From an uncultured Thermoleophilia bacterium (lineage in GTDB: Bacteria; Actinomycetota; Thermoleophilia; UBA2241): 64,000 nucleotides of DNA. Both the position numbers and the translations under genes were made by a program. How positions within the stretch are numbered: the stretch's first letter is position 1; each line of letters starts with the position of its first letter. Of this stretch, positions 1 through 64,000 are shown in pieces. The stretch is taken from positions 160,001-224,000 of the forward strand of contig CAVPCT010000002.1 of NCBI GenBank assembly GCA_963702475.1, read 5' to 3'. The notes under the pieces were generated by a model. It was not told the origin of the DNA. It made no database searches and saw only the letters and a list, made by a program, of their open reading frames with translations.

Positions 1-2
1 CC

Positions 3-1535
3 CGGCTCGGCCTCGACCTGCAGGGCGGCCTCGAGGTCGTCTACAGCGCCAGGACGGTCGACGGCAAGACGCCGTCGGACGCCCAGATGGACCAGACGAT
101 CGGCATTCTGGACCGGCGCGTCAACGGTCTGGGCGTCACCGAGTCGACCATCCAGAAGCAGGGCACCGACCAGATCGCCGTGGCGCTGCCGGGCATCGAC
201 GACGCCGAGCAGGCTCTGGCGATCATCGGCAAGACGGCGCAGCTCGAGTTCTACAAGGACGACCCTGAGTCGCGCCCCGTGGGCCCCGTCGCCACCAAAG
301 AAGAGGCCCTTGAGGAACTGAAGAGCCAGGGCGTCTCCCAGAGCGAGATCGACCAACTGGCGACGGAGGGCAACACTGCCGACTACGCGCTCGTCGAACG
401 GCAGGCCAGCGAGGCCGACGGTGTCGCTGCGGCCTGGTACGTGTACAAACGGCCACCGGCGCTCACCGGTGACGCCATCTCCGGCGCTCGCGCCGGCTAC
501 AACAGCAGTGGCCAGCCCAACGTGCTGATCGATTTCACCTCGGAGGGTAGTGAGACGTTCCAGGAGATCACCCGCGAGCTGTTCCGCACCGGCCTCCTCA
601 AAGACTCGCCGCAGACGTTCGCCATCGTACTGGACAACGTCATGGAGTCGGACCCGTACATCGACTACACGGATCCTGGACTGCGCGACGGCATCAGCGG
701 CGGCGCCGAGATCAGCGGCGGCAACATGACCGTCCAGGAGTCGCAGGACCTCGCCTTCGTGCTCAAGACCGGTGCGCTGCCGGTCAAGCTCGATCCCGCG
801 TACCAGCAGCAGGTCTCGGCCACGCTCGGCAAGGACTCGCTGGACCAGGCCCTCCTTGCCCTCCTCATCGGCCTGGGCCTGGTGCTGCTCTACATGCTCC
901 TCTTCTACCGTTTCCTGGGGCTGGTGGCAGACCTCGCGCTCCTCGTGTACGGCATCCTGCTCTGGGGGCTGTTCAATGTCATCCCGGTCACGCTCACGCT
1001 GCCGGGCGTCGCCGGCCTTATCCTCACCATCGGGGTGGCGGCCGACGCCAACGTCGTCATCTTCGAGCGCATCAAGGAAGAGGTCAGCCACGGCAAGACC
1101 GTGCGTTCCGCCGTGAACTCGGGGTACGCGCTCGGCTTCAAGACCATCCTCGACGCCAACGTCCTGACCCTGCTCACCGCGCTCGTGCTGTTCATCTTCG
1201 CCACTGCGCAGCCGAAGGGGTTCGCCGTCACGCTCATCCTTGGCGTGGTGGTCAGCATGTTCACGGCCGTGCTCTTCACGCGGGCGATCCTCGGCGTGCT
1301 CGCCGGGTTCGCCTTCTTCAACCGGGCGTCGCTCATGGGCGTCAAGCCGTCACACATCCAGCAAGCGAAGGCCGAAGAAGCCAAGCTCGCGCGCGATACC
1401 GCCGGGCGCACACGCGCCGGCGCCGCCGCGCAGCCGGTGACTGAGGCCGCGCCCGCGGGCGGCGACGCCGCGTCCGCCGCCCGCCCGGCCGGGCCGCGCC
1501 GGAAGTCGACAAGCAAACGCAAGACGCGGAGGTAG
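3..1535 (+). CDS. secD: Protein translocase subunit SecD (5' end truncated by the window edge)
   Basis: Frame is open from base 3 and reads RLGLDLQGGLEVVY, the SecD N-terminal motif. Also contains RRVNGLGVTE, GALP, TIGVAADANVVIFERIKEE and C-terminal TM helices. Followed by secF. Confidence 0.97.
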   Translation, partial: RLGLDLQGGLEVVYSARTVDGKTPSDAQMDQTIGILDRRVNGLGVTESTIQKQGTDQIAVALPGIDDAEQALAIIGKTAQLEFYKDDPESRPVGPVATKEEALEELKSQGVSQSEIDQLATEGNTADYALVERQASEADGVAAAWYVYKRPPALTGDAISGARAGYNSSGQPNVLIDFTSEGSETFQEITRELFRTGLLKDSPQTFAIVLDNVMESDPYIDYTDPGLRDGISGGAEISGGNMTVQESQDLAFVLKTGALPVKLDPAYQQQVSATLGKDSLDQALLALLIGLGLVLLYMLLFYRFLGLVADLALLVYGILLWGLFNVIPVTLTLPGVAGLILTIGVAADANVVIFERIKEEVSHGKTVRSAVNSGYALGFKTILDANVLTLLTALVLFIFATAQPKGFAVTLILGVVVSMFTAVLFTRAILGVLAGFAFFNRASLMGVKPSHIQQAKAEEAKLARDTAGRTRAGAAAQPVTEAAPAGGDAASAARPAGPRRKSTSKRKTRR

Positions 1536-1537
1536 CG

Positions 1538-2485
1538 GTGTCCTTCTTCCGTCGCCTGTATCAGTACGACTTCATGGGCCACAAGGTCTGGTGGTTCGCC
1601 CTCTCCGGCATCCTCATCGCCGTAAGCGTCTTGAGCCTCGGTATCAAGGGTCTCGACTTCGGGCTCGAGTTCCAGGAGGGGACACGGATCACGGTGTCGT
1701 TCGAGCAGCCCCCGGCGCTCGGCGACCTTCGCGAGGCCGTGGCCGAGGCCGGGTACTCCAACGCGCAGATCCAGCAGACCTCCAATGTGGCGGGCGCCAG
1801 CGTCGAGGGCTTCCAGATCCAGGTGCCGATGCTGTCAAGCGCCGAACAGGTGGCGCTGCGCAAGGCGCTGGACGAGCAGTTCACCATCGAGGGCCCGGAC
1901 GGTAAGCAGGTCTGGGGGGTCGAGACCGTGAGCGCCTCGTTCGGCCGGCAGGTCGTCAGTTCGTCCCTCAAGGCCATCGGCGTCGCGTTGCTGCTCATCC
2001 TCGCCTACGTCACGTTCCGCTTCCAGTGGAAGTACGCGCTCGGCGCCATCGCCGCGGTCATTCACGACACCGTGATCGTCGTCGGCATCTACTCGCTCAC
2101 CGGTCGCGAGGTCAGCACGGCGACGATCGCCGCCGTCCTCACCATCATGGGCTACTCCCTGTACGACAACGTCATCGTCTTCGACCGTATCCGGGAGAAC
2201 GAGGGCAAGCTCACGCGCATGACCTACGGCCACCTGGTGAACGAGTCGCTGGTGGAGATGCTGACGCGGTCGCTGAACACGACGCTCATGAGTTTGCTCC
2301 CGGTGATCTGCCTGCTCCTGTTCGGCGGTGAGACGCTCAAGGACTTCGCTTTCGCTCTGCTGGTGGGCATCATCCTCGGCGCGTACTCCACCTTCTTCGT
2401 CTCCGGACCGGTGCTCACGGTCCTCAAGGAGCGCGAGCCGCGGTACAAGAAGCTCAAGATGGCGGCTCGCGCCGAGGAGGCCTGA
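1538..2485 (+). CDS. secF: Protein translocase subunit SecF
   Basis: GLDFGLEFQEG, IHD and GYSLYDNVIVFDRIREN motifs; directly downstream of secD. Confidence 0.97.
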   Translation: MSFFRRLYQYDFMGHKVWWFALSGILIAVSVLSLGIKGLDFGLEFQEGTRITVSFEQPPALGDLREAVAEAGYSNAQIQQTSNVAGASVEGFQIQVPMLSSAEQVALRKALDEQFTIEGPDGKQVWGVETVSASFGRQVVSSSLKAIGVALLLILAYVTFRFQWKYALGAIAAVIHDTVIVVGIYSLTGREVSTATIAAVLTIMGYSLYDNVIVFDRIRENEGKLTRMTYGHLVNESLVEMLTRSLNTTLMSLLPVICLLLFGGETLKDFAFALLVGIILGAYSTFFVSGPVLTVLKEREPRYKKLKMAARAEEA

Positions 2486-2504
2486 GGCGCCGCACGTGGG
2501 GACT

Positions 2505-2541
2505 TCGAGCGCCGGTCGAGGTGGTCTCGACCGGCGCTCGA
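2505..2541 (+). terminator. Stem-loop after secDF, probable intrinsic terminator
   Basis: 16-bp perfect inverted repeat tcgagcgccggtcgag / ctcgaccggcgctcga with a 5-nt loop, 20 nt after the secF stop. No strong U-tract. Confidence 0.6.
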
Positions 2542-2718
2542 CGCTTCTGGGGGCCTGCGCGACATGGCTCAGGCTCCCGCAGAGGCTCACGACGTACGCC
2601 GCAGAATCCGCTCCCCTGTGTCTTTACAGGGGCCTCTCTCGGGTCTAGCGTCGCGGTCGGGCCGGCGGTGGCCGGCGGCGCGCGATGAACGCGCAGGGGC
2701 GACGCGTGAGGGGGCACA

Positions 2719-3162
2719 GTGGAGCATCGATCGGGGGCCGGAGGCGGGGGGAGCCGGCGGGGTTCGCGGCTACGCCTGTACGTCCCCGATGAGCCCGGAG
2801 CCCCGCCGGTGCTCATGCTGTCCGGCGAGTTCGACGTGGCCAACGTGCGCGAGATCGACCGCTTCCTGCGCCGCCGCCTGGGACCCTTCTATCACCGTGG
2901 CGACCTAGTCATCGACCTCAGCGGGACGAGCTTCATCGACTCGAGCTTCGTGGGCTTTCTCGTGCGGCTCGTGAAGGAGCTGCGCGGTGCCGGCAGAGAG
3001 CTCCTGCTGGTGCGCCCCGGGGGGCAGGTGCGCCGCGTCTTCGCGATCGTGGGGTTGCCCAACCTGGTACCGGTGTTCGACTCGCTCGAGGATGCGCTCG
3101 GGTCGCTGCGCAGGGGTCCGCTGCCACTCATCCCGCCCCGCTTCGAGTTGCGCCGGGCGTAG
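2719..3162 (+). CDS. STAS-domain anti-sigma factor antagonist
   Basis: LSGEFD...VIDLSGTSFIDSS...VRRVFAIVGL pattern of SpoIIAA/RsbV-type STAS proteins. Confidence 0.85.
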   Translation: MEHRSGAGGGGSRRGSRLRLYVPDEPGAPPVLMLSGEFDVANVREIDRFLRRRLGPFYHRGDLVIDLSGTSFIDSSFVGFLVRLVKELRGAGRELLLVRPGGQVRRVFAIVGLPNLVPVFDSLEDALGSLRRGPLPLIPPRFELRRA

Positions 3163-3245
3163 GCTCGAGGGGGGTCAGGCGCAACAGGAATCAGGGCCGC
3201 GCCGGTGTCGCGTGGCCGGGACGCCGTCCCTGCGGGCGGGGGCCT

Positions 3246-3569
3246 TCAGGAGGCGCGCGGGTGGGCGCTCACGTCGCCCATCACGCGTGCCGCCAGCATG
3301 CGGGCCTGAAAGGCCTTCATGCGGCAGCCGTCGCTGCAGTACTTCTTGGCGGGGTTGGTGGTCACAAAATCCCGGCCGCACAGCTCGAAGGCGCAGCGCC
3401 GGGACATCTCCTCGTGGTGGCTGACACCCCGCACTCCCGGATGGAACTCCTCTCTCCATCCGTCCCCGTGCAGAGCGCACACCTGAGAAGGGTTGTAGGC
3501 GGAGAGCCTCGTTCCGCAGCCCTCGACCCTGCAGATCCTGCCGACCCCGTATGTGCGTGTCTTGTCCAT
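3246..3569 (-). CDS. Small double zinc-finger protein (C-terminal CGNR-like finger)
   Basis: CRVEGC...CALH and CAFELC...KKYCSDGCRMKAFQAR cysteine clusters; GAGG SD upstream of the ATG. Confidence 0.65.
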   Translation of the reverse strand: MDKTRTYGVGRICRVEGCGTRLSAYNPSQVCALHGDGWREEFHPGVRGVSHHEEMSRRCAFELCGRDFVTTNPAKKYCSDGCRMKAFQARMLAARVMGDVSAHPRAS

Positions 3570-3625
3570 GTCCTCACCGTCTCGTGGGGCGTACGCGCAC
3601 GCCCACGCGGGAAGTCACGGCACTG

Positions 3626-3985
3626 TCAGGGTGCTGCCGCTTTGATGGCCTCGGCGCGCGACGGGTAGATGCCGAAGATGCGGTCGAGGCCGGTGATCTC
3701 GAAGATGCGGATGATGTTCTCGTCGGTGCAGACGATGTCGAGGTTGCCGTTGCGGGGCCGCACCCGTTTGGCGCCGCTCACGAGAACGCCCAGCGCGGTG
3801 GAGTCGATGAAGGTGACCTGGGAGAGGTCGACGATGACCCGGCGGGCGCCGCCCTCGATGCCGTTCACGAGGACTTCCTTGAACTGCGGCGCGGAGTAGA
3901 TGTCGATCTCCCCTCCGAGGACCACGACACCGACGTCGTCACTCGGCGTCTCGTAGACGACGCTGAACTGCGGCCGTTCCTCCAT
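3626..3985 (-). CDS. Anti-sigma factor antagonist (RsbV/BldG-like STAS protein)
   Basis: GEIDIYSAPQFKE, VDLSQVTFIDSTALGVLV and RIFEITGLD motifs. ATG at 3985 with GGAGG upstream is preferred over the longer ORF start. Confidence 0.92.
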   Translation of the reverse strand: MEERPQFSVVYETPSDDVGVVVLGGEIDIYSAPQFKEVLVNGIEGGARRVIVDLSQVTFIDSTALGVLVSGAKRVRPRNGNLDIVCTDENIIRIFEITGLDRIFGIYPSRAEAIKAAAP

Positions 3986-4140
3986 GCACGCCTCCTCTCG
4001 TTCCTCTTGTGGCTGGGCGGACGGGCACCGAAGGCGTGCGCCCGAGTGCTCGTCCACTTAGTTTCCGGAGGGGGTGGCAGCTAAACCCACCGGGGCAGGA
4101 CGGCGCCGGCCGCGCGGGCGGCGGGCGACCGGCCGCGGCG

Positions 4141-5694
4141 TCAGGGGGGCGCCGTGGGAAGCAGGTCCTCGCCGGTCGCGTGACCGCGCACGGCGTACGC
4201 GGCGATCATGCGGTCGGTGATCCACTCCACCGGGGCGCGGTCGTCGGTCCACGGCTGCGAGGAGGGGGCCGCGGGTCTCAGGTCCCGGGCGAACAGCTCC
4301 GTGTCCAGGAGGATCGGCTGGGGCGCCGACAGCAGGCGGGTGCGCAGTACCTCTTCGGGCTGCGGCGAGCTCAGGCCGACGACGAACTGGTTGAAGCGCA
4401 GCGCCTGCCAGGTGACGACCTGGGGGAGCTCGGTGGCGAGGGTGCCGGCGACGGCCTCCGCGAGGCGGTGGTCGCCGGGCACGGTGGTGACGTTGAGGGC
4501 CACGAGCCCGCCGGGTGTGAGCCGCTGCTTGCAGAGGCGGAAGAACTCCTGCGTGGTGAGGTAGAACGGCACGTAAGGCTGGCGGTAGGCGTCGATGAGG
4601 ATGAGGTCGTAGCGCGCCCGCGTGCTGCGCAGGAACGGGCGCGCGTCGGCGTCGTGCACCGTGAGGAGCGGGTTGTCGTCGAGGCCGAACCAGCGCCGGC
4701 CGACGGCCGTGACGGCCGGGTCGATCTCGACGCCGTCGATACGCGCCTCGGGGTAGTAGACGCCGTAGGCGCGAGCGGTGGTGCCCGCCGCGTTACCGAG
4801 GATCGCGACGCGGCGCACCGGACGTCCGAGGAGCGGCGGCGCGGTGAGGAACATGTCCCACTCGCCGCCGGTCAGCACCGTGTCGGCGCGCCAGATGGAG
4901 TGCACGGCGAGGCCCTCGTTCAGATAGAGCAGCCGCTCGGGCCCTTTCTGCACCACCTGGATGAACTGGTACTGCGACTCCTCCTCGTGCACGAGACCGG
5001 GAGAGGCCTTGACCACGCCGGGTGGCAGCGCCAGCAGCCCACCGATGACGGCCGCCACGACGAGGCCCGGTACGAGCCGGCGGCGCCCGAGCAGCGGCAG
5101 CGCCGAGAGGGCTATCACCAGCGCCGAGCACAGGAGGGTGCGCTGCGTGCCGATGAGCGGGATGGCGACGAGGGCTGCGAAGAAGGTGCCGAGGATGCTC
5201 CCGGCCGTGGAGAGGGCGAAGATGCGCCCTGCCACGCGTCCGGCGTCGGCCACGCCGGTGGTGGCCAGACGGACGGCGAACGGCGTCACCATGCCGAGCA
5301 GCACGACCGGCGGCGCGAACAGCAGCAGCGAGGCCGCGAAGGACCCCACCACCGCGCCGGTGGAGATCGTGTCGAGGCCTCGCACGGAGAGGTCGAGAAG
5401 GGGCCGCGCCACGAAGGGGACCGCGGCCACCAGCGCCGATGCGACCAGCACGATGGTCGCGAGCAGCGTCGCCGACGGACGCTTGTCCGCCCACTTGCCG
5501 CCGAGCCAGTACCCCAGGGACAGCGACACGAGGATGAGCCCGATGATGTTGGCCCACACCACCGTCGAAGACCCGTAGTAGGGCGCCAGCAGCCGTGAGG
5601 CGCACATCTCGGTGGCCATGGAGCCGATGCCGGCGAAGAAGACGAGGGCGGTGAGGGCGCGGCGGCGGGGTCGCTCTTGGGGTGCGGTGCTCAT
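4141..5694 (-). CDS. Membrane-fused spermidine synthase-like SAM-dependent methyltransferase-fold protein
   Basis: Seven N-terminal TM segments (EMCASRLLAPYYGSS), then ESQYQ, ILGNAAG, VEIDP, DAR and DLILIDAY. Confidence 0.85.
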   Translation of the reverse strand: MSTAPQERPRRRALTALVFFAGIGSMATEMCASRLLAPYYGSSTVVWANIIGLILVSLSLGYWLGGKWADKRPSATLLATIVLVASALVAAVPFVARPLLDLSVRGLDTISTGAVVGSFAASLLLFAPPVVLLGMVTPFAVRLATTGVADAGRVAGRIFALSTAGSILGTFFAALVAIPLIGTQRTLLCSALVIALSALPLLGRRRLVPGLVVAAVIGGLLALPPGVVKASPGLVHEEESQYQFIQVVQKGPERLLYLNEGLAVHSIWRADTVLTGGEWDMFLTAPPLLGRPVRRVAILGNAAGTTARAYGVYYPEARIDGVEIDPAVTAVGRRWFGLDDNPLLTVHDADARPFLRSTRARYDLILIDAYRQPYVPFYLTTQEFFRLCKQRLTPGGLVALNVTTVPGDHRLAEAVAGTLATELPQVVTWQALRFNQFVVGLSSPQPEEVLRTRLLSAPQPILLDTELFARDLRPAAPSSQPWTDDRAPVEWITDRMIAAYAVRGHATGEDLLPTAPP

Positions 5695-5829
5695 CACGGC
5701 GAGACAGTCTACCGGACCGGCGCCGGCGATGACGGCGCCGGGCTCGGTGCGGGCGCTGGTCGGGCGCACGTATGGCGGCGGCCTTGCGGGCGCTGGGCAG
5801 GCGCGCGGGTTGCGAGGGAGAGGGGGAAG

Positions 5830-5905
5830 TGGTGGAGGTAAGCGGGCTCGAACCGCTGACCTTCTGGCTGCCAGCCAGACGCTCTCCCAGCTGAGCTATA
5901 CCCCC
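5830..5905 (-). tRNA. tRNA-Ala(GGC)
   Basis: Reverse complement folds as a 76-nt cloverleaf GGGGGTATAGCTCAG...TTACCTCCACCA, with anticodon GGC, the G3:U70 Ala identity pair and encoded CCA. Confidence 0.97.
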
Positions 5906-6094
5906 ACTCGAGGTGCCGGACGGGTCCGGCAGGCAACGAAGTATACCCGCGGACTCCGGGGGTCGCAACTTCGCTGCCGCGGGGTTCCGTGGACGCCGAC
6001 GAGAGTCCCGCTCCGCGGCCCGGCCCGACCTGTCGTGTAGAATCAGGCGTCGCGCACGGCTTCGGCGCGAACGACCACCGTTCGAAAGGACCCA

Positions 6095-8572
<2,478 letters not shown>

Positions 8573-8585
8573 GGCGCGGGCCGGC

Positions 8586-9011
8586 TCAGCTCAACGCGCC
8601 CTCGATCTTGGTGAGGGCTTCCTTCTCGTGCGGGCCCACGCCCTTGGATGCGGCGGCCGTGGCCTGCGCGACGCCCATGATGAACGCCTTGAAGGCGTCG
8701 ACGTCGTCGGGTGACTTCGCTGCGACGATCTTCAGCGCCTCGTGGATGCGCTTCACGGCCTCATCGCCGAGGTGCGCGTGGTCGTGGGTCATCCGCTTGT
8801 CGTGGCTCAGCTTCACACTGCCCGCAAGGTCGTGGACGAGCGGGCTGGTGGTGTCTGCCTTGGCATGGGCCATGAACTTCGCCGCCGCCGTGGCCTCCTT
8901 GAACGTCGCCCAGAAGCTGGCTTCCGCCAGCGACACGTACGTCATCGTGTCGGTGACCGCCCACTCCAGGGTGGTCCACTCGTCGTCGGTGAACAGGGTC
9001 TTGCTCGTCAT
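8586..9011 (-). CDS. Hypothetical all-helical protein
   Basis: AAGGAGG SD, coding-like codon usage, 141 aa. C-terminus only loosely TerB-like. Confidence 0.6.
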   Translation of the reverse strand: MTSKTLFTDDEWTTLEWAVTDTMTYVSLAEASFWATFKEATAAAKFMAHAKADTTSPLVHDLAGSVKLSHDKRMTHDHAHLGDEAVKRIHEALKIVAAKSPDDVDAFKAFIMGVAQATAAASKGVGPHEKEALTKIEGALS

Positions 9012-9245
9012 GCCGCCTCCTTGGTGCCGCCGGTCGGTCTCGTCGGCGTGACGATACTCCAGCGGCGCGGCGCTCGCACCGCGCGGCGGTCGCGGTTTCC
9101 GTCACGACTGGGTCTCCGGCAACGTCAACCGGTGCTATCCCCCCTGAGGGGCGATGCCGTGGCGGCCTGCCGGGGCTAGCCTGTGTGTGCCACGCGTCTT
9201 CGCCACGTGGCCTCACCCGCACCAGCAGCTACCCGGGAGGTCCTC

Positions 9246-9959
9246 ATGCAACTCTCACGCCGCCAGATCATCGCGTACGTGGCGGTGGCCGCGGTCGTGG
9301 CCGCCGTGGGCGTTCGGTACCTGGTGGTGCCCAGGACCGCGGGCCGGGGCGGAGGCGAGCCTCTGATGCTGTCGAGTGTGGTCCCCGGTCAGGGGTCCTC
9401 CGCGGCCGGGCAGGCCGGCGCCGCGGGGGTGCAGATCGCCGCGGGCGCTGCGTCCGCCGGCCCGGCCGCGGCCGCATCGCCGGCGGCCGACGCCGTCGTC
9501 TACGTGTGCGGCGCCGTCAGGTCGCCCGGTGTCGTGCGCCTGCCGCAGGGCGCCCGCGTTGCGGAAGCGCTCGAGCTGGCCGGTGGCGCGACGGCCGGCG
9601 CCGAGCTCGCCGCCGTCAATCTCGCGGCCAAGGTCGTCGACGGGCAGCAGATCCTGGTGCCGGAGAAGGCCGCCGCTCAGGGGCAGGCCGGCGGCGGAGC
9701 TGGTGCACTCGCCGCCGCAGCCTCCGGCGGCACGGCCGCGGGCTCCCTCGGCCCGGCGATCCCCGGAGCGCTCGTCAACATCAACACCGCGTCGCTGGCC
9801 GAGCTCGATGTGCTCCAGGGCGTCGGGCCGTCCACCGCGCAGAAGATCATCGACTACCGCACCGCGAACGGGCCGTTCGCGCGCATCGAAGACCTCATGG
9901 ACGTGAGTGGCATAGGAGAGGCCAGGTTCGCGGCGCTGCAAGCCTCCATCACGGTGTGA
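9246..9959 (+). CDS. comEA: Competence DNA-binding protein ComEA
   Basis: N-terminal TM helix, SLBB domain (VYVCGAVRSPGV...NLAAKVVDGQQI) and HhH (VNINTAS...GVGPSTAQKII...GIG). GGGAGG SD before ATG 9246. Confidence 0.93.
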   Translation: MQLSRRQIIAYVAVAAVVAAVGVRYLVVPRTAGRGGGEPLMLSSVVPGQGSSAAGQAGAAGVQIAAGAASAGPAAAASPAADAVVYVCGAVRSPGVVRLPQGARVAEALELAGGATAGAELAAVNLAAKVVDGQQILVPEKAAAQGQAGGGAGALAAAASGGTAAGSLGPAIPGALVNINTASLAELDVLQGVGPSTAQKIIDYRTANGPFARIEDLMDVSGIGEARFAALQASITV

Positions 9960-9965
9960 TCCGCG

Positions 9966-12350
9966 GTGCTCCGTCGCGTCGCGCCGCCTCACCTCCTTCT
10001 GGCCGGGTATTGCGCCGGTCTGTGTCTGGCACTCGTTGGGGCAGCGCCGCTGTGGGCGCTGCTCCTCCTGTTCGTGGCGCCGGCGGCCGGCCTGGCGTTC
10101 TGCGCGTGGGGCTGTTCGAGGGAGGGGTCCGGACCCGCATGGCTCGCGGGCGTCCCTCTCCTGCTGGTCGTGCTCTTCCTCGCAGCCGGGCTCGCGGTGG
10201 GCGCCGCCCGCCTGGCATCGCTGGGCGGCAGCGAGCTGGCCGGCTTCGTCGGGCGCACGGTCGGGCTCACGGCGGTGGTCACCGACCTGCCGGCCGTGAA
10301 AGAGGACACCGCGACCTTTGCTCTCGCCGTCGAGTCCTTGGACGGGCGAGAGGTCGGCGAGCCGGCCCACCTGCGCCTGCGTCTCGCGGAGGGGCAGACG
10401 ATGCCCGCCGGGTCCACCGGACCACTGGTCGAGGGCATGCGGGTGACCGTGGACCACGTGCACGTGGAGGGCCTGCCCGCGCCGCGGCCCGGCGCGTTCG
10501 ACTACGGCCGCTACCTGCGGCGCAGAGGCGAGCACGTCATCCTCGAGGCGGATGCGGCGGACCTCCGCCTGGCCGGGCGGCGCGGCGGGCTGCAGGGCGC
10601 CGTCGACAGCCTGCGCGAGGCGTCCCGGTCCCATCTGCGGCAGGGCCTGCACGGAGTGGTGGCCGAGGTCCTGCAGGGCATGGTGCTCGGGGACGACGAG
10701 GGGGTCGACCAGGCGGCGATCGACGACTTCCGGCGAAGCGGGCTGCTGCACATCATGGCCGTGTCCGGTGAGAACGTCGTGCTGCTGTGCAGCATGTGGG
10801 CCTTCGTCTTCTCGCTCCTGGGCATCCCGCGGCTGGTGCGGACGGCGCTGTTGGTGCCCGTCGTGCTCGTCTACGTGGTGCTCACGGGGGCGTCACCCTC
10901 GATCGTGCGCGCCGGCATCTCCGGAGTGGTGGGGCTGCTGGCAGTCATGGCCTCGCGGCCGGCCGACGGCTGGCTGCTCTGGCTCCTGCCGGCGGCCTGG
11001 CTGCTCACGCTCAACCCCAGCAACCTGTACGACGTCAGCTTCCAGCTGTCGTTCGGTGCGGTGGCCGGGCTCCTCGTCCTGGCGCGTCCGCTCACGCGGC
11101 TCTTCCGCTGGCTGCCTGGGCCGCTGCCCGAGCAGGCCGGGGTCACGACCGCGGCGAGCCTCTCCACCGCACCGGTCTCCATGCTCACCTTCGGGTCGGC
11201 TTCGATCGTGAGCGTGCCCGCCAACCTCCTGGGGGGCTTCGTCCTCGGTCCGATCATGTTCCTCGGGATGCTCTCCCTGCTGGTCGGGTCCGTGGCGAGC
11301 TGGGCCTCAGCGCCGCTCAACGTGGTCGCGGGGCTGTTCATCGGCTTCCTGCTCGAGGTGGCACACAGGTTCGCCGCTCTACCGTGGGCGGTGTTCGAGT
11401 GGCAGGGTCTGTCGCTGCGGCTGCTGCTGGTGGTCGCCGCAATCGCCGAGCTCGCCGTACTGTGGGTGCTGGCCGGACGGGCCGGCGTGGGCCTGCGCGC
11501 GTTCGTTGGCGCTCCAGGGCGGCGCTGGCATGTGGTGACGGCCACGGCCGGGCTGCTGGCGGCCGTGCTGCTGCTGGCGCCCGCCCCGGCAGCGGCGCCT
11601 CAGCGGCCGACGCTCACGTTCCTGGACGTCGGTGAGGGCGCGGCCACACTGCTGCAGGTGCCGGCCGGCCCAACGGTGCTCGTGGACGCGGGCCCGGCTC
11701 CGCTGGCTCGCACGCTGCGCGAGCACGCGGTCGAAGCCGTCGATCTCCTGATCCTCTCGCACGGGCACGACGACCACGTGGCAGGGTTGGAGGACGTCGT
11801 AGGCAGCGTCCCCGTGAAGGTCGCCGTGTTGCCCGCTCCGGAAGTACGCTCGTCAGCGCTCGACGACATCGAGGCCAGACTCCGGGCGGAGGGCGCCGAC
11901 GTACGCCGGTGCGATGGGGAGCTGCGGATACCCGGTGAGGGGTGGAGTCTCGCGCTTCTCCCGAGCGATCCGGTGGGTGCGGTGGACCAGAACCAGAGGG
12001 AGAACGACGACGCCCTGGTCGTGATCGTGGAGCTCGACGGTCAGCGGGTGCTTCTCCCGGGTGACGCGGAGGGGCCGGCGCTGGCGGCCCTCGACCTGCC
12101 GGCGTGCACGGTGGTCGGCGTCCCGCATCACGGGAGCGCGGGCGGCTTCGACGCCGCGCTCCTGAGTGAGCTCTCACCGCGCTTGGCGGTCGTTCCGGTA
12201 GGGCCCAACCGGCACGGGCACCCGAGCGCGGAGACCCTCAGCCTGCTCGCGGCCGCCGGCGTGCCGTGCGCGCGGACCGACGAGCGAGGGGATGTGGTGC
12301 TCACGGCCGATGGCGGGCAGCTCGCCGTGGTCACGGAGCGCCGCGGCTGA
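9966..12350 (+). CDS. comEC: DNA internalization competence protein ComEC/Rec2
   Basis: PGAFDY, FRRSGLLHIMAVSGEN, SFQLSF, and a metallo-beta-lactamase domain (FLDVGEG, HGHDDH, HHGS, NRHGHP). Confidence 0.93.
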   Translation: MLRRVAPPHLLLAGYCAGLCLALVGAAPLWALLLLFVAPAAGLAFCAWGCSREGSGPAWLAGVPLLLVVLFLAAGLAVGAARLASLGGSELAGFVGRTVGLTAVVTDLPAVKEDTATFALAVESLDGREVGEPAHLRLRLAEGQTMPAGSTGPLVEGMRVTVDHVHVEGLPAPRPGAFDYGRYLRRRGEHVILEADAADLRLAGRRGGLQGAVDSLREASRSHLRQGLHGVVAEVLQGMVLGDDEGVDQAAIDDFRRSGLLHIMAVSGENVVLLCSMWAFVFSLLGIPRLVRTALLVPVVLVYVVLTGASPSIVRAGISGVVGLLAVMASRPADGWLLWLLPAAWLLTLNPSNLYDVSFQLSFGAVAGLLVLARPLTRLFRWLPGPLPEQAGVTTAASLSTAPVSMLTFGSASIVSVPANLLGGFVLGPIMFLGMLSLLVGSVASWASAPLNVVAGLFIGFLLEVAHRFAALPWAVFEWQGLSLRLLLVVAAIAELAVLWVLAGRAGVGLRAFVGAPGRRWHVVTATAGLLAAVLLLAPAPAAAPQRPTLTFLDVGEGAATLLQVPAGPTVLVDAGPAPLARTLREHAVEAVDLLILSHGHDDHVAGLEDVVGSVPVKVAVLPAPEVRSSALDDIEARLRAEGADVRRCDGELRIPGEGWSLALLPSDPVGAVDQNQRENDDALVVIVELDGQRVLLPGDAEGPALAALDLPACTVVGVPHHGSAGGFDAALLSELSPRLAVVPVGPNRHGHPSAETLSLLAAAGVPCARTDERGDVVLTADGGQLAVVTERRG

Positions 12351-12412
12351 CGGCGGCTCGCGGCCGCTGCGCCCGCGGGGCTGCCGGCTCGGTGACCGCG
12401 GCGCCGAGGGCG

Positions 12413-13180
12413 TCAGAGCTCCTTGCGCCTGAACACGTACACGGCGGCGACCACGAAGAGCGCTGCCAGCGCGAGTGTGGTCGCCAGTGGTACGGCCAGG
12501 GCGACGTCGCGGCCCGCGATGAGCGCATCGTTGGACGCGAGGATCCCGGCCGGCGTGCGGTCCTTGACGGCGGGGAAGCCCGTCAGGACGAACAGCGTCA
12601 CGTACGCGCCGATGCCGATGCCTGCCGCCGTGGCCTGGCGGCCGGTGGCGGCCGACAGCAGCACCATGAGAGTGACGAACATCGCGGCCAGCGCCAGCCA
12701 GAGCCCCACGGACTCGAGGAACGGCACGATGCCTTGGGTGTCGAACAGGGCCACCGTGACGGCGATGCACAGAGCCGTGCCGGCCGCCGTGGCCAGCAGC
12801 AGGAGGAGGAGACCGGAGGCGGCCTTGGCCGTGACGAAGGCGCCGCGGGACAGCGGTTTGGTGAGCACCAGCACCGAAGTGCCGGCCCGGTGCTCGGCCG
12901 CCACCGACGCGGCGCCCGTGATGATGATGACCAGCAGGGCGAGCTGCGCGAGGTTGCCGAGGAACTGCAGGTACGCATCGGCCGCCTCCGGCGCCGGGTA
13001 CTCGATAGTCACGCCCGGCGTGCGGCTGGCCGTCATCTCGAGCAGCGCCGGTGTGGCGGCGGCGAGCACGGGCGTGCCGACGCCGAGAAAGACGAACACC
13101 CCGCCGAGCACCCAGAGACGCCACGTTTTGCGCGTCTCCAGCAGCTCCTTGCGCAGAAAGGAGGCGAATCCGCTCATCAT
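12413..13180 (-). CDS. ABC-2 type transporter permease (YxlG-like)
   Basis: FLRKELLE...E..GT..L.LTKPLSR pattern and six TM helices; adjacent to an ABC ATPase. Confidence 0.85.
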   Translation of the reverse strand: MMSGFASFLRKELLETRKTWRLWVLGGVFVFLGVGTPVLAAATPALLEMTASRTPGVTIEYPAPEAADAYLQFLGNLAQLALLVIIITGAASVAAEHRAGTSVLVLTKPLSRGAFVTAKAASGLLLLLLATAAGTALCIAVTVALFDTQGIVPFLESVGLWLALAAMFVTLMVLLSAATGRQATAAGIGIGAYVTLFVLTGFPAVKDRTPAGILASNDALIAGRDVALAVPLATTLALAALFVVAAVYVFRRKEL

Positions 13181-13193
13181 CCTGCCTCGCCGT

Positions 13194-14498
13194 TCACGTG
13201 GCGGCCTCCCCGACCAGGTCGACGAAGACCTCTTCCAGAGAGACCTCGGCGGCCTCGAAGCGCCGCAGGGCCAGCCGCCGCTCCGCGACCAGGGCCGGCA
13301 CGTCGCGGAAGGCCGCCTCCAGGTCGGTCACCTCGACCTGGAGCTCGCGTGCCTCGAGGACGACGTGCGTGACCCAGGCGGCCGAGCTGAGCGCATCGCG
13401 AAGGCTCGCCGGGTCGTCCACCTCGATGAGGACGCGGTGGGCGCCGCCATGCCGCGCTTTGAGGTCCTCCATGGTGGCCTGTTCCACCACGCGGCCGTGC
13501 GCCAGTATGGCGACCGCGTCGCACACGCGTTCCACGTCGGCGAGGATGTGCGTGGAGAAGAACACGGTCGTGGCGCCGGCGAGCGTGCCGATCATCTCCA
13601 GGACCTCGCGCCGGCCGATGGGATCGAGTGCACTGGTCGGTTCGTCGAGGAGGAGCACTCGCGGTCCGTTGATGAGCGCCTGGGCGACGCCGAGGCGCTG
13701 CTTCATGCCGCGGGAGTAGCCGCCGACCTTGGTCGTCACGGCGGCGAGGCCGGCGAGGTCGAGCAGCGCGTCCACCCGCTCGCGCAGAGCCGAGCCGGAG
13801 AGCCCGAACAGGCGGCCGGAGAGCTCGAGGTACTCGGCCGCCGTCATCCACTTGTAGAAGCCCGGCACGTCGGGCAGGTAGCCGATGACGCGGTGCACGG
13901 CGTCGGCGTCTCGGGTCACATCGTGCCCCAGTATCCGGGCGCCGCCGGAGGTGGGGTGAGCCAGACCGGCGAGGATGCGCAGTGTGGTCGTCTTGCCGGC
14001 TCCGTTGGGCCCGAGGAAGCCGAACACCGAGCCTTCAGGCACGGTGAGGGTCACGCCGTCCAGGGCGCGGGACTTCCCGTACTGCTTGGTGAGGCCGTCG
14101 ATCACGACGGCCGGCGCTGCCGAGTGGGCCGCGCCCGCCGCGCCTCGGGCAAGCTCCGCGCTCTCCAGGGCGGCGCCCCGGCCATCGCCCGCGGGTGCGC
14201 TCTCGTACAGCAGCGCCGTGGCGGTCAGCGTCCTGTCCCGCGTCTCCGTGTCGGGGACGGCCTCCGGCTCGGCGGCCGGCGCGGATTCGCGGCCGATGGC
14301 CAGGTAGATGATCGAGCCCGGGATGGTGAACAGCACCACGAGGAGGATCCACACCCACCTGCGGTCGCCCAGTACCGCCGGCCTGCGCACGATGTCGACG
14401 ATGCAGAACACGGCCAGCACGACCTCGGCGATGCCGAGGACGACGAGTGCGACGAGTGCCCCCGAGGGGAGCACGACATCAGCACCCAGGAGTCCCAC
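13194..14498 (-). CDS. ABC transporter ATP-binding protein with fused N-terminal PLDc_N (YxlE-like) membrane hairpin
   Basis: Walker A GPNGAGKT, YSRGMKQ, LLLDEP, H-loop STH. N-terminus has DI...WVWILLVVLF..PGSIIYL. GAAGGAAGG SD before GTG. Confidence 0.88.
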   Translation of the reverse strand: MGLLGADVVLPSGALVALVVLGIAEVVLAVFCIVDIVRRPAVLGDRRWVWILLVVLFTIPGSIIYLAIGRESAPAAEPEAVPDTETRDRTLTATALLYESAPAGDGRGAALESAELARGAAGAAHSAAPAVVIDGLTKQYGKSRALDGVTLTVPEGSVFGFLGPNGAGKTTTLRILAGLAHPTSGGARILGHDVTRDADAVHRVIGYLPDVPGFYKWMTAAEYLELSGRLFGLSGSALRERVDALLDLAGLAAVTTKVGGYSRGMKQRLGVAQALINGPRVLLLDEPTSALDPIGRREVLEMIGTLAGATTVFFSTHILADVERVCDAVAILAHGRVVEQATMEDLKARHGGAHRVLIEVDDPASLRDALSSAAWVTHVVLEARELQVEVTDLEAAFRDVPALVAERRLALRRFEAAEVSLEEVFVDLVGEAAT

Positions 14499-14665
14499 GC
14501 GTCGCCTTCCTTCTCTGTGGTCGCCGGTGGGGCAAGCCTAGCATGCGCCGGGCCGCCGCCCCGAGGGCGGCGGCCCGGCTTGCGCGCGTGCGGTTGGGCG
14601 GCGGCTCAGGCAGCGGGCGATCGGTCCGGGTCATGCCCGGGCGCGACGGCCCACCGGCCGGTAGT

Positions 14666-16792
14666 TCACTTCACGACCCGGTACGGCCGCATCATCTCGT
14701 TGTCCTCGTGCTCGATGATGTGACAGTGCCACACGAACAGCCCCGCGATGTCGAACCGTGCCTTGATGCGCGTGATCTCACCCGGATACGCGATGACGGT
14801 GTCCTTGTAACCGACCTCCCACGGCTCGGGCTGGAGCACTGCTCCCACGCCCATGTCCGCGTGCGGCGACGACTCGAGATCGACCACCTCCCGGCTCACC
14901 ACCTGGAACTGCACGAGGTGCACGTGGATGGGGTGCGCGTCGGCCGTGAAGTTGTGGAAGGCCCACTGCTCCACCTGGCCCCTCTTGACCGTCTCGGAGA
15001 CCGGGTCCATCCAATTCATCGGGTGCGCGGTCCCCGTTGCCGCGTCATAGGTGCCGAGGAGCGCTTCCTGCGGGCCGAATGGCTCGCCGTCCGCGTCGTA
15101 CACGACGTTGCCGTCCTGCTCGTCAACGTTCACGCTCATCGACATCATCTCATTCAGGCTGAGATCGCGGCTCTTGACCGGCGCCGGCAGGTCGGTGAGC
15201 TCGGGAAGCCTGAGCTTGGCCGGCCGGACGCTCGTATCGTCGCCCTGGCGCGCCACCACGCGGAACTGCATCACCTGGCCGGTGCTGCCTGGGTCGGCCG
15301 GGGCGAACGCCTCGCCGACCTCACCGCCGCCGAACGGCTCGTCGGGACCAAGGTTCTGCAGCACGATGCGCGTGCCTGCGGGGACGTTGGTGAAGTCCAC
15401 GATGACATCGGCGCGCTCTGCCGGACCGAGCAGCAGTTCGGTGAGGCGCACGGGGTTGGGCAGGAACCCTCCCTCGGTGCCGATCTGCCAGAACGGCAGG
15501 TCGTTCTCCATCTTGAGGATGAGGAACCGCGACTGTGTGCCGTTCAGCAGACGCAGCCGGTACCGCTGCTGCTCGACCTGCAGGTAGGGCCACGTGCGGC
15601 CGTTGACGACCATGGTGTTGCCGAAGAACTCGGGGTTCCACATGGGCGAGATGTCGCTCATGTGGTGCCCCCCGGGGACCATGTCCGGGATGAACGGGAT
15701 GTTCAGCACCCCGGCCTCAGGGAACTGCTTGGGGTCCTGGCCAACGGGGTTGAGGCCCTCGAAGAAGGCGCGGTTGTCGGGATAGAACAGCGAGCCGTCG
15801 GCGTTGAACGAGCGGTCCTGGATGGCGATGGGGATCTCCCGGTACTCGACCCCGGCGGCGTCGCCGCGCTGCGGCGCGGGACCGGGAAGGGTCCCTGCCT
15901 TCGTATCGTCTGGGCCGCCGCGGAGCAGGTAGAAGCCGGCGGGTCCGGCGTACACGTTGACGCGCGTCATTCCCAGCGAGTGGTCGTGGTACCAGAGCGT
16001 GGTCGCGCGCTGGTCGTTGGGATACTGGAAGACGGCCGTGCCCGGTTGCCACGCGACTCCCAGACGCTTCTCGGCGGCCTGTTTGAACTGGTCGTAGAAC
16101 ATGCCGCCGGTGGCGAAGCCGGCCGGGATGTTCTTGGCGGCCGGAAGGTACCAGGCCTCAGGATAGCCGTCGCTGTCTTCCGTTGTGTGGGCGCCGTGCA
16201 CGTGCGTCACGATCGGCACCGGTCCGGTGTACGGCTCCGCGCTGTGGCCGTGCGTGTCGGTGTTCCCGGGACCGCCTCCCGGGTTCGCCCAGTGCAGTGT
16301 CTGGTCGACCGGCAGGAGGTGCGGCAGGTAGTTGCCGTTGGCGTCGACCAGGCCGTTGATCCACTTCACGCGCACGGGGCGCTTGTGGGTGGCCTCGATG
16401 GTGAGCGCCGGGTAGTTGAGGGTGCCGCCGTCGGCGGCGGGTCGAGAGTCCTTGGCCGATGCGTAGCTCCACACTGTGGTCGGACCGACGTTGTTGGCCG
16501 TGGACCAGGACTTGGGCAGGATGTACTGCCGGAACTGTTTCACGGTGATCTCGTAGTAGTCGATCTTCTTGCCGTTCACCTTGGGCGTTCCGCTCAGCGG
16601 CATCGCCGGCGGGATCACCAGGGGCTCCACGTACTTCGGGATGGTCCTTGGGTCCAGTGACCCCCCGGCAACAGGTTCGGGCTCGGTCTCGTCGGCGATG
16701 ACCAGGGGCGCCACGACGAGTGCGAGAGCCAGTGCGAAGATGGCGACTGCACCCGCCCCGTAGGTGCGCAAACCGCGGAAGCGTCGGTTCAT
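14666..16792 (-). CDS. Multicopper oxidase (CotA/bilirubin oxidase family), probably exported
   Basis: All four copper motifs (HVHG, WYHDH, HPIHVH, WHCHIIEHEDNEM); signal peptide with NRRF. Confidence 0.93.
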   Translation of the reverse strand: MNRRFRGLRTYGAGAVAIFALALALVVAPLVIADETEPEPVAGGSLDPRTIPKYVEPLVIPPAMPLSGTPKVNGKKIDYYEITVKQFRQYILPKSWSTANNVGPTTVWSYASAKDSRPAADGGTLNYPALTIEATHKRPVRVKWINGLVDANGNYLPHLLPVDQTLHWANPGGGPGNTDTHGHSAEPYTGPVPIVTHVHGAHTTEDSDGYPEAWYLPAAKNIPAGFATGGMFYDQFKQAAEKRLGVAWQPGTAVFQYPNDQRATTLWYHDHSLGMTRVNVYAGPAGFYLLRGGPDDTKAGTLPGPAPQRGDAAGVEYREIPIAIQDRSFNADGSLFYPDNRAFFEGLNPVGQDPKQFPEAGVLNIPFIPDMVPGGHHMSDISPMWNPEFFGNTMVVNGRTWPYLQVEQQRYRLRLLNGTQSRFLILKMENDLPFWQIGTEGGFLPNPVRLTELLLGPAERADVIVDFTNVPAGTRIVLQNLGPDEPFGGGEVGEAFAPADPGSTGQVMQFRVVARQGDDTSVRPAKLRLPELTDLPAPVKSRDLSLNEMMSMSVNVDEQDGNVVYDADGEPFGPQEALLGTYDAATGTAHPMNWMDPVSETVKRGQVEQWAFHNFTADAHPIHVHLVQFQVVSREVVDLESSPHADMGVGAVLQPEPWEVGYKDTVIAYPGEITRIKARFDIAGLFVWHCHIIEHEDNEMMRPYRVVK

Positions 16793-16961
16793 GGTCTTTC
16801 TCCCCTCTCCGTCTCACCGCCGTATCCCCCGTCGGTGAGCTTCTCCACGCGCAGCTGTGGACTTTGCCGCCACTATCCCCGCGTGGTTATCCCGACTAAA
16901 CAGGTTGGGATTGTCGCAACGGGCTTCGAGACCGGGGATGTCGTGCTATCCTTCGCTCGCT

Positions 16962-18020
16962 GTGACCGATCCCAAGCCCCTCGATCCCGTGTACCTCATC
17001 GTCGGCAACGACCGGCCCAAGGTGCGTCGTGCTCTGCGGCGCCTGCGCGACAGGGCGGTGAGGGAGAGCGGCAGCGACATCAACGTGACGGCGGTAGAGG
17101 TCGAGGGCGGGCCGCGGGCGCCGGAGGCGCTGCGTGCCGTGCTCGACGCGGCCGCCACTCCGGGGCTCGCACTGGGCGCGCGCGTGATCATCGTCACCGG
17201 CGTGCACCACTTCCGCGTCGCCGAGCGCAAGCAGGTCGTCGCCTACATCCAGGACCCGACGCCCGAGACGACCCTGGCGCTGGAGGCGGAGAAGCTGGCC
17301 AAGGACGACGCGCTCTACAAGGCGGTGCAGAAGCACGGGCAGGTGCTCGCGTACGACCTCCCCAAGAAGTACGAGATGGCCGGCTGGGTGCGCAAGGTGG
17401 CGGCCGGCAAGAACGTCACGCTGGGCCAGGCCGCGGCCCGCCATCTCCTCGACCTCTGCGGCGAGGACCCGTCGCACGCCGAGCGGCTCGAGCGAGAGAT
17501 GGAGAAACTCTCCGCCTACTGTCGCGGCGGGGAGGCCACTGTGCAGGACGTCGACGCCGTGTGCGTGCCCGACGACGAGGTGCGCATCTACGAGCTGACG
17601 GACGCCGTCGGACGCGGCGAGAGAGAGAAGGCGTTCGCCCTGCTGGAGACGATCTACGCCGCCGGCAACCCGAAGGAAGACGCCAACTCGGTGTTCTATG
17701 CACTGCGCCGGCACATCGGTGTGCTCGCCCAGGCCGCCAGTCTGGGGCACACGGACCAGACCACGGCGGCGAGACAGCTGGGGGTGCAGCCGTTCAGGGC
17801 GGGCAAGCTGCTCGAGCAGAGCCGCCTGTTCGATGCACGTCGCCTCAGAAGGGCCTACAGAGCGTTGGCCGCGGCCGAGGTCGGCCTGCGCGGCAGGGCG
17901 CCGGCCACCCTGGAGACCGCGGCCGGCGTCAACAACAGCGACCGTCTCGTGGTGGAGCTGGCGCTGGCCCGTCTGCTCCAGGATCCGGAGCACGGGGCCA
18001 GGAGAGCGCAGTCCGGCTGA
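16962..18020 (+). CDS. holA: DNA polymerase III subunit delta
   Basis: PVYLIVG N-terminus, EMEKL, IYELTDAV and LGVQPF motifs; convergent with rpsT as in the usual gene order. GTG 16962 start inferred. Confidence 0.88.
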   Translation: MTDPKPLDPVYLIVGNDRPKVRRALRRLRDRAVRESGSDINVTAVEVEGGPRAPEALRAVLDAAATPGLALGARVIIVTGVHHFRVAERKQVVAYIQDPTPETTLALEAEKLAKDDALYKAVQKHGQVLAYDLPKKYEMAGWVRKVAAGKNVTLGQAAARHLLDLCGEDPSHAERLEREMEKLSAYCRGGEATVQDVDAVCVPDDEVRIYELTDAVGRGEREKAFALLETIYAAGNPKEDANSVFYALRRHIGVLAQAASLGHTDQTTAARQLGVQPFRAGKLLEQSRLFDARRLRRAYRALAAAEVGLRGRAPATLETAAGVNNSDRLVVELALARLLQDPEHGARRAQSG

Positions 18021-18058
18021 CGGCCGCGGACCGGGCCGTGACGGTCCGCGCACGCAGC

Positions 18059-18105
18059 GAGACGGCGGGGCGGGCGGGCCATCGGCCCGCCCGCCCCGCC
18101 GTCTC
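18059..18105. terminator. Bidirectional stem-loop between convergent holA and rpsT
   Basis: 22-bp perfect inverted repeat gagacggcggggcgggcgggcc / ggcccgcccgccccgccgtctc with a 3-nt loop. Confidence 0.75.
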
Positions 18106-18122
18106 AGCGCTTCAGTTCCCGC

Positions 18123-18386
18123 TCAGCCGAGCTGCGCCAGCGTGTTCGCGACGCGACTCTTCTTGTGGGCGGCGTTGTTCTTGTGCAGGACGCCCTTGGC
18201 CGCGGCCTTGTCGATGCGCGAGGTGAGGAACGTCGCGGTGGCGCGGGCCTCGTCGGCCTGGTTCTCGGCGACCTGGTCCTCCAGATGCTTGAACAGCGTC
18301 TTGAGCGTCGACTTGGTATGGCGGTTGCGCAGCCGCTGCTTGGCGGCCAGGCGGATGCGCTTCTTCTGCTGCTTGATGTTGGCCAC
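18123..18386 (-). CDS. rpsT: 30S ribosomal protein S20
   Basis: ANIKQQKKR...RN...KS...IDKAAAKGVLHKNNAAHKKS. Confidence 0.97.
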   Translation of the reverse strand: MANIKQQKKRIRLAAKQRLRNRHTKSTLKTLFKHLEDQVAENQADEARATATFLTSRIDKAAAKGVLHKNNAAHKKSRVANTLAQLG

Positions 18387-18648
18387 GTGATCCCTTTTCT
18401 CAGGCTAGCGTCGTGACGGTTCCAGGTGCAGTGGGGCTGCGTCCGGACGCGCGATGCTATCACGCGCGCCGGAGATGGGGCAAACGCGCGTGGGGGAGGC
18501 GGCCGCGCGCGCCGCTGTGACACGGTGGTCAGGAACGTCCAGAGAACCACCCCATCGGGGTGAGGCACGCGTTCGCTTGCCGGGAGTACGGTGGCTGCAG
18601 GACGGGACACCGTCTCCCACGGGGAGCCGAACAGACGGGGTGGGGACC

Positions 18649-19302
18649 ATGGGACATCTGCGTAGGGTCGAAGCGTGTGCCGCAGCGGGAGCCGCCCTGA
18701 TCATCGTCGCCGTGGCGCTCACGCTGGCCGGGTGCGGTAGCCTGTCGGTCCCGGTGTTTCCCCCGCCGCCGACGTCGCTGCCCCCGTGGCCGTCCGGGGC
18801 AAGCCCCAGCCCGGCCGTGGCGTATCCGGTGCAGACCGCGACCATCGGAGGCACGCGCGCCGGGTGTGAGGGCTGGAGGTTCAAACCTACGGTGGACATC
18901 GAGGTCTCGGCCCTCGGCTTCTACGACGACGGACGGGACGGGCTCAGGAGCCCGCACCGTACGGCGATCCTCGACGCCGCTTCCGAGAAGACCGTCGTCG
19001 AGACCGTCGTCCAGGGCGGCAGCCCGCTCGAGGGGGCCTTCCGCTGGGAGTCAGTTGGACCCGTCGTCCTGGAGGCCGGGCACGAGTACGCGATGGTGTG
19101 GGACTGTCCCGCACCCGGCGACCCCCAGGTCCTGAACCCCGAAGACGCCTCCCTCGCGCTCGAGCTGCGCTACCTCGGCTACGGGGAGACCGCGAAGAGC
19201 GGACCGGCCTGGGGCCGCCCGGAGACCGGTGTGGAGAACGCCGTCCTCGCCGGCAACTTCAAGTACAGACCGGTGGCGGCCTCGAGCCCGTCGACCCAGT
19301 AG
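18649..19302 (+). CDS. Putative lipoprotein with Pro-rich linker and beta-rich (DUF4082-like) domain
   Basis: Signal peptide with LAGC lipobox, Pro/Ser linker, and GWRF...VSALGFYD...FRW...VVLEAGHEY. Confidence 0.6.
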   Translation: MGHLRRVEACAAAGAALIIVAVALTLAGCGSLSVPVFPPPPTSLPPWPSGASPSPAVAYPVQTATIGGTRAGCEGWRFKPTVDIEVSALGFYDDGRDGLRSPHRTAILDAASEKTVVETVVQGGSPLEGAFRWESVGPVVLEAGHEYAMVWDCPAPGDPQVLNPEDASLALELRYLGYGETAKSGPAWGRPETGVENAVLAGNFKYRPVAASSPSTQ

Positions 19303-19420
19303 TCACGGACTCGGGGCCGCTCCTTTCGCGGCGTCGATGCGGCCGATGTGGCAGCGGGGCCGACTACCGCGTGCTTGATGAGACAGCATCGGCGCGACGG
19401 GCGCGGACCGAGTCGGCCGT

Positions 19421-22400
19421 CTACCAGATCCAGGAGACCGGCTTCTCCGGGCCCAGCGTCACCTTGACGGTCATCGGGCGCCAGTAGTGACGGTGAAGTG
19501 CTTGCTGGGAGAGCCCTTCCGGTGCAGTCATAAGGGCACCGGACCTGAACCTGAGCGCGCTCACCGCGACCACGCTCCCCGGGGTCGCGTGCCGCAGGAA
19601 GCCGACCACGTCCTCCTCGGTGTACGTAGGCGTTCCGTCGAGCGCCAGCATGATGTCGCCGCCGACTCCGTACCACGAGCCGTCGTCTTGCACCCACTTG
19701 CCGTTGTACTTCAGGAGCTGCCGAGCCCCGCGAAGCCCGGCCTTGGCCGCAGGGCTGCCGGGCATGACGCCCCCGATCAGGATCCCCTGCTGCTCGCCAA
19801 GCCCGAACGACCTGGCCAGCTTCGTCCTGGTCGCCTCGGGCGTCAGGACACCCCAGTAATCGATGCCGAGCGTGACGGGCTGCGCATACTCCTGCATACC
19901 GCGCGCCACGCCGTCGACCGTGAAGCGGTAGTAGTTGACGCCCGTGGCGGCGCCGGGGCCTGCGAGCGCGCCCAGGTTCCTGTATCCGGTTGCCTCGGTC
20001 GCGTTCTTGTACCCGGGCCCCATCACGGCGATGAGGTGGCCGGTCGTGTCGACCAGTGCCCCACCCATCGGCGACTTCGTGGGGTTACTGGTGACCATCT
20101 GGAGGACCCGATGTTTGGAGCCAGCGACTGCCTGGGAGCCGCTGTACGTGGACAAGACGGTGCCGCCGGACCGCAGGAGCTCCCCACCCAATCGGCTCAG
20201 GCAGATGACCCGATCCCCCTTGCGGACCGAGTCGGAGTCCCCCTCGGGCATCGGCTGAAGGCGGAGCGAACCGGGGTCGACCTTGATCAAGGTGGTGGTG
20301 TCGTTCCCCGCCACGCATTTGATCTTGTAGCCGCGTAGCGTGTGATAGCTGCCATTGCCGTAGATCCCGACGGTGACGACCTCCGGGTCGATCAGGACCG
20401 GCCAGCGGCCCAGCGGGTCGTCGCTGGTGTAGATGAGTCCGTCCTTCGAGACGATCACGCCCGACTCGTGAACGCGCTTCCAGACGATGCGATGCTGCTT
20501 GTCGGCGACCCGCACCTTGGCGCTGATGTCGACGATGCTGTCCCCGTGCTTGTCGGCGATCTGCTGGGCGGTGAGCTGCACGGGCCCGGACGGCTCGTCC
20601 TGCGTCGTGGGCCTGAAGGCCACGACCGCGATCGCCGCGACGAAGGCGACGGCGATGACGGCAGTCGCGGCGACGAGGAGCGGCGCACGCCGCCGCAGGG
20701 TGCGTCGCGCGCGCCGCGAGAGGAAGAAGCGCCGCTTGGGCTTGGCGACCTCGGCGGCGACCCTCTCGGCGCGGGCGAAGTGGGCGGCCGCGGCGGTGGC
20801 GTCGAGCGGAGCCGCGCGTCCCCCGGCCAGCTCCAGGTAGCGGCTGGTGGGTCCGGCAAGCTCGTCCTCAAGCTCGAACAGCCCGCAGGCGGTGGCCATC
20901 TCCAGGGCCGTCGCGTAGTGGTAGGCGAGGATCTCGGCCATGTCCTCGGTGCGCCCGGCGGTGCGCTCCTCGAGCCACCTCGCGAGGGCGGCGTGCTTCG
21001 CGGCTCGGTCTGCGCGAGTGAGCTGCGCGTAGGCGACATCGCAGACGAGGGCGTGGATGAAGACGAACTCGGCCTCGCCCTCGATGGAGGAACTGCGCGC
21101 AGGCCGCACGAGTTCCTTGGCCACCAGCTCGTGCAGGCCCTCGAAGACCGCCGCCGGTCCCTCACCGCCCACAGCCGCCACCGCACCGGCCCAGAAGGTG
21201 CGTCCTACCACGGCGGCGTCGGCGAGCAGCGCCTTGCGCACGGGGCCGAGGAGGTCAAGGCGCGCGGCGATGAGGGCGCCTATGGAGCCCGGCGTGGGCA
21301 GCTCGGCCCCTTCCTTGAGCATCGTCTGGCCGCCGTGGGTGACGAGCAGATCGCCATCCTCCAGGAGGCGCACCAGCTCCTCGGCGAAGAGGGGGTTGCC
21401 GCCGGAGCGTTCGAGCAGGGTGGCCTGGAGCTTGACGGGCAGCGACTTGGCGCCCAGGCGGGCGAGGACGAGCTGCGCCGTCTCATCGCCGGAGAGGGGA
21501 CCGACGGCGATGTGCTCGGCGGCGGCGCAGAAGCCAGCACCCGCGCCGCTGCGCTCGAGGAGCTCGGGACGGGAGGTGGCGAGGATCAGCAGGGGAACCT
21601 CGGCGCTGCTCTGCGCGAGGTAGTCCATGAAGGCGAGCATGCCCTCGTCGGCCCAGTGCAGGTCCTCGACCACGACCACCGCGGGTCCCGCGGCGGCGAG
21701 ACCCGCGAGGAAGTCTCGCCAGGCGGCGAAGTTGTCCTCGCGGCCCGCATCCTCCGCCTCCAGACCGAGCAGAGGGCGGAGGCGGCCGCGCAGGCGGTCG
21801 CGGTCGGTCCTGTCGGCGAGGACGGCCTCGAGCCGCGCCTCCGTGCGCGCCACGCCGTCGCTGTCCAGGACGCCGGCCGAGTCTCTGACGATCTCCGACA
21901 GGGCCCAGAAGGTGACGTTGGAGCCGAACGGTAGGCAGCGGCCCTGGCGCCAGGTGACGACCTCGGGCCGCTCGTCGAGGCGGCGGGCGAACTCGGCCAG
22001 CAGGCGGCTCTTCCCGATGCCCGGTTCGCCGACGATCAGGGCGAACCGGGGATGACCGGTCTCGGCAGCTTCATCCAGGAGCTTGCGAAGCCCGGCGAGC
22101 TCCTCCTCGCGGCCGACGAATGTCGAGGCGAAACTGCGCAGCTCCGAGCCGGTACGCGCCAGGGGCGCGGTGGCGATCCAGGCTGCCAAGGGCGCGGTCT
22201 TGCCCTTGACGATGACGGGGTGGCAGGCCTCGAACGTGAAGATGCGCTCGGTGGCAGCGTGGGTGGCCTCCCCGACGGCTACAGCCATGGGCGGCGCGGC
22301 GGCCTGCAGGCGCGCGGCCACGTTGACGGCATCGCCGGTGAGAAGACCCTCGCCGCTTGAAGGATCGACATCGAGGGCGACCAGGACTTCGCCCGTGTTC

Positions 22401-22801
22401 ACCCCCACGCGCACCTCGACCGGCTGTCCGCCGATGCCCGGCAGGGCGTCGATCTCGTCGACCAGCCTCAGGGCGGCGCGCACGCCGCGCTCGGGGTCGT
22501 CCTCGTGCAGGGTGGGCACGCCAAAGACGGCCACCACGGCGTCGCCGATGAACTTCTCCACCGTTCCGCCATAGGCGTGCACCGCCCGCCGGGCCACCTC
22601 GTAGTAGCGGCGCAGAAGGGCGTTGACATCCTCGGGATCGTTCCGTTCCGAGAGGGCAGTGAAGCCGACGAGGTCGCAGAACAGGGTGGTGACCGTGCGG
22701 CGCTCCTCGAGGTGCGGTCGTGAACCCAGCAGCGCGCCGCAGTGCGGACAGGAGAGGACGGCCTCCGGGACGTCGCGACCACAAGAGGGGCAGGTGCTCA
22801 C
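19421..22801 (-). CDS. Zinc ribbon - class III adenylate cyclase - STAND/AAA NTPase - TM - degenerate trypsin-like - PDZ fusion protein
   Basis: CPSC/CPHC; FCDLVGFT, EKFIGDAV, GDAVNVAARLQ; GEPGIGKS, EDLHWAD, GGNPLF; hydrophobic helix; SGVIVSKDGLIYT and GGALVD; PGSPAAKAGL...GDI. GTG 22801 start inferred. Confidence 0.85.
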   Translation of the reverse strand: MSTCPSCGRDVPEAVLSCPHCGALLGSRPHLEERRTVTTLFCDLVGFTALSERNDPEDVNALLRRYYEVARRAVHAYGGTVEKFIGDAVVAVFGVPTLHEDDPERGVRAALRLVDEIDALPGIGGQPVEVRVGVNTGEVLVALDVDPSSGEGLLTGDAVNVAARLQAAAPPMAVAVGEATHAATERIFTFEACHPVIVKGKTAPLAAWIATAPLARTGSELRSFASTFVGREEELAGLRKLLDEAAETGHPRFALIVGEPGIGKSRLLAEFARRLDERPEVVTWRQGRCLPFGSNVTFWALSEIVRDSAGVLDSDGVARTEARLEAVLADRTDRDRLRGRLRPLLGLEAEDAGREDNFAAWRDFLAGLAAAGPAVVVVEDLHWADEGMLAFMDYLAQSSAEVPLLILATSRPELLERSGAGAGFCAAAEHIAVGPLSGDETAQLVLARLGAKSLPVKLQATLLERSGGNPLFAEELVRLLEDGDLLVTHGGQTMLKEGAELPTPGSIGALIAARLDLLGPVRKALLADAAVVGRTFWAGAVAAVGGEGPAAVFEGLHELVAKELVRPARSSSIEGEAEFVFIHALVCDVAYAQLTRADRAAKHAALARWLEERTAGRTEDMAEILAYHYATALEMATACGLFELEDELAGPTSRYLELAGGRAAPLDATAAAAHFARAERVAAEVAKPKRRFFLSRRARRTLRRRAPLLVAATAVIAVAFVAAIAVVAFRPTTQDEPSGPVQLTAQQIADKHGDSIVDISAKVRVADKQHRIVWKRVHESGVIVSKDGLIYTSDDPLGRWPVLIDPEVVTVGIYGNGSYHTLRGYKIKCVAGNDTTTLIKVDPGSLRLQPMPEGDSDSVRKGDRVICLSRLGGELLRSGGTVLSTYSGSQAVAGSKHRVLQMVTSNPTKSPMGGALVDTTGHLIAVMGPGYKNATEATGYRNLGALAGPGAATGVNYYRFTVDGVARGMQEYAQPVTLGIDYWGVLTPEATRTKLARSFGLGEQQGILIGGVMPGSPAAKAGLRGARQLLKYNGKWVQDDGSWYGVGGDIMLALDGTPTYTEEDVVGFLRHATPGSVVAVSALRFRSGALMTAPEGLSQQALHRHYWRPMTVKVTLGPEKPVSWIW

Positions 22802-23117
22802 CGTTCTCGCCCCCCGTGAGGTGCCACGCTGGCTCTCCGCAAGCGCATGCGATCGGCCCCCAGGGAACTGCTTCGGATGAGTGTACCCATCGGTCAACGG
22901 TCCGGAGGGTACCGGCCTCTCAGGGCGCGCGCGAGCCCCCGCACGCCTGCCGGTGCCGTCTGAGACGGTCGGACCGTCCGGGAGGACGCACCACTGTGGA
23001 GGGAACCATCCAGCGGCCGGAATCCCCCAGCCGGACGACCTCATCCACCTCCGCCGGGAGGTTCCGGCGTGGGCTCTGTCCGGTAGGCTCGCCCACGAGC
23101 AGAGCAGGAGGAGTGCC

Positions 23118-24065
23118 ATGAGAGCGGTGGTGTGTCCAAGATACGGAGGGCCGGAGGTCCTCGAGCTGCGAGATGTGCCCAAGCCCAGTCCCAGGGACGA
23201 CGAGGTCTGCATCAGGATCACGGCGACCGCGGTGACCGCCAGTGACCTCTTCATCCGTGGATCCCGGATACCCCTGCGGTTCCGCATCCCGATGCGCCTC
23301 ATGATCGGCGTGATGCGACCGCGCCGATCGATCATCGGCCTGGTACTGGCGGGGGAGATCGAGTCGGTCGGCCGGGACATCAGGCGCTTCAAGCCCGGCG
23401 ACCACGTCTATGGCCTCACGGGGTTCAACCTCGGCGCCTACGCCGAGTACACATGTATGAAGGAGACCGACTCGACGCACGGGTGCCTGGCGTTGAAGCC
23501 GGCGAACGTGACGTACGAGGAGGCGACTGCGGCGGCCTACGGCGGGTTGCTGGCCCTGCAGGCACTGGAGACGGGTGATATCCGGCGCGGGCAGCGGGTG
23601 CTCGTGTACGGGGCCTCCAGCACGTCGGGGACGATCGCGGTGCAGTACGCGAAACATCTCGGGGCGCACGTCACGGCGGTCTGCGGCACCGCCAACGTCG
23701 AGCTGGCGCAGTCCTTGGGCGCGGACGCCGTTATCGACTACACGAAGGTTGACGCTCTCGCATCCGGCGAACAGTACGACGTCGTGCTCGACGCGGTCGG
23801 CAAGGCGAAGACGTCGAAGCTGAAGGAGTCGTGCCGAGCACACGTGTCCGGCGCAGGCAGGTACGTGTCGATCGACGATGGCAGCCTGCTGCTCGACTCG
23901 GGCCGGCTGACGCGGGTGAAGGAGTTGGTCGAGGCCGGAGCGATCAGACCGGTCGTGGACCGGTGTTACCCGCTGGACGACATCGCCGAGGCGCACAGGT
24001 ACGTGGAGCACGGACACAAACGCGGGGGAGTGGCGATTACGGTCGGGCACGAGGTCGTGGCCTGA
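23118..24065 (+). CDS. NAD(P)-dependent MDR-family oxidoreductase (RTN4IP1/quinone reductase-like)
   Basis: MRAVV..YGGPEVL, GAYAEY, VLVYGAS, LGADAVIDY, AHRYVE.GH. AGGAGG SD. Confidence 0.9.
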   Translation: MRAVVCPRYGGPEVLELRDVPKPSPRDDEVCIRITATAVTASDLFIRGSRIPLRFRIPMRLMIGVMRPRRSIIGLVLAGEIESVGRDIRRFKPGDHVYGLTGFNLGAYAEYTCMKETDSTHGCLALKPANVTYEEATAAAYGGLLALQALETGDIRRGQRVLVYGASSTSGTIAVQYAKHLGAHVTAVCGTANVELAQSLGADAVIDYTKVDALASGEQYDVVLDAVGKAKTSKLKESCRAHVSGAGRYVSIDDGSLLLDSGRLTRVKELVEAGAIRPVVDRCYPLDDIAEAHRYVEHGHKRGGVAITVGHEVVA

Positions 24066-24211
24066 CTGCCAGGACCGGCTGAGGAGGCCGGCGGGGCGCC
24101 CGCGGCGACTCAGCCGCGTCGACGGCCCGTGCGCCTTAGACGGCGCGGCCGGTCCGCCGTCCTCGAGGCGGCCGATGCGCCGCCTCCGCGCCGGTGGTAC
24201 GGTGGCCGGAG

Positions 24212-25393
24212 ATGATGATCCGGCCCCACAGACTCCGCGCATGGCTGCTCGCGGCACTCACGCTGGCCGCAGCCGGCGTCGCCGGTTGCGCCTCGCAGGC
24301 GAGCGGCGAGTCCGTGGCCGCGGTCGCGACCGGCGCGGCCGCGCTCCGGTCCTCGCCGGCGGCGCCGGTAGCGTCCTCGCCGGCGCCGAGCCTCGCTCCG
24401 CGCTCCGCGGTCGCCGGGTGGGGCGACCGCCGGCTGGCCGCGCAGCTGGTGATGTGCAGCGTGCCGGCGACCGACCCGCTCGCCGGCCGCAGGTACGTGC
24501 GCCTGGGCGTGGGCGGGATCGTGATCCTCGGCGCCGGGGCGCGCGGTGACATCGGCAAGGACCTGGCGTCCCTGCTCCGCACGGCGCCGCACGGCGTGAA
24601 GCCCTTCATCGCCAGCGATGAGGAGGGCGGGCAGGTGCAGCGGCTGCGGGATGTCATCTATCCGCTGCCGGCGGCCCGCGTGCAGGGCGGCTGGAGCGTG
24701 TCCAAGACGAGGTCCACCGCGAAGGACTACGGCGCCCGCCTGCGCAAGCTGCGCGTCTCGGTGGTGTTCGGGCCGGTCGCCGATCTGGACGTGCCCGGCC
24801 GCTACATGAGCTCGCTCGACCGCTGCTTCGCGTCGAAGCCCGACGACGTGGCGAGTCACGTCGTGGCCTGGGTCAAGGGGTTGGGGTCGTCCGGGGTGCT
24901 GGCGACGGTCAAGCACTGGCCCGGTCACGGTTGGGCGTCCGACACGCACGGTGGGGCGGCACGCATCCCCTCGCTCTCCAGGCTCCGCAGGGAGGACATG
25001 GTCCCCTTCGAGCGGGCCTTCGACGCCGGCGTGCCGCTCGTCATGGTCGGCCACCTGCAGTCGAAGGGCCTCACCGAGCCCGGCACGCCGGCGAGCCTCT
25101 CGCCCTCGGCGATGCGCTACCTGCGCGCGCGCGTGGGCGGGAGAACGGTCATCGTCACCGACTCGCTGTCCATGGCGGCGACCACCAAGGCGCTCGGGAT
25201 CGGCACGCCGGCGGCAGCGGTGCGTGCCCTCCAGGCCGGGGCGGACCTCGCGCTCTTCGCCTCGGCGGACCCGGACACGGTGATCGACGCCGTCACCGCG
25301 GCCATCAGGTCGGGGCGCCTGCCGCGGGCGCAGGCGGAGAAATCGGCGCAGCGCGTCCTGGAGCTCAAGCGACGGGCCGGCCTGGCGCCGTGA
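24212..25393 (+). CDS. Glycoside hydrolase family 3 beta-N-acetylhexosaminidase-like lipoprotein
   Basis: VAGC lipobox; DEEGGQVQRL, PVAD, KHWPGHG..DTH, MVGH, VTDSLSM, AGAD. Confidence 0.88.
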   Translation: MMIRPHRLRAWLLAALTLAAAGVAGCASQASGESVAAVATGAAALRSSPAAPVASSPAPSLAPRSAVAGWGDRRLAAQLVMCSVPATDPLAGRRYVRLGVGGIVILGAGARGDIGKDLASLLRTAPHGVKPFIASDEEGGQVQRLRDVIYPLPAARVQGGWSVSKTRSTAKDYGARLRKLRVSVVFGPVADLDVPGRYMSSLDRCFASKPDDVASHVVAWVKGLGSSGVLATVKHWPGHGWASDTHGGAARIPSLSRLRREDMVPFERAFDAGVPLVMVGHLQSKGLTEPGTPASLSPSAMRYLRARVGGRTVIVTDSLSMAATTKALGIGTPAAAVRALQAGADLALFASADPDTVIDAVTAAIRSGRLPRAQAEKSAQRVLELKRRAGLAP

Positions 25394-25563
25394 GGCCGAG
25401 CCTGTCGACCGCGTGCGCGCGCTCGCCGGTCGCGTGACGCCCGGCCGTACCTCAGTACGGGGGTACGCGCCCGCCCGGCTTTGCTAGACTCCGCGCCGGC
25501 GCCGGACATCGCGCCGGCAGCGCCGGGCAGTAGTCTGCCGCCGGCGGTCGAATCAGAGGACTC

Positions 25564-27144
25564 ATGAGCGACCACAAGCGCAAGCTCGCCCTCGCGGCGG
25601 TCATCGTCGCCTCCGCGACCGCCGTCTCGCGTCTCACCGGTCTGGGGCGCGAGGTGATCACGGCGGCGTTCTACGGCGTCGACCCCTCGTACAACACCTT
25701 CGTCTCGGTCTCGGTGATCCCGCAACTCGTGCAGCAGCTCTTCGCCGACGCGGCGATCAGCGCCGCCTTCGTGCCGGTGTTCACGGCGCTGCTCGCGAAG
25801 GGCGAACGCGAGCGGGCGTTCCGGCTGGCCGCGAACCTTCTCGGCCTCATCGTCGTCGTCGTGGGCGTCGCCGTAGCCCTGCTCGTCCTGTTCGCCGATC
25901 CGCTCACCGCGTGGATGTATCCGGAGCTCACGGCGACGACGGCCGGCGCCGAGCTTGCCGCACAGCTGCTGCGCATCCTCGTGCCGACCATCCTCTTCCT
26001 GTCGCTGGCCGGCGCCATCAGCGGCGTCCTCTACTCGCTCGAGCGCTTCACCATGCCCGCGGTGGTCTCCATCGTCTGGAACCTGACCATCATCGCCTCG
26101 ATCCTGCTGTTCCAGGAGTCGCTCGGCGTCGAGGCCATCGCCTGGGGCATGCTCGTCGGGACCGTGCTGGAGGTCGTCCTGCTGGCCGGCACCATGCGGC
26201 GCGCGGACCGCTGGCTCTGGCCGGGCTTCGGTCTGCGCGACCCGCTGCTCGGCAAGGTACTGCTCCTCATGGTGCCGATCACGATCACGCTCGGCGTGTT
26301 GAACTTCAACGCCCTCATCGGCACCTGGTTCGCCCAGTTCGTCAGCGACAGCGCGGCGGCGGAGATCGGCTACGCCTTTCGCCTGTACCAGCTGCCGCAG
26401 GGCATCTTCGCTGTGACCATCGGCACGGTGCTGTTCCCGTCGCTCTCGCTCTTCGCGGCCGAGCACGACGAGGTGCGCTTTCGCGAGACGGTCTCCTTGG
26501 GCGTGCGGCAGATGGTCTTCGTCTCGCTGCCCTTCGTGGCGTGGTTCCTGGTCATGCCCGGGGCCTTCGTGCGGCTCGTCTACCAGCGCGGCCAGTTCGA
26601 CGCGCAGGCCACGTCCGAGGTGGCGGCGGCCCTCGCCTTCTTCGCCGTGGGCCTGGCGTTCGCCAATGCCAACATCATGTTCAACCGCGCCTTCCAGAGC
26701 ATGCAGCGGCCGCTGCTGCCGATGTACGTGAGCTTCGGCAACCTCGTCGTCAACGTGCTGCTCTGCTGGGCTCTCTACAGACCGCTCGGCGTGGCCGGCA
26801 TCACGCTGAGCATGGCGACCGTGTCGGCCGTGAACTTCGTCGCCCTGTTCGTGCTCCTGCGGCGGCGCGTGGGGCGCATCGACGGCCGCCGCATGGCCGG
26901 CGCCGCCGGCGGAGCCCTGGTCTGCGGCGGCGCGCTGGCGGCCGTGTCCTACGGCGTCTGGCGTGCTCTGCAGGGGTTCGCCGCCGGCGGCTTCTGGCCG
27001 CTGCTCGTGAGCGTGCTTGCGGCGGTGGCCGCCGGCGGCGCGGTCTATCTCGTCTTCGCGCGCCTGCTCAGGCTGGAAGAACTGGCCGTCGTGCGGCAGG
27101 TGCTGCGTCGACGTCGGCGCCGCGGGGTCGACGTCGCCGGCTGA
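25564..27144 (+). CDS. murJ: Lipid II flippase MurJ (MviN)
   Basis: SRLTGLGRE, AISAAFVPVF, RLYQLPQGIF...TVLFP, QRGQF; many TM helices. Confidence 0.93.
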   Translation: MSDHKRKLALAAVIVASATAVSRLTGLGREVITAAFYGVDPSYNTFVSVSVIPQLVQQLFADAAISAAFVPVFTALLAKGERERAFRLAANLLGLIVVVVGVAVALLVLFADPLTAWMYPELTATTAGAELAAQLLRILVPTILFLSLAGAISGVLYSLERFTMPAVVSIVWNLTIIASILLFQESLGVEAIAWGMLVGTVLEVVLLAGTMRRADRWLWPGFGLRDPLLGKVLLLMVPITITLGVLNFNALIGTWFAQFVSDSAAAEIGYAFRLYQLPQGIFAVTIGTVLFPSLSLFAAEHDEVRFRETVSLGVRQMVFVSLPFVAWFLVMPGAFVRLVYQRGQFDAQATSEVAAALAFFAVGLAFANANIMFNRAFQSMQRPLLPMYVSFGNLVVNVLLCWALYRPLGVAGITLSMATVSAVNFVALFVLLRRRVGRIDGRRMAGAAGGALVCGGALAAVSYGVWRALQGFAAGGFWPLLVSVLAAVAAGGAVYLVFARLLRLEELAVVRQVLRRRRRRGVDVAG

Positions 27145-27246
27145 CGCGGCGAGAGCGCCGGCGCCGTCCTGGGTCCGCGCCGCACGGGCCGGCTGCGGGG
27201 CGACCCTGGGCGACCGCCCCGCGCGCAGCCTGTATCATTGGCGGTC

Positions 27247-29063
<1,817 letters not shown>

Positions 29064-29064
<1 letters not shown>

Positions 29065-29666
29065 TGGCGGCGGCCGCGGACCCGCGACCTGGCCCCGCCC
29101 CGGCGTCTCAGGACGGCCCGCACCTCGCGCTGCCGTCGTCGGGGTACCAGGGCTCGTTCCTCGCCGCTCTGGGCGAGTACCACGCCGAGGGGCGGCATCG
29201 CGAGCTCGACGTCCTCCACCTCACCGATCGTGTGGAGTTCGTGCGCTATGTCGCCGCGCTCCTCGAGGACGCCGCGCACCCGGGCGCGCCAGACCGCTAC
29301 GTGCTTGGCGCTTTCGGCGTGCGCGTCGAGCCGCCGCTCGACGGCTACGTGCCGCAGACAGTGCTCTGGTGGGTGGACGGTGACGAGTACCTGGGACGCG
29401 TGAACCTGCGGCGCGACCTGAACAGGTCGCTGCTGCGGCGCGGCGGCCATATCGGCTACGAGATCCGCCCATCGGTGCGCCGGCGGGGGCATGCCACGGC
29501 GATGCTGGCGGCGACGCTGCCGCTGGCCGCGGCGCTCGGCATCGCCCAGGCGCACATCGACTGCGACGTGACCAACGTCGCCTCGCGGCGCGTGATCGAG
29601 AAGAACGGCGGGGTGTTCGAGCGCGAGGAGCGGGGCTCGTACTACTTCCTGGTGCCGACGGCGTGA
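29064..29666 (+). CDS. GNAT family N-acetyltransferase
   Basis: GGHIGYEIRPSVRRRGHA...NVASRRVIEKNGG; TGATG overlap with the lepA stop. It is the 3' part of track ORF 25911..29666. Confidence 0.9.
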
Positions 29667-30919
29667 ACGGGGGGATGGGGGGCCGCCGGCAGGCCGCCGC
29701 CCCGGCCGGCGTCACGCCGGCCGCCGTGCCCGCCTTGCATGCCGTCCCGCCGGCCGTCGCCGGCGCCTTCTCGGGCCCGGTGCGGCACTTGTACGTGCAC
29801 GTGCCCTTCTGCCGGGCCCGCTGCGACTACTGCGACTTCGTCTCATGCGCCGTCGGCGCGCCCGGCCGGCCGGGGCAGGGCGCCCTCTTCGACGCGTTCG
29901 TCGCCGCGGTGGCCGCCGAGTTGGAGCGCGAGCGGGCGGCGCACGACGTGCGCCACCTCATGACGCTCTACCTCGGCGGCGGGACGCCGAGCCTGCTCGG
30001 GCCGGAACGGCTCGAGCGGCTGCTCGAGGTCTTCCGGCTCTCGCTCACGCCGCGCGCCGAGGTCACGGTGGAGGCGAACCCTGAAGACGTGGACGCCGCC
30101 TTCGCCGCGTGGGCGGCGGGGTGGGGCGGCGACGCCGGCCGGTCAGGCGGACTGCGCGTCTCGCTGGGCGTGCAGAGCTTCGCGCCGCGTCTGCGCCTGG
30201 CTCTCGGCCGGCGGGCGCAGGCCGACCCGGCCGAGGCGTTCGCGCGCCTGCGCGACGCCGGTGCGCGTGCGCTGTCACTCGACCTGATCCACGGCATCCC
30301 CGGTCAGACCCCGGCGGACGTGGAGGCCGACATCGCGGCCGTGCTCGCCCTCGAGCCGGGCCACATCTCCTGGTACGAGCTCACCCCGGCCGCCGCGACG
30401 CCTCTCGCCGGCAGGCTCGCGGCGCTGCCGGCCGTCGACCCCGACGAGGCCGCCGCCCGCTACCGGCGTGTCGTACGCGCGCTGGCGCGCGCCGGCTACG
30501 ACTGGTACGAGGTCAGCAACCATGCCCTGCCCGGGCAGAAGGCGCGCCACAACCTGGCGTACTGGCGCGCCCGGCCCTACCTCGGCCTGGGCCCGGGCGC
30601 CGTGAGCACCGTCGGCGCCCGGCGCTGGACGAACGCGCCCGACCCGGCGGCCTGGGCCGGCGCCCTGGCCACCGGCCACGAGCCGCCGCGGCACGTCGAG
30701 CCCCTGAGCGACGACGTCCGCGCCCGCGAACGCCTGCTCCTCGCGGCCCGGTGCGGGGACCGGGTCCCCCTGCCGGAGGTGGCGTCCGTGCTCGACCGTG
30801 AGGCCGCCGCCGGCCTCGCCCTCGCTGGATTGGTTTCCCTGCACAGTGGTACAATCCGGGTGACGCGAAAGGGGCGGTACGTCGCCGGCGAGGCGTGCGT
30901 ACGTCTGTTTCGCGCTTGA
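29663..30919 (+). CDS. hemW: Radical SAM heme chaperone HemW (HemN-like)
   Basis: YVHVPFCRARCDYCDF, YLGGGTPS, VEANP, SLGVQSF, YEVSN, HNLAYW; lies between lepA and hrcA. Confidence 0.9.
   Translation: MNGGMGGRRQAAAPAGVTPAAVPALHAVPPAVAGAFSGPVRHLYVHVPFCRARCDYCDFVSCAVGAPGRPGQGALFDAFVAAVAAELERERAAHDVRHLMTLYLGGGTPSLLGPERLERLLEVFRLSLTPRAEVTVEANPEDVDAAFAAWAAGWGGDAGRSGGLRVSLGVQSFAPRLRLALGRRAQADPAEAFARLRDAGARALSLDLIHGIPGQTPADVEADIAAVLALEPGHISWYELTPAAATPLAGRLAALPAVDPDEAAARYRRVVRALARAGYDWYEVSNHALPGQKARHNLAYWRARPYLGLGPGAVSTVGARRWTNAPDPAAWAGALATGHEPPRHVEPLSDDVRARERLLLAARCGDRVPLPEVASVLDREAAAGLALAGLVSLHSGTIRVTRKGRYVAGEACVRLFRA
30847..30855 (+). promoter_or_regulatory. Putative extended -10 promoter for hrcA-dnaJ inside the hemW 3' end
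   Basis: TGGTACAAT about 80 nt upstream of the hrcA start; same TGnTAnnnT form seen before deoC, murJ and the flavoprotein gene. Confidence 0.45.
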
Positions 30920-30936
30920 CGTTTAAGGGGGCACGG

Positions 30937-31956
30937 GTGTCACTCACGCCAAGGCAAGAAGGGGTCCTGCGGGCCGTCATCGAGGAGTACATCGCCTCGG
31001 GCGCGCCGGTCGGCTCCAAGCACCTCAGTGAGCACTTCGCCTTCGGGGTCGCCGCCTCCACCATCCGTAACGACCTCGCCGACCTCGAGGACATGGGCAT
31101 GCTCGCTCACCCCCACACGTCTGCCGGACGGGTGCCCACCGACACGGGCTACAGGCACTATGTGAACGTCATCGTCGGCGAGCGTCGAGAGGCGCCGCCG
31201 GCGTTCTTCGCCGAGCGCGACCGCGCCCGCAGCGAGATCGACGACGCTCTGCGCGAGACGGCTGAGGCCCTCTCGCGCGTCACCGAACTGCTCGCCGTCG
31301 TCTCGGCTCCCGCGATGACGACGTCGACCATCCGCCACGTCGAGGTCCTCTCCCTGCAGCCGCACCTGGTCATGGTCGTGATCATCACCACGTCGGGGCA
31401 GGTCACCAAGCGCGTCTTCCAGCTGCAGAGGGCCGTGGACGAGGGCCTGGCGGAGTTCGCACGGGTGTACCTCAACGAACGCCTGGTGGGTGCGCAGCTG
31501 GGCACGCGCCGCATCGCCGCGGCCTTCGACAGCCTGGACCTGCGGCCCCGGGAGCGCGCGTTCCTCGAGACGGTGCGCCCGGCGTTCGAGACGCCCGGAC
31601 CGGGCGATCTGGAGAGTCTCCATTTCGGCGGCACTTCGCGCCTGTTCGACAACCTCAGCCGCGAGGGCGCGGGACATCTCCACGAGGTCCTCGAGATGCT
31701 CGAGCACAGGTACAACCTGCTCGAGTTGCTCTCGGACGCTCTGCGCGAGGACGGCGTGTACCTCCGTATCGGCCACGAGATGACGCCACCATCGCTGCAG
31801 GAGTGCTCGCTCGTGGCGGCCAACTACGGCGTGGCCAACCGCAACCTGGGTACGGTCAGCGTGCTCGGGCCCACGCGCATGGACTACCAGCTTGTGATCG
31901 CCACGGTGCGCGCGACCGCGGACAGCCTCAGTTCCTACCTCGAAGAGACCTGGTGA
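30937..31956 (+). CDS. hrcA: Heat-inducible transcription repressor HrcA
   Basis: PVGSK, STIRNDLADLE, HPHTSAGRVPTDTGYR, GPTRMDY. Confidence 0.96.
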   Translation: MSLTPRQEGVLRAVIEEYIASGAPVGSKHLSEHFAFGVAASTIRNDLADLEDMGMLAHPHTSAGRVPTDTGYRHYVNVIVGERREAPPAFFAERDRARSEIDDALRETAEALSRVTELLAVVSAPAMTTSTIRHVEVLSLQPHLVMVVIITTSGQVTKRVFQLQRAVDEGLAEFARVYLNERLVGAQLGTRRIAAAFDSLDLRPRERAFLETVRPAFETPGPGDLESLHFGGTSRLFDNLSREGAGHLHEVLEMLEHRYNLLELLSDALREDGVYLRIGHEMTPPSLQECSLVAANYGVANRNLGTVSVLGPTRMDYQLVIATVRATADSLSSYLEETW

Positions 31957-31978
31957 TGATCGTGACCCTTGACCGCCC

Positions 31979-33127
31979 ATGAAGCGCGACTACTACGACG
32001 TCCTCGGCGTGCGCCGCGACTCAGGCCAGGACGAGATCAAGAAGGCGTTCCGGCGCGTCGCCCGTGAGTGCCACCCCGACGTCAACCCGGACGACCCGGA
32101 CTGCGAAGCGCAGTTCAAGGAGGCCGCAGAAGCCTACGAGGTGCTGAGCGACGCGGACTCGCGGGCCGTCTACGACCGCTACGGCTTCGACGGTCTCAAG
32201 GGCCGCAGCATGACCGACTTCGAACACGTCGGCTTCAACGACCTGTTCAACATCTTCTTCGGCGGCGGCATGTTCGACTCGGTGCTGCGCGACGCCGGGG
32301 GCATGTGGGGCGCCGCCGGAGGAGGCGCGCCCCAGCCGCGCGGCGACGATGTGGAAGCGCGGCTTCAGCTCACGCTCGCCGAGTCGGTGTTCGGCGTGTC
32401 CCGTGAGGTGGAGGTGACCGCAGACGTCATCTGCGCGACCTGCGGGGGCAGCGGTGCGCGGCCGGGCACGGGTCGCGACACCTGTCCTCAATGCCACGGG
32501 AGTGGCCGCATGCGCGAGGTCTCGAGCCTGGGCGGCTTCGGGCAGTTCATCCGCACCAGTACCTGCAGCCTCTGCCGTGGCCAGGGCACCATCGTGCAGG
32601 ACCCGTGCGAGACGTGCCTCGGCGCCGGCAGGCTGAGGGCCACGCGCACCGTGACGGTGGACGTCCCGGCCGGCATCGCCGACGGGCAGCGTCTACGCCT
32701 GGGTGGCGAGGGCGGCGCCGGCTCCCTGGGCGGCCGCCCCGGTGACCTGTACGTGGCCGTCGCCGTCGAGCCGCACGAACACCTCGTGCGCGACGGCGAC
32801 GACCTGGTGTACCGCCTGGACATCACCATGGTCGACGCGGCGCTCGGCATGAAGGCACTCGTGCCCGCGCTCGACGGAGAGGTGGAGGTGGACCTGAAGC
32901 CCGGCACGCAGCCGGGCGAGGTCAAGAGGTTCCGCAACCGCGGCGTGCCGGCCCTTCAGGGTCGCGGCCGCGGTGATCTTCTGGTCGTCGTCAGCGTCCA
33001 GGTGCCGCACCACCTCGACGCGAAGCAGCGCGACCTGCTGGAGCAGTTCGCGGAGCTCACCGACGGCGAGAACTACGAGCCCGACCAGAGCTTCTTCGAC
33101 AAGGTCAAGGCCGTCTTCCGCCAGTGA
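31979..33127 (+). CDS. dnaJ: Molecular chaperone DnaJ
   Basis: J-domain HPD, G/F region and four CxxCxGxG repeats. Confidence 0.97.
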   Translation: MKRDYYDVLGVRRDSGQDEIKKAFRRVARECHPDVNPDDPDCEAQFKEAAEAYEVLSDADSRAVYDRYGFDGLKGRSMTDFEHVGFNDLFNIFFGGGMFDSVLRDAGGMWGAAGGGAPQPRGDDVEARLQLTLAESVFGVSREVEVTADVICATCGGSGARPGTGRDTCPQCHGSGRMREVSSLGGFGQFIRTSTCSLCRGQGTIVQDPCETCLGAGRLRATRTVTVDVPAGIADGQRLRLGGEGGAGSLGGRPGDLYVAVAVEPHEHLVRDGDDLVYRLDITMVDAALGMKALVPALDGEVEVDLKPGTQPGEVKRFRNRGVPALQGRGRGDLLVVVSVQVPHHLDAKQRDLLEQFAELTDGENYEPDQSFFDKVKAVFRQ

Positions 33128-34077
33128 CGGCGGCGGGCTACACGCGGTACACGCTGCGGCTCCCCCGGGCGGCGGCGGCGACCGCCGTGACGCCCGTCCC
33201 CGAGCCACAGCACGATGACTGGTCCGGGTCGGCGGCGTTCGTCGTGAGCGCCGACCCGGTCGACTACGCGCACCCCGACGCCGTGGCGCTGGTCGGGGGG
33301 CTGCAGCCGGCCGGGTGGCAGGAGGAGGACGGCGGCGACACGCTGGTGTTCTGGCTCGAGACCGCGACCGGTGCCGACCAGCGGACGCGCGAGATCCTGA
33401 GGCGGCTCGGCCGCCTCGGCGAGCTGACTGCCGCGCCGCAAGAGTCCGGCTGGGAGACCGCGTGGAGGGAGTTCCATCGGCCGCAGATCGTCGGGCGGCT
33501 CTTCGTGCGCCCGCCGTGGTACGAGGCGCGCGCCGGTCTGCTCGATCTGGTGATCGACGCCGGGCAGGCCTTCGGCACAGGCGGCCACACCACCACGCGC
33601 CAGTGTCTGGAGGAGGTCCAGACGCTCGTGCCGGGCTCGCTGCTCGACATCGGCTGTGGGTCCGGTGTCGTCTCGCTGGCGGCGTTGCGGCTCGGGTTCG
33701 CACCGGTGTGGGGGGTGGACGTCGATGCGGCCGCGGTCCGGGGGGCGTGGGAGAACGCCGGCCGGAACGGGCTGAGCCCGGCCCTCTGGGTGGGAGACGC
33801 CACGGAAGCGGCGTGCGAGCTGCCCCAGGCCGATGTCGTCGTGGCCAACATCGCGCTGGGGCCGATCCTGTCGCTGGCGCCGCGGTTCGCCGTCGGCGGG
33901 GCCGACGAACCCGGCGCGGGGGAGGGCGCACGGTCGTTGCGGCCGGCGCATCTGCTGCTCGCCGGGCTGCTGATGGCGCAGGTTGACGAGGCCGCAGCCG
34001 CCTTCCCGGCGTACCGTGAGGTCGCGCGCCGCGACGACGGCGAATGGGCGCTCGTGCACCTGGCGAGGGCCGGATGA
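33124..34077 (+). CDS. prmA: Ribosomal protein L11 methyltransferase
   Basis: W...W, PPW, AFGTGGHTTT, LDIGCGSG, VANI; follows dnaJ. Confidence 0.88.
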   Translation: MTAAGYTRYTLRLPRAAAATAVTPVPEPQHDDWSGSAAFVVSADPVDYAHPDAVALVGGLQPAGWQEEDGGDTLVFWLETATGADQRTREILRRLGRLGELTAAPQESGWETAWREFHRPQIVGRLFVRPPWYEARAGLLDLVIDAGQAFGTGGHTTTRQCLEEVQTLVPGSLLDIGCGSGVVSLAALRLGFAPVWGVDVDAAAVRGAWENAGRNGLSPALWVGDATEAACELPQADVVVANIALGPILSLAPRFAVGGADEPGAGEGARSLRPAHLLLAGLLMAQVDEAAAAFPAYREVARRDDGEWALVHLARAG

Positions 34078-35381
34078 CGAGAGTGCGCGCGGCCTTCGTC
34101 GGCTGCAAGATCAGTCAGGCCGACGGCGAGGAGGCCCTGGCCGGGCTGGAGGCGGCCGGGGTGGAGACGACGATCGCTGCCGCCGGCGCCGACGTCGTCG
34201 TGGTCCACACCTGCTGCGTGACGGCCGAGGCCGAGCGCAAGTCGCGGCGCCTCGCGAGGCGCCTCGCCGCGTCCGGCAGTACGGTGCTGGTCGCCGGCTG
34301 CGCGGCCGTGCTGCATCCGGAGCAGTTCGGCGGAGACGGCATGGAGGTCGTCGGGCGGCCGGACTGGACCGAGGTCGGGCGCAGGCTGGTCGCCGGCGGC
34401 GACGAAGCGGCCGGCGGCTCCGAAACGCTTGCGGGGCGGGGGGACGGTCCGGCGCGTGAGCCCCGCGCGGCGCTTGACGAAGCCGATCCGCGCGAGGATG
34501 CGGCGCCGCGCGCAACCGCGGGCGCACGCACCCGCCACGTGCTCAAGGTGCAGGACGGGTGCGCCGGCGTGTGCAGCTACTGTGTGGTGCGCCTGGTGCG
34601 CGGGCGGCCGCGGAGCGTGCCGCTGGCGGCCGCCCTGGACGCGGCCCGAGCCGCGCTCGACGAGGGGTGCGGCGAGGTCGTGCTGAGTGGCGTTGACCTG
34701 GGCGCCTGGGCCGACGGAGGCAGGCGCCTGCCGGACCTGGTGATCGCGCTGGCCGAACTGCCCGGGCTCACGCGCCTGCGCCTCTCGTCGCTCGAGCCGC
34801 ACCACCTGGACGAGCGGCTCCTGGACGCGCTCGCGCACCCGCGCGTGGCCCGTCACCTGCACGTGCCGCTGCAGTCGGCCGACGACGGTGTGCTCCGCGC
34901 CATGCGGCGGCCGTACACGTTCGCGGCGTACGAGCACGTCGTGAGTCTTGTGCGGGCGCGAGTGGGCGCCTGTATGCTCAGCACCGACGTGATCGCGGGG
35001 TTCCCCGGCGAGGACGACGACGCGTTCGCGCGCACGCTGGCGGCGCTCGACAGCGGGCTCTTCGGACGCGTGCACGTGTTCGGCTTCTCGGCGCGGCCGG
35101 GGACGGCGGCAGCGGAGCTGCCGCCCCTGCCGGCCGCGCTGGTCAAGGAGCGCACCGGGCGCGCGCTGGCGGCCGCCGGGGCGGCCGCCCGGGCCGCGCG
35201 CCTGGCGGCCCTCGGCAGGCCCGCCGAGGTGCTCGTGGAGGAACGCCGCAGGGGCCTCTGGAGGGGGTACAGTTCGGAGTACGTCCGGTACCACCTGGAG
35301 GGCGAGGCGGCGCCCGGCGCGCTGGTCGCGGCCGTCGCCACGGGGGAGTACGAGGACGGAGTGAAAGGACGCATCACATGA
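34074..35381 (+). CDS. mtaB: tRNA methylthiotransferase, MtaB-like (MiaB/RimO family)
   Basis: GCK, TCCVT..AE and AGC (UPF0004 cysteines); LKVQDGCAGVCSYC; HLHVPLQS; GFPGE; HVF.FSARPGT. Confidence 0.85.
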   Translation: MTRVRAAFVGCKISQADGEEALAGLEAAGVETTIAAAGADVVVVHTCCVTAEAERKSRRLARRLAASGSTVLVAGCAAVLHPEQFGGDGMEVVGRPDWTEVGRRLVAGGDEAAGGSETLAGRGDGPAREPRAALDEADPREDAAPRATAGARTRHVLKVQDGCAGVCSYCVVRLVRGRPRSVPLAAALDAARAALDEGCGEVVLSGVDLGAWADGGRRLPDLVIALAELPGLTRLRLSSLEPHHLDERLLDALAHPRVARHLHVPLQSADDGVLRAMRRPYTFAAYEHVVSLVRARVGACMLSTDVIAGFPGEDDDAFARTLAALDSGLFGRVHVFGFSARPGTAAAELPPLPAALVKERTGRALAAAGAAARAARLAALGRPAEVLVEERRRGLWRGYSSEYVRYHLEGEAAPGALVAAVATGEYEDGVKGRIT

Positions 35382-36856
35382 GAGAGCTCGGCGTGATCGA
35401 GCAGCGCATCAAGGACGAGTCCACCGCGGCGCTCAAGGCCGGCGACAAGAAGCGCCGCGACGCCTTGTCGGCGATCGTCGCGGCGCTGAAGAAGGAGCGT
35501 ATCGACAGCCGCAAGGAGCCCACCGAGGCCGACGAGCTCACCGTGCTCAAGCGCGAGAAGAAGCGCCGCGCCGAGGCCCTCGAAGTCTACGAGGGCGCGG
35601 GGCGCGCCGACCTCGCCGAGCAGGAGCGCTACGAGATGCAGGTGCTCGCCGACTTCATGCCGGAGGAGCTCGGCGACGCGGAGCTCGAAGCGCTGGTGGA
35701 TGAGGGCATCGCCGCCGTGCAGGCGGTCACGCCCAAGGACATGGGCAAGGTCATGGGCTGGCTGAAGCCCAAGGTGGCCGGCCGCGCCGACGGCAAGAAG
35801 CTCAGCGACCTCGTGCGCGAGAAGCTGGGGGGTGAGGCGGTGCCCGAGCCCGTCCGCACCGTCATCGACCTCGACAGCAACAGCGTCGCGCAGGCCCTCG
35901 CCGGCGAGCACGACGCCCACCTCAAGATCCTCGAGCACCGCCTTGACTGCCGCATCACGATGCGCGGCAACGTCCTCATCCTCGAAGGGTCGGACGACGC
36001 GGTGACGCAGGCGCGGGCGGCCCTCGAGGAGCTGCTCACGGTGATCGGCTCCGGGCGTCCGGTGAACGCCGCCATGGTCGAGTCGCTCATGGACATCGCT
36101 GTGAACGCCTCCGGCAAGCCGTCGGAGGTGTACGGCGACGTGGTGTGGACCCACCGCGGACGCCAGATCGGCCCTCGGACCGTCAATCAGAAGCGTTACG
36201 TGGACGCCATCCGCCGCAGCACCATCACGTTCGGCATCGGCCCCGCGGGCACGGGCAAGACCTACCTTGCCACGGCCATGGCCGTGAGCGCCTTCTTCAC
36301 CAAGCAGGTCGGGCGCATCATCCTCACGCGCCCGGCGGTGGAGGCGGGGGAGAGCCTGGGCTTCCTGCCCGGCACCATATCGGAGAAGGTGGATCCTTAC
36401 TTCCGGCCGTTGTTCGACGCGCTGTACGACATGATCGACGTCGAGAAGCTGGCGCAGCTCATCGAGAAGGGCGAGATCGAGGTGGCGCCGCTGGCGTTCA
36501 TGCGCGGCCGCACTCTCAACGACTCGTTCATCATCCTCGACGAGGCCCAGAACACCTCGCCCGAGCAGATGAAGATGTTCCTCACGCGGCTCGGGTTCGG
36601 CTCCAAGATGGTCGTCACCGGCGATGTCACACAGATCGACCTGCCACAGGACCGGACCTCCGGGCTCGTCACCGTGCCGGAGGTCCTCACCGACATCGAG
36701 GACATCGCCATCACGCGCTTCGACGGGCACGACGTGGTGCGCCACAAGCTGGTGCAGCGCATCGTGAACGCGTACCGCGAGCACGACGACCTCGCGGCGG
36801 CGGCGCGGCCGTGGCCGCCGCGTCAGGAGCGGCCGTCGCAGGGGCAGCGCCGATGA
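35378..36856 (+). CDS. phoH: GatB/YqeY-domain protein read in frame into a PhoH-family ATPase (PhoH part starts about 35840)
   Basis: YqeY motifs ([23 protein letters not shown]), then PhoH motifs ([35 protein letters not shown]). No stop codon between them. Confidence 0.9.
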
Positions 36857-37380
36857 ACCTGGTCGAGGTGTACAACGCCACGCGCGTGGCGATCGACGAA
36901 GGGGCCGTGGCGGGGCTCGTCGATCGCGTGCTCGTCGCCGAGGGCGTGCGCGACGCCGAGGTCGCCGTCGAGCTCGTCGGCGAACGCCGCATCCGCGCCC
37001 TCAATCGCGAGCATCGCGGCAAGGACCAGGTCACAGACGTGCTCTCCTTCCCGCTTGAGGACTTCGACGACGGGCCGGAGGAGTGGGAGGCGGACGGTGG
37101 CGCGGACGGGCCGGACGACGACGCGGCGGGCGCGGACGGCGGCGAAGCCGCGCCTCCGCGCCTGCTCGGCGACGTGGTGATCTGCGTGCGCCAGGCGCTG
37201 CGCCAGGCGCGCGCAGACCGTCTGCCCGAGGCTCTCGAGCTCGCCGTGCTCCTCGCGCACGGCACGCTCCACCTGCTCGGGCACGACCACGAGACGGACG
37301 CCGGCCAGATGGCCCTGCGCCAGGCCGAGGTCCTGGAGCTCGTCTCCTGGGAGGGCCTGCTTGTCACGCCGTCGCGGTAA
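36853..37380 (+). CDS. ybeY: rRNA maturation endoribonuclease YbeY
   Basis: LN...RGKD..TDVLSFP, LGDVVI, HGTLHLLGHDH; ATGA overlap with phoH. Confidence 0.93.
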   Translation: MNLVEVYNATRVAIDEGAVAGLVDRVLVAEGVRDAEVAVELVGERRIRALNREHRGKDQVTDVLSFPLEDFDDGPEEWEADGGADGPDDDAAGADGGEAAPPRLLGDVVICVRQALRQARADRLPEALELAVLLAHGTLHLLGHDHETDAGQMALRQAEVLELVSWEGLLVTPSR

Positions 37381-38083
37381 CCTCCTCAGCAGCTTCAACT
37401 ACGCCTTCGACGGCGTCGTCCACGCGCTCCGCCACGAGCGCAACATGTGGGTCCACTTCGTCATCGCGGGTCTCGTGCTCGTGGCCGCGCTCTTCTTCGC
37501 GCTCACGCGGCTCGAGGTCATCGCCCTGCTCGTGGCTATCTCCTTCGTGCTCATCGCGGAGATGTTCAACACCGCCGTCGAGCACGTGGTCGATCTCATC
37601 ACCGACGAGGACGACCCGCGCGCCAAGATCGCCAAGGACGTGGCCGCCGGCGCCGTGCTCATCGCCGCCGTCAACGCCATCGCGGTCGCCTACCTCGTCT
37701 TCTACGACAAGATCACCTACGTGCCGTACACACTGATCAGCCGGCTGCGGACGTCGCCCATCGACGTGACCGTGCTGGCCCTGGTGATCGTGATCCTCGT
37801 GGCCGTGGCGGTGAAGGCGAAGACGCGCCGGGGGACGGCCTTTCACGGCGGGATGCCGTCGGTGCACTCCGCGGTGGCGTTCGCCGCGTGGGTGGCTGTG
37901 ACCATCGTCGCCACCGACACCCCGTGGGCGCTGCCCATCTCAGCCATCACGCTGCTGCTGGCCGCGCTCGTCTCGCAGAGCCGCATGCAGGCTCGCATCC
38001 ACACGCTGCCGGAGGTGGCGGTCGGTGCCGCGCTGGGCATCGCCGTCACTCTCGTCCTCTTCCGGATCTGGTACCCGCTGTGA
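37361..38083 (+). CDS. dgkA: Diacylglycerol/undecaprenol kinase (DgkA) fused to a PAP2-like domain
   Basis: SF.YA..G, ERN, EMFNTAVE..VD, AKDVAAGAV; then GGMPSVHSA and SR...IH...V..GA. Confidence 0.88.
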   Translation: MSRRRGNLLSSFNYAFDGVVHALRHERNMWVHFVIAGLVLVAALFFALTRLEVIALLVAISFVLIAEMFNTAVEHVVDLITDEDDPRAKIAKDVAAGAVLIAAVNAIAVAYLVFYDKITYVPYTLISRLRTSPIDVTVLALVIVILVAVAVKAKTRRGTAFHGGMPSVHSAVAFAAWVAVTIVATDTPWALPISAITLLLAALVSQSRMQARIHTLPEVAVGAALGIAVTLVLFRIWYPL

Positions 38084-38565
38084 AGCCCCGGCTCGTCGGC
38101 AGGGATCCCGATGCGGAAGAGCTGCGGCTCTTCAGCGAGGCCGAGCGGGCGGCGGAGCGCGCCTACGCGCCGTACTCCGGCTACGCCGTCGGCGCGTCGC
38201 TCGTGGCCGAGTCCGGCCGCGTGCACCTGGGAGTCAACATCGAGAACGCCGCCTACCCGGCCGGGCTGTGTGCGGAGAGAGCGGCGCTGGCGGCCGCCGT
38301 CACGGCCGGGGAGCGCCGCCTGCGCACCGTCGCCGTGGCGGCCGGGTCCGGGGCCGAGTGCCTGCCGTGCGGATCGTGTCTGCAGGCGCTCGCGGAGTTC
38401 GGCGACCCCGACGTGGTGGCGCGCGCCGACGGAGCGGTGCGCGCCTTCCGGCTGAGCGACCTGCTCACGGCGCCCTTCGCCGCCGGCGGGGCTGACTGGC
38501 GGGGCGCGCGGCCGGGAACGTCTGTGCAAGGAGGGCATCAGGCGACCGAGGAGGACGGCGCATGA
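38080..38565 (+). CDS. cdd: Cytidine deaminase
   Basis: AYAPYS..VGA, G.NIENA, CAER, PCGSCLQ; GTGA overlap with dgkA. Confidence 0.92.
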   Translation: MKPRLVGRDPDAEELRLFSEAERAAERAYAPYSGYAVGASLVAESGRVHLGVNIENAAYPAGLCAERAALAAAVTAGERRLRTVAVAAGSGAECLPCGSCLQALAEFGDPDVVARADGAVRAFRLSDLLTAPFAAGGADWRGARPGTSVQGGHQATEEDGA

Positions 38566-39449
38566 GCGAGCACCACCGGTCCGGCTTCGTGGCCGTGTTC
38601 GGCCGTCCCAATGTCGGCAAATCGACGCTGGTGAACGCGCTGGTGGGGCGCAAGGTGAGCATCGTCAGCGACCATCCGCAGACGACGCGCCGCCGCATCA
38701 CCGGCGTCGTCAATCTGGAAGATTGCCAGGTCGTGCTGCTCGATCTGCCGGGCTTCCAGAAGCCGTTCGACACGCTCACGCGTCGCATGCAGTCCGCCGT
38801 GGACGACGCGCTTTCCGAGGTCGACGCCGCCCTTGTGGTGCTGAACGCCGGCGAGACTCTCGGCCCGGGCGACCGGTACGTGGTGCGCGCCGTCGCCGGA
38901 GCCGACCTGCCGGCCTTCGTGGCCCTCAACAAGATCGACCTCGTGGACGGTCCCCGGCTGGCGGCGCGCCTCGAGGAGGCGCGTGGACTGGCCGGTGAGC
39001 GCGAGGTGCTGCCTGTGTCAGCGCTGCGCGGCGACGGGCTCGGCGAGCTCCTCGCCGAGATCGCCGCGGCCATGCCGCCCGGCCCCGAGTACTTTCCGGC
39101 CGGGCAGCACAGCGACCAGCCGCTGGAGCTGCTCGTGGCCGAGCTCGTCCGCGAGCAGGCCCTGCGGCGCACCCGCGACGAGGTGCCGCACGCCGTGGCT
39201 GTCGAGGTCGCCGACCTGGCCGAGCGCACCGACCGGCCGCTCGTGGAGATCGAGGCGTACCTCATCGTCGAGACCGAATCGCAGAAGGCGATCGTGGTGG
39301 GCAAGGGCGGCCGTGTGGTCAAGGCCGTCGGCACGGCCGCCCGCCACGAGATCGAGTCGGTGCTCGGCGTGCACGTCTTCCTCGACCTGCGCGTCAAGGT
39401 GCGCAAGCGCTGGCGCCGCGACGAGCGCTACATCGAGCGCCTGCTGTGA
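38562..39449 (+). CDS. era: GTPase Era
   Basis: GRPNVGKST, PQTTR, DLPG, NKID, EVPH and KH domain VGKGG. Confidence 0.96.
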   Translation: MSEHHRSGFVAVFGRPNVGKSTLVNALVGRKVSIVSDHPQTTRRRITGVVNLEDCQVVLLDLPGFQKPFDTLTRRMQSAVDDALSEVDAALVVLNAGETLGPGDRYVVRAVAGADLPAFVALNKIDLVDGPRLAARLEEARGLAGEREVLPVSALRGDGLGELLAEIAAAMPPGPEYFPAGQHSDQPLELLVAELVREQALRRTRDEVPHAVAVEVADLAERTDRPLVEIEAYLIVETESQKAIVVGKGGRVVKAVGTAARHEIESVLGVHVFLDLRVKVRKRWRRDERYIERLL

Positions 39450-39452
39450 GGT

Positions 39453-39461
39453 TGGTATACT
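39453..39461 (+). promoter_or_regulatory. Putative extended -10 promoter of deoC
   Basis: TGGTATACT in the era-deoC gap. Confidence 0.5.
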
Positions 39462-39516
39462 CGGGGTGGGCTGAGGGAGCCCGCTTTCGTCTTCATCCGG
39501 GGGGAGGGCCAGCGGC

Positions 39517-40203
39517 GTGCACGCCGAGGAGCTTGCCAAGACCATCGATCACACGCTGCTGAAGGCCGACACCACCAACCCCGACGTCGAACGCCTCTGC
39601 CGCGAGGCCGCCAAGTACCACTTCGCGACGGTCTGTGTCTTCCCGCACTTCGTGCCACTGGCGGCCGACCTGCTGCGGACGGCCGACGTCAAGGTGTGTT
39701 CCGTCATCTCGTTCCCCTTCGGGGCCGACTCTCTCAGGGCCAAGGTGGTGAGCGCCGAAGACGCGGTCTTCCGCGGCGCCGATGAGATCGACGTGGTCAT
39801 CAACGTCCCCGCGTTCCTCTCCGGCGACTTCGGCCACGTGCGCAACGAGCTGGCCAGCGTTGTCCGCGCGGTCCGTCTCAAGGCGATGAACTCGGGCCGC
39901 GGCCAGGTCGTGGTCAAGGCCATCATCGAGACGTGCTTCCTCACCATCAAGATGAAGCGCATGGCCTGCAAGATCTGCGAGGCGGCCGGGGTGGATTTCG
40001 TGAAGACCTCCACGGGCCTGGGGCCGGCGGGCGCAACCGTGCGCGACGTCGAGATCCTGCGCGACTCACTGGACGAGCACATCGGCGTGAAGGCCTCGGG
40101 CGGCATCCGCACGCTGCGCGACGTCGAGCTCATGGTGAACGCCGGGGCGGTGCGCATCGGCACCAGCGCCGGCGTCGCCATCATGAAGGACTTCCTGGGC
40201 TGA
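39517..40203 (+). CDS. deoC: Deoxyribose-phosphate aldolase
   Basis: [39 protein letters not shown]. Confidence 0.95.
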
Positions 40204-40235
40204 CACGGCCGCCGGCCTGCGTCACACTGCGACCC

Positions 40236-40601
40236 ATGGACGTCCAGACCTTCCTCTCACTCGTCTGCTACGACGACAAGGGCCTCGTGCCGTGCGTCGT
40301 GCAGGACTGCTCGAGCGGAGAGGTGCTGATGGTCGCGTACGCGGATGCGGAGGCGATGGCGAGGACCTTCGAGGTGGGCGAAGCGCACTTCTGGAGTCGC
40401 AGCCGGCAGGAGCTGTGGCACAAGGGCGCCACCAGCGGCAACGTGCTGCGCGTGGTGAGCGCGCGGCTCGACTGCGACCACGACGCCGTCCTGCTGGCTG
40501 TGGAGCCCGCCGGGCCGGCCTGCCATACCGGGGCCGTCAGCTGCTTTCGCCACGAGGCCTGCGACGGCGCCGCGATAGAGGTGCGGGCGGAGCGCCGATG
40601 A
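40236..40601 (+). CDS. hisI: Phosphoribosyl-AMP cyclohydrolase
   Basis: [39 protein letters not shown]. Confidence 0.93.
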
Positions 40602-42346
40602 GTCCCGCGCCGGGGGGCGCGGCTGAGTCGGTGCCGGTGCCGGCGTCCGCCGCGCCCGCGGAGCCGCCGGACAGGCGCGGGCGCACACTCACGCTCGTCC
40701 TGCTCGCGGCCGTCCTCGCCACCGCGGCCGCGCTACGCCTCAAGGGCCTCGACTGGGGTCTGCCGTACAGCCTCATCAACGTCGACGAGAGCACGGTGCT
40801 GCCCAAGGCGTTCGGCGCGGCCCGCGGAGGGCTGAACCCGCAGTTCTTCTACTACCCGTCGTTCTTCTTCTACGTGGTCGCCGCCGTGTTCCTGGCGGCC
40901 GCACCCGCGCTGTGGGTGGCGATGGGTGAGAACCCCCTCGCCGCGGCCTCGTTCGTCGTCGACCCGGCGCCGTACTTCCTGCTGGGGCGGCTGGTCTCGG
41001 CCGCCGCCGGCACGGCGTCGGTGTACCTGCTCTACCGGCTCGGCCGGGAGGCCTTCGGCCGCCCGGCCGGCCTCGTCGCGGCCCTGCTGCTGGCGGTCGC
41101 CCCGCTGCACGTCGCCTACTCGCACATGGCCGTCACCGACGTCACGGCGACGATGCTGTCGCTGCTCGCCCTGCTCCTGCTCCTGCAGGCGGCTCGGGGG
41201 GCCGGCAGCCGCAGGCTGATCGCCGGCGCCGTCGTCGCGGGCCTCGCCACGTCGACCAAGTACAACCTCGGCCTGCTCGTGCTGCCGGCGACGGTCGCGG
41301 CCGTGTACGCGTGCCGCGCCGAGGTGGCCGCGCTCCGCCCTCGGCTTCTTCGCCTGGTGACGCGCGGCCCGTCGGCGTCCCGCTCCGCCCCCGGCTCCTT
41401 CGCCTTCGGCCGCGCCGCCCTCGCCTGGGCGCGGCTGCTCGTGCGGCGCGTGTACGCGCCGATGCTCGTCGCCTTCGTCCTGGGGTCACCCTTCATCGTG
41501 CTCGACCCGGGCCACTTCCTGCACGACTTCCTGCGCCAGAACCGCATCATGGCGCGCGGCTGGCTAGGCTGGGAGAACGCCGGCAACGGGCTCTGGTACA
41601 ACCTGAACGTCAACTTCACGGGCGCTCTCGGGGTCGTCCTCCTCGGGCTGTGCCTCGCCGGGGTCGCGTGGGCTTTGTGGCGACACACCCTCCTGGACGT
41701 GCTGCTCGCCCCGTACGCCGTCGTCTACGTGTTGTACGTGAGCACCTGGAAGGAGCTGGCCGACCGCTACCTGCTCCCGGTGCTCCCCCTGCTCATCCTG
41801 CTGGGCGTGCGCCTGTGTCTCGACGCCGCCGTAGCACGGCCGGCCTGGCGACGCGTCACCGTGCCGGCCGTCGCCGTGCTGCTGGCGGTCGCCGCTGTCG
41901 CACCGCTGAGCGGCTCGCTCGCCTTTGACGCCGCCCTCTCCGGCCACGACACCCGCGCCGTCGCGACCGCCTGGATCGAGGAGAACCTGCCCGCGGGCAG
42001 CACCATCGCCACCGAGACCAGCGGGCCGCAACTGACGCGGCTCCGCGACCTGAAGCACTATGCGTCTGCGGGCGAGGAGGCGCCGGCGGCGTTCTCCGTG
42101 GTCCGCCTGCGACTGCCGGCGCCCGGGTCGGCGAACCGGACGCACGACCTGGACCGGGTGCGGGAGCGCGGCGCCGACTACGTCGTCGTCAGCTCCCTGG
42201 TGTACGACCGTGTGCTCGCCGCGGCGGAGCGGTACCCGTCGGTCGTGCGGTTCTACGAGGACCTGGACGAGCAGGCGACGCTCGTCAAGACGTTCGCGCC
42301 CGGGCCGGGAGAGCGCGGGCCCACCATCAAGGTGTACGAGCTCTGA
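40598..42346 (+). CDS. GT-C fold membrane glycosyltransferase (PMT/ArnT, GT39/GT83-like)
   Basis: LR..GL.WGLP...DE, F.YP, GR..SA, SH...TD, GLA..TKY, RYLLP; multiple TM helices. Confidence 0.85.
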
Positions 42347-42445
42347 GCGCCGGCCCGTCCCCGCCTGCGCCGGCGAAACCTGAGCGTGGCATCGGCCCAG
42401 TATCCTCCCGCCCGGTCGCCGGCGCCGCTCGACCAGCCGCCCCGG

Positions 42446-43522
42446 TCACCCCCGCGGCCTGACGCGTGTGCGCTCCATCTCGCAGGCCTCCTCGGCCGCC
42501 TCCTCGATCTCGCCCTCCTGGATCGGCGCCCGCCCGGGGCGCACCAGGAAGTAGGCGATGAAGCCGGGCGGGATGGGCAGCCAGAAGTTGATCAGACGGT
42601 AGGTGAGGACCACGGCCACGGCGGTCGCCGACGGCACGCCAAAGCTCACGTACAGGGCGATCATGATGCCTTCGACCGCGCCCAGGCCACCCGGCGTGGG
42701 CGCCAGTGTGCCGATGGCGTAGGCGACCACGTAGCCGACGGCGAGGTAGCCGAACCCCATCCTGTAACCGAAGGCGAAGAACGTGGCCCACAGACACAGC
42801 AGGTCCAGCGCCCAGAACACGCAGGCCAGGCCGGTCGTCGTCCTGAGCGCGCCGCGGTGTGACGTCATGCGGCGCATGCCGGCGAAGAGATTGTCCAGCC
42901 AGCCGTCGATGTGGTCCTCCTGGATGGTCTCCCGGCGGGTGACGCGGTTGATGAGGTGCGCCACCTGCTGGGCCCGGCGCCGCATGCGCGAGCGGTGGTG
43001 GTACAGGTACACGCCGTAGCTGGTGAGCCAGAGGATCAGGCCGATGAGGATGATGCCCACCACGTACCCCGCGATCGACTCGCCGCGCACGATCACCAGC
43101 CACAGCAGGGCGAGGGCGAACACGAACCACAGGACCACGTAGTTGAAGAATTGCTGCGCGGCGATGGCCACGAAGATGAGGCCGTGCGGCGCCCGGCGCT
43201 TACGCAGGGCGTTGTACGTCACCACCCAGCCACCCACGCCGCCGGCCGACAGGATGTGGCTCACCGCCAGGCTGCTGAGCGTGATGGCGGCGACCTCCCG
43301 CAGGCGCAGCTCGATGTCGAGCACCTTGAGGATGAAGCGCGTCAGGTTCGCGTAGCCGAGCAGTGCGCCCACCTGGAGGGCGATGGCGAGTGCCAGCAGC
43401 GCCCAGCTCGCGTTGGTGAGCATCGCGATCGTGCTCTCGGTGTCCACCAGCCTCGGGAGCAGCAGGTAGAGCGCGAGGACGATGACGGCGAAGACGAGGA
43501 TGTGGCGGAGCGTCTTCTTGAT
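42446..43522 (-). CDS. Lysylphosphatidylglycerol synthase TM-region (UPF0104, flippase-like) protein; apparent ATC start
   Basis: PTPGGLGAVE...YRLINFWLP family motif. The frame extends past the track start (43447) through a TM helix to ATC 43522, which has GGGGGAGG 6 nt upstream. Confidence 0.82.
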   Translation of the reverse strand: MKKTLRHILVFAVIVLALYLLLPRLVDTESTIAMLTNASWALLALAIALQVGALLGYANLTRFILKVLDIELRLREVAAITLSSLAVSHILSAGGVGGWVVTYNALRKRRAPHGLIFVAIAAQQFFNYVVLWFVFALALLWLVIVRGESIAGYVVGIILIGLILWLTSYGVYLYHHRSRMRRRAQQVAHLINRVTRRETIQEDHIDGWLDNLFAGMRRMTSHRGALRTTTGLACVFWALDLLCLWATFFAFGYRMGFGYLAVGYVVAYAIGTLAPTPGGLGAVEGIMIALYVSFGVPSATAVAVVLTYRLINFWLPIPPGFIAYFLVRPGRAPIQEGEIEEAAEEACEMERTRVRPRG

Positions 43523-43700
43523 CGGCGGCCTCCCCCAGCCGCGGGCCTGCGGACGATGGCTGACAGTACCACACCGGCTGCGGCGCCCCTGCGGTGGCGG
43601 TCCGCATCAGGAAGCGCCGGTGCGCCGCTGACGCCGCGCCTCCGCCGCTCAGTAGCCGGTGCCGCTTCGCCGCACCGCCAGCTGAGTCCTCTTCCGCCGC

Positions 43701-44762
43701 TCAGTGCCAGGCGCGCCGCAGGTGCGCGTACGAGAGCATGCCGAACGGGATGGGGAGCCAGAAGTTGATGAGGCGGTACACCAGCACGACGGCCACCGCG
43801 GCTGCCGACTGCATGCCGAAGCTCACGAGCATGGCCATCATCACGCCCTCCACGGCTCCGAGGCCGCCGGGGGTGGGGGAGACGGTGCCCACCACGAAGG
43901 CGATGCCGTAGGCGATGAGGACGTAGTAGATGGGCACCCACTGGTGGAAGGCGAGCATCACCATGAGCAGGCACAGGATGTCGAAGCCCCAGTAGCCGAC
44001 CGAGAGGCCGATGGTGCGCCAGTGGCGGCGGCCGTCGAGGCGGAGCCGCCGCCACCCGTCCACCACGCCGTCGAGCCAACCTTCGAGCCGCTCGTCGGGG
44101 ATGCTGAGGCGCTCCCAGCGACGCCCCAGCCAGCCGACGACCCGATGTGCGGTGCGCCGCAGGCTGCTGGGGTGGGCGAGCAGCCAGAAGCCGTAGAAGC
44201 TGAGCCCCGAGAGCAGGACGACGAACACGGCCGCGAACGCCATGGCCACGTCGTCGGCCTCGCCGCGCAGGATCAGTGTGAGCAGGCCCACGCCGAACAG
44301 TGCGTACAGCACGTAGTAGGCGAACGCGTTCTGGAAGATGACGGCGATGAGTACCAGGGAGTGGGGCATGCCGCGTTTTTGCAGGACGCGGTACTGGACG
44401 GCCGCGCCGCCGACGCCGCCGGCGGAGAAGAGGTGGGCGGCGGCCAGCCCGGCGACGTTGATGCGCAGGGAGAGTGAGAGCTTGACGGGGAACTGCAGCA
44501 GGCGAAGCAGGCGCCGGAAGAGCAGGGAGTAGAACAGCAGCGCGCCGACCTCGAGGACGACGGCGATCACCAGGAGCGCCGGGTTCGCGTTGCGCACGAG
44601 GTCGACCGCGTGCGCCTGGCCGGCCAGGCGCGGCAGGAGCAGGAACAGGGCGGCGACGATGACCAGGAAGACGATCGCAGCCCGCAGCCTGTGACGGCCG
44701 CGCCGTTCCGCCGGTGCCTGACCGTCGTCGTGAAGCGGCTCAGCGGCGGGGTCCACGTCCAC
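43701..44762 (-). CDS. Lysylphosphatidylglycerol synthase TM-region (UPF0104, flippase-like) protein, paralog of the neighbour
   Basis: SAGGVGG, PTPGGLGAVEG and YRLINFWLPIP shared with 42446..43522. Start approximate. Confidence 0.85.
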   Translation of the reverse strand: MDVDPAAEPLHDDGQAPAERRGRHRLRAAIVFLVIVAALFLLLPRLAGQAHAVDLVRNANPALLVIAVVLEVGALLFYSLLFRRLLRLLQFPVKLSLSLRINVAGLAAAHLFSAGGVGGAAVQYRVLQKRGMPHSLVLIAVIFQNAFAYYVLYALFGVGLLTLILRGEADDVAMAFAAVFVVLLSGLSFYGFWLLAHPSSLRRTAHRVVGWLGRRWERLSIPDERLEGWLDGVVDGWRRLRLDGRRHWRTIGLSVGYWGFDILCLLMVMLAFHQWVPIYYVLIAYGIAFVVGTVSPTPGGLGAVEGVMMAMLVSFGMQSAAAVAVVLVYRLINFWLPIPFGMLSYAHLRRAWH

Positions 44763-45129
44763 TCCCGGACCGCGCGTCGCCGAGCACATCGTCCTCGATC
44801 TCGCGGCGGCGGATCCACGCGTAGGCCACGCTCGCAGGCACGCACGTGAAGGGGATCGCACAGAGGACGACCCAGCCCCAGCGGCGCGCGCGTATCGTCG
44901 TCCAGACGCCGAGGACCCAGGATGCGGCCCAGCCCGCGAGCAGCGCGACGCCCCATGCCACAGCCAGGGGGCGCGAAAGGAACGTGACGGCGAGCACCTC
45001 GGCAGCCATGCGCAGCAGGAACAGGGCAAGCGTCAGCGATGAGACGAGGAAGAGGTTGGCGAGGCGCCGCAGTTCGGCGGTGATCTCGGAGCCGGCCTGG
45101 ATGCCGGGTGCGTGCGTGTGGTGCTTCAT
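44740..45129 (-). CDS. Small hypothetical membrane protein
   Basis: Three hydrophobic segments; overlaps the start of the downstream gene on the same strand. Confidence 0.55.
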   Translation of the reverse strand: MKHHTHAPGIQAGSEITAELRRLANLFLVSSLTLALFLLRMAAEVLAVTFLSRPLAVAWGVALLAGWAASWVLGVWTTIRARRWGWVVLCAIPFTCVPASVAYAWIRRREIEDDVLGDARSGSGRGPRR

Positions 45130-45624
45130 CGGCTGATGCGGGCTGGCCCCGCTGGCGCCCGTCAGTCTCCGGGATGAGGCGGCGGAACACAACCACCCGG
45201 GCTCGCCGGCGCCGCCCTCGAGGCCGGCTCGAGGGTGTGCTCGACCCTGGCTTGAGGGCGCCCTCTACCGGGCCGTGAAGCTCGTCTGGGGCACGACCTG
45301 ACACAACCCTCGAGCAGAAGTCGACCCTTGTCGACGCTCGAGCCTGACGCGCGTGAAAGCGGAGCCTGCGTCACGGCGTCCCGCCGGCCCTGCACGACCG
45401 TTGTGAACCGCTCGAGCACTTGCACTGTCGCGGTGTCTTTGATTGACTCTCGACCCACTTCGCACAACAGAGGCGTGCCCCCGCCGCCCTCCACGCGTTC
45501 GTGCATCTCGCTTCATCCATCATGCGCACTCGTGCGCGTGGAGCAGGCACGAGGCCCCCTCGACAGCCCCCCGATGCCCCTCCGCGGAGGCGCCTCCCCG
45601 GGGAAACCGCGTCGAAAGGACACT

Positions 45625-46326
45625 GTGTCTGTATCGCTCAAACGGACCGCGATCGCCGCTTCACTGCTGCTCGCCGTCACCCTCACCGCCGGCCTCGTCG
45701 TCACCGACGCTCAGGCGGCCACCTCGCTCCGCGACAGGCTCGACAACGCCCAGCGCGAGTTGAAGAAGGCCAACCAGCGTCTCGACGCCGCTCAGGAGGC
45801 CTTGGATGCCGCGCTCGCGGCCGAGCCCGGCGCCACCGAGACCACCATCACGCCCCTCCCGGCCCCCGTCCCCGTCGCGCTCACCTCCGGCTCCGCCGCC
45901 GGCGAGTCCGAGGAGGTCGAGGACCTCAAGGCCAAGGTGGCCACGGCCCGCAAACAGGTGAGCGTGTGGAAGAAGAAGGTGCGCGAGCTCGCCGCCCTGG
46001 TGAAGCAGGAGGAGCAGATCGACGCCTGGGAGCGTGAGCGCGACTGGATGTCGATCATCAAGATCGCCGCGGCCAAGTACGACGTCAAGGCCGACGGCAT
46101 GTACCGCATGATGATGCGTGAGTCGGGCGGCGACCCGCGCGCCGGCGCCTCCGGGCAGTTCCGCGGCCTGTTCCAGTACTGGACGGGCACCTGGAAGAAC
46201 TCCTGGAACCCGTGGCGCAACGAGAGCATCTTCGACGGCAGCTCGCAGATCTTCGCTACGGCCTACGCCATCCACAAGGGCATGGGGCCGATGATGTGGA
46301 CCACCACGTTCGCGTCGCAGTACTGA
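45625..46326 (+). CDS. Secreted coiled-coil protein with C-terminal lytic transglycosylase (SLT/lysozyme-like) domain
   Basis: AAAGGA SD, signal peptide ending AQA, coiled coil, and MMRESGG.P.A...GLFQ...TW motif. Confidence 0.82.
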   Translation: MSVSLKRTAIAASLLLAVTLTAGLVVTDAQAATSLRDRLDNAQRELKKANQRLDAAQEALDAALAAEPGATETTITPLPAPVPVALTSGSAAGESEEVEDLKAKVATARKQVSVWKKKVRELAALVKQEEQIDAWERERDWMSIIKIAAAKYDVKADGMYRMMMRESGGDPRAGASGQFRGLFQYWTGTWKNSWNPWRNESIFDGSSQIFATAYAIHKGMGPMMWTTTFASQY

Positions 46327-46346
46327 GCTGAGACACGTTCGACCGG

Positions 46347-46385
46347 CGAGGGCCGGGGACCCGCGAGGCGGGTCCCCGGCCCTCG
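46347..46385. terminator. Stem-loop between convergent genes
   Basis: 18-bp perfect inverted repeat cgagggccggggacccgc / gcgggtccccggccctcg with a 3-nt loop. Confidence 0.72.
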
Positions 46386-46420
46386 TTGCGTATCTGTCCG
46401 GAGCCGCGTCGGGCGCGCCG

Positions 46421-46871
46421 TCAGGTCTCTGGCACGCGCCTGCCGAGCAGGCGGGCGACCCCCTCGTACAGGTTCACGCCGATCATGAGCCACATGGCGA
46501 TGGCGACGATGACGAACATCGCCGTGGGGAGGTCGGCGAAGGCCACGGCGTGCTCGGGGCCGAAGATCTGCGTGAGCCTGGTCAGCGCCAGCGCCCCCGG
46601 GATCAGCAGGATGAAGCTCGGCGAGAAGGTCACAAGGCGCGACGGCCCCGCGCCGTGCGCCGCCGACCACACGGCGACCACGGCCATGAAGATGGCACCG
46701 ATCATCGCCGCGAGGTAGGAGCTGCCGAGGGCGTCGCCGAGCACGAGGCCCACCCGCGCCGAGAAAGCGCAGCAGCCCGGCCAACAGGCCGAGCGCCACG
46801 GCCACGGCCGCGACGTCCCACGGCAGCTGGAGGATGAGCGCGAAGCCGAGCGGCTGCATCGCGCGGATCAC
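46421..46871 (-). pseudogene. Eroded threonine/serine exporter (ThrE-like) remnant
   Basis: Two hydrophobic fragments in different frames (GFALILQLPWDVAAVAVALGLLAG; SYLAAMIGA...PSFILLIPG) joined near 46760; far shorter than a full transporter. Confidence 0.6.
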
Positions 46872-47139
46872 CTGCGCCCGGTGGGAGTGTCGCTACCACC
46901 TGTGCTGCGTGGGTACCCCTACTCCCATCGCCCTCCACTTCGTCGTGCCCCGTGACGCGCTGGGGTCACCATCGGCCGGAACCTCCCACCCTTTGCATGG
47001 GACCATGAGTCGGACCCGACTCGTCCCCGCGAACCTCGCCGCCGCCTCCGTGCTCAAGGCCGGCCGGGCGACGACCGATACCGTCACCTGAAGGTGACTC
47101 GCCGCGAGGCGGCGGTCCGGGACGCACCGGGGAGGCGAT

Positions 47140-47214
47140 GTGAGCCTCGTACTCCGGCACATCGACCTGTTCTGGCAGTGGCTGGGCGGCTTCAGCGGCT
47201 GGTTGCTGCGGTGA
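47140..47214 (+). CDS. Putative 24-aa Trp-rich small peptide MSLVLRHIDLFWQWLGGFSGWLLR
   Basis: GGGGAGG SD upstream, GC3-rich codons, and a strong hairpin downstream. Below the ORF-track length cutoff. Confidence 0.45.
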   Translation: MSLVLRHIDLFWQWLGGFSGWLLR

Positions 47215-47258
47215 CGTGCGCGACGCAGGTGGGTCCGGCCTCCTGCGGCCTCGTGCAC

Positions 47259-47295
47259 CGACGGCCCCCGTGGAGCTTCGCCACGGGGGCCGTCG
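47259..47295 (+). terminator. Stem-loop after the small ORF and before the tRNA-Leu promoter
   Basis: 15-bp inverted repeat cgacggcccccgtgg / ccacgggggccgtcg with a 7-nt loop. Confidence 0.6.
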
Positions 47296-47368
47296 TCGTG
47301 ACCGGCCTTCGTTGGCGGCGGGAGGGCGACGGCTGGGCGTGAGGTAGAATCAACGCACCTCACTTCGT

Positions 47369-47455
47369 GCCGGAGTGGCGGAACTGGTAGACGCGCTGGA
47401 CTCAAAACCCGGTGCCAGAGATGGCGTGTGGGTTCAAATCCCACCTTCGGCACCA
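47369..47455 (+). tRNA. tRNA-Leu(CAA)
   Basis: GCCGGAG/CTTCGGC acceptor stem, D-loop GG, anticodon loop CT-CAA-AA, long variable arm, GGTTCAAATCC and encoded CCA. TAGAAT -10 lies just upstream. Confidence 0.95.
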
Positions 47456-47579
47456 CATGATCGCGCATCCCCGGCGGTCCGAGCCGGGGCCATCTGGTAG
47501 AATCACCCCGTCGAATCGACGGCCCCGGCGGGCACACGTGGCGCCTTTGGCGGTCGCCGCGCGGAGAGGAGTCTGGCGC

Positions 47580-48263
47580 ATGACGGTGCGTCTCCTGGGG
47601 CTCGACTGCAGCCCCCGCGACAACAGCAACAGCGGCATCATGCTGGACACGGGCTTCAAGGGCCTCGACGAGAAGTACCCTGGCGAGGCCGAGTGGGAGA
47701 TCGTCCACCTCCGGGACATCGCCATCGAGCCGTGCAAGGCCTGCAACGTCTGCGGCAAGACCAAGGACGGGCGCTTCATCCCCTGCGTACGCGAGGACGA
47801 CGACGACGTGCAGGAGGTCCTCGACAAGATGGTCGCGGCCGACGGCATCCTCGTGGCGACGCCGGTGTACTTCGGCCTGCCGACCGACCTGTTCTCCAAG
47901 TTCATCATGCGCACGCGCCCGCTGCGCCACCAGGACTTCAAGCTGGCCAACCGGCCGGTGGGCGTGATGGCCGTCGCCGGGCGCCGCTCGGGCGGCGCCG
48001 AGACGGCCATCATCGCCACCTGGCTGCCCTTCGTGCGCAACGGCTGCCTTGTGGTGGGCAACGGCGACGGCACCTGCCAGTTCGGCGCCTACGGCTGGGC
48101 AGGCGCCCGCGGTCACGTGCTCAGCGACGAGTGGGGCCTCGAGCAGTCCTTTCAGACGGCCGAACGGGTGTTCACGCTGGCGCGTCTGCTGAAGGCGGGC
48201 GTCCAGGCCACCGGCTTCGTCAATCCCATGAAGTTCTCGTACAGCGCCGGGACGAGGTCCTGA
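47580..48263 (+). CDS. Iron-sulfur flavoprotein / flavodoxin-fold FMN reductase family protein
   Basis: SPR..SNS, CKACNVC...C cluster motif, ADGI..ATPVYFG, GG.E. GAGGAG SD; TGGTAGAAT promoter near 47495. Confidence 0.88.
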   Translation: MTVRLLGLDCSPRDNSNSGIMLDTGFKGLDEKYPGEAEWEIVHLRDIAIEPCKACNVCGKTKDGRFIPCVREDDDDVQEVLDKMVAADGILVATPVYFGLPTDLFSKFIMRTRPLRHQDFKLANRPVGVMAVAGRRSGGAETAIIATWLPFVRNGCLVVGNGDGTCQFGAYGWAGARGHVLSDEWGLEQSFQTAERVFTLARLLKAGVQATGFVNPMKFSYSAGTRS

Positions 48264-48300
48264 CACCCCCATCCCGCCGGCCCCGAGGAGCGACGCCACC

Positions 48301-48549
48301 ATGTCCGACGCCGACACGATCCTGGAGTTCATCCGCGAAGAGGCCGACCTCGACGAGGACGAGGTGACCGCCGACACGTCCCTGTTCCGCGACCAGCTGC
48401 TCGATTCCATGAACCTGACGGCGCTCATCGCGTTCCTCGAGGAGACGTTCGCCATCAAGATCAAGCCCATGGACATCGTGTTCGAGAACCTCGATACCGT
48501 GAACCACCAGCTCGCCTTCATCGCGCGCAAGAAGGCGGGCGATGCCTGA
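48301..48549 (+). CDS. Acyl carrier protein (DltC-like)
   Basis: Acidic 82-aa protein with LLDSM phosphopantetheine site and LEETF.I.I; GAGGAG SD. Confidence 0.9.
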   Translation: MSDADTILEFIREEADLDEDEVTADTSLFRDQLLDSMNLTALIAFLEETFAIKIKPMDIVFENLDTVNHQLAFIARKKAGDA

Positions 48550-48727
48550 GCCTCCGCCGCCCGGCGCCGAGCCGCACGGGGACGACCCTCCGCCGCGCAC
48601 GCGCTGGTTCTATTACGGCCTCGGTCTGAGCCTGCAGACCTTGCTGTGGTTCCTGCTCTTCCTCGCCATCATCGTGGCCGTCCTGGTGGGCGGTCAGTTG
48701 ACCGAGTTCCGTTACGTCGGGTTCTGA
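48542..48727 (+). CDS. DltX-like single-pass acyl-shuttle peptide
   Basis: 61 aa, one TM helix, C-terminus EFRYVGF matching the F-x-Y-x-x-F tail of DltX/AlgI; overlaps the ACP stop. Confidence 0.8.
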   Translation: MPEPPPPGAEPHGDDPPPRTRWFYYGLGLSLQTLLWFLLFLAIIVAVLVGGQLTEFRYVGF

Positions 48728-48749
48728 CGTCCCGGCACTCCGCCGCATC

Positions 48750-50321
48750 GTGCCCCCAGACCTCATGACCGATGCCGTCGCGCGCCTGCGTCGCTGGGCG
48801 CGCGAGCGCCCCGACGCCGTGCTGCTGCTCACGCGCGGCCACGAGTACACCTACGCCGACGTGTTCGCGCGGGCGTCGGCGGTGGCGGCCGCGCTGGGCG
48901 CCGCAGGCGCCGGCCGCGGCCGCCGGGTCGCGCTGCTGCTCGAGGAGTACGACGAGTTCTTCGTGGCCATGCTCGGCGTGTGGCTGGCAGGCTCCGTGGT
49001 CGTGCCCCTGAACGTCAGCTTGCCGGCCGCCGATCTCGCGTGGCTGGTCGAGAAGTCGCGGCCGGACGTGCTCGTGCTGGGCACCGACGCGGCCCGAGAG
49101 GGCGGCCCGGACGATGGCGCAGAGAGTGGCGCCGCGGCCGGCGCCGGGCCGGCGCGCGTGCACGTGCGCCGCGGCGAGGACGGCCGCGTCGAGGGGCTCG
49201 GGGCGGCCGGCGAAGCGCCGCCGCCCTCCGCGCAGACCACAGGCGACACTCTTGAGCCGGTGCGCGAGGAAGACATGGCCATGATCATGTACACCTCGGG
49301 CACCACCGGCCTGCCCAAGGGCGTCTGCCAGACGCTGCGGGCCGTCTCCTCCAACGCCGGACTGGTCGCGGAGACGCTCGCCCTCACCGGTGACGACCGC
49401 ATCTTCATCAACACGCCGCCGTACTTCACCAGCGGCATCTGTCACTTCCTCACGCTCATGGCGCGGGGCGGCGGGGTGGCCGGTCGGCTCGGCTTCTTCT
49501 TCGGCGCCGAGTTGTTGGGAGAGATGGAGCAGCTCGGCTGCACCGGCTTCGGCGGCGCGCCGGCGCACCTGGTGCGCGTCGTGGAGCCGCTCGAGGAGCC
49601 TCGTCCGCACCCGTTCCGCTTCTGGGTGAGCAGCGGCGACCACCTGCCGCTCTCCGTGATCCGCAGATTCCGCGCCGTGCTGCCCGGCATCGACCTGTTC
49701 AACATGTACGGGCTCACCGAGGTGAGCGGCCGGCTCTGCATCCTGCCGCCGCCCGAGCTCGACGCCCTCGAGGGCTCCGTCGGCCGGCCGATCGGCGACA
49801 TGAGGGTGGTGGCGCGGCGCGGCGACGGCAGCGAGGCCGCGCCGGGCGAGAACGGCGAGCTGTTCGTCACCGGCTCGCTGCTCATGCAGTGCTATCTGGA
49901 CGAGCCGAGGATCACCGCGAAGACGCTCACCGGCCATGGCCTGAAGACCGGCGACTTCGGCCGCGTCGACGAGAGCGGCGCCGTGTGGATCGCCGGGCGC
50001 AAGGACGACATCATCAAGCGCGGCGGCGAGAAGGTGAGCATCGTGCACGTGCAGCAGGCCCTGCAGGGCCTCGGCCGCTTCGCGGACGTCGCCGTGCTCG
50101 CCGCCCCCGACGACATCCTCGGCCACGTGCCCGTCGCTTTCGTCGTGCCGCACGATCGCGATAGCTTCAAGGCCTCCAAGCTGCTGCGCGAGCTGCGCGG
50201 GGTGCTGCCGTCCACCTCCATGCCCAGCCGGCTGATCGCCGTGGACGAGATCCCGCGCACGGGCTCGGGCAAAGCCATCCGCAAGCAGCTCGAGCGCCTG
50301 CTGGCGGAGGACGCCCGGTGA
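48750..50321 (+). CDS. Adenylate-forming (AMP-binding) acyl-carrier ligase
   Basis: YTSGTTGLPKG, YGLTE, KTGDFG, GRKDDIIK.GG, PRTGSGK. Alternative ATG at 48765. Confidence 0.92.
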   Translation: MPPDLMTDAVARLRRWARERPDAVLLLTRGHEYTYADVFARASAVAAALGAAGAGRGRRVALLLEEYDEFFVAMLGVWLAGSVVVPLNVSLPAADLAWLVEKSRPDVLVLGTDAAREGGPDDGAESGAAAGAGPARVHVRRGEDGRVEGLGAAGEAPPPSAQTTGDTLEPVREEDMAMIMYTSGTTGLPKGVCQTLRAVSSNAGLVAETLALTGDDRIFINTPPYFTSGICHFLTLMARGGGVAGRLGFFFGAELLGEMEQLGCTGFGGAPAHLVRVVEPLEEPRPHPFRFWVSSGDHLPLSVIRRFRAVLPGIDLFNMYGLTEVSGRLCILPPPELDALEGSVGRPIGDMRVVARRGDGSEAAPGENGELFVTGSLLMQCYLDEPRITAKTLTGHGLKTGDFGRVDESGAVWIAGRKDDIIKRGGEKVSIVHVQQALQGLGRFADVAVLAAPDDILGHVPVAFVVPHDRDSFKASKLLRELRGVLPSTSMPSRLIAVDEIPRTGSGKAIRKQLERLLAEDAR

Positions 50322-51415
50322 AGGGCTTCAGGGCCGGCTTAACCAATCGCAACCCCCTCGTCCTCGTCGTCGCCGGGCTGCTGCTGGTCCCGGCGCTGCT
50401 CGGCTTCGAGTACTACTTCACCAGCGGCGCCTGGAGTGAGGTGCCGCTCACGTACTGGCTGCGCAAGCCCACCGATTCGTTCACGTACGTCTCCTGGACG
50501 GTGGGTCGTACCAAGCTGCAGCGGCCGCCCGGCGCCGGCGTGTACCTCACCGGCGGCTCCTCGGCCCGCGAGGCTCTCGTCAGCGGCCCGGCGCTGGCCG
50601 CCGACGTGGAGGGCCTCGGCGGCCCCCGTGTCACAGTCATGGACCTGGGCTTCATCAACCAGAACTTCGCAGAGACCCTGGCCATAGCCGACAACGTGCC
50701 GGCCAGGGGCTCGTGGCTGCTGATCGGCGTGAACCTCGGCCGCTTCACGGCGTCGCCTGGGGTCAACGAGCGCCAGGTGGTCGGTCGCGACCTGCTCCTC
50801 AAGAGCGCGTTCCTGCAGCGGTACGTGGCCGACACCTACGGCCGTTACAGGTACTCCTTCACGATCCTGCCGGGGATCTTCTCGTACCTCACCGACAAGC
50901 TGAAGGGCGACGGGCGGCGCGCGCTGCGCGGGGACCTGGCTGCGCGCACCTACCGCCAGCACCACTACACTGCCGCGAAGAACCACAGCGTCAAGCAGAA
51001 GCGGCGCATGGTCGACGTGTGGCTCGACTCTCGGTACCCGGTGTTCGAGCGCAACCTGCCGTACAACCTCGACATGCTCGAACAGATCCTGGTGCGCTGC
51101 CGCCAGCGCGGCGTGCACGCCGCGCTCGTGGAGCTGCCGCTGAACCGGGACATCGTCGGCACGCGCTTCCAGAAGGCCATCGTGCAGTACAGGCTGCCGG
51201 TCATGGCCCTCGCCGACGAGTACGACGTCGCCTACGTGGACGTGAACGAGGCCGCGTCCGTGCCCAACGAGGACTTCCACGACCTGTCCCACCTCGTGGA
51301 GCCCGGCCGCGTGCGCTGGCAGCGGCAGCTCGCCAAGGCGCTCGTGCCGCTGCTCCGGGAGTCCGGGGCGGCGAGTCACGGCGTCGCGGCAGCAGCGGAG
51401 GTGGCCGTCCGGTGA
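50318..51415 (+). CDS. DltD/SGNH-like membrane-anchored acyltransferase A
   Basis: N-terminal TM helix, LTGGSSA (block I Ser), ELP.N, FHDLSHL (DxxH); GTGA overlaps at both ends. Confidence 0.72.
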   Translation: MKGFRAGLTNRNPLVLVVAGLLLVPALLGFEYYFTSGAWSEVPLTYWLRKPTDSFTYVSWTVGRTKLQRPPGAGVYLTGGSSAREALVSGPALAADVEGLGGPRVTVMDLGFINQNFAETLAIADNVPARGSWLLIGVNLGRFTASPGVNERQVVGRDLLLKSAFLQRYVADTYGRYRYSFTILPGIFSYLTDKLKGDGRRALRGDLAARTYRQHHYTAAKNHSVKQKRRMVDVWLDSRYPVFERNLPYNLDMLEQILVRCRQRGVHAALVELPLNRDIVGTRFQKAIVQYRLPVMALADEYDVAYVDVNEAASVPNEDFHDLSHLVEPGRVRWQRQLAKALVPLLRESGAASHGVAAAAEVAVR

Positions 51416-52659
51416 AGATCTACTTCACCATCTACCTGCTGCCGGTCGTCGTCCTCTCGCTGCTGGTGTTCTGGCTGGCGCTGCGGCGGCACGAGCGTGC
51501 CAGGCTCTGGTTCCTCATCGTGGTCTCGGTGGGCGCGCTGGCCGCGCTCAACCCTATCTTCGCAGCCATCGCCGTCGGCCTCGTAGCGCTCGCGCACCAG
51601 GTCGTGGAGCTCAAGCGGCGCGGTCGCTGGAGCGGGGGCCGCGTCGTCCTCGTCGCCGTGCTCGGCGCCGTCGTCACGCTGGCCATCGGCAAGTACGGCC
51701 AGTCTGGGGCCGAAGCCATCTGGGGCGGCGACGACTGGATCGTGAGCCGCCTCATCATGCCGCTCGGCATCAGCTACTTCGTGTTCCGCCTGCTGCAGTA
51801 CATGTTCGACTGCATGCGCGGGGTGATCCGGGAGAACTCGCTCCTGCGCCTGCTGGCGTTCGTCATGTTCATCCCCACGTTCCCGGCCGGCCCCCTGGAG
51901 ACCTATCAGGGGTTCTACGAGAAGCGCAGCTACAGCTTCGACCGCCAGCTCTTCTACTTCGGCCTGCGCCGCATCGCCCTCGGCTACTTCAAGAAGGTCT
52001 TCGTGGTGGACTTCCTGTTCACCATCTTCTTCAAGGGTGTCTTCGACGCGGTCAAGGCGGCACACCCGGACTGGGGCGGCATGGACGACCTGGTGCCGCT
52101 CGCCTACGTCATCCTGGTGTTCGTACGCGCCTACTTCGATCTCTCCGCCTACACCGACCTGGCTATCGGGTTCTCGGCGCTGTTCGGCTTCCGCATCATG
52201 GAGAACTTCCACCTGCCCTTCCTGCAGAAGAACCTCAGCGACTTCTGGCGGAGCTGGCACATCTCGCTCTCCACCTGGTGCCGCAACAACGTGTACTTCC
52301 CCGTGTTCGGGCTCACGCGCAAGGTGTGGCTGGGTCTGTACGCCAGCATGCTGACCATGGGTCTGTGGCACTGGGTGGACCTGCAGTGGTTCACCTGGGG
52401 CCTCTACCACGGCACCGGGCTCGTGGTGTTCTCGCGCTGGGAGCGCTGGAAGAAGGCCCGCAGAAAGGCGCGCAAGAAGGCGGGCCTGCCGCCGGCCGCC
52501 GGGTACGAGAGGTTCCTGGGCTGGATCGGCTACCCGGCCACGTTCCTGTACGTGGCGCTGGGCTACTCCTTCGTGGCGTCCCAGTCGTACCCCAAGGCCC
52601 TGGCGCTCTTCTGGCACGCGCTCATCGGCCCCATACTGTGGCTGGTGGGGTTGTTCTGA
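51412..52659 (+). CDS. MBOAT family O-acyltransferase (DltB/AlgI-like)
   Basis: KY, PLGISYF.F...Y..D, F.P...AGP, G.FKK, YFD.SAY.DLAIG, ENF..P, DFWRSWHISLSTW, GLWH catalytic His, WGLYHG. Confidence 0.94.
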   Translation: MKIYFTIYLLPVVVLSLLVFWLALRRHERARLWFLIVVSVGALAALNPIFAAIAVGLVALAHQVVELKRRGRWSGGRVVLVAVLGAVVTLAIGKYGQSGAEAIWGGDDWIVSRLIMPLGISYFVFRLLQYMFDCMRGVIRENSLLRLLAFVMFIPTFPAGPLETYQGFYEKRSYSFDRQLFYFGLRRIALGYFKKVFVVDFLFTIFFKGVFDAVKAAHPDWGGMDDLVPLAYVILVFVRAYFDLSAYTDLAIGFSALFGFRIMENFHLPFLQKNLSDFWRSWHISLSTWCRNNVYFPVFGLTRKVWLGLYASMLTMGLWHWVDLQWFTWGLYHGTGLVVFSRWERWKKARRKARKKAGLPPAAGYERFLGWIGYPATFLYVALGYSFVASQSYPKALALFWHALIGPILWLVGLF

Positions 52660-52679
52660 GCTCGGTAGGTGCCGTGGAT

Positions 52680-53867
52680 GTGAAGACTGCCTCAGGTGAG
52701 GAACGCGGGCCGGCGCGCTCGCGTCGCGACTCCTTTGCCGGCGGGTTCCGCCAGCGGAACCCGCTCGTGCTCGTCGTCGCGGTCGCGCTCGCCGGCCTGC
52801 TCGTCCTGGTGGCGCAGCAGGCGTTCGTGCTGGGCGCCTTCACGGCCGTCTCCGAGGGTCGTTTGTTGCGCATCGAGAACGACGACTACTTCCACCTCGC
52901 CTACAAGCTGGCCGAGCTGAAGCAGGACCCGCCGCAGGGGCCGACCCTGTACCTGTTCGGCGGGTCCGGCGCCATGGAGAGTATCGTGAGCCAGCGCTCG
53001 CTGGCGAAGCAGCTCGAGCGCGACGGGGCCGGCGATGTCAACGTCATCAGCCTGGCGGCGCACCGCGAGAGCCTCGCCGCCACGCTGGCGCTGATCGACA
53101 ACCTGCCCGCCGGCCAAGTCGCCCTCGCCGTCGGGCTTACGCCCATGCGGTTCACCATGGCGCCGGCGGAGGACGCCGGGCTGCTGGAGGGCAAGCCGAT
53201 CCTGGTCCACAGCCCGCGCCTCCAGGCCCTGGGTCCGGAGCTCTACGGCAGGAGCTCCCGGGTCTGGGGCCTGCTGCCCGGCATGTTCGACTACGCCGGG
53301 GCGTACATCCGCGAGCGCGCCGACGCGCCCTTCTGGGGCGTGCGCATCCCGTACGCGCACCACTACTGGCAGAAGGGCGAGACCGGCGCGCTCCCGCTCG
53401 CCAAGCGCCGCAACGTGCTCGCCGTGCTGGCGCGCGACCAGCGACTCTACGAGCAGAACGCCGACTACAACTTCCGGCTGCTCCGCGAGATCCTGCGGCT
53501 GGCGGAGGAGCGCGGCTTCGCCGTGGTGCTCTGGGATCAGCCGCTGAACGGCTCGGCCGCCGGCCCGGACTGGGCGGGCGTGGTGCCTGCCTATCGGGAG
53601 CGCGCGCAGGCGCTGGCCGACGAGGCGGGGGTGCCGTACATCCACCCCGGCGACATCGCCGGTCTGCAGGATGCCGACTTCGCCGACCTCTTCCACCTGC
53701 TCGACCACGGCCGCCTGAAGTGGCAGCCCTCGTTCTCGCAGCAGGTGACCGAGGCCATCCGGTTGCTCGGCGGCAGCGCCGTGGCCGTGCCGCAGGGTAT
53801 GGATCTGCCGGCACCGGCACCGGCGCCGTCACCCTCGCTCAGCCCGATCCTGCAGACCGGTCCCTGA
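52680..53867 (+). CDS. DltD/SGNH-like membrane-anchored acyltransferase B
   Basis: Paralog of 50318..51415 (RNPLVLVVA, LFGGSGA, DQPLN, FADLFHL...GR..WQ); Pro-rich tail. Start inferred. Confidence 0.72.
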   Translation: MKTASGEERGPARSRRDSFAGGFRQRNPLVLVVAVALAGLLVLVAQQAFVLGAFTAVSEGRLLRIENDDYFHLAYKLAELKQDPPQGPTLYLFGGSGAMESIVSQRSLAKQLERDGAGDVNVISLAAHRESLAATLALIDNLPAGQVALAVGLTPMRFTMAPAEDAGLLEGKPILVHSPRLQALGPELYGRSSRVWGLLPGMFDYAGAYIRERADAPFWGVRIPYAHHYWQKGETGALPLAKRRNVLAVLARDQRLYEQNADYNFRLLREILRLAEERGFAVVLWDQPLNGSAAGPDWAGVVPAYRERAQALADEAGVPYIHPGDIAGLQDADFADLFHLLDHGRLKWQPSFSQQVTEAIRLLGGSAVAVPQGMDLPAPAPAPSPSLSPILQTGP

Positions 53868-53902
53868 GCGTCGGGGGTGGCCCGGGCCGGCCGGCGCGCC
53901 CG

Positions 53903-54970
53903 TCAGGCTCTCGGCACGAAGCGCCCCGGCTCCCAGTCCTCAGCCAGGCGGCGAGTGACGGCGGCCGCCAGCAGGGCGCCGGCCTCGGCGTCGTCCGGCT
54001 GGATGACCTCGAGCGTGGAGTGCATGTTGCGCAGCGGGATGCTGTACGAGAGCGTCGCCGCAGTGCCGGAGGCCATGAACTCTTCGGCGTCGGTGGACGT
54101 GCGGCCGGGCATGGCCTTCACCTGGACCGGGATCCCCTCCTCTTCCGCCACCTCCTGCGCCACGCGCAGGAGGGCGTGGTTGCCGGCGGCGCCGCGGTGC
54201 AGCACCGGTCCGGCGCCGAGCTTGACCTCGCCGCCGATCTTCTTGGCATCGTTACCGGGGTCGTCGCTGGCGAAGTCAACGTCCACGACGATGATCACGT
54301 CGGGCCGCAGGCGCCGCGACGCGGCCTTGGCGCCCATGAATGTGGTCTCCTCGTGCACCGTGGCCAGCGCCGTCATGCGGGCCGCCGCTGGGGCGGCGGC
54401 GTAGTGCTCCAGGGCGCGCGCCGCGACGTAGACCCCGGCGCGGTCGTCGAAGCCCGGCGAGGCGTAGCGGCCGTTGCCGAGCTCCACGAACTTGGCCTCG
54501 AAGGTGATGGGGTCGCCGACGCGCACCTGCTCGAGCGCTTCTTCGTGCGTGGCCGCGCCGATGTCGATCCACTGGTCGTGCATCTCCGGGGCCTTGCCAC
54601 GCTCCTCGGGGGTCATCTTGTGGGAAGGTCGGCGACCGACGACGCCGTCCACCGGCCCTCCGGCTCCGTGCATCACCACGTGGCGGCCGGGCAGCAGACC
54701 CGGGTCCACGCCGCCGATCTTCTCGAACGAGATGAATCCGTGCTCGTCGATGTAGGTGACGATGAGCCCGATCTGGTCGCTGTGCGCGGTGACGACCACG
54801 TGCGGCGAGCCCTCGGGCTGCACCTCGGCCCACACATTGCCGAGCGGGTCGCCGTCGACTTCGGCGATGGGGGAGAGGCGCCGGCGTACGACCTCCTGGG
54901 CCGGCGCCTCGAAGCCGGTGGGGGCCGGCGCGGCGCACAGCTCGCGCAAGAAGTCGATGTCGGTCGGCAT
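53903..54970 (-). CDS. M42 family metallopeptidase
   Basis: APTGFE, D.LGN, AHSD, IGG, DIGA, DDRAG, VHEE, VDV, TDA, RNMHS; GGAGG SD. Confidence 0.92.
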   Translation of the reverse strand: MPTDIDFLRELCAAPAPTGFEAPAQEVVRRRLSPIAEVDGDPLGNVWAEVQPEGSPHVVVTAHSDQIGLIVTYIDEHGFISFEKIGGVDPGLLPGRHVVMHGAGGPVDGVVGRRPSHKMTPEERGKAPEMHDQWIDIGAATHEEALEQVRVGDPITFEAKFVELGNGRYASPGFDDRAGVYVAARALEHYAAAPAAARMTALATVHEETTFMGAKAASRRLRPDVIIVVDVDFASDDPGNDAKKIGGEVKLGAGPVLHRGAAGNHALLRVAQEVAEEEGIPVQVKAMPGRTSTDAEEFMASGTAATLSYSIPLRNMHSTLEVIQPDDAEAGALLAAAVTRRLAEDWEPGRFVPRA

Positions 54971-55299
54971 GACGTCCTCCGTGGTCGCAGCGAATGGGCG
55001 GGCGAGCCTCACGGCGGCCCGCCCGCATCCTATCGCACCGCGTCCGGGCGCTCCCCCGACGCGCTGGGAGCGGCTGGGGCGCCGCGGACGCAGGGCGCGC
55101 GGCGCACAGGACCCTTCCGCCGGCGGGCCCCTCATGGATGGTTGTATTCTGCAACGATCCATGAGGCGAGGCGAGGGTGACGTGGCCTGCCTGACGGTGA
55201 CATCTCGCCGTCTTCGGCAGGGGGCTGGGCACGCCTGCGCGCGTCGCGCGAACGCAGAGGCGGGCGGGGCGCTCCCCGGGCGGGCGCCCGCGTAGTAAG

Positions 55300-56982
55300 G
55301 TGTGCGGCATCGATCCGTCGCCCGGCACCCCCGCGCACCTCGCGCACCGCCGCCGCTCAGCGGCCCGCCGGCGCCAGCTCGCGCGGCGCCGCGGCGTGGC
55401 GCTGGCCGCGGCGCTCGTCGTCCTCGCCCTCATCGTCTGGCGCGCATCCGCCTGCGCCTGCGGCGGCGAGGACGGCGCCGGGCAGGCTGTGACCTACGGG
55501 CCGGTCCCGCCGGCGCCTGTGCCCTCGCTGACCGGCGACGGCGTCAAGGTCGGCACCTTTCTCGGCAATTACTCGCGCCGCTTCTACGGCCTCGGGCCGG
55601 TCCCCGAGCGCCTGGACGTGCTCTGGAAGGTCAAGCTGGGCGAGGGTTGGACGAGCGGCAAAGACGTCGAGGATCCGCCCAACCGATGGGCCGGCAGCGG
55701 CTGGACGGGCATGCCCAGCATCGTCGTCGACCAGGGCGGGACGTACGTGCTGGTCGGCGGGTACGACCATCGCCTTCGCCGCATCGACGCCGAGACCGGC
55801 GAGGAGGTGTGGCGGTACAAGTTCGACGACATCATCAAGAGCAGCCCGTCGGTGTTCAAGAACCCGGAGCCGGCTGGCGAGGATGACGCGTACATCGTCT
55901 GCGCCGGCTCGCGGCGCGGCTACCCTCTTGAGATCGACGACCCGACCGTGGCCCCGTATCGCGCCGTCACCTTCGGCAGCGGCAAGGAGCTGTGGCGCCT
56001 GCCGGTCGTGAAGACGGCCTCGTACAGCCGCGACGCCGACGGCAGCGGCTTCTTTCTCGACGGTCGCCAGTACATCGGCGTGGAGAGCGGCTGGTTCTAC
56101 GCGCTCGACCCGCTCGAGACCGAGGACTGGAACGGCCACAGGAAGCCCGTGGTCGAGGCGAAGCGCCTGCTGCTCGGCGACGACCGCGCCGCCGCGCACG
56201 ACGGCAATCTCGTGCTGGAGTCGTCGCCCTCGGTGCTCGGCAGCCGCATCTACATCGCCTCAGGCGCCGGTCACGTGTACGGTATGCGGCGCGGCGACCT
56301 GGCCGTACGGTGGGACTACTACGTCGGCTCCGACATCGACGGTACTGTCGTGCCGACGCGGCGGGGCAAGCTGCTCGTGCCGGTCGAGAAGCAGTACATC
56401 AAGGGCCACGGCGGCGTGTTGTGTCTCGACCCGGGCAAACCGCCGGAGCAGGCGACCGAGTGGTTCTTCCCGACGGACGAGCGCAGGGTCGGGGAGTGGC
56501 GCGGCGGCGTCGTCGGCTCGTGTGCTGTCAACGACGAGTACAACGCCGACGGGAGCCTGCCGGCGCTCGTCGCCTTCAACGCCATCGACGGCTTCACCCA
56601 CATCGTCTCGCAGGACCTCATGAGCACGCAGACGGTCAAGGGTCCCAACCTGGAGCCCGGCCTGCAGACGCCGGTCGAGGTCGCCAAGCTGTGGAACACC
56701 GGGGCCGTCTCCACGCCGCTGCTGTTCGACGACACCCTGATCACCGCCGCCTACGATCAGCGTGTACACCTGTACAAGCTCACCTTCACGCCGTCGGAGG
56801 AGGGCCTGGAGGGAGCGCTGCCGAGCGCCAACGGCGACGGGAGCTGGTGGCGCGTGAGCGTCACCGAGCAGGACCAGTTCTTCACCTCGGCCGGCTTCGA
56901 AAGCACGCCGACCCTGTGGGACGGCCGTGTGTACGTGGGGTGCCGAGACGGCTGGTTCTACTGCCTCGGCGACAAGCCATGA
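55300..56982 (+). CDS. Membrane-anchored PQQ/BamB-like beta-propeller repeat protein
   Basis: N-terminal TM helix, repeated DAETGEEVW / SGKELW / SSP motifs, and terminal STPTLWDGRVYVGCRDGWFYCL. Confidence 0.75.
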   Translation: MCGIDPSPGTPAHLAHRRRSAARRRQLARRRGVALAAALVVLALIVWRASACACGGEDGAGQAVTYGPVPPAPVPSLTGDGVKVGTFLGNYSRRFYGLGPVPERLDVLWKVKLGEGWTSGKDVEDPPNRWAGSGWTGMPSIVVDQGGTYVLVGGYDHRLRRIDAETGEEVWRYKFDDIIKSSPSVFKNPEPAGEDDAYIVCAGSRRGYPLEIDDPTVAPYRAVTFGSGKELWRLPVVKTASYSRDADGSGFFLDGRQYIGVESGWFYALDPLETEDWNGHRKPVVEAKRLLLGDDRAAAHDGNLVLESSPSVLGSRIYIASGAGHVYGMRRGDLAVRWDYYVGSDIDGTVVPTRRGKLLVPVEKQYIKGHGGVLCLDPGKPPEQATEWFFPTDERRVGEWRGGVVGSCAVNDEYNADGSLPALVAFNAIDGFTHIVSQDLMSTQTVKGPNLEPGLQTPVEVAKLWNTGAVSTPLLFDDTLITAAYDQRVHLYKLTFTPSEEGLEGALPSANGDGSWWRVSVTEQDQFFTSAGFESTPTLWDGRVYVGCRDGWFYCLGDKP

Positions 56983-57018
56983 GCGTGTGGGCCGGCCCCG
57001 CTGCCGCCGGCCGGTCCC

Positions 57019-58836
57019 TCAGGGCAGCAGTTTCTGCGCCGCGGCGACCGTACGCAGCGCCTCCTGCAGGGTGACGCGCGCCAAGGGCCGCAGCTTCTCG
57101 GTGTCGATGACGTTGTGCGGCGCGATGCCGCGACGGATGAGCTCCGCGTGGTGTTGCAGCCGCAACCTCGACATGCTCGCGTAGGCTTCGCTCAAGGCCC
57201 GTGCCGCGTCGGTATCGCCGGTCATGTGCTGCACCGACGCCAGGCGCTCCACAGTGCTGCCCGCTGAGATGCCCCTGGCGAACGCGTAGAAGCGCGCCAG
57301 GTTCTCCACGGGCAGCAGCCCGCTCTTCTTGATGTCGATGGGCCCCGTGAGGCGGCCACGGAACCCGAGCGGAGAGGGGATCTGCGAGGCCAGGTGCCCG
57401 AGGCCGCTGAGAAAGCCGCCGCGGCGCGGGGCCTGCCGCAGTATCCCGCTGAGCGGCGTGACGATGTCCAGTTCGCCGGCGACCCTGCGGAAGTCGAAGG
57501 CGATGCTGGCGCGCAGCAGGTGGTTCCAGTCCCACACCTCCAGGCAGCGCAAGAACACGCTCATCCAGTTCGTGCGGGTGAGGCGCCAGTGCGGGTCGCG
57601 GGCCAGCACGCCGGACTCGTCGTAGCTGAAGCCGCAGCGTGCGAGGCCCTCGTTGACGTCGCCGGCCATGGCTGCGAAGTAGGCGTCCGCCGCGGGGTCG
57701 TCGGTGTCCTCGTAGGCGAGGCCGTTGTCCTGGTCCGAAGCCAGTGTGAGCTCGTTACGGGCGCAGCTGCCGAGCGCCAGCCAGGCGAAGGCTGCGGGAG
57801 GCGGGCCGTGGCGGACGACGGCCAGGTCGATGAGGCGTGCGGTCATCGCGTCCATGAGCAAGGTGACGACGCGGGTGATCGCCGGTCCGTCGAGGCCTGC
57901 ATCCACGAGGCTCACGAAGAGGCCGGGAAGCTGCGTCGCGGCCTGCACCACGGCGTCTTCGTCGTGGGCCGTGGCGATCGTCCAGCGCAGGGCAAAGGGG
58001 CTCAGCGCGTCCAGGTTCATCAGGCTGCCGGCCGACACCACGCCGAGCACGCGCCCGTCGGGGCCCAGGACGGCGAGGTGGTTGACGTTCGCCGCCATCA
58101 TCTCGATGCTGGCCTGCGGCGCCAGGGTCTCGGCGCTCACGGTGCGCGCCGGGACCGTCGCGATCGAACTGACCGGCATGTCGCGCGGCAGGTCGCCGGC
58201 GACGACCTTGGAGCGCAGGTCGGCGTCGGTGACGATCCCCAGTCCCTGTGGCATCTCCACGAGCACGGCCGTGACGATCTCATCGTTCATCAGCTGTGCC
58301 ACCTTGCGCACCGTCATGTCCGGCGGGCAGAACACCGGCTCCCGCCTGATCAGCCTGGTGACCGGCACGGTGCGCACGTCGGGCAAGGCGTGCGCCGTCG
58401 CCGACGTGCGCAGCACGCGGTCGCGGAAGGTCTGCGCTATGAAGGCGGCTCCCTCCGGCCGGCCGAGGACCGCGACAGCCTCGTCGCGCGGCAGCACGTA
58501 GAGCGCGGAGTCCTCGCGGGCGCGCACGGTGAACTCGGGCGGCTGGCCGGAAAGGAGCGTGGGGTGGCCGAAGAGCTGGCCCTTGGTCACGAGGTCGACG
58601 ACCCTGTTCTTGTGGTCCAGTTCCATGGTGCCGTCGCGGACCACGTACAGATGCTCGCCCGGAGGGCCGTTCTCCACCAGCACCGCCTCGCCTCGCCCGA
58701 CGCGGGTCTCCCGTACCGCCGCCGCCACGCGTTCGAGGTCAGGGCGCGAGAGCGTGTCGAACGGGGGATAGCGGCCCAGGAACCGGGCGATCTCGCGGAC
58801 GTGGTCGTCCACCGCGCTTGTGCTGCTCGTCGTCAT
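57019..58836 (-). CDS. cNMP-like + CBS + DUF294 putative nucleotidyltransferase
   Basis: PPF..L, LYVVRDG (cNMP fold); GIVTDADLR (CBS); LGS.AR.E....SDQDNGL; DIKK.GL.P. Confidence 0.9.
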   Translation of the reverse strand: MTTSSTSAVDDHVREIARFLGRYPPFDTLSRPDLERVAAAVRETRVGRGEAVLVENGPPGEHLYVVRDGTMELDHKNRVVDLVTKGQLFGHPTLLSGQPPEFTVRAREDSALYVLPRDEAVAVLGRPEGAAFIAQTFRDRVLRTSATAHALPDVRTVPVTRLIRREPVFCPPDMTVRKVAQLMNDEIVTAVLVEMPQGLGIVTDADLRSKVVAGDLPRDMPVSSIATVPARTVSAETLAPQASIEMMAANVNHLAVLGPDGRVLGVVSAGSLMNLDALSPFALRWTIATAHDEDAVVQAATQLPGLFVSLVDAGLDGPAITRVVTLLMDAMTARLIDLAVVRHGPPPAAFAWLALGSCARNELTLASDQDNGLAYEDTDDPAADAYFAAMAGDVNEGLARCGFSYDESGVLARDPHWRLTRTNWMSVFLRCLEVWDWNHLLRASIAFDFRRVAGELDIVTPLSGILRQAPRRGGFLSGLGHLASQIPSPLGFRGRLTGPIDIKKSGLLPVENLARFYAFARGISAGSTVERLASVQHMTGDTDAARALSEAYASMSRLRLQHHAELIRRGIAPHNVIDTEKLRPLARVTLQEALRTVAAAQKLLP

Positions 58837-58895
58837 GAGTCATCGCCTCAGCGGAGCGAAGGATACCAGCCCTGCGCCGGCGTGCATACGTCCGT

Positions 58896-59660
58896 TCACG
58901 GGAGGAGTCCCCGGGCGTTGAGGTAGGCGATGCTGGCCTCCACGTCCAGCGGGGTCGTGTGTTCGATCACGACGCGAGCGCCGCAGGCGCGCACCACGGC
59001 CATGACGGCCTCGACGTCCACGTCGCCGGCACCCAGAGGCAGGTGTTCGTCGCCTCCCGCCGCGCCGTGGTTGTCGTGGAGGTGCACGTGGCGCAGCGGC
59101 GCCTGCGGGTCCGCGAGCCAGGCGTCCAGCGTGCCCGAGACGGAAGCGTGGCCGACGTCGAGCCCCACACCCAGCCCGCACAGGTCCACGTCGCCCGGGG
59201 CCACGAAGTGCGAGAGCCCGGGCACGGGCATGTTCTCCACCACGACGAGCACGCCGGACTCCTCCTGCAGCTCGCGCAGCTCGCAGAGCGAGCGCTGGAG
59301 GGCCGCGACCACCTCCGGCCGTCGCGGCCCCGGCCGCCGCTGCCTGTCGGGGTGGACGAGGTACGTGGTGGCCCCGAGTGCGGCCGCGACTTTGAGGTGA
59401 CGGCGGTGCAGTTCCACGCCGGCCCGCCGCCTCTGCTCGTCGAGGCTCCCCAGGTCGACGCGGAAGAACGGGCCGTGGACGCTGAAGGGCAGGCCGGCCG
59501 CGGCCACAGCGCGCACGTTGTCCAGGTCGAGGAGCGAGTGCTCGCGGTACGAGGTGACCTCGGCGGCGCGCGCCAGCTCCCTGATGGCGAGCAACGCCGC
59601 GGCGAGCGGAAGGTGCGCGTAGGCGCCGGTGGAGATCGCGATGTCGGGCAGTCGCATCAC
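58896..59660 (-). CDS. Sugar phosphate isomerase/epimerase (AP endonuclease 2 TIM-barrel) family protein
   Basis: SVHGPF, VHP, VENM, LDVGHA, HVHLHDN.G..DEH, IE. Confidence 0.87.
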   Translation of the reverse strand: MMRLPDIAISTGAYAHLPLAAALLAIRELARAAEVTSYREHSLLDLDNVRAVAAAGLPFSVHGPFFRVDLGSLDEQRRRAGVELHRRHLKVAAALGATTYLVHPDRQRRPGPRRPEVVAALQRSLCELRELQEESGVLVVVENMPVPGLSHFVAPGDVDLCGLGVGLDVGHASVSGTLDAWLADPQAPLRHVHLHDNHGAAGGDEHLPLGAGDVDVEAVMAVVRACGARVVIEHTTPLDVEASIAYLNARGLLP

Positions 59661-59756
59661 CGTCGCTCCAGTATGGCACCGGTGCGCCGGCCGTGGGTGT
59701 GCCGGCCGGTGCGGCCTGGGCCGGCCCGGCCCCCCTGGCCGCGACTGCTGCGTCGC

Positions 59757-60178
59757 TCAGGAGCGAGCGTAGACGGCGACGCGGTCCTCGCCGTGCTGCC
59801 TGGCCTCGTAGAGGGCCGTGTCGGCCTTGAGCACGAGGTCTTCGGCCGTGCCGGCGTGGCGCTGCAGGGTGGCCACCCCGATGCTTGTGGTGAGGCCGGA
59901 CCACGCACTGCCGCCGAGCCTCGCGCCCGTCGATGACCTGCTGGAAGTCGGGGATCTCCTGCAGCGCGGGCCGTGAGCAGTCGCGAACAGAGGGCGAGGG
60001 CGCGCAGGGCTTCGCGCTCGGGCAGGTAGTCGTAGACACAGCACTCGTGACAGTCGAGCGCCTGCGCGAGCTGCTCGGCCACCACCGCGAGGGTGTCGGC
60101 GAGGATGTCGTCCCCGAACTCACTCGCCGCAATGGCGAACGCGTTGGTCTCGGCGCGGATGTCACCGGCGGGTCTCAT
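59757..60178 (-). pseudogene. Eroded GAF-GGDEF diguanylate cyclase remnant
   Basis: A GAF-like start (L.VVAEQLAQALDCHECCVYDY) and a GGDEF C-terminus (LTTSIGVA...ADTALYEARQHGEDRV) lie in different frames; the catalytic core is missing. Confidence 0.7.
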
Positions 60179-60274
60179 CGTCACTCGCTGTCCTGCATCG
60201 GCATGCTGAGCGCCTCGATGCATGGAGCGGTTGCTTTGGGGCAAACGTTTACGCGCACTTTGAGAACGACGATG

Positions 60275-61483
60275 TCAGTAACGCACCATCAGCTTCTTCG
60301 TTGCGGACGTCAGCCCGTCCACCGTGAGCTCGAACATGGGGAAGACCCCGCGTACCTTGCGGATCGTCACGCTGCCGTAGGCGCGCTCCCAGTCCGGTTC
60401 GGGGATGGTGTTGAGCCACACGGAGTGGTCGAAGTGGCGGCGCAGGCGCTTGAGCCACTCGATGCCGGGCTCGTCGTTGCCGTAGCCCCACCAGATGATG
60501 CCGTCGCGGGCCATGAGCTCGCTGGGGGCCATGGCCGCGTCGCCGACGATGATGAGCTTGTAGTCGCTGGGCAACTCCTGAAGTACGCGCCGAGTGGAGA
60601 TGGCCTCCGACGACGTCATGCGCGTGCTCGTGTACAGCCAGTCGTATACGCAGTTGTGGAAGTAGTAGGACCGCAGGTCCTTGAAGTGGCTGCTGCGGTT
60701 CACGGCGCTGAAGAGCTGGCTGCAGAGGCGGATGTAGGGGTGCATGGAGCCGCCGACGTCCATGAGCAGCAGCACTTTGACGGCGTTCTTGCGGCTCTTG
60801 CGCCACACGAGACTCAGGCGGCCGGCGTTGCCCGCCGTCTCCTCGATGGTCTCGTCGAGGTCGAGCTCGTCGGGTACGCCCTCGTTGCGCGAGCTGAGCT
60901 GGCGCAGGCGCCGCAGGGCGAGCTCGAACTGCCGCACGCCGACCTCCTGGTCGGTGCGGTAGCCGCGGTAGCGGCGCTCGCCGGCCACCTTGACGGCTGA
61001 CCTGTTGCGGCTCTCGCCGCCGACGCGGATCCCGCCGGGGTGGAAGCCGGAGTGGCCGAAGGGGCTGGTGCCACCGGTGCCCACCCAGTGGTTGCCGCCG
61101 TGGTGCGCCTCCGTCTGCTCCTTGAGGCGTTCCTCGAACAGGCGTTGCAGCTCGTCGAGGTCGAGGTCTTCGAACAGGGCGGCCAGTGCGCGGCGGTCCT
61201 CCTCGCTGAGACCCGGCATGTTGAGCGGGTCCGAGAGCCAGTCCCAGACCTCGTCCTGGATCGCGAGCGGCGTCTCGATGCCCTGGAACATCGCCGCGAA
61301 GGCCTGGTCGTACTGGTCGAAGTACGCCTCCGACTTGACCAGCACGCTGCGGGCGACGGCGTAGAACTCGTCCAGGCCGGCCGGAGCGAGCCCCATGGCG
61401 AGCGCCCGCATGAGGGCGAGCCACTCCGTCACGGTGACGGGCACGCCGTAGGCGCGCAGGAGGTAGAAGAAGTCCGTGAACAC
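60275..61483 (-). CDS. VWA domain-containing protein (CoxE-like), MoxR partner
   Basis: GTGGTSPFGHSG, ELDLDETI, DVGGSM MIDAS motif, YFHNC, VGDA.M, WLN. GTG 61483 start. Confidence 0.9.
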   Translation of the reverse strand: MFTDFFYLLRAYGVPVTVTEWLALMRALAMGLAPAGLDEFYAVARSVLVKSEAYFDQYDQAFAAMFQGIETPLAIQDEVWDWLSDPLNMPGLSEEDRRALAALFEDLDLDELQRLFEERLKEQTEAHHGGNHWVGTGGTSPFGHSGFHPGGIRVGGESRNRSAVKVAGERRYRGYRTDQEVGVRQFELALRRLRQLSSRNEGVPDELDLDETIEETAGNAGRLSLVWRKSRKNAVKVLLLMDVGGSMHPYIRLCSQLFSAVNRSSHFKDLRSYYFHNCVYDWLYTSTRMTSSEAISTRRVLQELPSDYKLIIVGDAAMAPSELMARDGIIWWGYGNDEPGIEWLKRLRRHFDHSVWLNTIPEPDWERAYGSVTIRKVRGVFPMFELTVDGLTSATKKLMVRY

Positions 61484-61490
61484 GGCGCGC

Positions 61491-61604
61491 TCACCCGCCC
61501 CGGTGCTGCCTGAGCACGCGTAGTGCGATGACGACGAGCAGCACGGCGAGGACCGCGACGATGATCGCCGCCGCGATGACCTCGAACGAGCCGATGACGG
61601 GCAC
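61491..61604 (-). CDS. 37-aa single-TM small protein
   Basis: GGAGG SD, GTG start, sequence MPVIGSFEVIAAAIIVAVLAVLLVVIALRVLRQHRGG; fills the gap between the moxR and VWA genes. Confidence 0.5.
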   Translation of the reverse strand: MPVIGSFEVIAAAIIVAVLAVLLVVIALRVLRQHRGG

Positions 61605-61635
61605 GGGTGCCTCCGCGGCGTCGCGGCCGGACTCG

Positions 61636-62469
61636 CTACCGCCGCCGGCCGCCGGCCAGGGCGCGTTGCGCGACGTCCACATCGTGGTCCTTCTTGAGAA
61701 GCACGCCCATGAAGGGCAGGCGCGCGGCGATCTCCCGCTGGTCGACGCCGCCGCGCGCCAGCGCCTGTACCCAGTCGATGAGTTCGCTGGTGCTGGGCTT
61801 CTTCTGCAGGCCCGGCACGTCGCGCAGCCAGAAGAATGCCTGGATGGCGAGCTCGAGCAGCGAGCGGTCGAGGTCGGGCACGTGCACGCGCACGATGCGC
61901 TCCATCATCTCCGCGTCGGGGAACGCGATGTAGTGGAACACGCAGCGCCGCAGGAAGGCGTCGGGCAGCTCCTTCTCCGCGTTGGAGGTGATCAGCACGA
62001 TGGGCCGGTGCACGGCGTGCACGTCCTCGTGCGTCTCGGGGATGTGGAACTCCATGCGGTCGAGCTCCCACAGCAGGTCGTTGGGGAACTCCAGGTCGGC
62101 CTTGTCGATCTCGTCGATGAGCAGCACCACGCGTTCCCCGCTGCGGAACGCCTCACCCAGCTTGCCGGGCTTGATGTACTGCGCGATGTCGCTGACGTCG
62201 CGGTCGCCGAACTGGCCGTCGTACAGGCGCTGGACCGTGTCGTATACGTAGAGGCCGTCCTGCGCCTTGGTCGTCGACTTGATGTTCCAGACGATCAGCG
62301 GCATCTCCAGTCCGGCGGCGATGCTCTGCGCGAGCATCGTCTTGCCGGTGCCCGGTTCGCCCTTGATGAGCAGCGGGCGGCCCAGCTGCACGGCGACGTT
62401 GACGGTCTGCATGAGGTCGGGCGCGGCGATGTAGTCGCTCGTGCCGGTGTAGGAGAAGGACTGGCCCAT
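61636..62469 (-). CDS. MoxR family AAA+ ATPase
   Basis: GEPGTGKT, LLIDEIDKAD, ITSNAEKELPDAFLRRC, KKPSTSEL. Confidence 0.93.
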   Translation of the reverse strand: MGQSFSYTGTSDYIAAPDLMQTVNVAVQLGRPLLIKGEPGTGKTMLAQSIAAGLEMPLIVWNIKSTTKAQDGLYVYDTVQRLYDGQFGDRDVSDIAQYIKPGKLGEAFRSGERVVLLIDEIDKADLEFPNDLLWELDRMEFHIPETHEDVHAVHRPIVLITSNAEKELPDAFLRRCVFHYIAFPDAEMMERIVRVHVPDLDRSLLELAIQAFFWLRDVPGLQKKPSTSELIDWVQALARGGVDQREIAARLPFMGVLLKKDHDVDVAQRALAGGRRR

Positions 62470-62590
62470 GGCGTGCGCTTTCGCTCGGCTGTGTACTGGC
62501 GGGGGCGCCGGAGCGGCACCCGGCGGAGTGTATCAGAGGCTCGCCGCCGGCTGAGCCGCCGTTCGGCCGTGCCCGGCGGCCGCGACCGCG

Positions 62591-64000
62591 TCAGTCGGTC
62601 GCGATGGGGCGCCGGTCCTCTGCGCGCGGGAACCTCTTGCGCGCGGAGGCCAGCTCGCGGAGCGTCTCCTGCAGGCCGGCGCGCGCGAGCGGCCGCAGGG
62701 TGGACGTGTCCAGGATGTTGTCCGGAGTGCGACCTTCGCGCGATGCCTGCGCGTGGTGCTCGAGCTGGATCCTCGTGACGTTCACGAACGCCTCGCGCAA
62801 GGTGGCCTCGCAGTCCTGCGCCTGGGAGTCGATGCCACAGACCGCCGAGAGGCGTTCCAGCGTGCCCTGCAGCACGATCCCTCGCGCGAACGCCTGGTAC
62901 CGCGCCAGGTTCTGGATGGGCACCAGGCAGTTCTTCTTGATGTCCAGCCAGCCCTCCAGGCGCTGCATGAACCCGAGCGGGAGGCGGATGGTGAGGCCCA
63001 GGCGCTCGAGACCGCGCAGAAAGCGGGGATGGTCGGGGACGGTGCGCATGATGTCCGTCAAGGCCTGGTCCACGAAGAGCTCCCCGGCCACCTGGCGGTA
63101 GTCGAAACACACGCTGGCGCGCGCGAGCCTGTCGAGGTCGCGCCCCTCCAGGCTGTACACGAAGATCTCCTTCCAGCCGCTCAGGGTCGTCCGCCACTGG
63201 CGGTTGCGGGCCAGAACGCCGTGCGGGTCGGCGGGGAACCCGCAGCGCGCGAGGCCCCGGTTCACATCTTCTGCCATGAGGCGGAAGTATTCGTCCACGG
63301 CGGGGTCGTCGGTGTCGGCGTAGGCCAGGCCGTTGTCCTGGTCGGACGCCAGGGTGAGCTCGCTGCGGGCTGCGCTGCCGAAGGCGAGCCACGCGTAGGG
63401 CACGGGGGGCTCGCCGAGGCGGTCGGTGGCGAGCTCGAGCAGGCGTGCCGTGATGGAGTCGGCCAGTACCGTGAGCACGTGCGTGAGGGAGGGGCCGTCG
63501 AGGTGGGCGTCCAGCAGGTCGAGGAAGAGCTTGGGGACGTCGGCCGCCGCCCTGACCAGCTCATCCTCGTCGGCCGACCACTGGATCGACCGTCGCAGCG
63601 CGAACGGGCTGCGGCCCTCGAGGGACATGAGGTTGCTGGCGGAGACGACGCCGACCACGGCGCCGTCGGGGTCCAGCACGGGCAGGTGGTTCACACCAGC
63701 GGTCATCATGGCGATGCTGGCCTCCGGGGCGAGCGTCTCGCTGCCGACGGTGTGGACGGGCGTGCTCATGATGGCCGTGACCGGCGCGTCGCGGGATACC
63801 TCACCCATGACCACCTTGTCGCGCATGTCCACGTCCGTGACGATGCCGAGCCCCTCGGGTGTGCGCACGAGGATGCACGATCGCCCGCCCTCCGCCATGA
63901 TCCGCGCGGCCTCCCGGATGGTGGTGTCGGGCTCGCAGAAGAGGGGCGTGCTGCGCACCACGGCCGTGACGGGCAGGGTGCGCACTTCGGGCAGCGCGCT
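62591..64000 (-). CDS. CBS + DUF294 putative nucleotidyltransferase, second paralog (5' end beyond the window)
   Basis: GIVTD, FGSAARSELTLASDQDNGL, DIKK; collinear with 57019..58836; frame is open to the window edge. Confidence 0.9.
   Translation of the reverse strand, partial: SALPEVRTLPVTAVVRSTPLFCEPDTTIREAARIMAEGGRSCILVRTPEGLGIVTDVDMRDKVVMGEVSRDAPVTAIMSTPVHTVGSETLAPEASIAMMTAGVNHLPVLDPDGAVVGVVSASNLMSLEGRSPFALRRSIQWSADEDELVRAAADVPKLFLDLLDAHLDGPSLTHVLTVLADSITARLLELATDRLGEPPVPYAWLAFGSAARSELTLASDQDNGLAYADTDDPAVDEYFRLMAEDVNRGLARCGFPADPHGVLARNRQWRTTLSGWKEIFVYSLEGRDLDRLARASVCFDYRQVAGELFVDQALTDIMRTVPDHPRFLRGLERLGLTIRLPLGFMQRLEGWLDIKKNCLVPIQNLARYQAFARGIVLQGTLERLSAVCGIDSQAQDCEATLREAFVNVTRIQLEHHAQASREGRTPDNILDTSTLRPLARAGLQETLRELASARKRFPRAEDRRPIATD

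Follow-up and report, generated by a model that had tools for sequence, protein, structure and literature searches.

STAND NTPases such as MalT, Avs and the NLR relatives are treated as cytoplasmic receptors in which C-terminal repeats bind the signal. One kind found in Actinomycetota, related to the M. tuberculosis Rv0386 group, joins a zinc ribbon, a class III cyclase and an AAA_16 NTPase to about 440 aa of TPR repeats and is soluble (e.g., P0243; the JGI label of these TPR-type proteins is 'class 3 adenylate cyclase/tetratricopeptide (TPR) repeat protein'). Some bacterial class III cyclases carry periplasmic sensor domains, and in the natriuretic-peptide receptor guanylyl cyclases a ligand-binding ectodomain is connected by one transmembrane (TM) helix to an intracellular class III cyclase that needs to dimerize. 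Such single-pass receptor cyclases use a kinase-homology or HAMP-type transducer and their cyclase is C-terminal. The HtrA proteins DegS and AlgW have an N-in TM anchor, an extracytoplasmic protease fold and one PDZ domain, and in the accessible part of a review the sensing event of both is the binding of a peptide to the PDZ domain. DegS then signals by cutting RseA, for which it needs its catalytic triad. MamO of magnetotactic bacteria combines a trypsin/HtrA-type fold, degenerate in its active site, with a non-catalytic role and is described, in the part of the literature consulted, as binding transition metals through a di-histidine motif and activating MamE.

The protein described here, P0001, is encoded in the window (the whole 64,000-nucleotide stretch of DNA from an uncultured Thermoleophilia bacterium that was analyzed) and combines elements of these systems in an architecture, cyclase-STAND/TM/pseudo-HtrA, of which we found no published description in the literature. 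From the N-terminus onward its features are:

19421..22801 (-): whole gene P0001, 1126 aa plus stop, one uninterrupted frame with a GTG start at 22801
22736..22795 (-): zinc ribbon, aa 3-22, with two CxxC pairs (Pfam UPF0547 and Zn_Ribbon_1, E 1e-5 to 2e-4, below cut-off)
22187..22705 (-): class III nucleotidyl cyclase, aa 33-205 (Pfam Guanylate_cyc, E 6.6e-21; PDB 2w01, E 5e-22)
21584..22123 (-): STAND NTPase P-loop domain, aa 227-406 (Pfam AAA_16, E 1e-24)
20741..21583 (-): helical arm of the STAND module, aa 407-687, collinear with TPR-type relatives to aa 678, no Pfam family
20681..20740 (-): Arg-rich juxtamembrane segment, aa 688-707, PKRRFFLSRRARRTLRRRAP, strongly conserved in homologues
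20615..20680 (-): single TM helix, aa 708-729, the sole hydrophobic peak and a helix in both AF2 models
19877..20569 (-): HtrA-like (S1C) protease fold, aa 745-975, predicted to lack the catalytic triad (Pfam, alignment, AF2, Foldseek)
19424..19876 (-): PDZ domain, aa 976-1126, with a C-terminal extension ending W-I-W (Pfam PDZ_6, Foldseek)

Pfam, AlphaFold, Foldseek and hydropathy analyses confirm the features of the original prediction, which had read a zinc ribbon, cyclase, Walker A/B motifs, Arg-rich stretch, TM helix, trypsin-like and PDZ sequence from one ORF, and its motif coordinates hold as well (TSDD at 20417-20428 is aa 792-795, and SPMGG at 20060-20074 is aa 910-914). The ORF is real. 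The longest open frame at the locus is 19421..23392 (-), and with the GTG at 22801 as start, which has a G-rich stretch immediately upstream, the protein starts with the zinc-ribbon motif CPSCG that is also the first motif of full-length homologues; the same N-terminal zinc ribbon is found in the TPR-type sister proteins. The GC content at codon position 3 is 0.88 vs 0.53 at position 2, the neighboring genes are alike in this respect, and codon bias is uniform along the 1126-aa frame. The neighbors of the gene in the window are of the housekeeping type (rpsT, holA, an alcohol-dehydrogenase-type gene, a GH3 hydrolase, murJ and lepA) and they differ from those of the relatives at two genome-assembly loci (L002 and L003), and the neighborhood gives no functional clue.

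The catalytic residues of both the cyclase and the NTPase are, by alignment, strongly conserved. The Guanylate_cyc match lies above the curated cut-off (75.2 bits vs 21.9), and among homologues with a residue at the column the metal-binding aspartates Asp43 (24/24) and Asp87 (25/25), together with Lys83 (25/25), Asn160 (26/26) and Arg164 (25/26), are retained, so both metal aspartates and the NxxxR motif are intact as originally read. The lysine of EKFIGD (aa 82-87) had also been called ATP-specifying. That lysine is present and aligns with the specificity Glu/Lys of Cya2, a PDB match, but at the second nucleotide-specificity position, which was located by counting from the VN motif, P0001 has Leu and 24 of 26 relatives have Phe, whereas the adenine-specifying pair in class III cyclases is canonically Lys plus Asp (or Thr), and this weakens the label. 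Hence cAMP is likely, rather than established, as the predicted product. The AAA_16 match is also well defined (88.3 bits vs a cut-off of 32.6), with Walker A (GEPGIGKS, aa 258-265) and Walker B (VVVVEDLHWAD, aa 375-385) where they had been called and with K264, S265, E379 and D380 kept in all 26 homologues. The helical arm has a mean pairwise identity of 0.79, level with the enzyme domains; a PDB sequence search with it gave no match, and it is helical, at low confidence, in the full-length AF2 model, which is poor overall (pLDDT 65, pTM 0.39). NCBIfam TOMM_kin_cyc matches the protein partially, over aa 32-638.

The cytoplasmic part is shared with the soluble TPR-type proteins, which have the zinc ribbon, the cyclase residues, the Walker motifs and the arm in common with P0001. 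Residues 3-678 are collinear with P0243 at 53% identity with 5 gaps, and the TPRs of the TPR-type relative begin at about aa 671-695. A Pfam search of P0001 found no repeat family (TPR, WD40 or LRR), and in place of the repeat sensor stand the juxtamembrane segment, the TM helix and the extracytoplasmic pseudo-HtrA/PDZ module. The next tier of relatives, with head identities of 51-56%, has the cyclase-AAA_16-TPR architecture, which agrees with the earlier statement that a TPR sensor is the normal C-terminal end of cyclase-STAND proteins. These alignments place the exchange of the TPR sensor for the TM helix plus pseudo-HtrA module at about aa 680. The TM segment (peak Kyte-Doolittle mean 2.87 over 19 aa) is the only hydrophobic segment in P0001 and follows a juxtamembrane segment in which R691, L694, R696, R697, R699, R700, L702, R704 and P707 are invariant. 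There are 12 Lys and Arg residues in the 30 residues preceding the helix vs 1 in the following 30, and the N-terminus is therefore placed inside and the C-terminus outside, giving the predicted N-in/C-out, single-pass topology that had been proposed.

The AlphaFold model of aa 698-1126 (pLDDT 79.9, pTM 0.77) and sequence alignment of the family tails together indicate that the ectodomain retains the HtrA fold and the peptide-carboxylate loop of the PDZ domain. Only HtrA proteins are found among the top matches listed in a Foldseek search of the PDB with this model (DegP 3cs0, E 2.6e-19), the matches span the protease and PDZ domains, and those listed include the membrane-anchored peptide sensors DegS and AlgW. 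Trypsin_2 matches aa 780-926 (E 1e-5) at 26.7 bits, just under its cut-off of 27.6, and is above the cut-off in relatives, PDZ_6 matches aa 1009-1037 at 30.7 bits vs a cut-off of 27, and NCBIfam MamE is matched only weakly (33 bits vs a cut-off of 800). The carboxylate-binding loop TLGI is intact at aa 977-980, and the family tails conserve its Leu (60/71), Gly (59/71) and V/I/L (63/71) positions as well as the PGSPAAKAG helix region. The catalytic site has a different fate. Aligned with E. coli DegP and 15-25 active HtrAs, which set the triad columns, P0001 has the second Asp of TSDD (Asp795) at the His position, Thr836 at Asp and Met912 at Ser, agreeing with the original reading that the catalytic His and Ser are lost. 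The triad is complete in 15 of 15 active HtrAs and in E. coli DegP; among the 71 family tails the Ser column has no Ser, the His column has His once and the Asp column Asp nine times, and an intact triad occurs in none of them. The triad is thus lost across the whole family, as judged by sequence alignment and fold assignment rather than residue-level superposition, and the ectodomain is therefore not classed as a protease.

We propose, with slightly better than even confidence, that P0001 is a single-pass outside-in receptor cyclase with a putative pseudo-HtrA/PDZ sensor outside the cell and a STAND-cyclase output inside. The earlier interpretation, a transmembrane receptor in which a pseudoprotease would detect extracytoplasmic peptides or stress and set cAMP output, is partly borne out. 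The dead protease-PDZ module would bind peptide or protein C-termini or another envelope-derived ligand, and binding would shift the conformation and oligomeric state of the ectodomain as in HtrA modules, where, according to the accessible part of a review, a peptide on the PDZ domain triggers an allosteric change and substrate alters the oligomeric state of DegP. The shift might then be relayed via the TM helix and the juxtamembrane segment to the STAND switch, whose ATP-dependent oligomerization would gather the cyclase domains into active dimers, such that an event outside the cell is converted to a cyclic-nucleotide signal inside, probably cAMP. We know of no worked-out precedent for the relay of a signal from one TM helix to a STAND module. 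The stoichiometry of the proposed receptor is unexplained because class III cyclases are dimers while HtrA modules are trimers; the same review states that all HtrAs oligomerize and that DegS-like forms are TM-anchored trimers.

Each of the known systems differs from P0001 in a defined way. The resemblance to DegS and AlgW extends to the carboxylate loop conserved in P0001, but the P0001 family has no triad with which to cut a target such as RseA (0/71 Ser) and its putative output is a fused STAND-cyclase of ~700 aa. MamO lacks a cyclase or STAND fusion and has no demonstrated sequence kinship to P0001 beyond the fold, although in the literature consulted it provides a precedent for a repurposed HtrA-like pseudoprotease. 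The P0001 cyclase domain matches receptor cyclases in the PDB (9bcv, E 1.5e-10), but in P0001 the cyclase is N-terminal and is separated from the membrane by a STAND NTPase.

The architecture is not confined to the window. Uncultured Actinomycetota/Thermoleophilia provide at least 71 cluster representatives that share it, 56 full-length members were found, and the domain-architecture search proposed with the original prediction found many homologues of this design: cyclase, AAA_16 and Trypsin_2/PDZ occur together in 25 of 32 non-self matches to P0001, and Trypsin_2/PDZ is carried by 71 of the 83 heads at ≥64% identity. The remaining 12 heads are short, and 9 of them have the juxtamembrane motif but are out of frame or truncated past it; no TPR Pfam match was found in any of the 83. 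Within the family the heads are 75-79% identical and the ectodomains 34-37%, a comparison that indicates much faster evolution of the ectodomain. The head and tail trees are also discordant (24 label changes where the minimum is 7), and in their comparison one clade is rejected by an AU test (p 0.0001). That the ectodomains diverge fast and are exchangeable suggests that the ligands recognized differ among members, although the low identity could reflect relaxed constraint rather than ligand diversification. Exchange may extend to the output domain, as a metagenomic protein of 550 aa (P0044, a single sequence cluster) has a TIR/TM/pseudo-HtrA/PDZ layout in which the Arg-rich segment, the TM helix and the ectodomain resemble those of P0001 and a 120-aa TIR domain occupies the place of the cyclase-STAND head. 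Its tail, in which A/G/L occupy the triad positions, is 51% identical to one family tail and is nested among the family tails in the tree. Oligomerization activates TIR domains as well. The fast ectodomain evolution, the discordant trees and the TIR-headed relative had no place in the original prediction.

These same properties allow another reading, in which P0001 is a surface immune or conflict receptor whose variable ectodomains bind foreign proteins, such as phage parts or competitor toxins and peptides, and whose STAND-cyclase head, or TIR head in the case of P0044, raises an alarm in the manner of nucleotide-based defense systems. This reading is the receptor model with another ligand class and another biological role. 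The contrast between divergent ectodomains and conserved heads, the discordant trees and the TIR-headed relative are all consistent with it, as is a hint, drawn only from equal 'longest contig' lengths, that several members are perhaps paralogues on one contig, and swapped sensors and effectors on STAND NTPases are typical of defense systems in the literature consulted. The cyclase domain also matches the PADLOC PycC models (best E 1e-16), but at 59 bits vs 75 bits for Pfam this is no better than generic class III homology, other PADLOC families give no convincing match to P0001, and among its neighbors in the window no gene for a cyclic-nucleotide-activated or -binding effector adjoins it. 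Furthermore, many immune effectors lack the high conservation seen in the heads, and a survey of STAND defense proteins names TPR, WD40 and FGE sensors with no mention of a cyclase in its accessible part. We therefore regard an immune role as unlikely. Pycsar and other catalogued anti-phage systems were considered and set aside, as the PycC matches are generic and weaker than those to Pfam and there is no linked effector gene.

The input might instead be cytoplasmic. Actinobacterial HtrAs are already TM-anchored with cytoplasmic N-termini, so the fusion could be a mere localization device, and an HtrA of M. smegmatis reportedly has a chaperone role that is independent of proteolysis. The ectodomain would then be an anchor, scaffold or non-proteolytic holdase while a cytoplasmic cue acts on the STAND-cyclase, perhaps through the helical arm, which is conserved like the enzymes and could bind a ligand; or the protein might work inside-out, the state of the NTPase controlling what the ectodomain binds. 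HtrA chaperone roles without proteolysis, described in the accessible part of a review, and the non-catalytic action of MamO in the literature are compatible with such a design. However, the ectodomain sits exactly where the sister family has its TPR sensor, the C-terminal region is the sensor in STAND proteins in the literature consulted, and an anchor needs neither a conserved PDZ carboxylate loop nor the 400-aa folded module that is carried by 71 of 83 relatives. These points argue for an ectodomain that receives the signal, and make its having some other role distinctly doubtful.

It is highly improbable that the ectodomain remains a protease by means of non-canonical residues, for instance a Thr nucleophile in some members. 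Thr does occupy the Ser column in 21 of 71 tails, and in a stand-alone lipoprotein-type relative (P0050) Thr replaces Ser while His and Asp are retained, but the other 50 tails have V, L, I, A, R, M, P or others in that column, the His column is almost never His, P0001 itself has Asp, Thr and Met at the three positions, and a check of the invariant columns, which are mostly Gly or structural, found no other conserved polar triad. An assembly chimera, named beforehand as one of three outcomes, none of which occurred, that would overturn the prediction, or a decaying pseudogene joining two unrelated genes, is refuted as far as sequence data allow, for although the L002 and L003 relatives have frame changes (L002 also lacks aa 223-394) and several short metagenomic predictions go out of frame past the juxtamembrane motif, P0001 is a single frame of even codon bias, there are 56 full-length members, and the junction (aa 688-732) has a mean identity of 74% across 26 full-length homologues from separate contigs.

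The receptor model for P0001, if correct, puts a module across the membrane in the place of the STAND sensor and raises the concrete question of how one TM helix controls a STAND switch. The family is a clear bacterial case of a protease scaffold that has probably become a sensor, and the case covers a whole family rather than one odd gene, while the presence of related ectodomains on both cyclase-STAND and TIR heads, apparently through a swap, suggests that the extracellular sensing unit is portable. A more speculative extension, to which we attach little probability, is that these are bacterial surface pattern receptors with exchangeable, fast-evolving pseudo-protease/PDZ ectodomains, each with its own ligand, whose clustering switches on STAND-cyclase or TIR; they would be a transmembrane counterpart of NLRs and TLRs in Actinomycetota and the first STAND NTPases with a sensor outside the cell. 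If the ectodomains bind distinct ligands, the family would represent modular receptors that turn extracellular peptides into cAMP, which would be useful for synthetic biology, and it would offer insight into envelope sensing in Thermoleophilia, a poorly studied group.

The cyclase gene of the window is a single unbroken gene of 1126 codons (19421-22801, minus strand), with a GC content of 0.88 at third positions and 0.53 at second positions, a bias like that of the surrounding genes. It starts with the GTG at 22801, which lies directly downstream of a G-rich stretch, yields an N-terminus opening with the zinc-ribbon motif CPSCG and is the start point shared by the full-length homologs; a longer upstream frame, to 23392, enters the divergent dehydrogenase gene and is unneeded. 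A promoter and terminator scan of 19000-23400 gave nothing exceeding shuffled sequences, and an antisense open frame of 530 aa (20342-21934, plus strand) failed the codon-position GC filter, being a shadow frame of the sort common in high-GC DNA. The motif coordinates of the original prediction were exact when rechecked against the gene. The domains of the encoded protein, P0001, are as follows.

Pfam domains of P0001
aa 3-22, zinc ribbon
aa 33-205, Guanylate_cyc (E 6.6e-21)
aa 227-406, AAA_16 (E 1e-24)
aa 780-926, Trypsin_2 (26.7 bits, slightly below the cut-off of 27.6)
aa 1009-1037, PDZ_6 (30.7 bits)

Among NCBIfam models, TIGR03903 (kinase/cyclase-STAND) matches aa 32-638 in part, and Do/DegS models match aa 730-1039 weakly, while a sequence search of the PDB with the NTPase and arm (aa 223-687) returned no match at E ≤0.01. 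There is only one hydrophobic segment (aa 708-729), flanked by 12 Lys or Arg over the preceding 30 residues and by 1 over the following 30, and the positive-inside rule places P0001 in a predicted N-in/C-out single-pass topology, with the first ~700 residues (the head) cytoplasmic and the last ~400 (the tail, or ectodomain) outside the membrane.

The ectodomain resembles HtrA proteases in sequence and in predicted fold. Searching the PDB with the sequence of aa 698-1126 retrieves DegP, DegQ, AlgW, HhoA and similar proteins (E 2e-6 to 1e-3), and an AlphaFold model of the same residues, built with 30 homologs in the alignment (mean pLDDT 79.9, pTM 0.77), finds by Foldseek only HtrA-family protease-PDZ structures among the top PDB matches listed, DegP 3cs0 being the best (E 2.6e-19), followed by Deg1, AlgW, DegQ, DegS, HhoA, HtrA2 and M. 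tuberculosis HtrA. The full-length model (pLDDT 65, pTM 0.39) is too poor for domain contacts to be read, and a PDB fold search with it gave HtrA matches again and nothing else; a three-copy complex prediction of the protease part (aa 733-975; score 0.00, mark 0.42) speaks neither for nor against self-association; a look-alike search of the ESM Atlas with aa 733-1126 gave ordinary S1C/PDZ clusters only. The tail was aligned with E. coli DegP (K-12 record) and with HtrAs from a phmmer scan that bear both protease motifs, and the catalytic columns hold His, Asp and Ser in DegP and all 25 of these HtrAs. In P0001 they hold Asp795, Thr836 and Met912, so that the apparent loss of the catalytic His and Ser noted in the original prediction stands. 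The alignment and the fold assignment together indicate that the HtrA fold is kept and its catalytic triad lost.

This architecture defines a family. When a collection of 5.8 billion proteins was searched with aa 700-1126, 32 matches other than P0001 itself were obtained. Of these, 25 are single proteins of about 1060-1140 aa that combine the cyclase, AAA_16 and Trypsin_2/PDZ, which bears out the existence of homologs with the proposed fusion; the other seven are shorter, and Trypsin_2 or PDZ is still present in six. The corresponding search with the head (aa 1-700) includes, among the 120 matches listed, 83 heads at 64-100% identity, with Trypsin_2/PDZ in 71. The remaining 12 proteins are 667-986 aa long: in nine, the sequence beyond the juxtamembrane motif looks truncated or out of frame, and three stop before the motif. 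The sources are Actinomycetota/Thermoleophilia MAGs, and the proteins are already in databases under automatic names, either 'AAA family ATPase' or, at JGI, 'class 3 adenylate cyclase/S1-C subfamily serine protease'. Scanned with phmmer, 1.84 billion representatives yielded 1342 matches at E ≤0.001 but only eight at ≤1e-30, those past the family being ordinary HtrAs of ~30% identity. Scanning 185,579 species genomes gave at least three loci and at least two true relatives (loci L002 and L003), one in a Thermoleophilia MAG and the other in an Actinomycetes MAG. Both genes contain two frame changes (L002 8338-11041, where aa 223-394 with the P-loop region are missing, and L003 7897-11212), and the breaks reflect either sequencing errors in the MAGs or pseudogenes. 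A second HtrA-like match lies in L002 at 3-920.

The loss of the triad extends throughout the family. In 71 tails, drawn from 274 proteins as those with the juxtamembrane motif and at least 330 aa, the nucleophile column contains Ser in none, the His column His in one (P0030) and the Asp column Asp in nine, with all three residues present in 15 active HtrAs and DegP. The nucleophile column is occupied by Thr (21), Val (15), Leu (14), Ile (5), Ala (4), Arg (4), Met (2), Pro (2) and one each of Tyr, Asn, Cys and Asp. Judged by these columns, the whole family is predicted to be catalytically dead as a protease. The PDZ carboxylate-binding loop, on the other hand, matches that of active HtrAs (Leu in 60/71 tails, Gly in 59/71 and Val, Ile or Leu in 63/71), as does the PGSPAAKAG region, and the invariant tail positions are chiefly Gly and scaffold residues. 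The picture of the tail is thus of a fold and a putative peptide-binding groove retained and catalysis lost. A family-specific PDZ insert was considered and rejected, the spacing from the AG-hydrophobic helix to the GD strand being 10-47 aa in the family but 17-19 aa in 11/16 active HtrAs. Two tail clades have aromatic ends, W-I-W or W-x-W in one clade (A; W-I/T/N-W type in 12/71, that of P0001 at 19424-19432, minus strand) and the W..PWL type in another (B), and these resemble hydrophobic aromatic PDZ ligands. One might speculate that W-I-W docks in the protein's own PDZ groove, an idea that the monomer AlphaFold model does not support, since the last eight residues form a coil there rather than an added strand.

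The head is conserved as a putative enzyme. Across 26 full-length family members, the metal-binding residues D43 (24/24) and D87 (25/25), Lys83 (25/25), Asn160 (26/26) and Arg164 (25/26) of the cyclase are retained, as are K264 and S265 of Walker A and E379 and D380 of Walker B (26/26 each). In an alignment with the Cya2 cyclase structure and the Lys-bearing engineered form of Cya2, Lys83 falls at the specificity position, and the product is probably cAMP. This is not certain because the second specificity position, canonically Asp or Thr, is Leu in P0001 and Phe in 24 of the 26. In the same 26 proteins, mean pairwise identity is 0.79 for the cyclase, 0.75 for the NTPase, 0.79 for the helical arm, 0.74 for the juxtamembrane and TM region, 0.34 for the protease fold and 0.37 for the PDZ domain.

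The origin of the fusion can be read from the head. P0001 aa 3-678 align with a soluble cyclase-AAA_16-TPR protein at 53% identity with five gaps and no rearrangement, and the TPR matches in that protein start at aa 671-695; most of the 37 lower-tier matches among the 120 listed in the head search (51-56% identity) likewise belong to the TPR type. Because the head is collinear with the TPR-type protein up to the start of its TPRs, the TM helix and pseudo-HtrA/PDZ module take the place of the TPR sensor exactly where the STAND arm ends. A tail tree built from 30 of the 56 family tails, with 10 active HtrAs as the root, groups all family tails in a single clade (SH-aLRT 100). Their sister, placed as one sequence in a quick tree, is P0050, a metagenomic stand-alone lipoprotein-type HtrA relative of 402 aa that keeps His and Asp but carries Thr in place of the nucleophile Ser; this protein may be an intermediate toward the dead module. 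Nested among the family tails, again as one sequence in a quick tree, is that of P0044, a metagenomic protein of 550 aa with a TIR_2 domain, an Arg-rich segment, a TM helix and a family-type pseudo-HtrA/PDZ with A/G/L at the triad columns; this tail is 51% identical to that of P0193, within a 16-row clade of support 97.

Within the family, the head and tail trees point to different histories. The head of P0001 is 75% identical to that of P0003 and 78% to that of P0187; for the tails, the corresponding values are 72% and 34%. Mapped onto the head tree, eight tail clades (FastTree, 56 tails) require 24 changes, where the minimum is 7 and the shuffled mean 34.7, and different tail clades occur on several well-supported head sister pairs. 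An AU test on 29 of the 56 heads and two TPR outgroups rejects the nine clade A members as one head group (delta lnL 675, p 0.0001), with a formal standing weakened by the naming of clade A from the tail tree after the FastTree head tree had been viewed. Either ectodomains were exchanged among paralogs or heads were homogenized within genomes. Several members share the same longest-contig value (for instance 66195 for P0003, P0275 and P0276; 30233 for P0013 and P0043), a hint of several family copies per contig. The 64-kb window itself holds no paralog of the cyclase gene.

By descent, the closest kin of P0001 are the soluble cyclase-STAND-TPR proteins, and in working principle the closest systems are DegS and AlgW, the peptide-sensing TM-anchored HtrAs, together with single-pass receptor cyclases. 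MamO offers the nearest parallel for an HtrA scaffold put to a new use. Kaur et al. (2020) mention, for vWA-MoxR systems, that a trypsin-like domain at the N-terminus is coupled to cNMP cyclase domains, an arrangement that differs from that of P0001. A full-text search of the main texts of openly accessible papers gave no description of a cyclase-STAND protein fused to an extracytoplasmic HtrA-like module, nor is the architecture described in passages of two STAND surveys.

We lean toward P0001 being an outside-in receptor. The dead protease/PDZ module would bind an extracytoplasmic peptide or protein, the STAND module would receive a conformational or clustering change by way of the conserved Arg-rich juxtamembrane segment, and assembly of this module would pair the cyclase domains to produce the cyclic nucleotide. 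The TIR head of P0044 fits a clustering mechanism because TIR domains also act on oligomerization. According to an HtrA review, HtrAs oligomerize, those of the DegS type being trimers with a TM anchor, peptides bound by the PDZ drive allosteric change and substrates shift the oligomeric state of DegP; according to a STAND survey, sensors relieve autoinhibition and trigger oligomerization.

A variant in which this receptor responds to conflict is possible, if doubtful. The gene neighborhood is unlike a defense island, being a housekeeping stretch: leuS, comEC, holA, rpsT, a lipoprotein-like gene, the cyclase gene, a zinc-dehydrogenase-type gene, a GH3 hydrolase gene, murJ, lepA, hrcA and dnaJ, and PADLOC models gave only generic PycC matches to P0001. 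Since both genome relatives have frame changes and different neighbors (Fic and MarR-type genes; an amidase), no conserved context can be derived, and the context is silent on function. Other features of the window are listed here.

Other features of the window
2710-3162, plus strand, and 3626-4057, minus strand: two STAS-domain (anti-sigma-antagonist-like) genes beside secDF
18454-19302, plus strand: the lipoprotein-like gene, with a lipobox-like LAGC after a hydrophobic stretch, convergent with the cyclase gene, 118 nt lying between the two; DUF4082 is matched weakly (E 0.015), and no family can be assigned with confidence
42446-43606 and 43701-45032, minus strand: tandem LPG_synthase_TM-domain paralogs
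57019-58839, minus strand: cNMP_binding, CBS and DUF294 nucleotidyltransferase protein, ~35 kb from the cyclase gene, a possible cyclic-nucleotide receiver
62591-64000, minus strand: second CBS and DUF294 paralog, extending past the window end

That the ectodomain instead serves as an anchor or scaffold, or acts from the inside out, is unlikely. Residual proteolysis by the ectodomain is highly improbable given a nucleophile column without Ser in any tail, and an artefact, set beside an unbroken gene and 25 homologs of the same architecture, is practically negligible.

P0001 has neither the catalytic triad of an HtrA nor the cytoplasmic repeat sensor of a STAND protein. The most fitting class for it is that of a STAND cyclase which spans the membrane and bears a pseudo-protease ectodomain.

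Follow-up and report, generated by a model that had tools for sequence, protein, structure and literature searches.

The window analysed here is a stretch of 64,000 nucleotides from an uncultured Thermoleophilia bacterium. In the operon considered, the genes from 47580 to 53867 all lie on the plus strand and are closely packed or overlapping. The features, with the upstream boundary included, are the following.

47369..47455, plus strand: gene for tRNA-Leu(CAA), the upstream boundary of the operon (ARAGORN)
47580..48263, plus strand: FMN_red-type flavoprotein, first gene of the conserved cluster (PF03358, E=1.1e-20)
48301..48549, plus strand: acyl carrier protein (ACP) of 82 aa, with a DltC-like role (PP-binding, E=4.5e-9)
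48542..48727, plus strand: microprotein ORF, with an ATG start and 61 codons followed by a stop
48750..50321, plus strand: AMP-forming ligase (AMP-binding, E=5.2e-69), whose start may be at 48765
50318..51415, plus strand: membrane-anchored SGNH protein 1, DltD-like (alignment and fold model)
51412..52659, plus strand: DltB-type MBOAT of 415 aa (PF03062, E=1.2e-17)
52674..53867, plus strand: membrane-anchored SGNH protein 2, a paralogue of SGNH protein 1, starting at 52674 or 52680

The flavoprotein has a cysteine cluster of the form CxxCxxC...C, and its ATG at 47580 is preceded by AGAGGAG. Downstream of the operon lies a convergent gene for an M42 peptidase.

The microprotein gene and the carrier-protein gene before it share 8 nt, the ATG of the one lying ahead of the stop of the other (ATGCCTGA), and GAAGG is found about 9 nt 5' of this ATG. 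The translated product, MPEPPPPGAEPHGDDPPPRTRWFYYGLGLSLQTLLWFLLFLAIIVAVLVGGQLTEFRYVGF, with the stop codon directly after it, has a single hydrophobic stretch of about 30 uncharged residues, equivalent to one membrane helix; over 173 members of the family, the best 19-mer has a mean Kyte-Doolittle value of 2.5. The layout is a variable acidic and proline-rich N-terminus, R-x-R-W, the helix, and the tail LTEFRYVGF-COOH, with seven to ten residues between the helix and the C-terminus. The protein ends in EFRYVGF-stop, F-x-Y-x-x-F being its last six residues, and Tyr58 is the candidate acyl-carrying residue. The tail matches F-x-Y-x-x-F at exactly its three defining positions. A 61-aa ORF with a single transmembrane segment and the ending EFRYVGF is what the initial annotation had described, and the window ORFs and the hydrophobic stretch agree with it in every detail.

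Spurious ORFs are common in high-GC genomes, and on both strands of this region there are several overlapping ones. The microprotein ORF might therefore be a chance ORF, or a translational-coupling spacer between the ACP and the ligase genes. However, an F.Y..F ending is expected by chance only about 0.0009 times in the window, given the residue frequencies of ORF tails, and, of the 431 ORFs of 40 aa or more in its six frames, the microprotein is the only one to end so.

Conservation of the microprotein and its gene neighbourhood

A word-seeded search gave 322 homologues of the microprotein, 33-107 aa in length, and in none of them was there a precomputed Pfam domain. All 120 of the 322 that were listed share the core W-[FL]-x-Y-G-L-G-L-S-L-Q-T-x-L-W-F-L-L-F-L... 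and the tail LTE[FV]RYVGF, the ending being EFRYVGF in 119 and EVRYVGF in one, while the N-terminal 20-60 residues vary freely among the homologues. A 46-column profile made from 69 sequences was used with HMMER to search 1.84 billion representatives exhaustively; at E<=1e-3 this gave 60 matches, and 56 of these extend to the tail. In the latter, Phe(-5) and Tyr(-3) are without exception (56/56 each), and the protein ends in Phe in 53 cases and in Tyr in 3. Arg(-4) is kept in 55 of the 56 and position -2 is Val in 54 and Met in 2, while position -1 is free (G50, R4, S1, N1). Even the most distant members of the family keep F, Y, and terminal F/Y, which are the motif-defining positions. The near-invariant Arg and Val of the tail, on the other hand, stand outside the known FXYXXF consensus.

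Fused forms of the microprotein were considered and rejected: the four matches that do not reach the tail look like frameshifted gene calls, and the long matches P0160, P0166, and P0171 appear to span ACP, microprotein, and ligase by frameshift. A search for longer forms gave three proteins only, of 114-122 aa and all without a domain.

At the DNA level, the last 46 codons of the microprotein gene were compared in 74 distinct versions. Over the last nine codons, the pairwise codon differences are 6056 synonymous and 0 non-synonymous, and all six arginine codons are in use for the tail Arg. The peptide patterns TEFRYVGF and LWFLLFL[AG][IL] were used to gather the 75 genome loci discussed below, where the invariance of the tail is partly by construction, whereas the HMM-based searches (the exhaustive one and that of a 301-genome sample) are independent of the tail pattern and hence free of that bias; in them, the terminal F/Y apart, the tail varies only at residues that the FxYxxF consensus does not fix. 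The family also contains low-GC members. The microprotein ORF is a genuine gene under strong protein-level selection that is concentrated on the tail. With protein-level conservation, tail changes that are synonymous only, members from low-GC genomes, and the small chance expectation given above, the reading as a chance ORF or a spacer is effectively refuted.

The neighbourhood is conserved with the gene. In the 75 related loci, almost all of them from Thermoleophilia MAGs, the order flavoprotein, ACP, microprotein, AMP-ligase, SGNH, DltB-type MBOAT, SGNH is kept. Within 400 nt of the microprotein gene, the ACP gene is found on the upstream side in 71 of 73 testable loci and the ligase gene on the downstream side in 69 of 72, and the MBOAT gene is at most 8 kb downstream in all 51. 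Exceptions to the order are L064 and L067, in which the microprotein comes first in the cluster, and L048 has a second copy of the microprotein. The flavoprotein gene adjoins the ACP gene in nearly all of the related loci, and it is within the cluster even in the two rearranged ones. The number of SGNH genes ranges from about one to five per cluster, and they are always present.

In the sample of 301 genomes, which were drawn evenly from the class, an orthologue of the MBOAT (57-77% identity) is found in 47, all of one family and with this genome counted, and the microprotein accompanies it in 47/47, a figure that describes co-occurrence among related, non-independent genomes rather than a statistical test. 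The microprotein is found without the MBOAT orthologue in two incomplete genomes (80% and 82% complete), and a further seven genomes of this family lack both genes. No convincing match to either protein was found in the other families (245 genomes), whose sole matches are a 35%-identical MBOAT (G193) and a marginal microprotein match without the tail (G242, E=0.006).

A metagenome scan for low-GC relatives gave one short contig. In the low-GC metagenome contig L083, a PP-binding ACP gene is overlapped by a 49-aa ORF of the form MKKMSK...SEFRYVAY, which is followed by an AMP-binding gene. This is a more independent case of the order ACP-microprotein-ligase than the related genomes provide. A wider spread of the family was suggested by L020 and L042, labelled Krumholzibacteriia and Gemmatimonadaceae, but was discounted, as the contigs are short and close to Thermoleophilia versions.

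The microprotein is thus obligately associated with ACP, ligase, tail-less DltB-type MBOAT, and SGNH genes. Conservation of the ORF and of its terminal motif in syntenic clusters had been named beforehand as a test of the claim, and it is seen in the related loci, in the genome sample, and among the HMM matches. Each computational check proposed in the initial annotation that was run, the search for small ORFs ending in F-x-Y-x-x-F beside homologous MBOATs among them, came out in its favour.

Partner proteins and membrane topology

The MBOAT of the window ends in ...ILWLVGLF and has no terminal Tyr motif; His320 is within MGLWH. That its C-terminus, LWLVGLF, is free of the motif had been claimed from the start. 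The claim is borne out by the window ORF and holds for the orthologues as well, since an F.Y..[FY] ending is found in 0/54 of these (412-450 aa). Against the DltB model TIGR04091 the MBOAT scores 153 bits (E=1e-44), under the cut-off of 375. Its PDB sequence matches are to DltB only (E ~1e-34), and a DltB of nearly equal length (408 vs 415 aa) has 26% identity with it. The structural model (pLDDT 78.8) gives TM values of 0.68-0.71 to DltB structures 8jem and 6bug over ~410 columns, and among the fold matches DltB comes ahead of PORCN and HHAT. By these measures the MBOAT appears DltB-like in length, sequence, and predicted fold.

Three other MBOATs of the same genome are longer and end in FLYFQF, FLYFKF, and FLYFQF, the third of these tails being in a shifted frame. 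One of the fused-motif MBOATs directly precedes a DUF459/SGNH gene, with no ACP in view. As a tail-less MBOAT and three motif-bearing ones are found in one genome, the split and the fused arrangements coexist in one organism. The split arrangement that had been proposed for this locus gains support from both sides, namely, from the tail-less DltB-type MBOAT and its orthologues and from the fused-motif MBOATs of the same genome. An MBOAT without a motif of its own also means that some other acceptor is needed between it and the SGNH proteins.

In the SGNH proteins, Gly79-Gly80-Ser81, Asp322, and His325 are invariant in an alignment of 45 sequences. SGNH 2 is ~30% identical to SGNH 1 and has the same Ser, Asp, and His columns. 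The model of SGNH 1 (pLDDT 91.2) has as its best Foldseek matches DltD from Enterococcus and Streptococcus (6o93, 6pfx, and 3bma). The VIA-align scores of SGNH 1 are Z 15.6 against TesA and Z 13.7 against DltD, the latter over 264 residues, which is the longest alignment. The Pfam GDSL match to the SGNH proteins is under its cut-off. Alignment and model together indicate that the flanking proteins have the SGNH fold with a Ser...Asp-x-x-His triad.

The best matches of the ligase in NCBIfam and the PDB are to fatty-acyl, aryl, and NRPS adenylating enzymes. No DltA family is found among the best 25 of its 108 NCBIfam matches, and no DltA among its 27 PDB matches at E<=1e-30. The ligase is 21% identical to a DltA, and a Thr is aligned to the Asp of the DltA motif SFDLSV. 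In DltA, this Asp contacts the amino group of the substrate. With a ligase so unlike DltA, an acyl group other than D-alanine is probable. The ACP scores 28 bits against the DltC model NF003464, under the cut-off of 68.

These results bear on the reading of the microprotein as a very divergent DltX orthologue that works in an ordinary D-alanylation (Dlt) system. The roles of carrier protein, ligase, DltB-type MBOAT, and DltD-like SGNH protein are all filled, and the gene order equals that of a dltC-dltX-dltA-dltB operon. However, the ligase departs from DltA both in its best matches and in the residue at the specificity position, the extra SGNH paralogues and the flavoprotein are absent from the dltC-dltX-dltA-dltB stretch of the reference plasmid, and the Pfam model of DltX, PF12459, fails to match the microprotein. 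An ordinary Dlt system is in our judgment quite improbable.

How the microprotein sits in the membrane can be gauged from its charges. The mean number of K+R residues is 2.16 in the 15 residues before the helix vs 1.48 after it (173 members), and in low-GC members it is 3-4 before vs 1 after. No signal peptide is found in the long acidic, proline-rich extensions at the N-terminus, and the SGNH partners are held in the membrane by N-terminal anchors. Because of the K+R bias, the extensions without a signal peptide, and the N-terminally anchored partners, an N-in/C-out topology is tentatively favoured, the charge bias being modest in the high-GC members and clear in the low-GC ones.

Comparison with DltX and a probable acyl-shuttle role

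In the background to the initial annotation, the Tyr of a C-terminal FXYXXF motif was taken to carry the acyl group in systems of this kind. The available text of PMC12148441 states this: in DltX, the Tyr of the C-terminal FXYXXF carries D-alanine, and in PatA-type MBOATs the same motif lies on extra helices of the MBOAT's own chain, where its Tyr carries the acyl group. The MBOAT/SGNH systems covered there use the motif tyrosine transiently. The accessible part of PMC13653941 adds that the DltX tail docks in the active site of DltD, and that it binds DltD and DltE as a peptide ligand.

The DltX of a Lactobacillus crispatus plasmid is a 43-aa protein that is basic at its N-terminus, has one helix, and ends in FIYNEF, the hexapeptide expected of DltX, and its operon has the order dltC-dltX-dltA-dltB. 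The microprotein is likewise small, with one membrane helix, a basic stretch before the helix, and a terminal F-x-Y-x-x-F after a short linker. Its gene also lies beside genes for a carrier protein, an adenylating ligase, a tail-less DltB-type MBOAT, and DltD-like SGNH proteins, and the order in the Thermoleophilia operon is that of the L. crispatus plasmid. Because the L. crispatus protein and operon match in these respects, architecture, motif positions, and gene order are the same as for DltX. The differences are as follows. The tail is FRYVGF within LTEFRYVGF, not FIYNEF; the helix is longer and is preceded by a variable acidic or proline-rich extension of 20-60 residues; the host is a family of Thermoleophilia, while DltX is of Bacillota; and, unlike the DltX operon, the cluster has a ligase that is not DltA-like, several SGNH paralogues, and a flavoprotein gene.

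The searches for homology to DltX gave little. PF12459 has no match to the microprotein at E<=1, none in the whole genome at E<=10, although control genomes gave matches, and none among 14 distant members of the family at E<=10. With hhalign, the 69-sequence profile and the L. crispatus DltX gave a probability of 0.6%, a single DltX sequence being a weak test. Searches with this DltX for homologous proteins, and by tblastn in the plasmid collection, retrieved nothing but the query. A PDB sequence search with the profile of the family gave only chance-level matches. As homology to DltX is not detectable, the microprotein is filed as working like DltX and not as a member of the Pfam family.

Similarities extend to the MBOATs with a fused motif and to the Dlt pathway at large. 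As in PatA/AlgI-type MBOATs, the motif positions are the same, and in one of the fused paralogues a Glu also precedes the motif (AEFLYFKF vs TEFRYVGF). Presumably shared as well is the route of the acyl group from the MBOAT His, by way of the tyrosine, to the SGNH Ser, which the text available from PMC12148441 describes. In the PatA/AlgI type, however, the motif is on extra helices of the MBOAT, acyl-CoA is the donor, and there is no carrier protein, whereas here a gene of its own encodes the motif and acyl-ACP presumably serves as donor. A peptide with such a motif, FIYANF, has been used as the donor for PatB. With the Dlt pathway the operon appears to share a carrier-protein-dependent MBOAT/SGNH logic, an MBOAT whose best matches are DltB, and an SGNH protein 1 whose top Foldseek match is DltD. 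Unlike in that pathway, the MBOAT and DltC-model scores are under the curated cut-offs, and the specificity residue of the ligase differs.

From these comparisons, the microprotein probably does the job of DltX, as a separate acyl-shuttle subunit of a carrier-protein-dependent MBOAT/SGNH machine for envelope acylation, and its tyrosine is most likely the carrier of the acyl group, as that of DltX is in Gram-positive bacteria. The acyl-tyrosine chemistry and the binding of the microprotein to the MBOAT we infer from the analogy with DltB and DltX. The scheme would begin with the AMP-ligase, which would activate a carboxylic acid, probably not D-alanine, and load it on the phosphopantetheine arm of the ACP. 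The DltB-type MBOAT, with the helix of the microprotein packed against it, would take the acyl group from the ACP at the cytoplasmic face, and its His320 would transfer it to the Tyr58 hydroxyl, in the F-R-Y-V-G-F tail outside the cytoplasm. The acyl-tyrosine tail might then swing round to one of the membrane-anchored SGNH proteins and enter its active site (Ser81/Asp322/His325), and that protein would transfer the acyl group to a cell-envelope polymer.

A subunit of the same complex need not be catalytic. The helix could scaffold or stabilise the MBOAT-SGNH complex and the tail could be a docking peptide, with no acyl-tyrosine formed. The conserved LTEFRYVGF has nine residues, which exceeds the catalytic hexapeptide, and it includes the Arg and Val that the FXYXXF consensus lacks; the peptide-ligand binding of the DltX tail by DltD and DltE, noted above from PMC13653941, would also fit a docking role. 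However, a docking peptide does not account for the retention of F, Y, and terminal F/Y in even the most distant members, nor for the 54 MBOATs without a motif, which need another acceptor before the SGNH proteins. We regard a non-catalytic role as unlikely.

In a further reading, the cluster makes an acylated peptide: the microprotein would be its end substrate, kept in the membrane with a permanent acyl group on the tail, and so a lipo- or acyl-peptide product. A short peptide gene does adjoin the ligase and carrier-protein genes, and the modifiable tail is invariant. But the SGNH transferase genes, of which one to five are always present and have intact triads, would then be without a role; no protease, exporter, or leader-like feature is found; and the MBOAT/SGNH precedent, as given in the available text of PMC12148441, is of transient tyrosine use. 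A product peptide is therefore very improbable, and the shuttle role remains the preferred reading.

The DltX literature surveyed, so far as its text was available, concerns Bacillota, and FRYVGF was not mentioned in the literature searched. The text available from PMC12148441, of 2025, describes the non-Dlt MBOAT pathways as being without a DltX-like microprotein. What is new here is the apparent use of the DltX principle by a sequence-unrelated microprotein in an actinobacterial operon that has a different activating enzyme, several SGNH paralogues, and a flavoprotein. The split arrangement would then occur outside Bacillota, and together with an activating enzyme other than a D-alanine ligase.

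A broader view can be offered tentatively, and we would sooner doubt it than rely on it: the microproteins may be a second family of acyl-tyrosine shuttles, unrelated to DltX, with detached shuttles serving the carrier-protein-fed (DltB-type) MBOATs and fused ones the acyl-CoA-fed MBOATs, and with one shuttle serving two to five SGNH paralogues. If this were true, a single shuttle would fan one non-amino-acyl group out to several envelope acceptors, and the nine frozen residues of the tail, Arg and Val included, would be explained by their fit to the MBOAT and to several SGNH sites.

The family provides a natural comparison set for asking which tail residues matter for acyl transfer. It also bears on whether a single shuttle is enough for several SGNH transferases, and on the envelope modification made by the little-studied Thermoleophilia. 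For genome annotation, the prediction that automatic pipelines would miss the microprotein has held, as neither Pfam nor NCBIfam recognises it, with the result that an essential-looking subunit is missed. The findings support a rule for such cases, namely, that when an MBOAT lacks a C-terminal FxYxxF, a micro-ORF ending in FxYxxF should be sought. ESM features of the microprotein offer a lead only towards DltX: a cluster in which PF12459 is carried by 45% of the members is found at rank 7 (score 0.88, 187/256 features).

The flavoprotein gene at the head of the cluster

The 5' end of the operon holds the following features in the window:

47369-47455, + strand: tRNA-Leu(CAA), directly 5' of the operon
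47580-48263, + strand: flavoprotein of the FMN_red type, its cysteines grouped in a compact CKACNVC...C cluster

The flavoprotein gene is the most highly conserved member of the cluster, with about 80-88% identity, and it is still found within the cluster in two loci, L064 and L067, despite a rearranged gene order. The flavoprotein may be akin to the iron-sulfur flavoproteins and is a candidate for the synthesis or modification of the acyl substrate.

Variation in transferase and module number

The number of SGNH/DltD-like paralogues varies from one to about five per cluster in the related loci (including L009, L013-L015, and L049), there being two in the window. This variation suggests that one shuttle feeds several acceptors or specialised transferases. 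The microprotein itself is present in two copies in four genomes of the class sample (G038, G276, G074, and G122) and in one of the related loci (L048). In G038 and G276 the MBOAT is likewise present in two copies; in places the entire module is duplicated.

Fused-tail MBOATs in the source genome

Two contigs of the source genome, C1 (locus L084) and C4 (locus L085), carry further MBOAT genes:

L084, 5055-6713 and 7946-9385, + strand: a tandem pair of AlgI/PatA-type MBOAT genes, each encoding its own fused FLYF[QK]F tail
L085, 5235-6767 and 5372-5605, - strand: third AlgI-like MBOAT

In L084, a DUF459/SGNH gene (PF04311, E=1.6e-60) comes after the second tandem MBOAT. The three genes make up an MBOAT-SGNH acylation locus distinct from the microprotein operon, and no carrier-protein gene was seen beside it. 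In L085, the C-terminal part of the MBOAT, which ends in PFLYFQF, is out of frame with the remainder of the gene, which is either frameshifted or misassembled.

Irregular loci and doubtful bins

In L058, a related locus, the microprotein frame (7929-8195) has no stop codon after FRYVGF and reads through, and the ligase, SGNH or MBOAT matches are split in several MAG loci (among L010, L012, L017 and others). These irregularities are probably indel errors in long-read MAG assemblies and not real pseudogenes. Near-typical Thermoleophilia versions of the cluster are also found on short contigs of 8.0 and 3.0 kb binned as Krumholzibacteriia (L020) and Gemmatimonadaceae (L042), respectively, labels that are probably binning errors.
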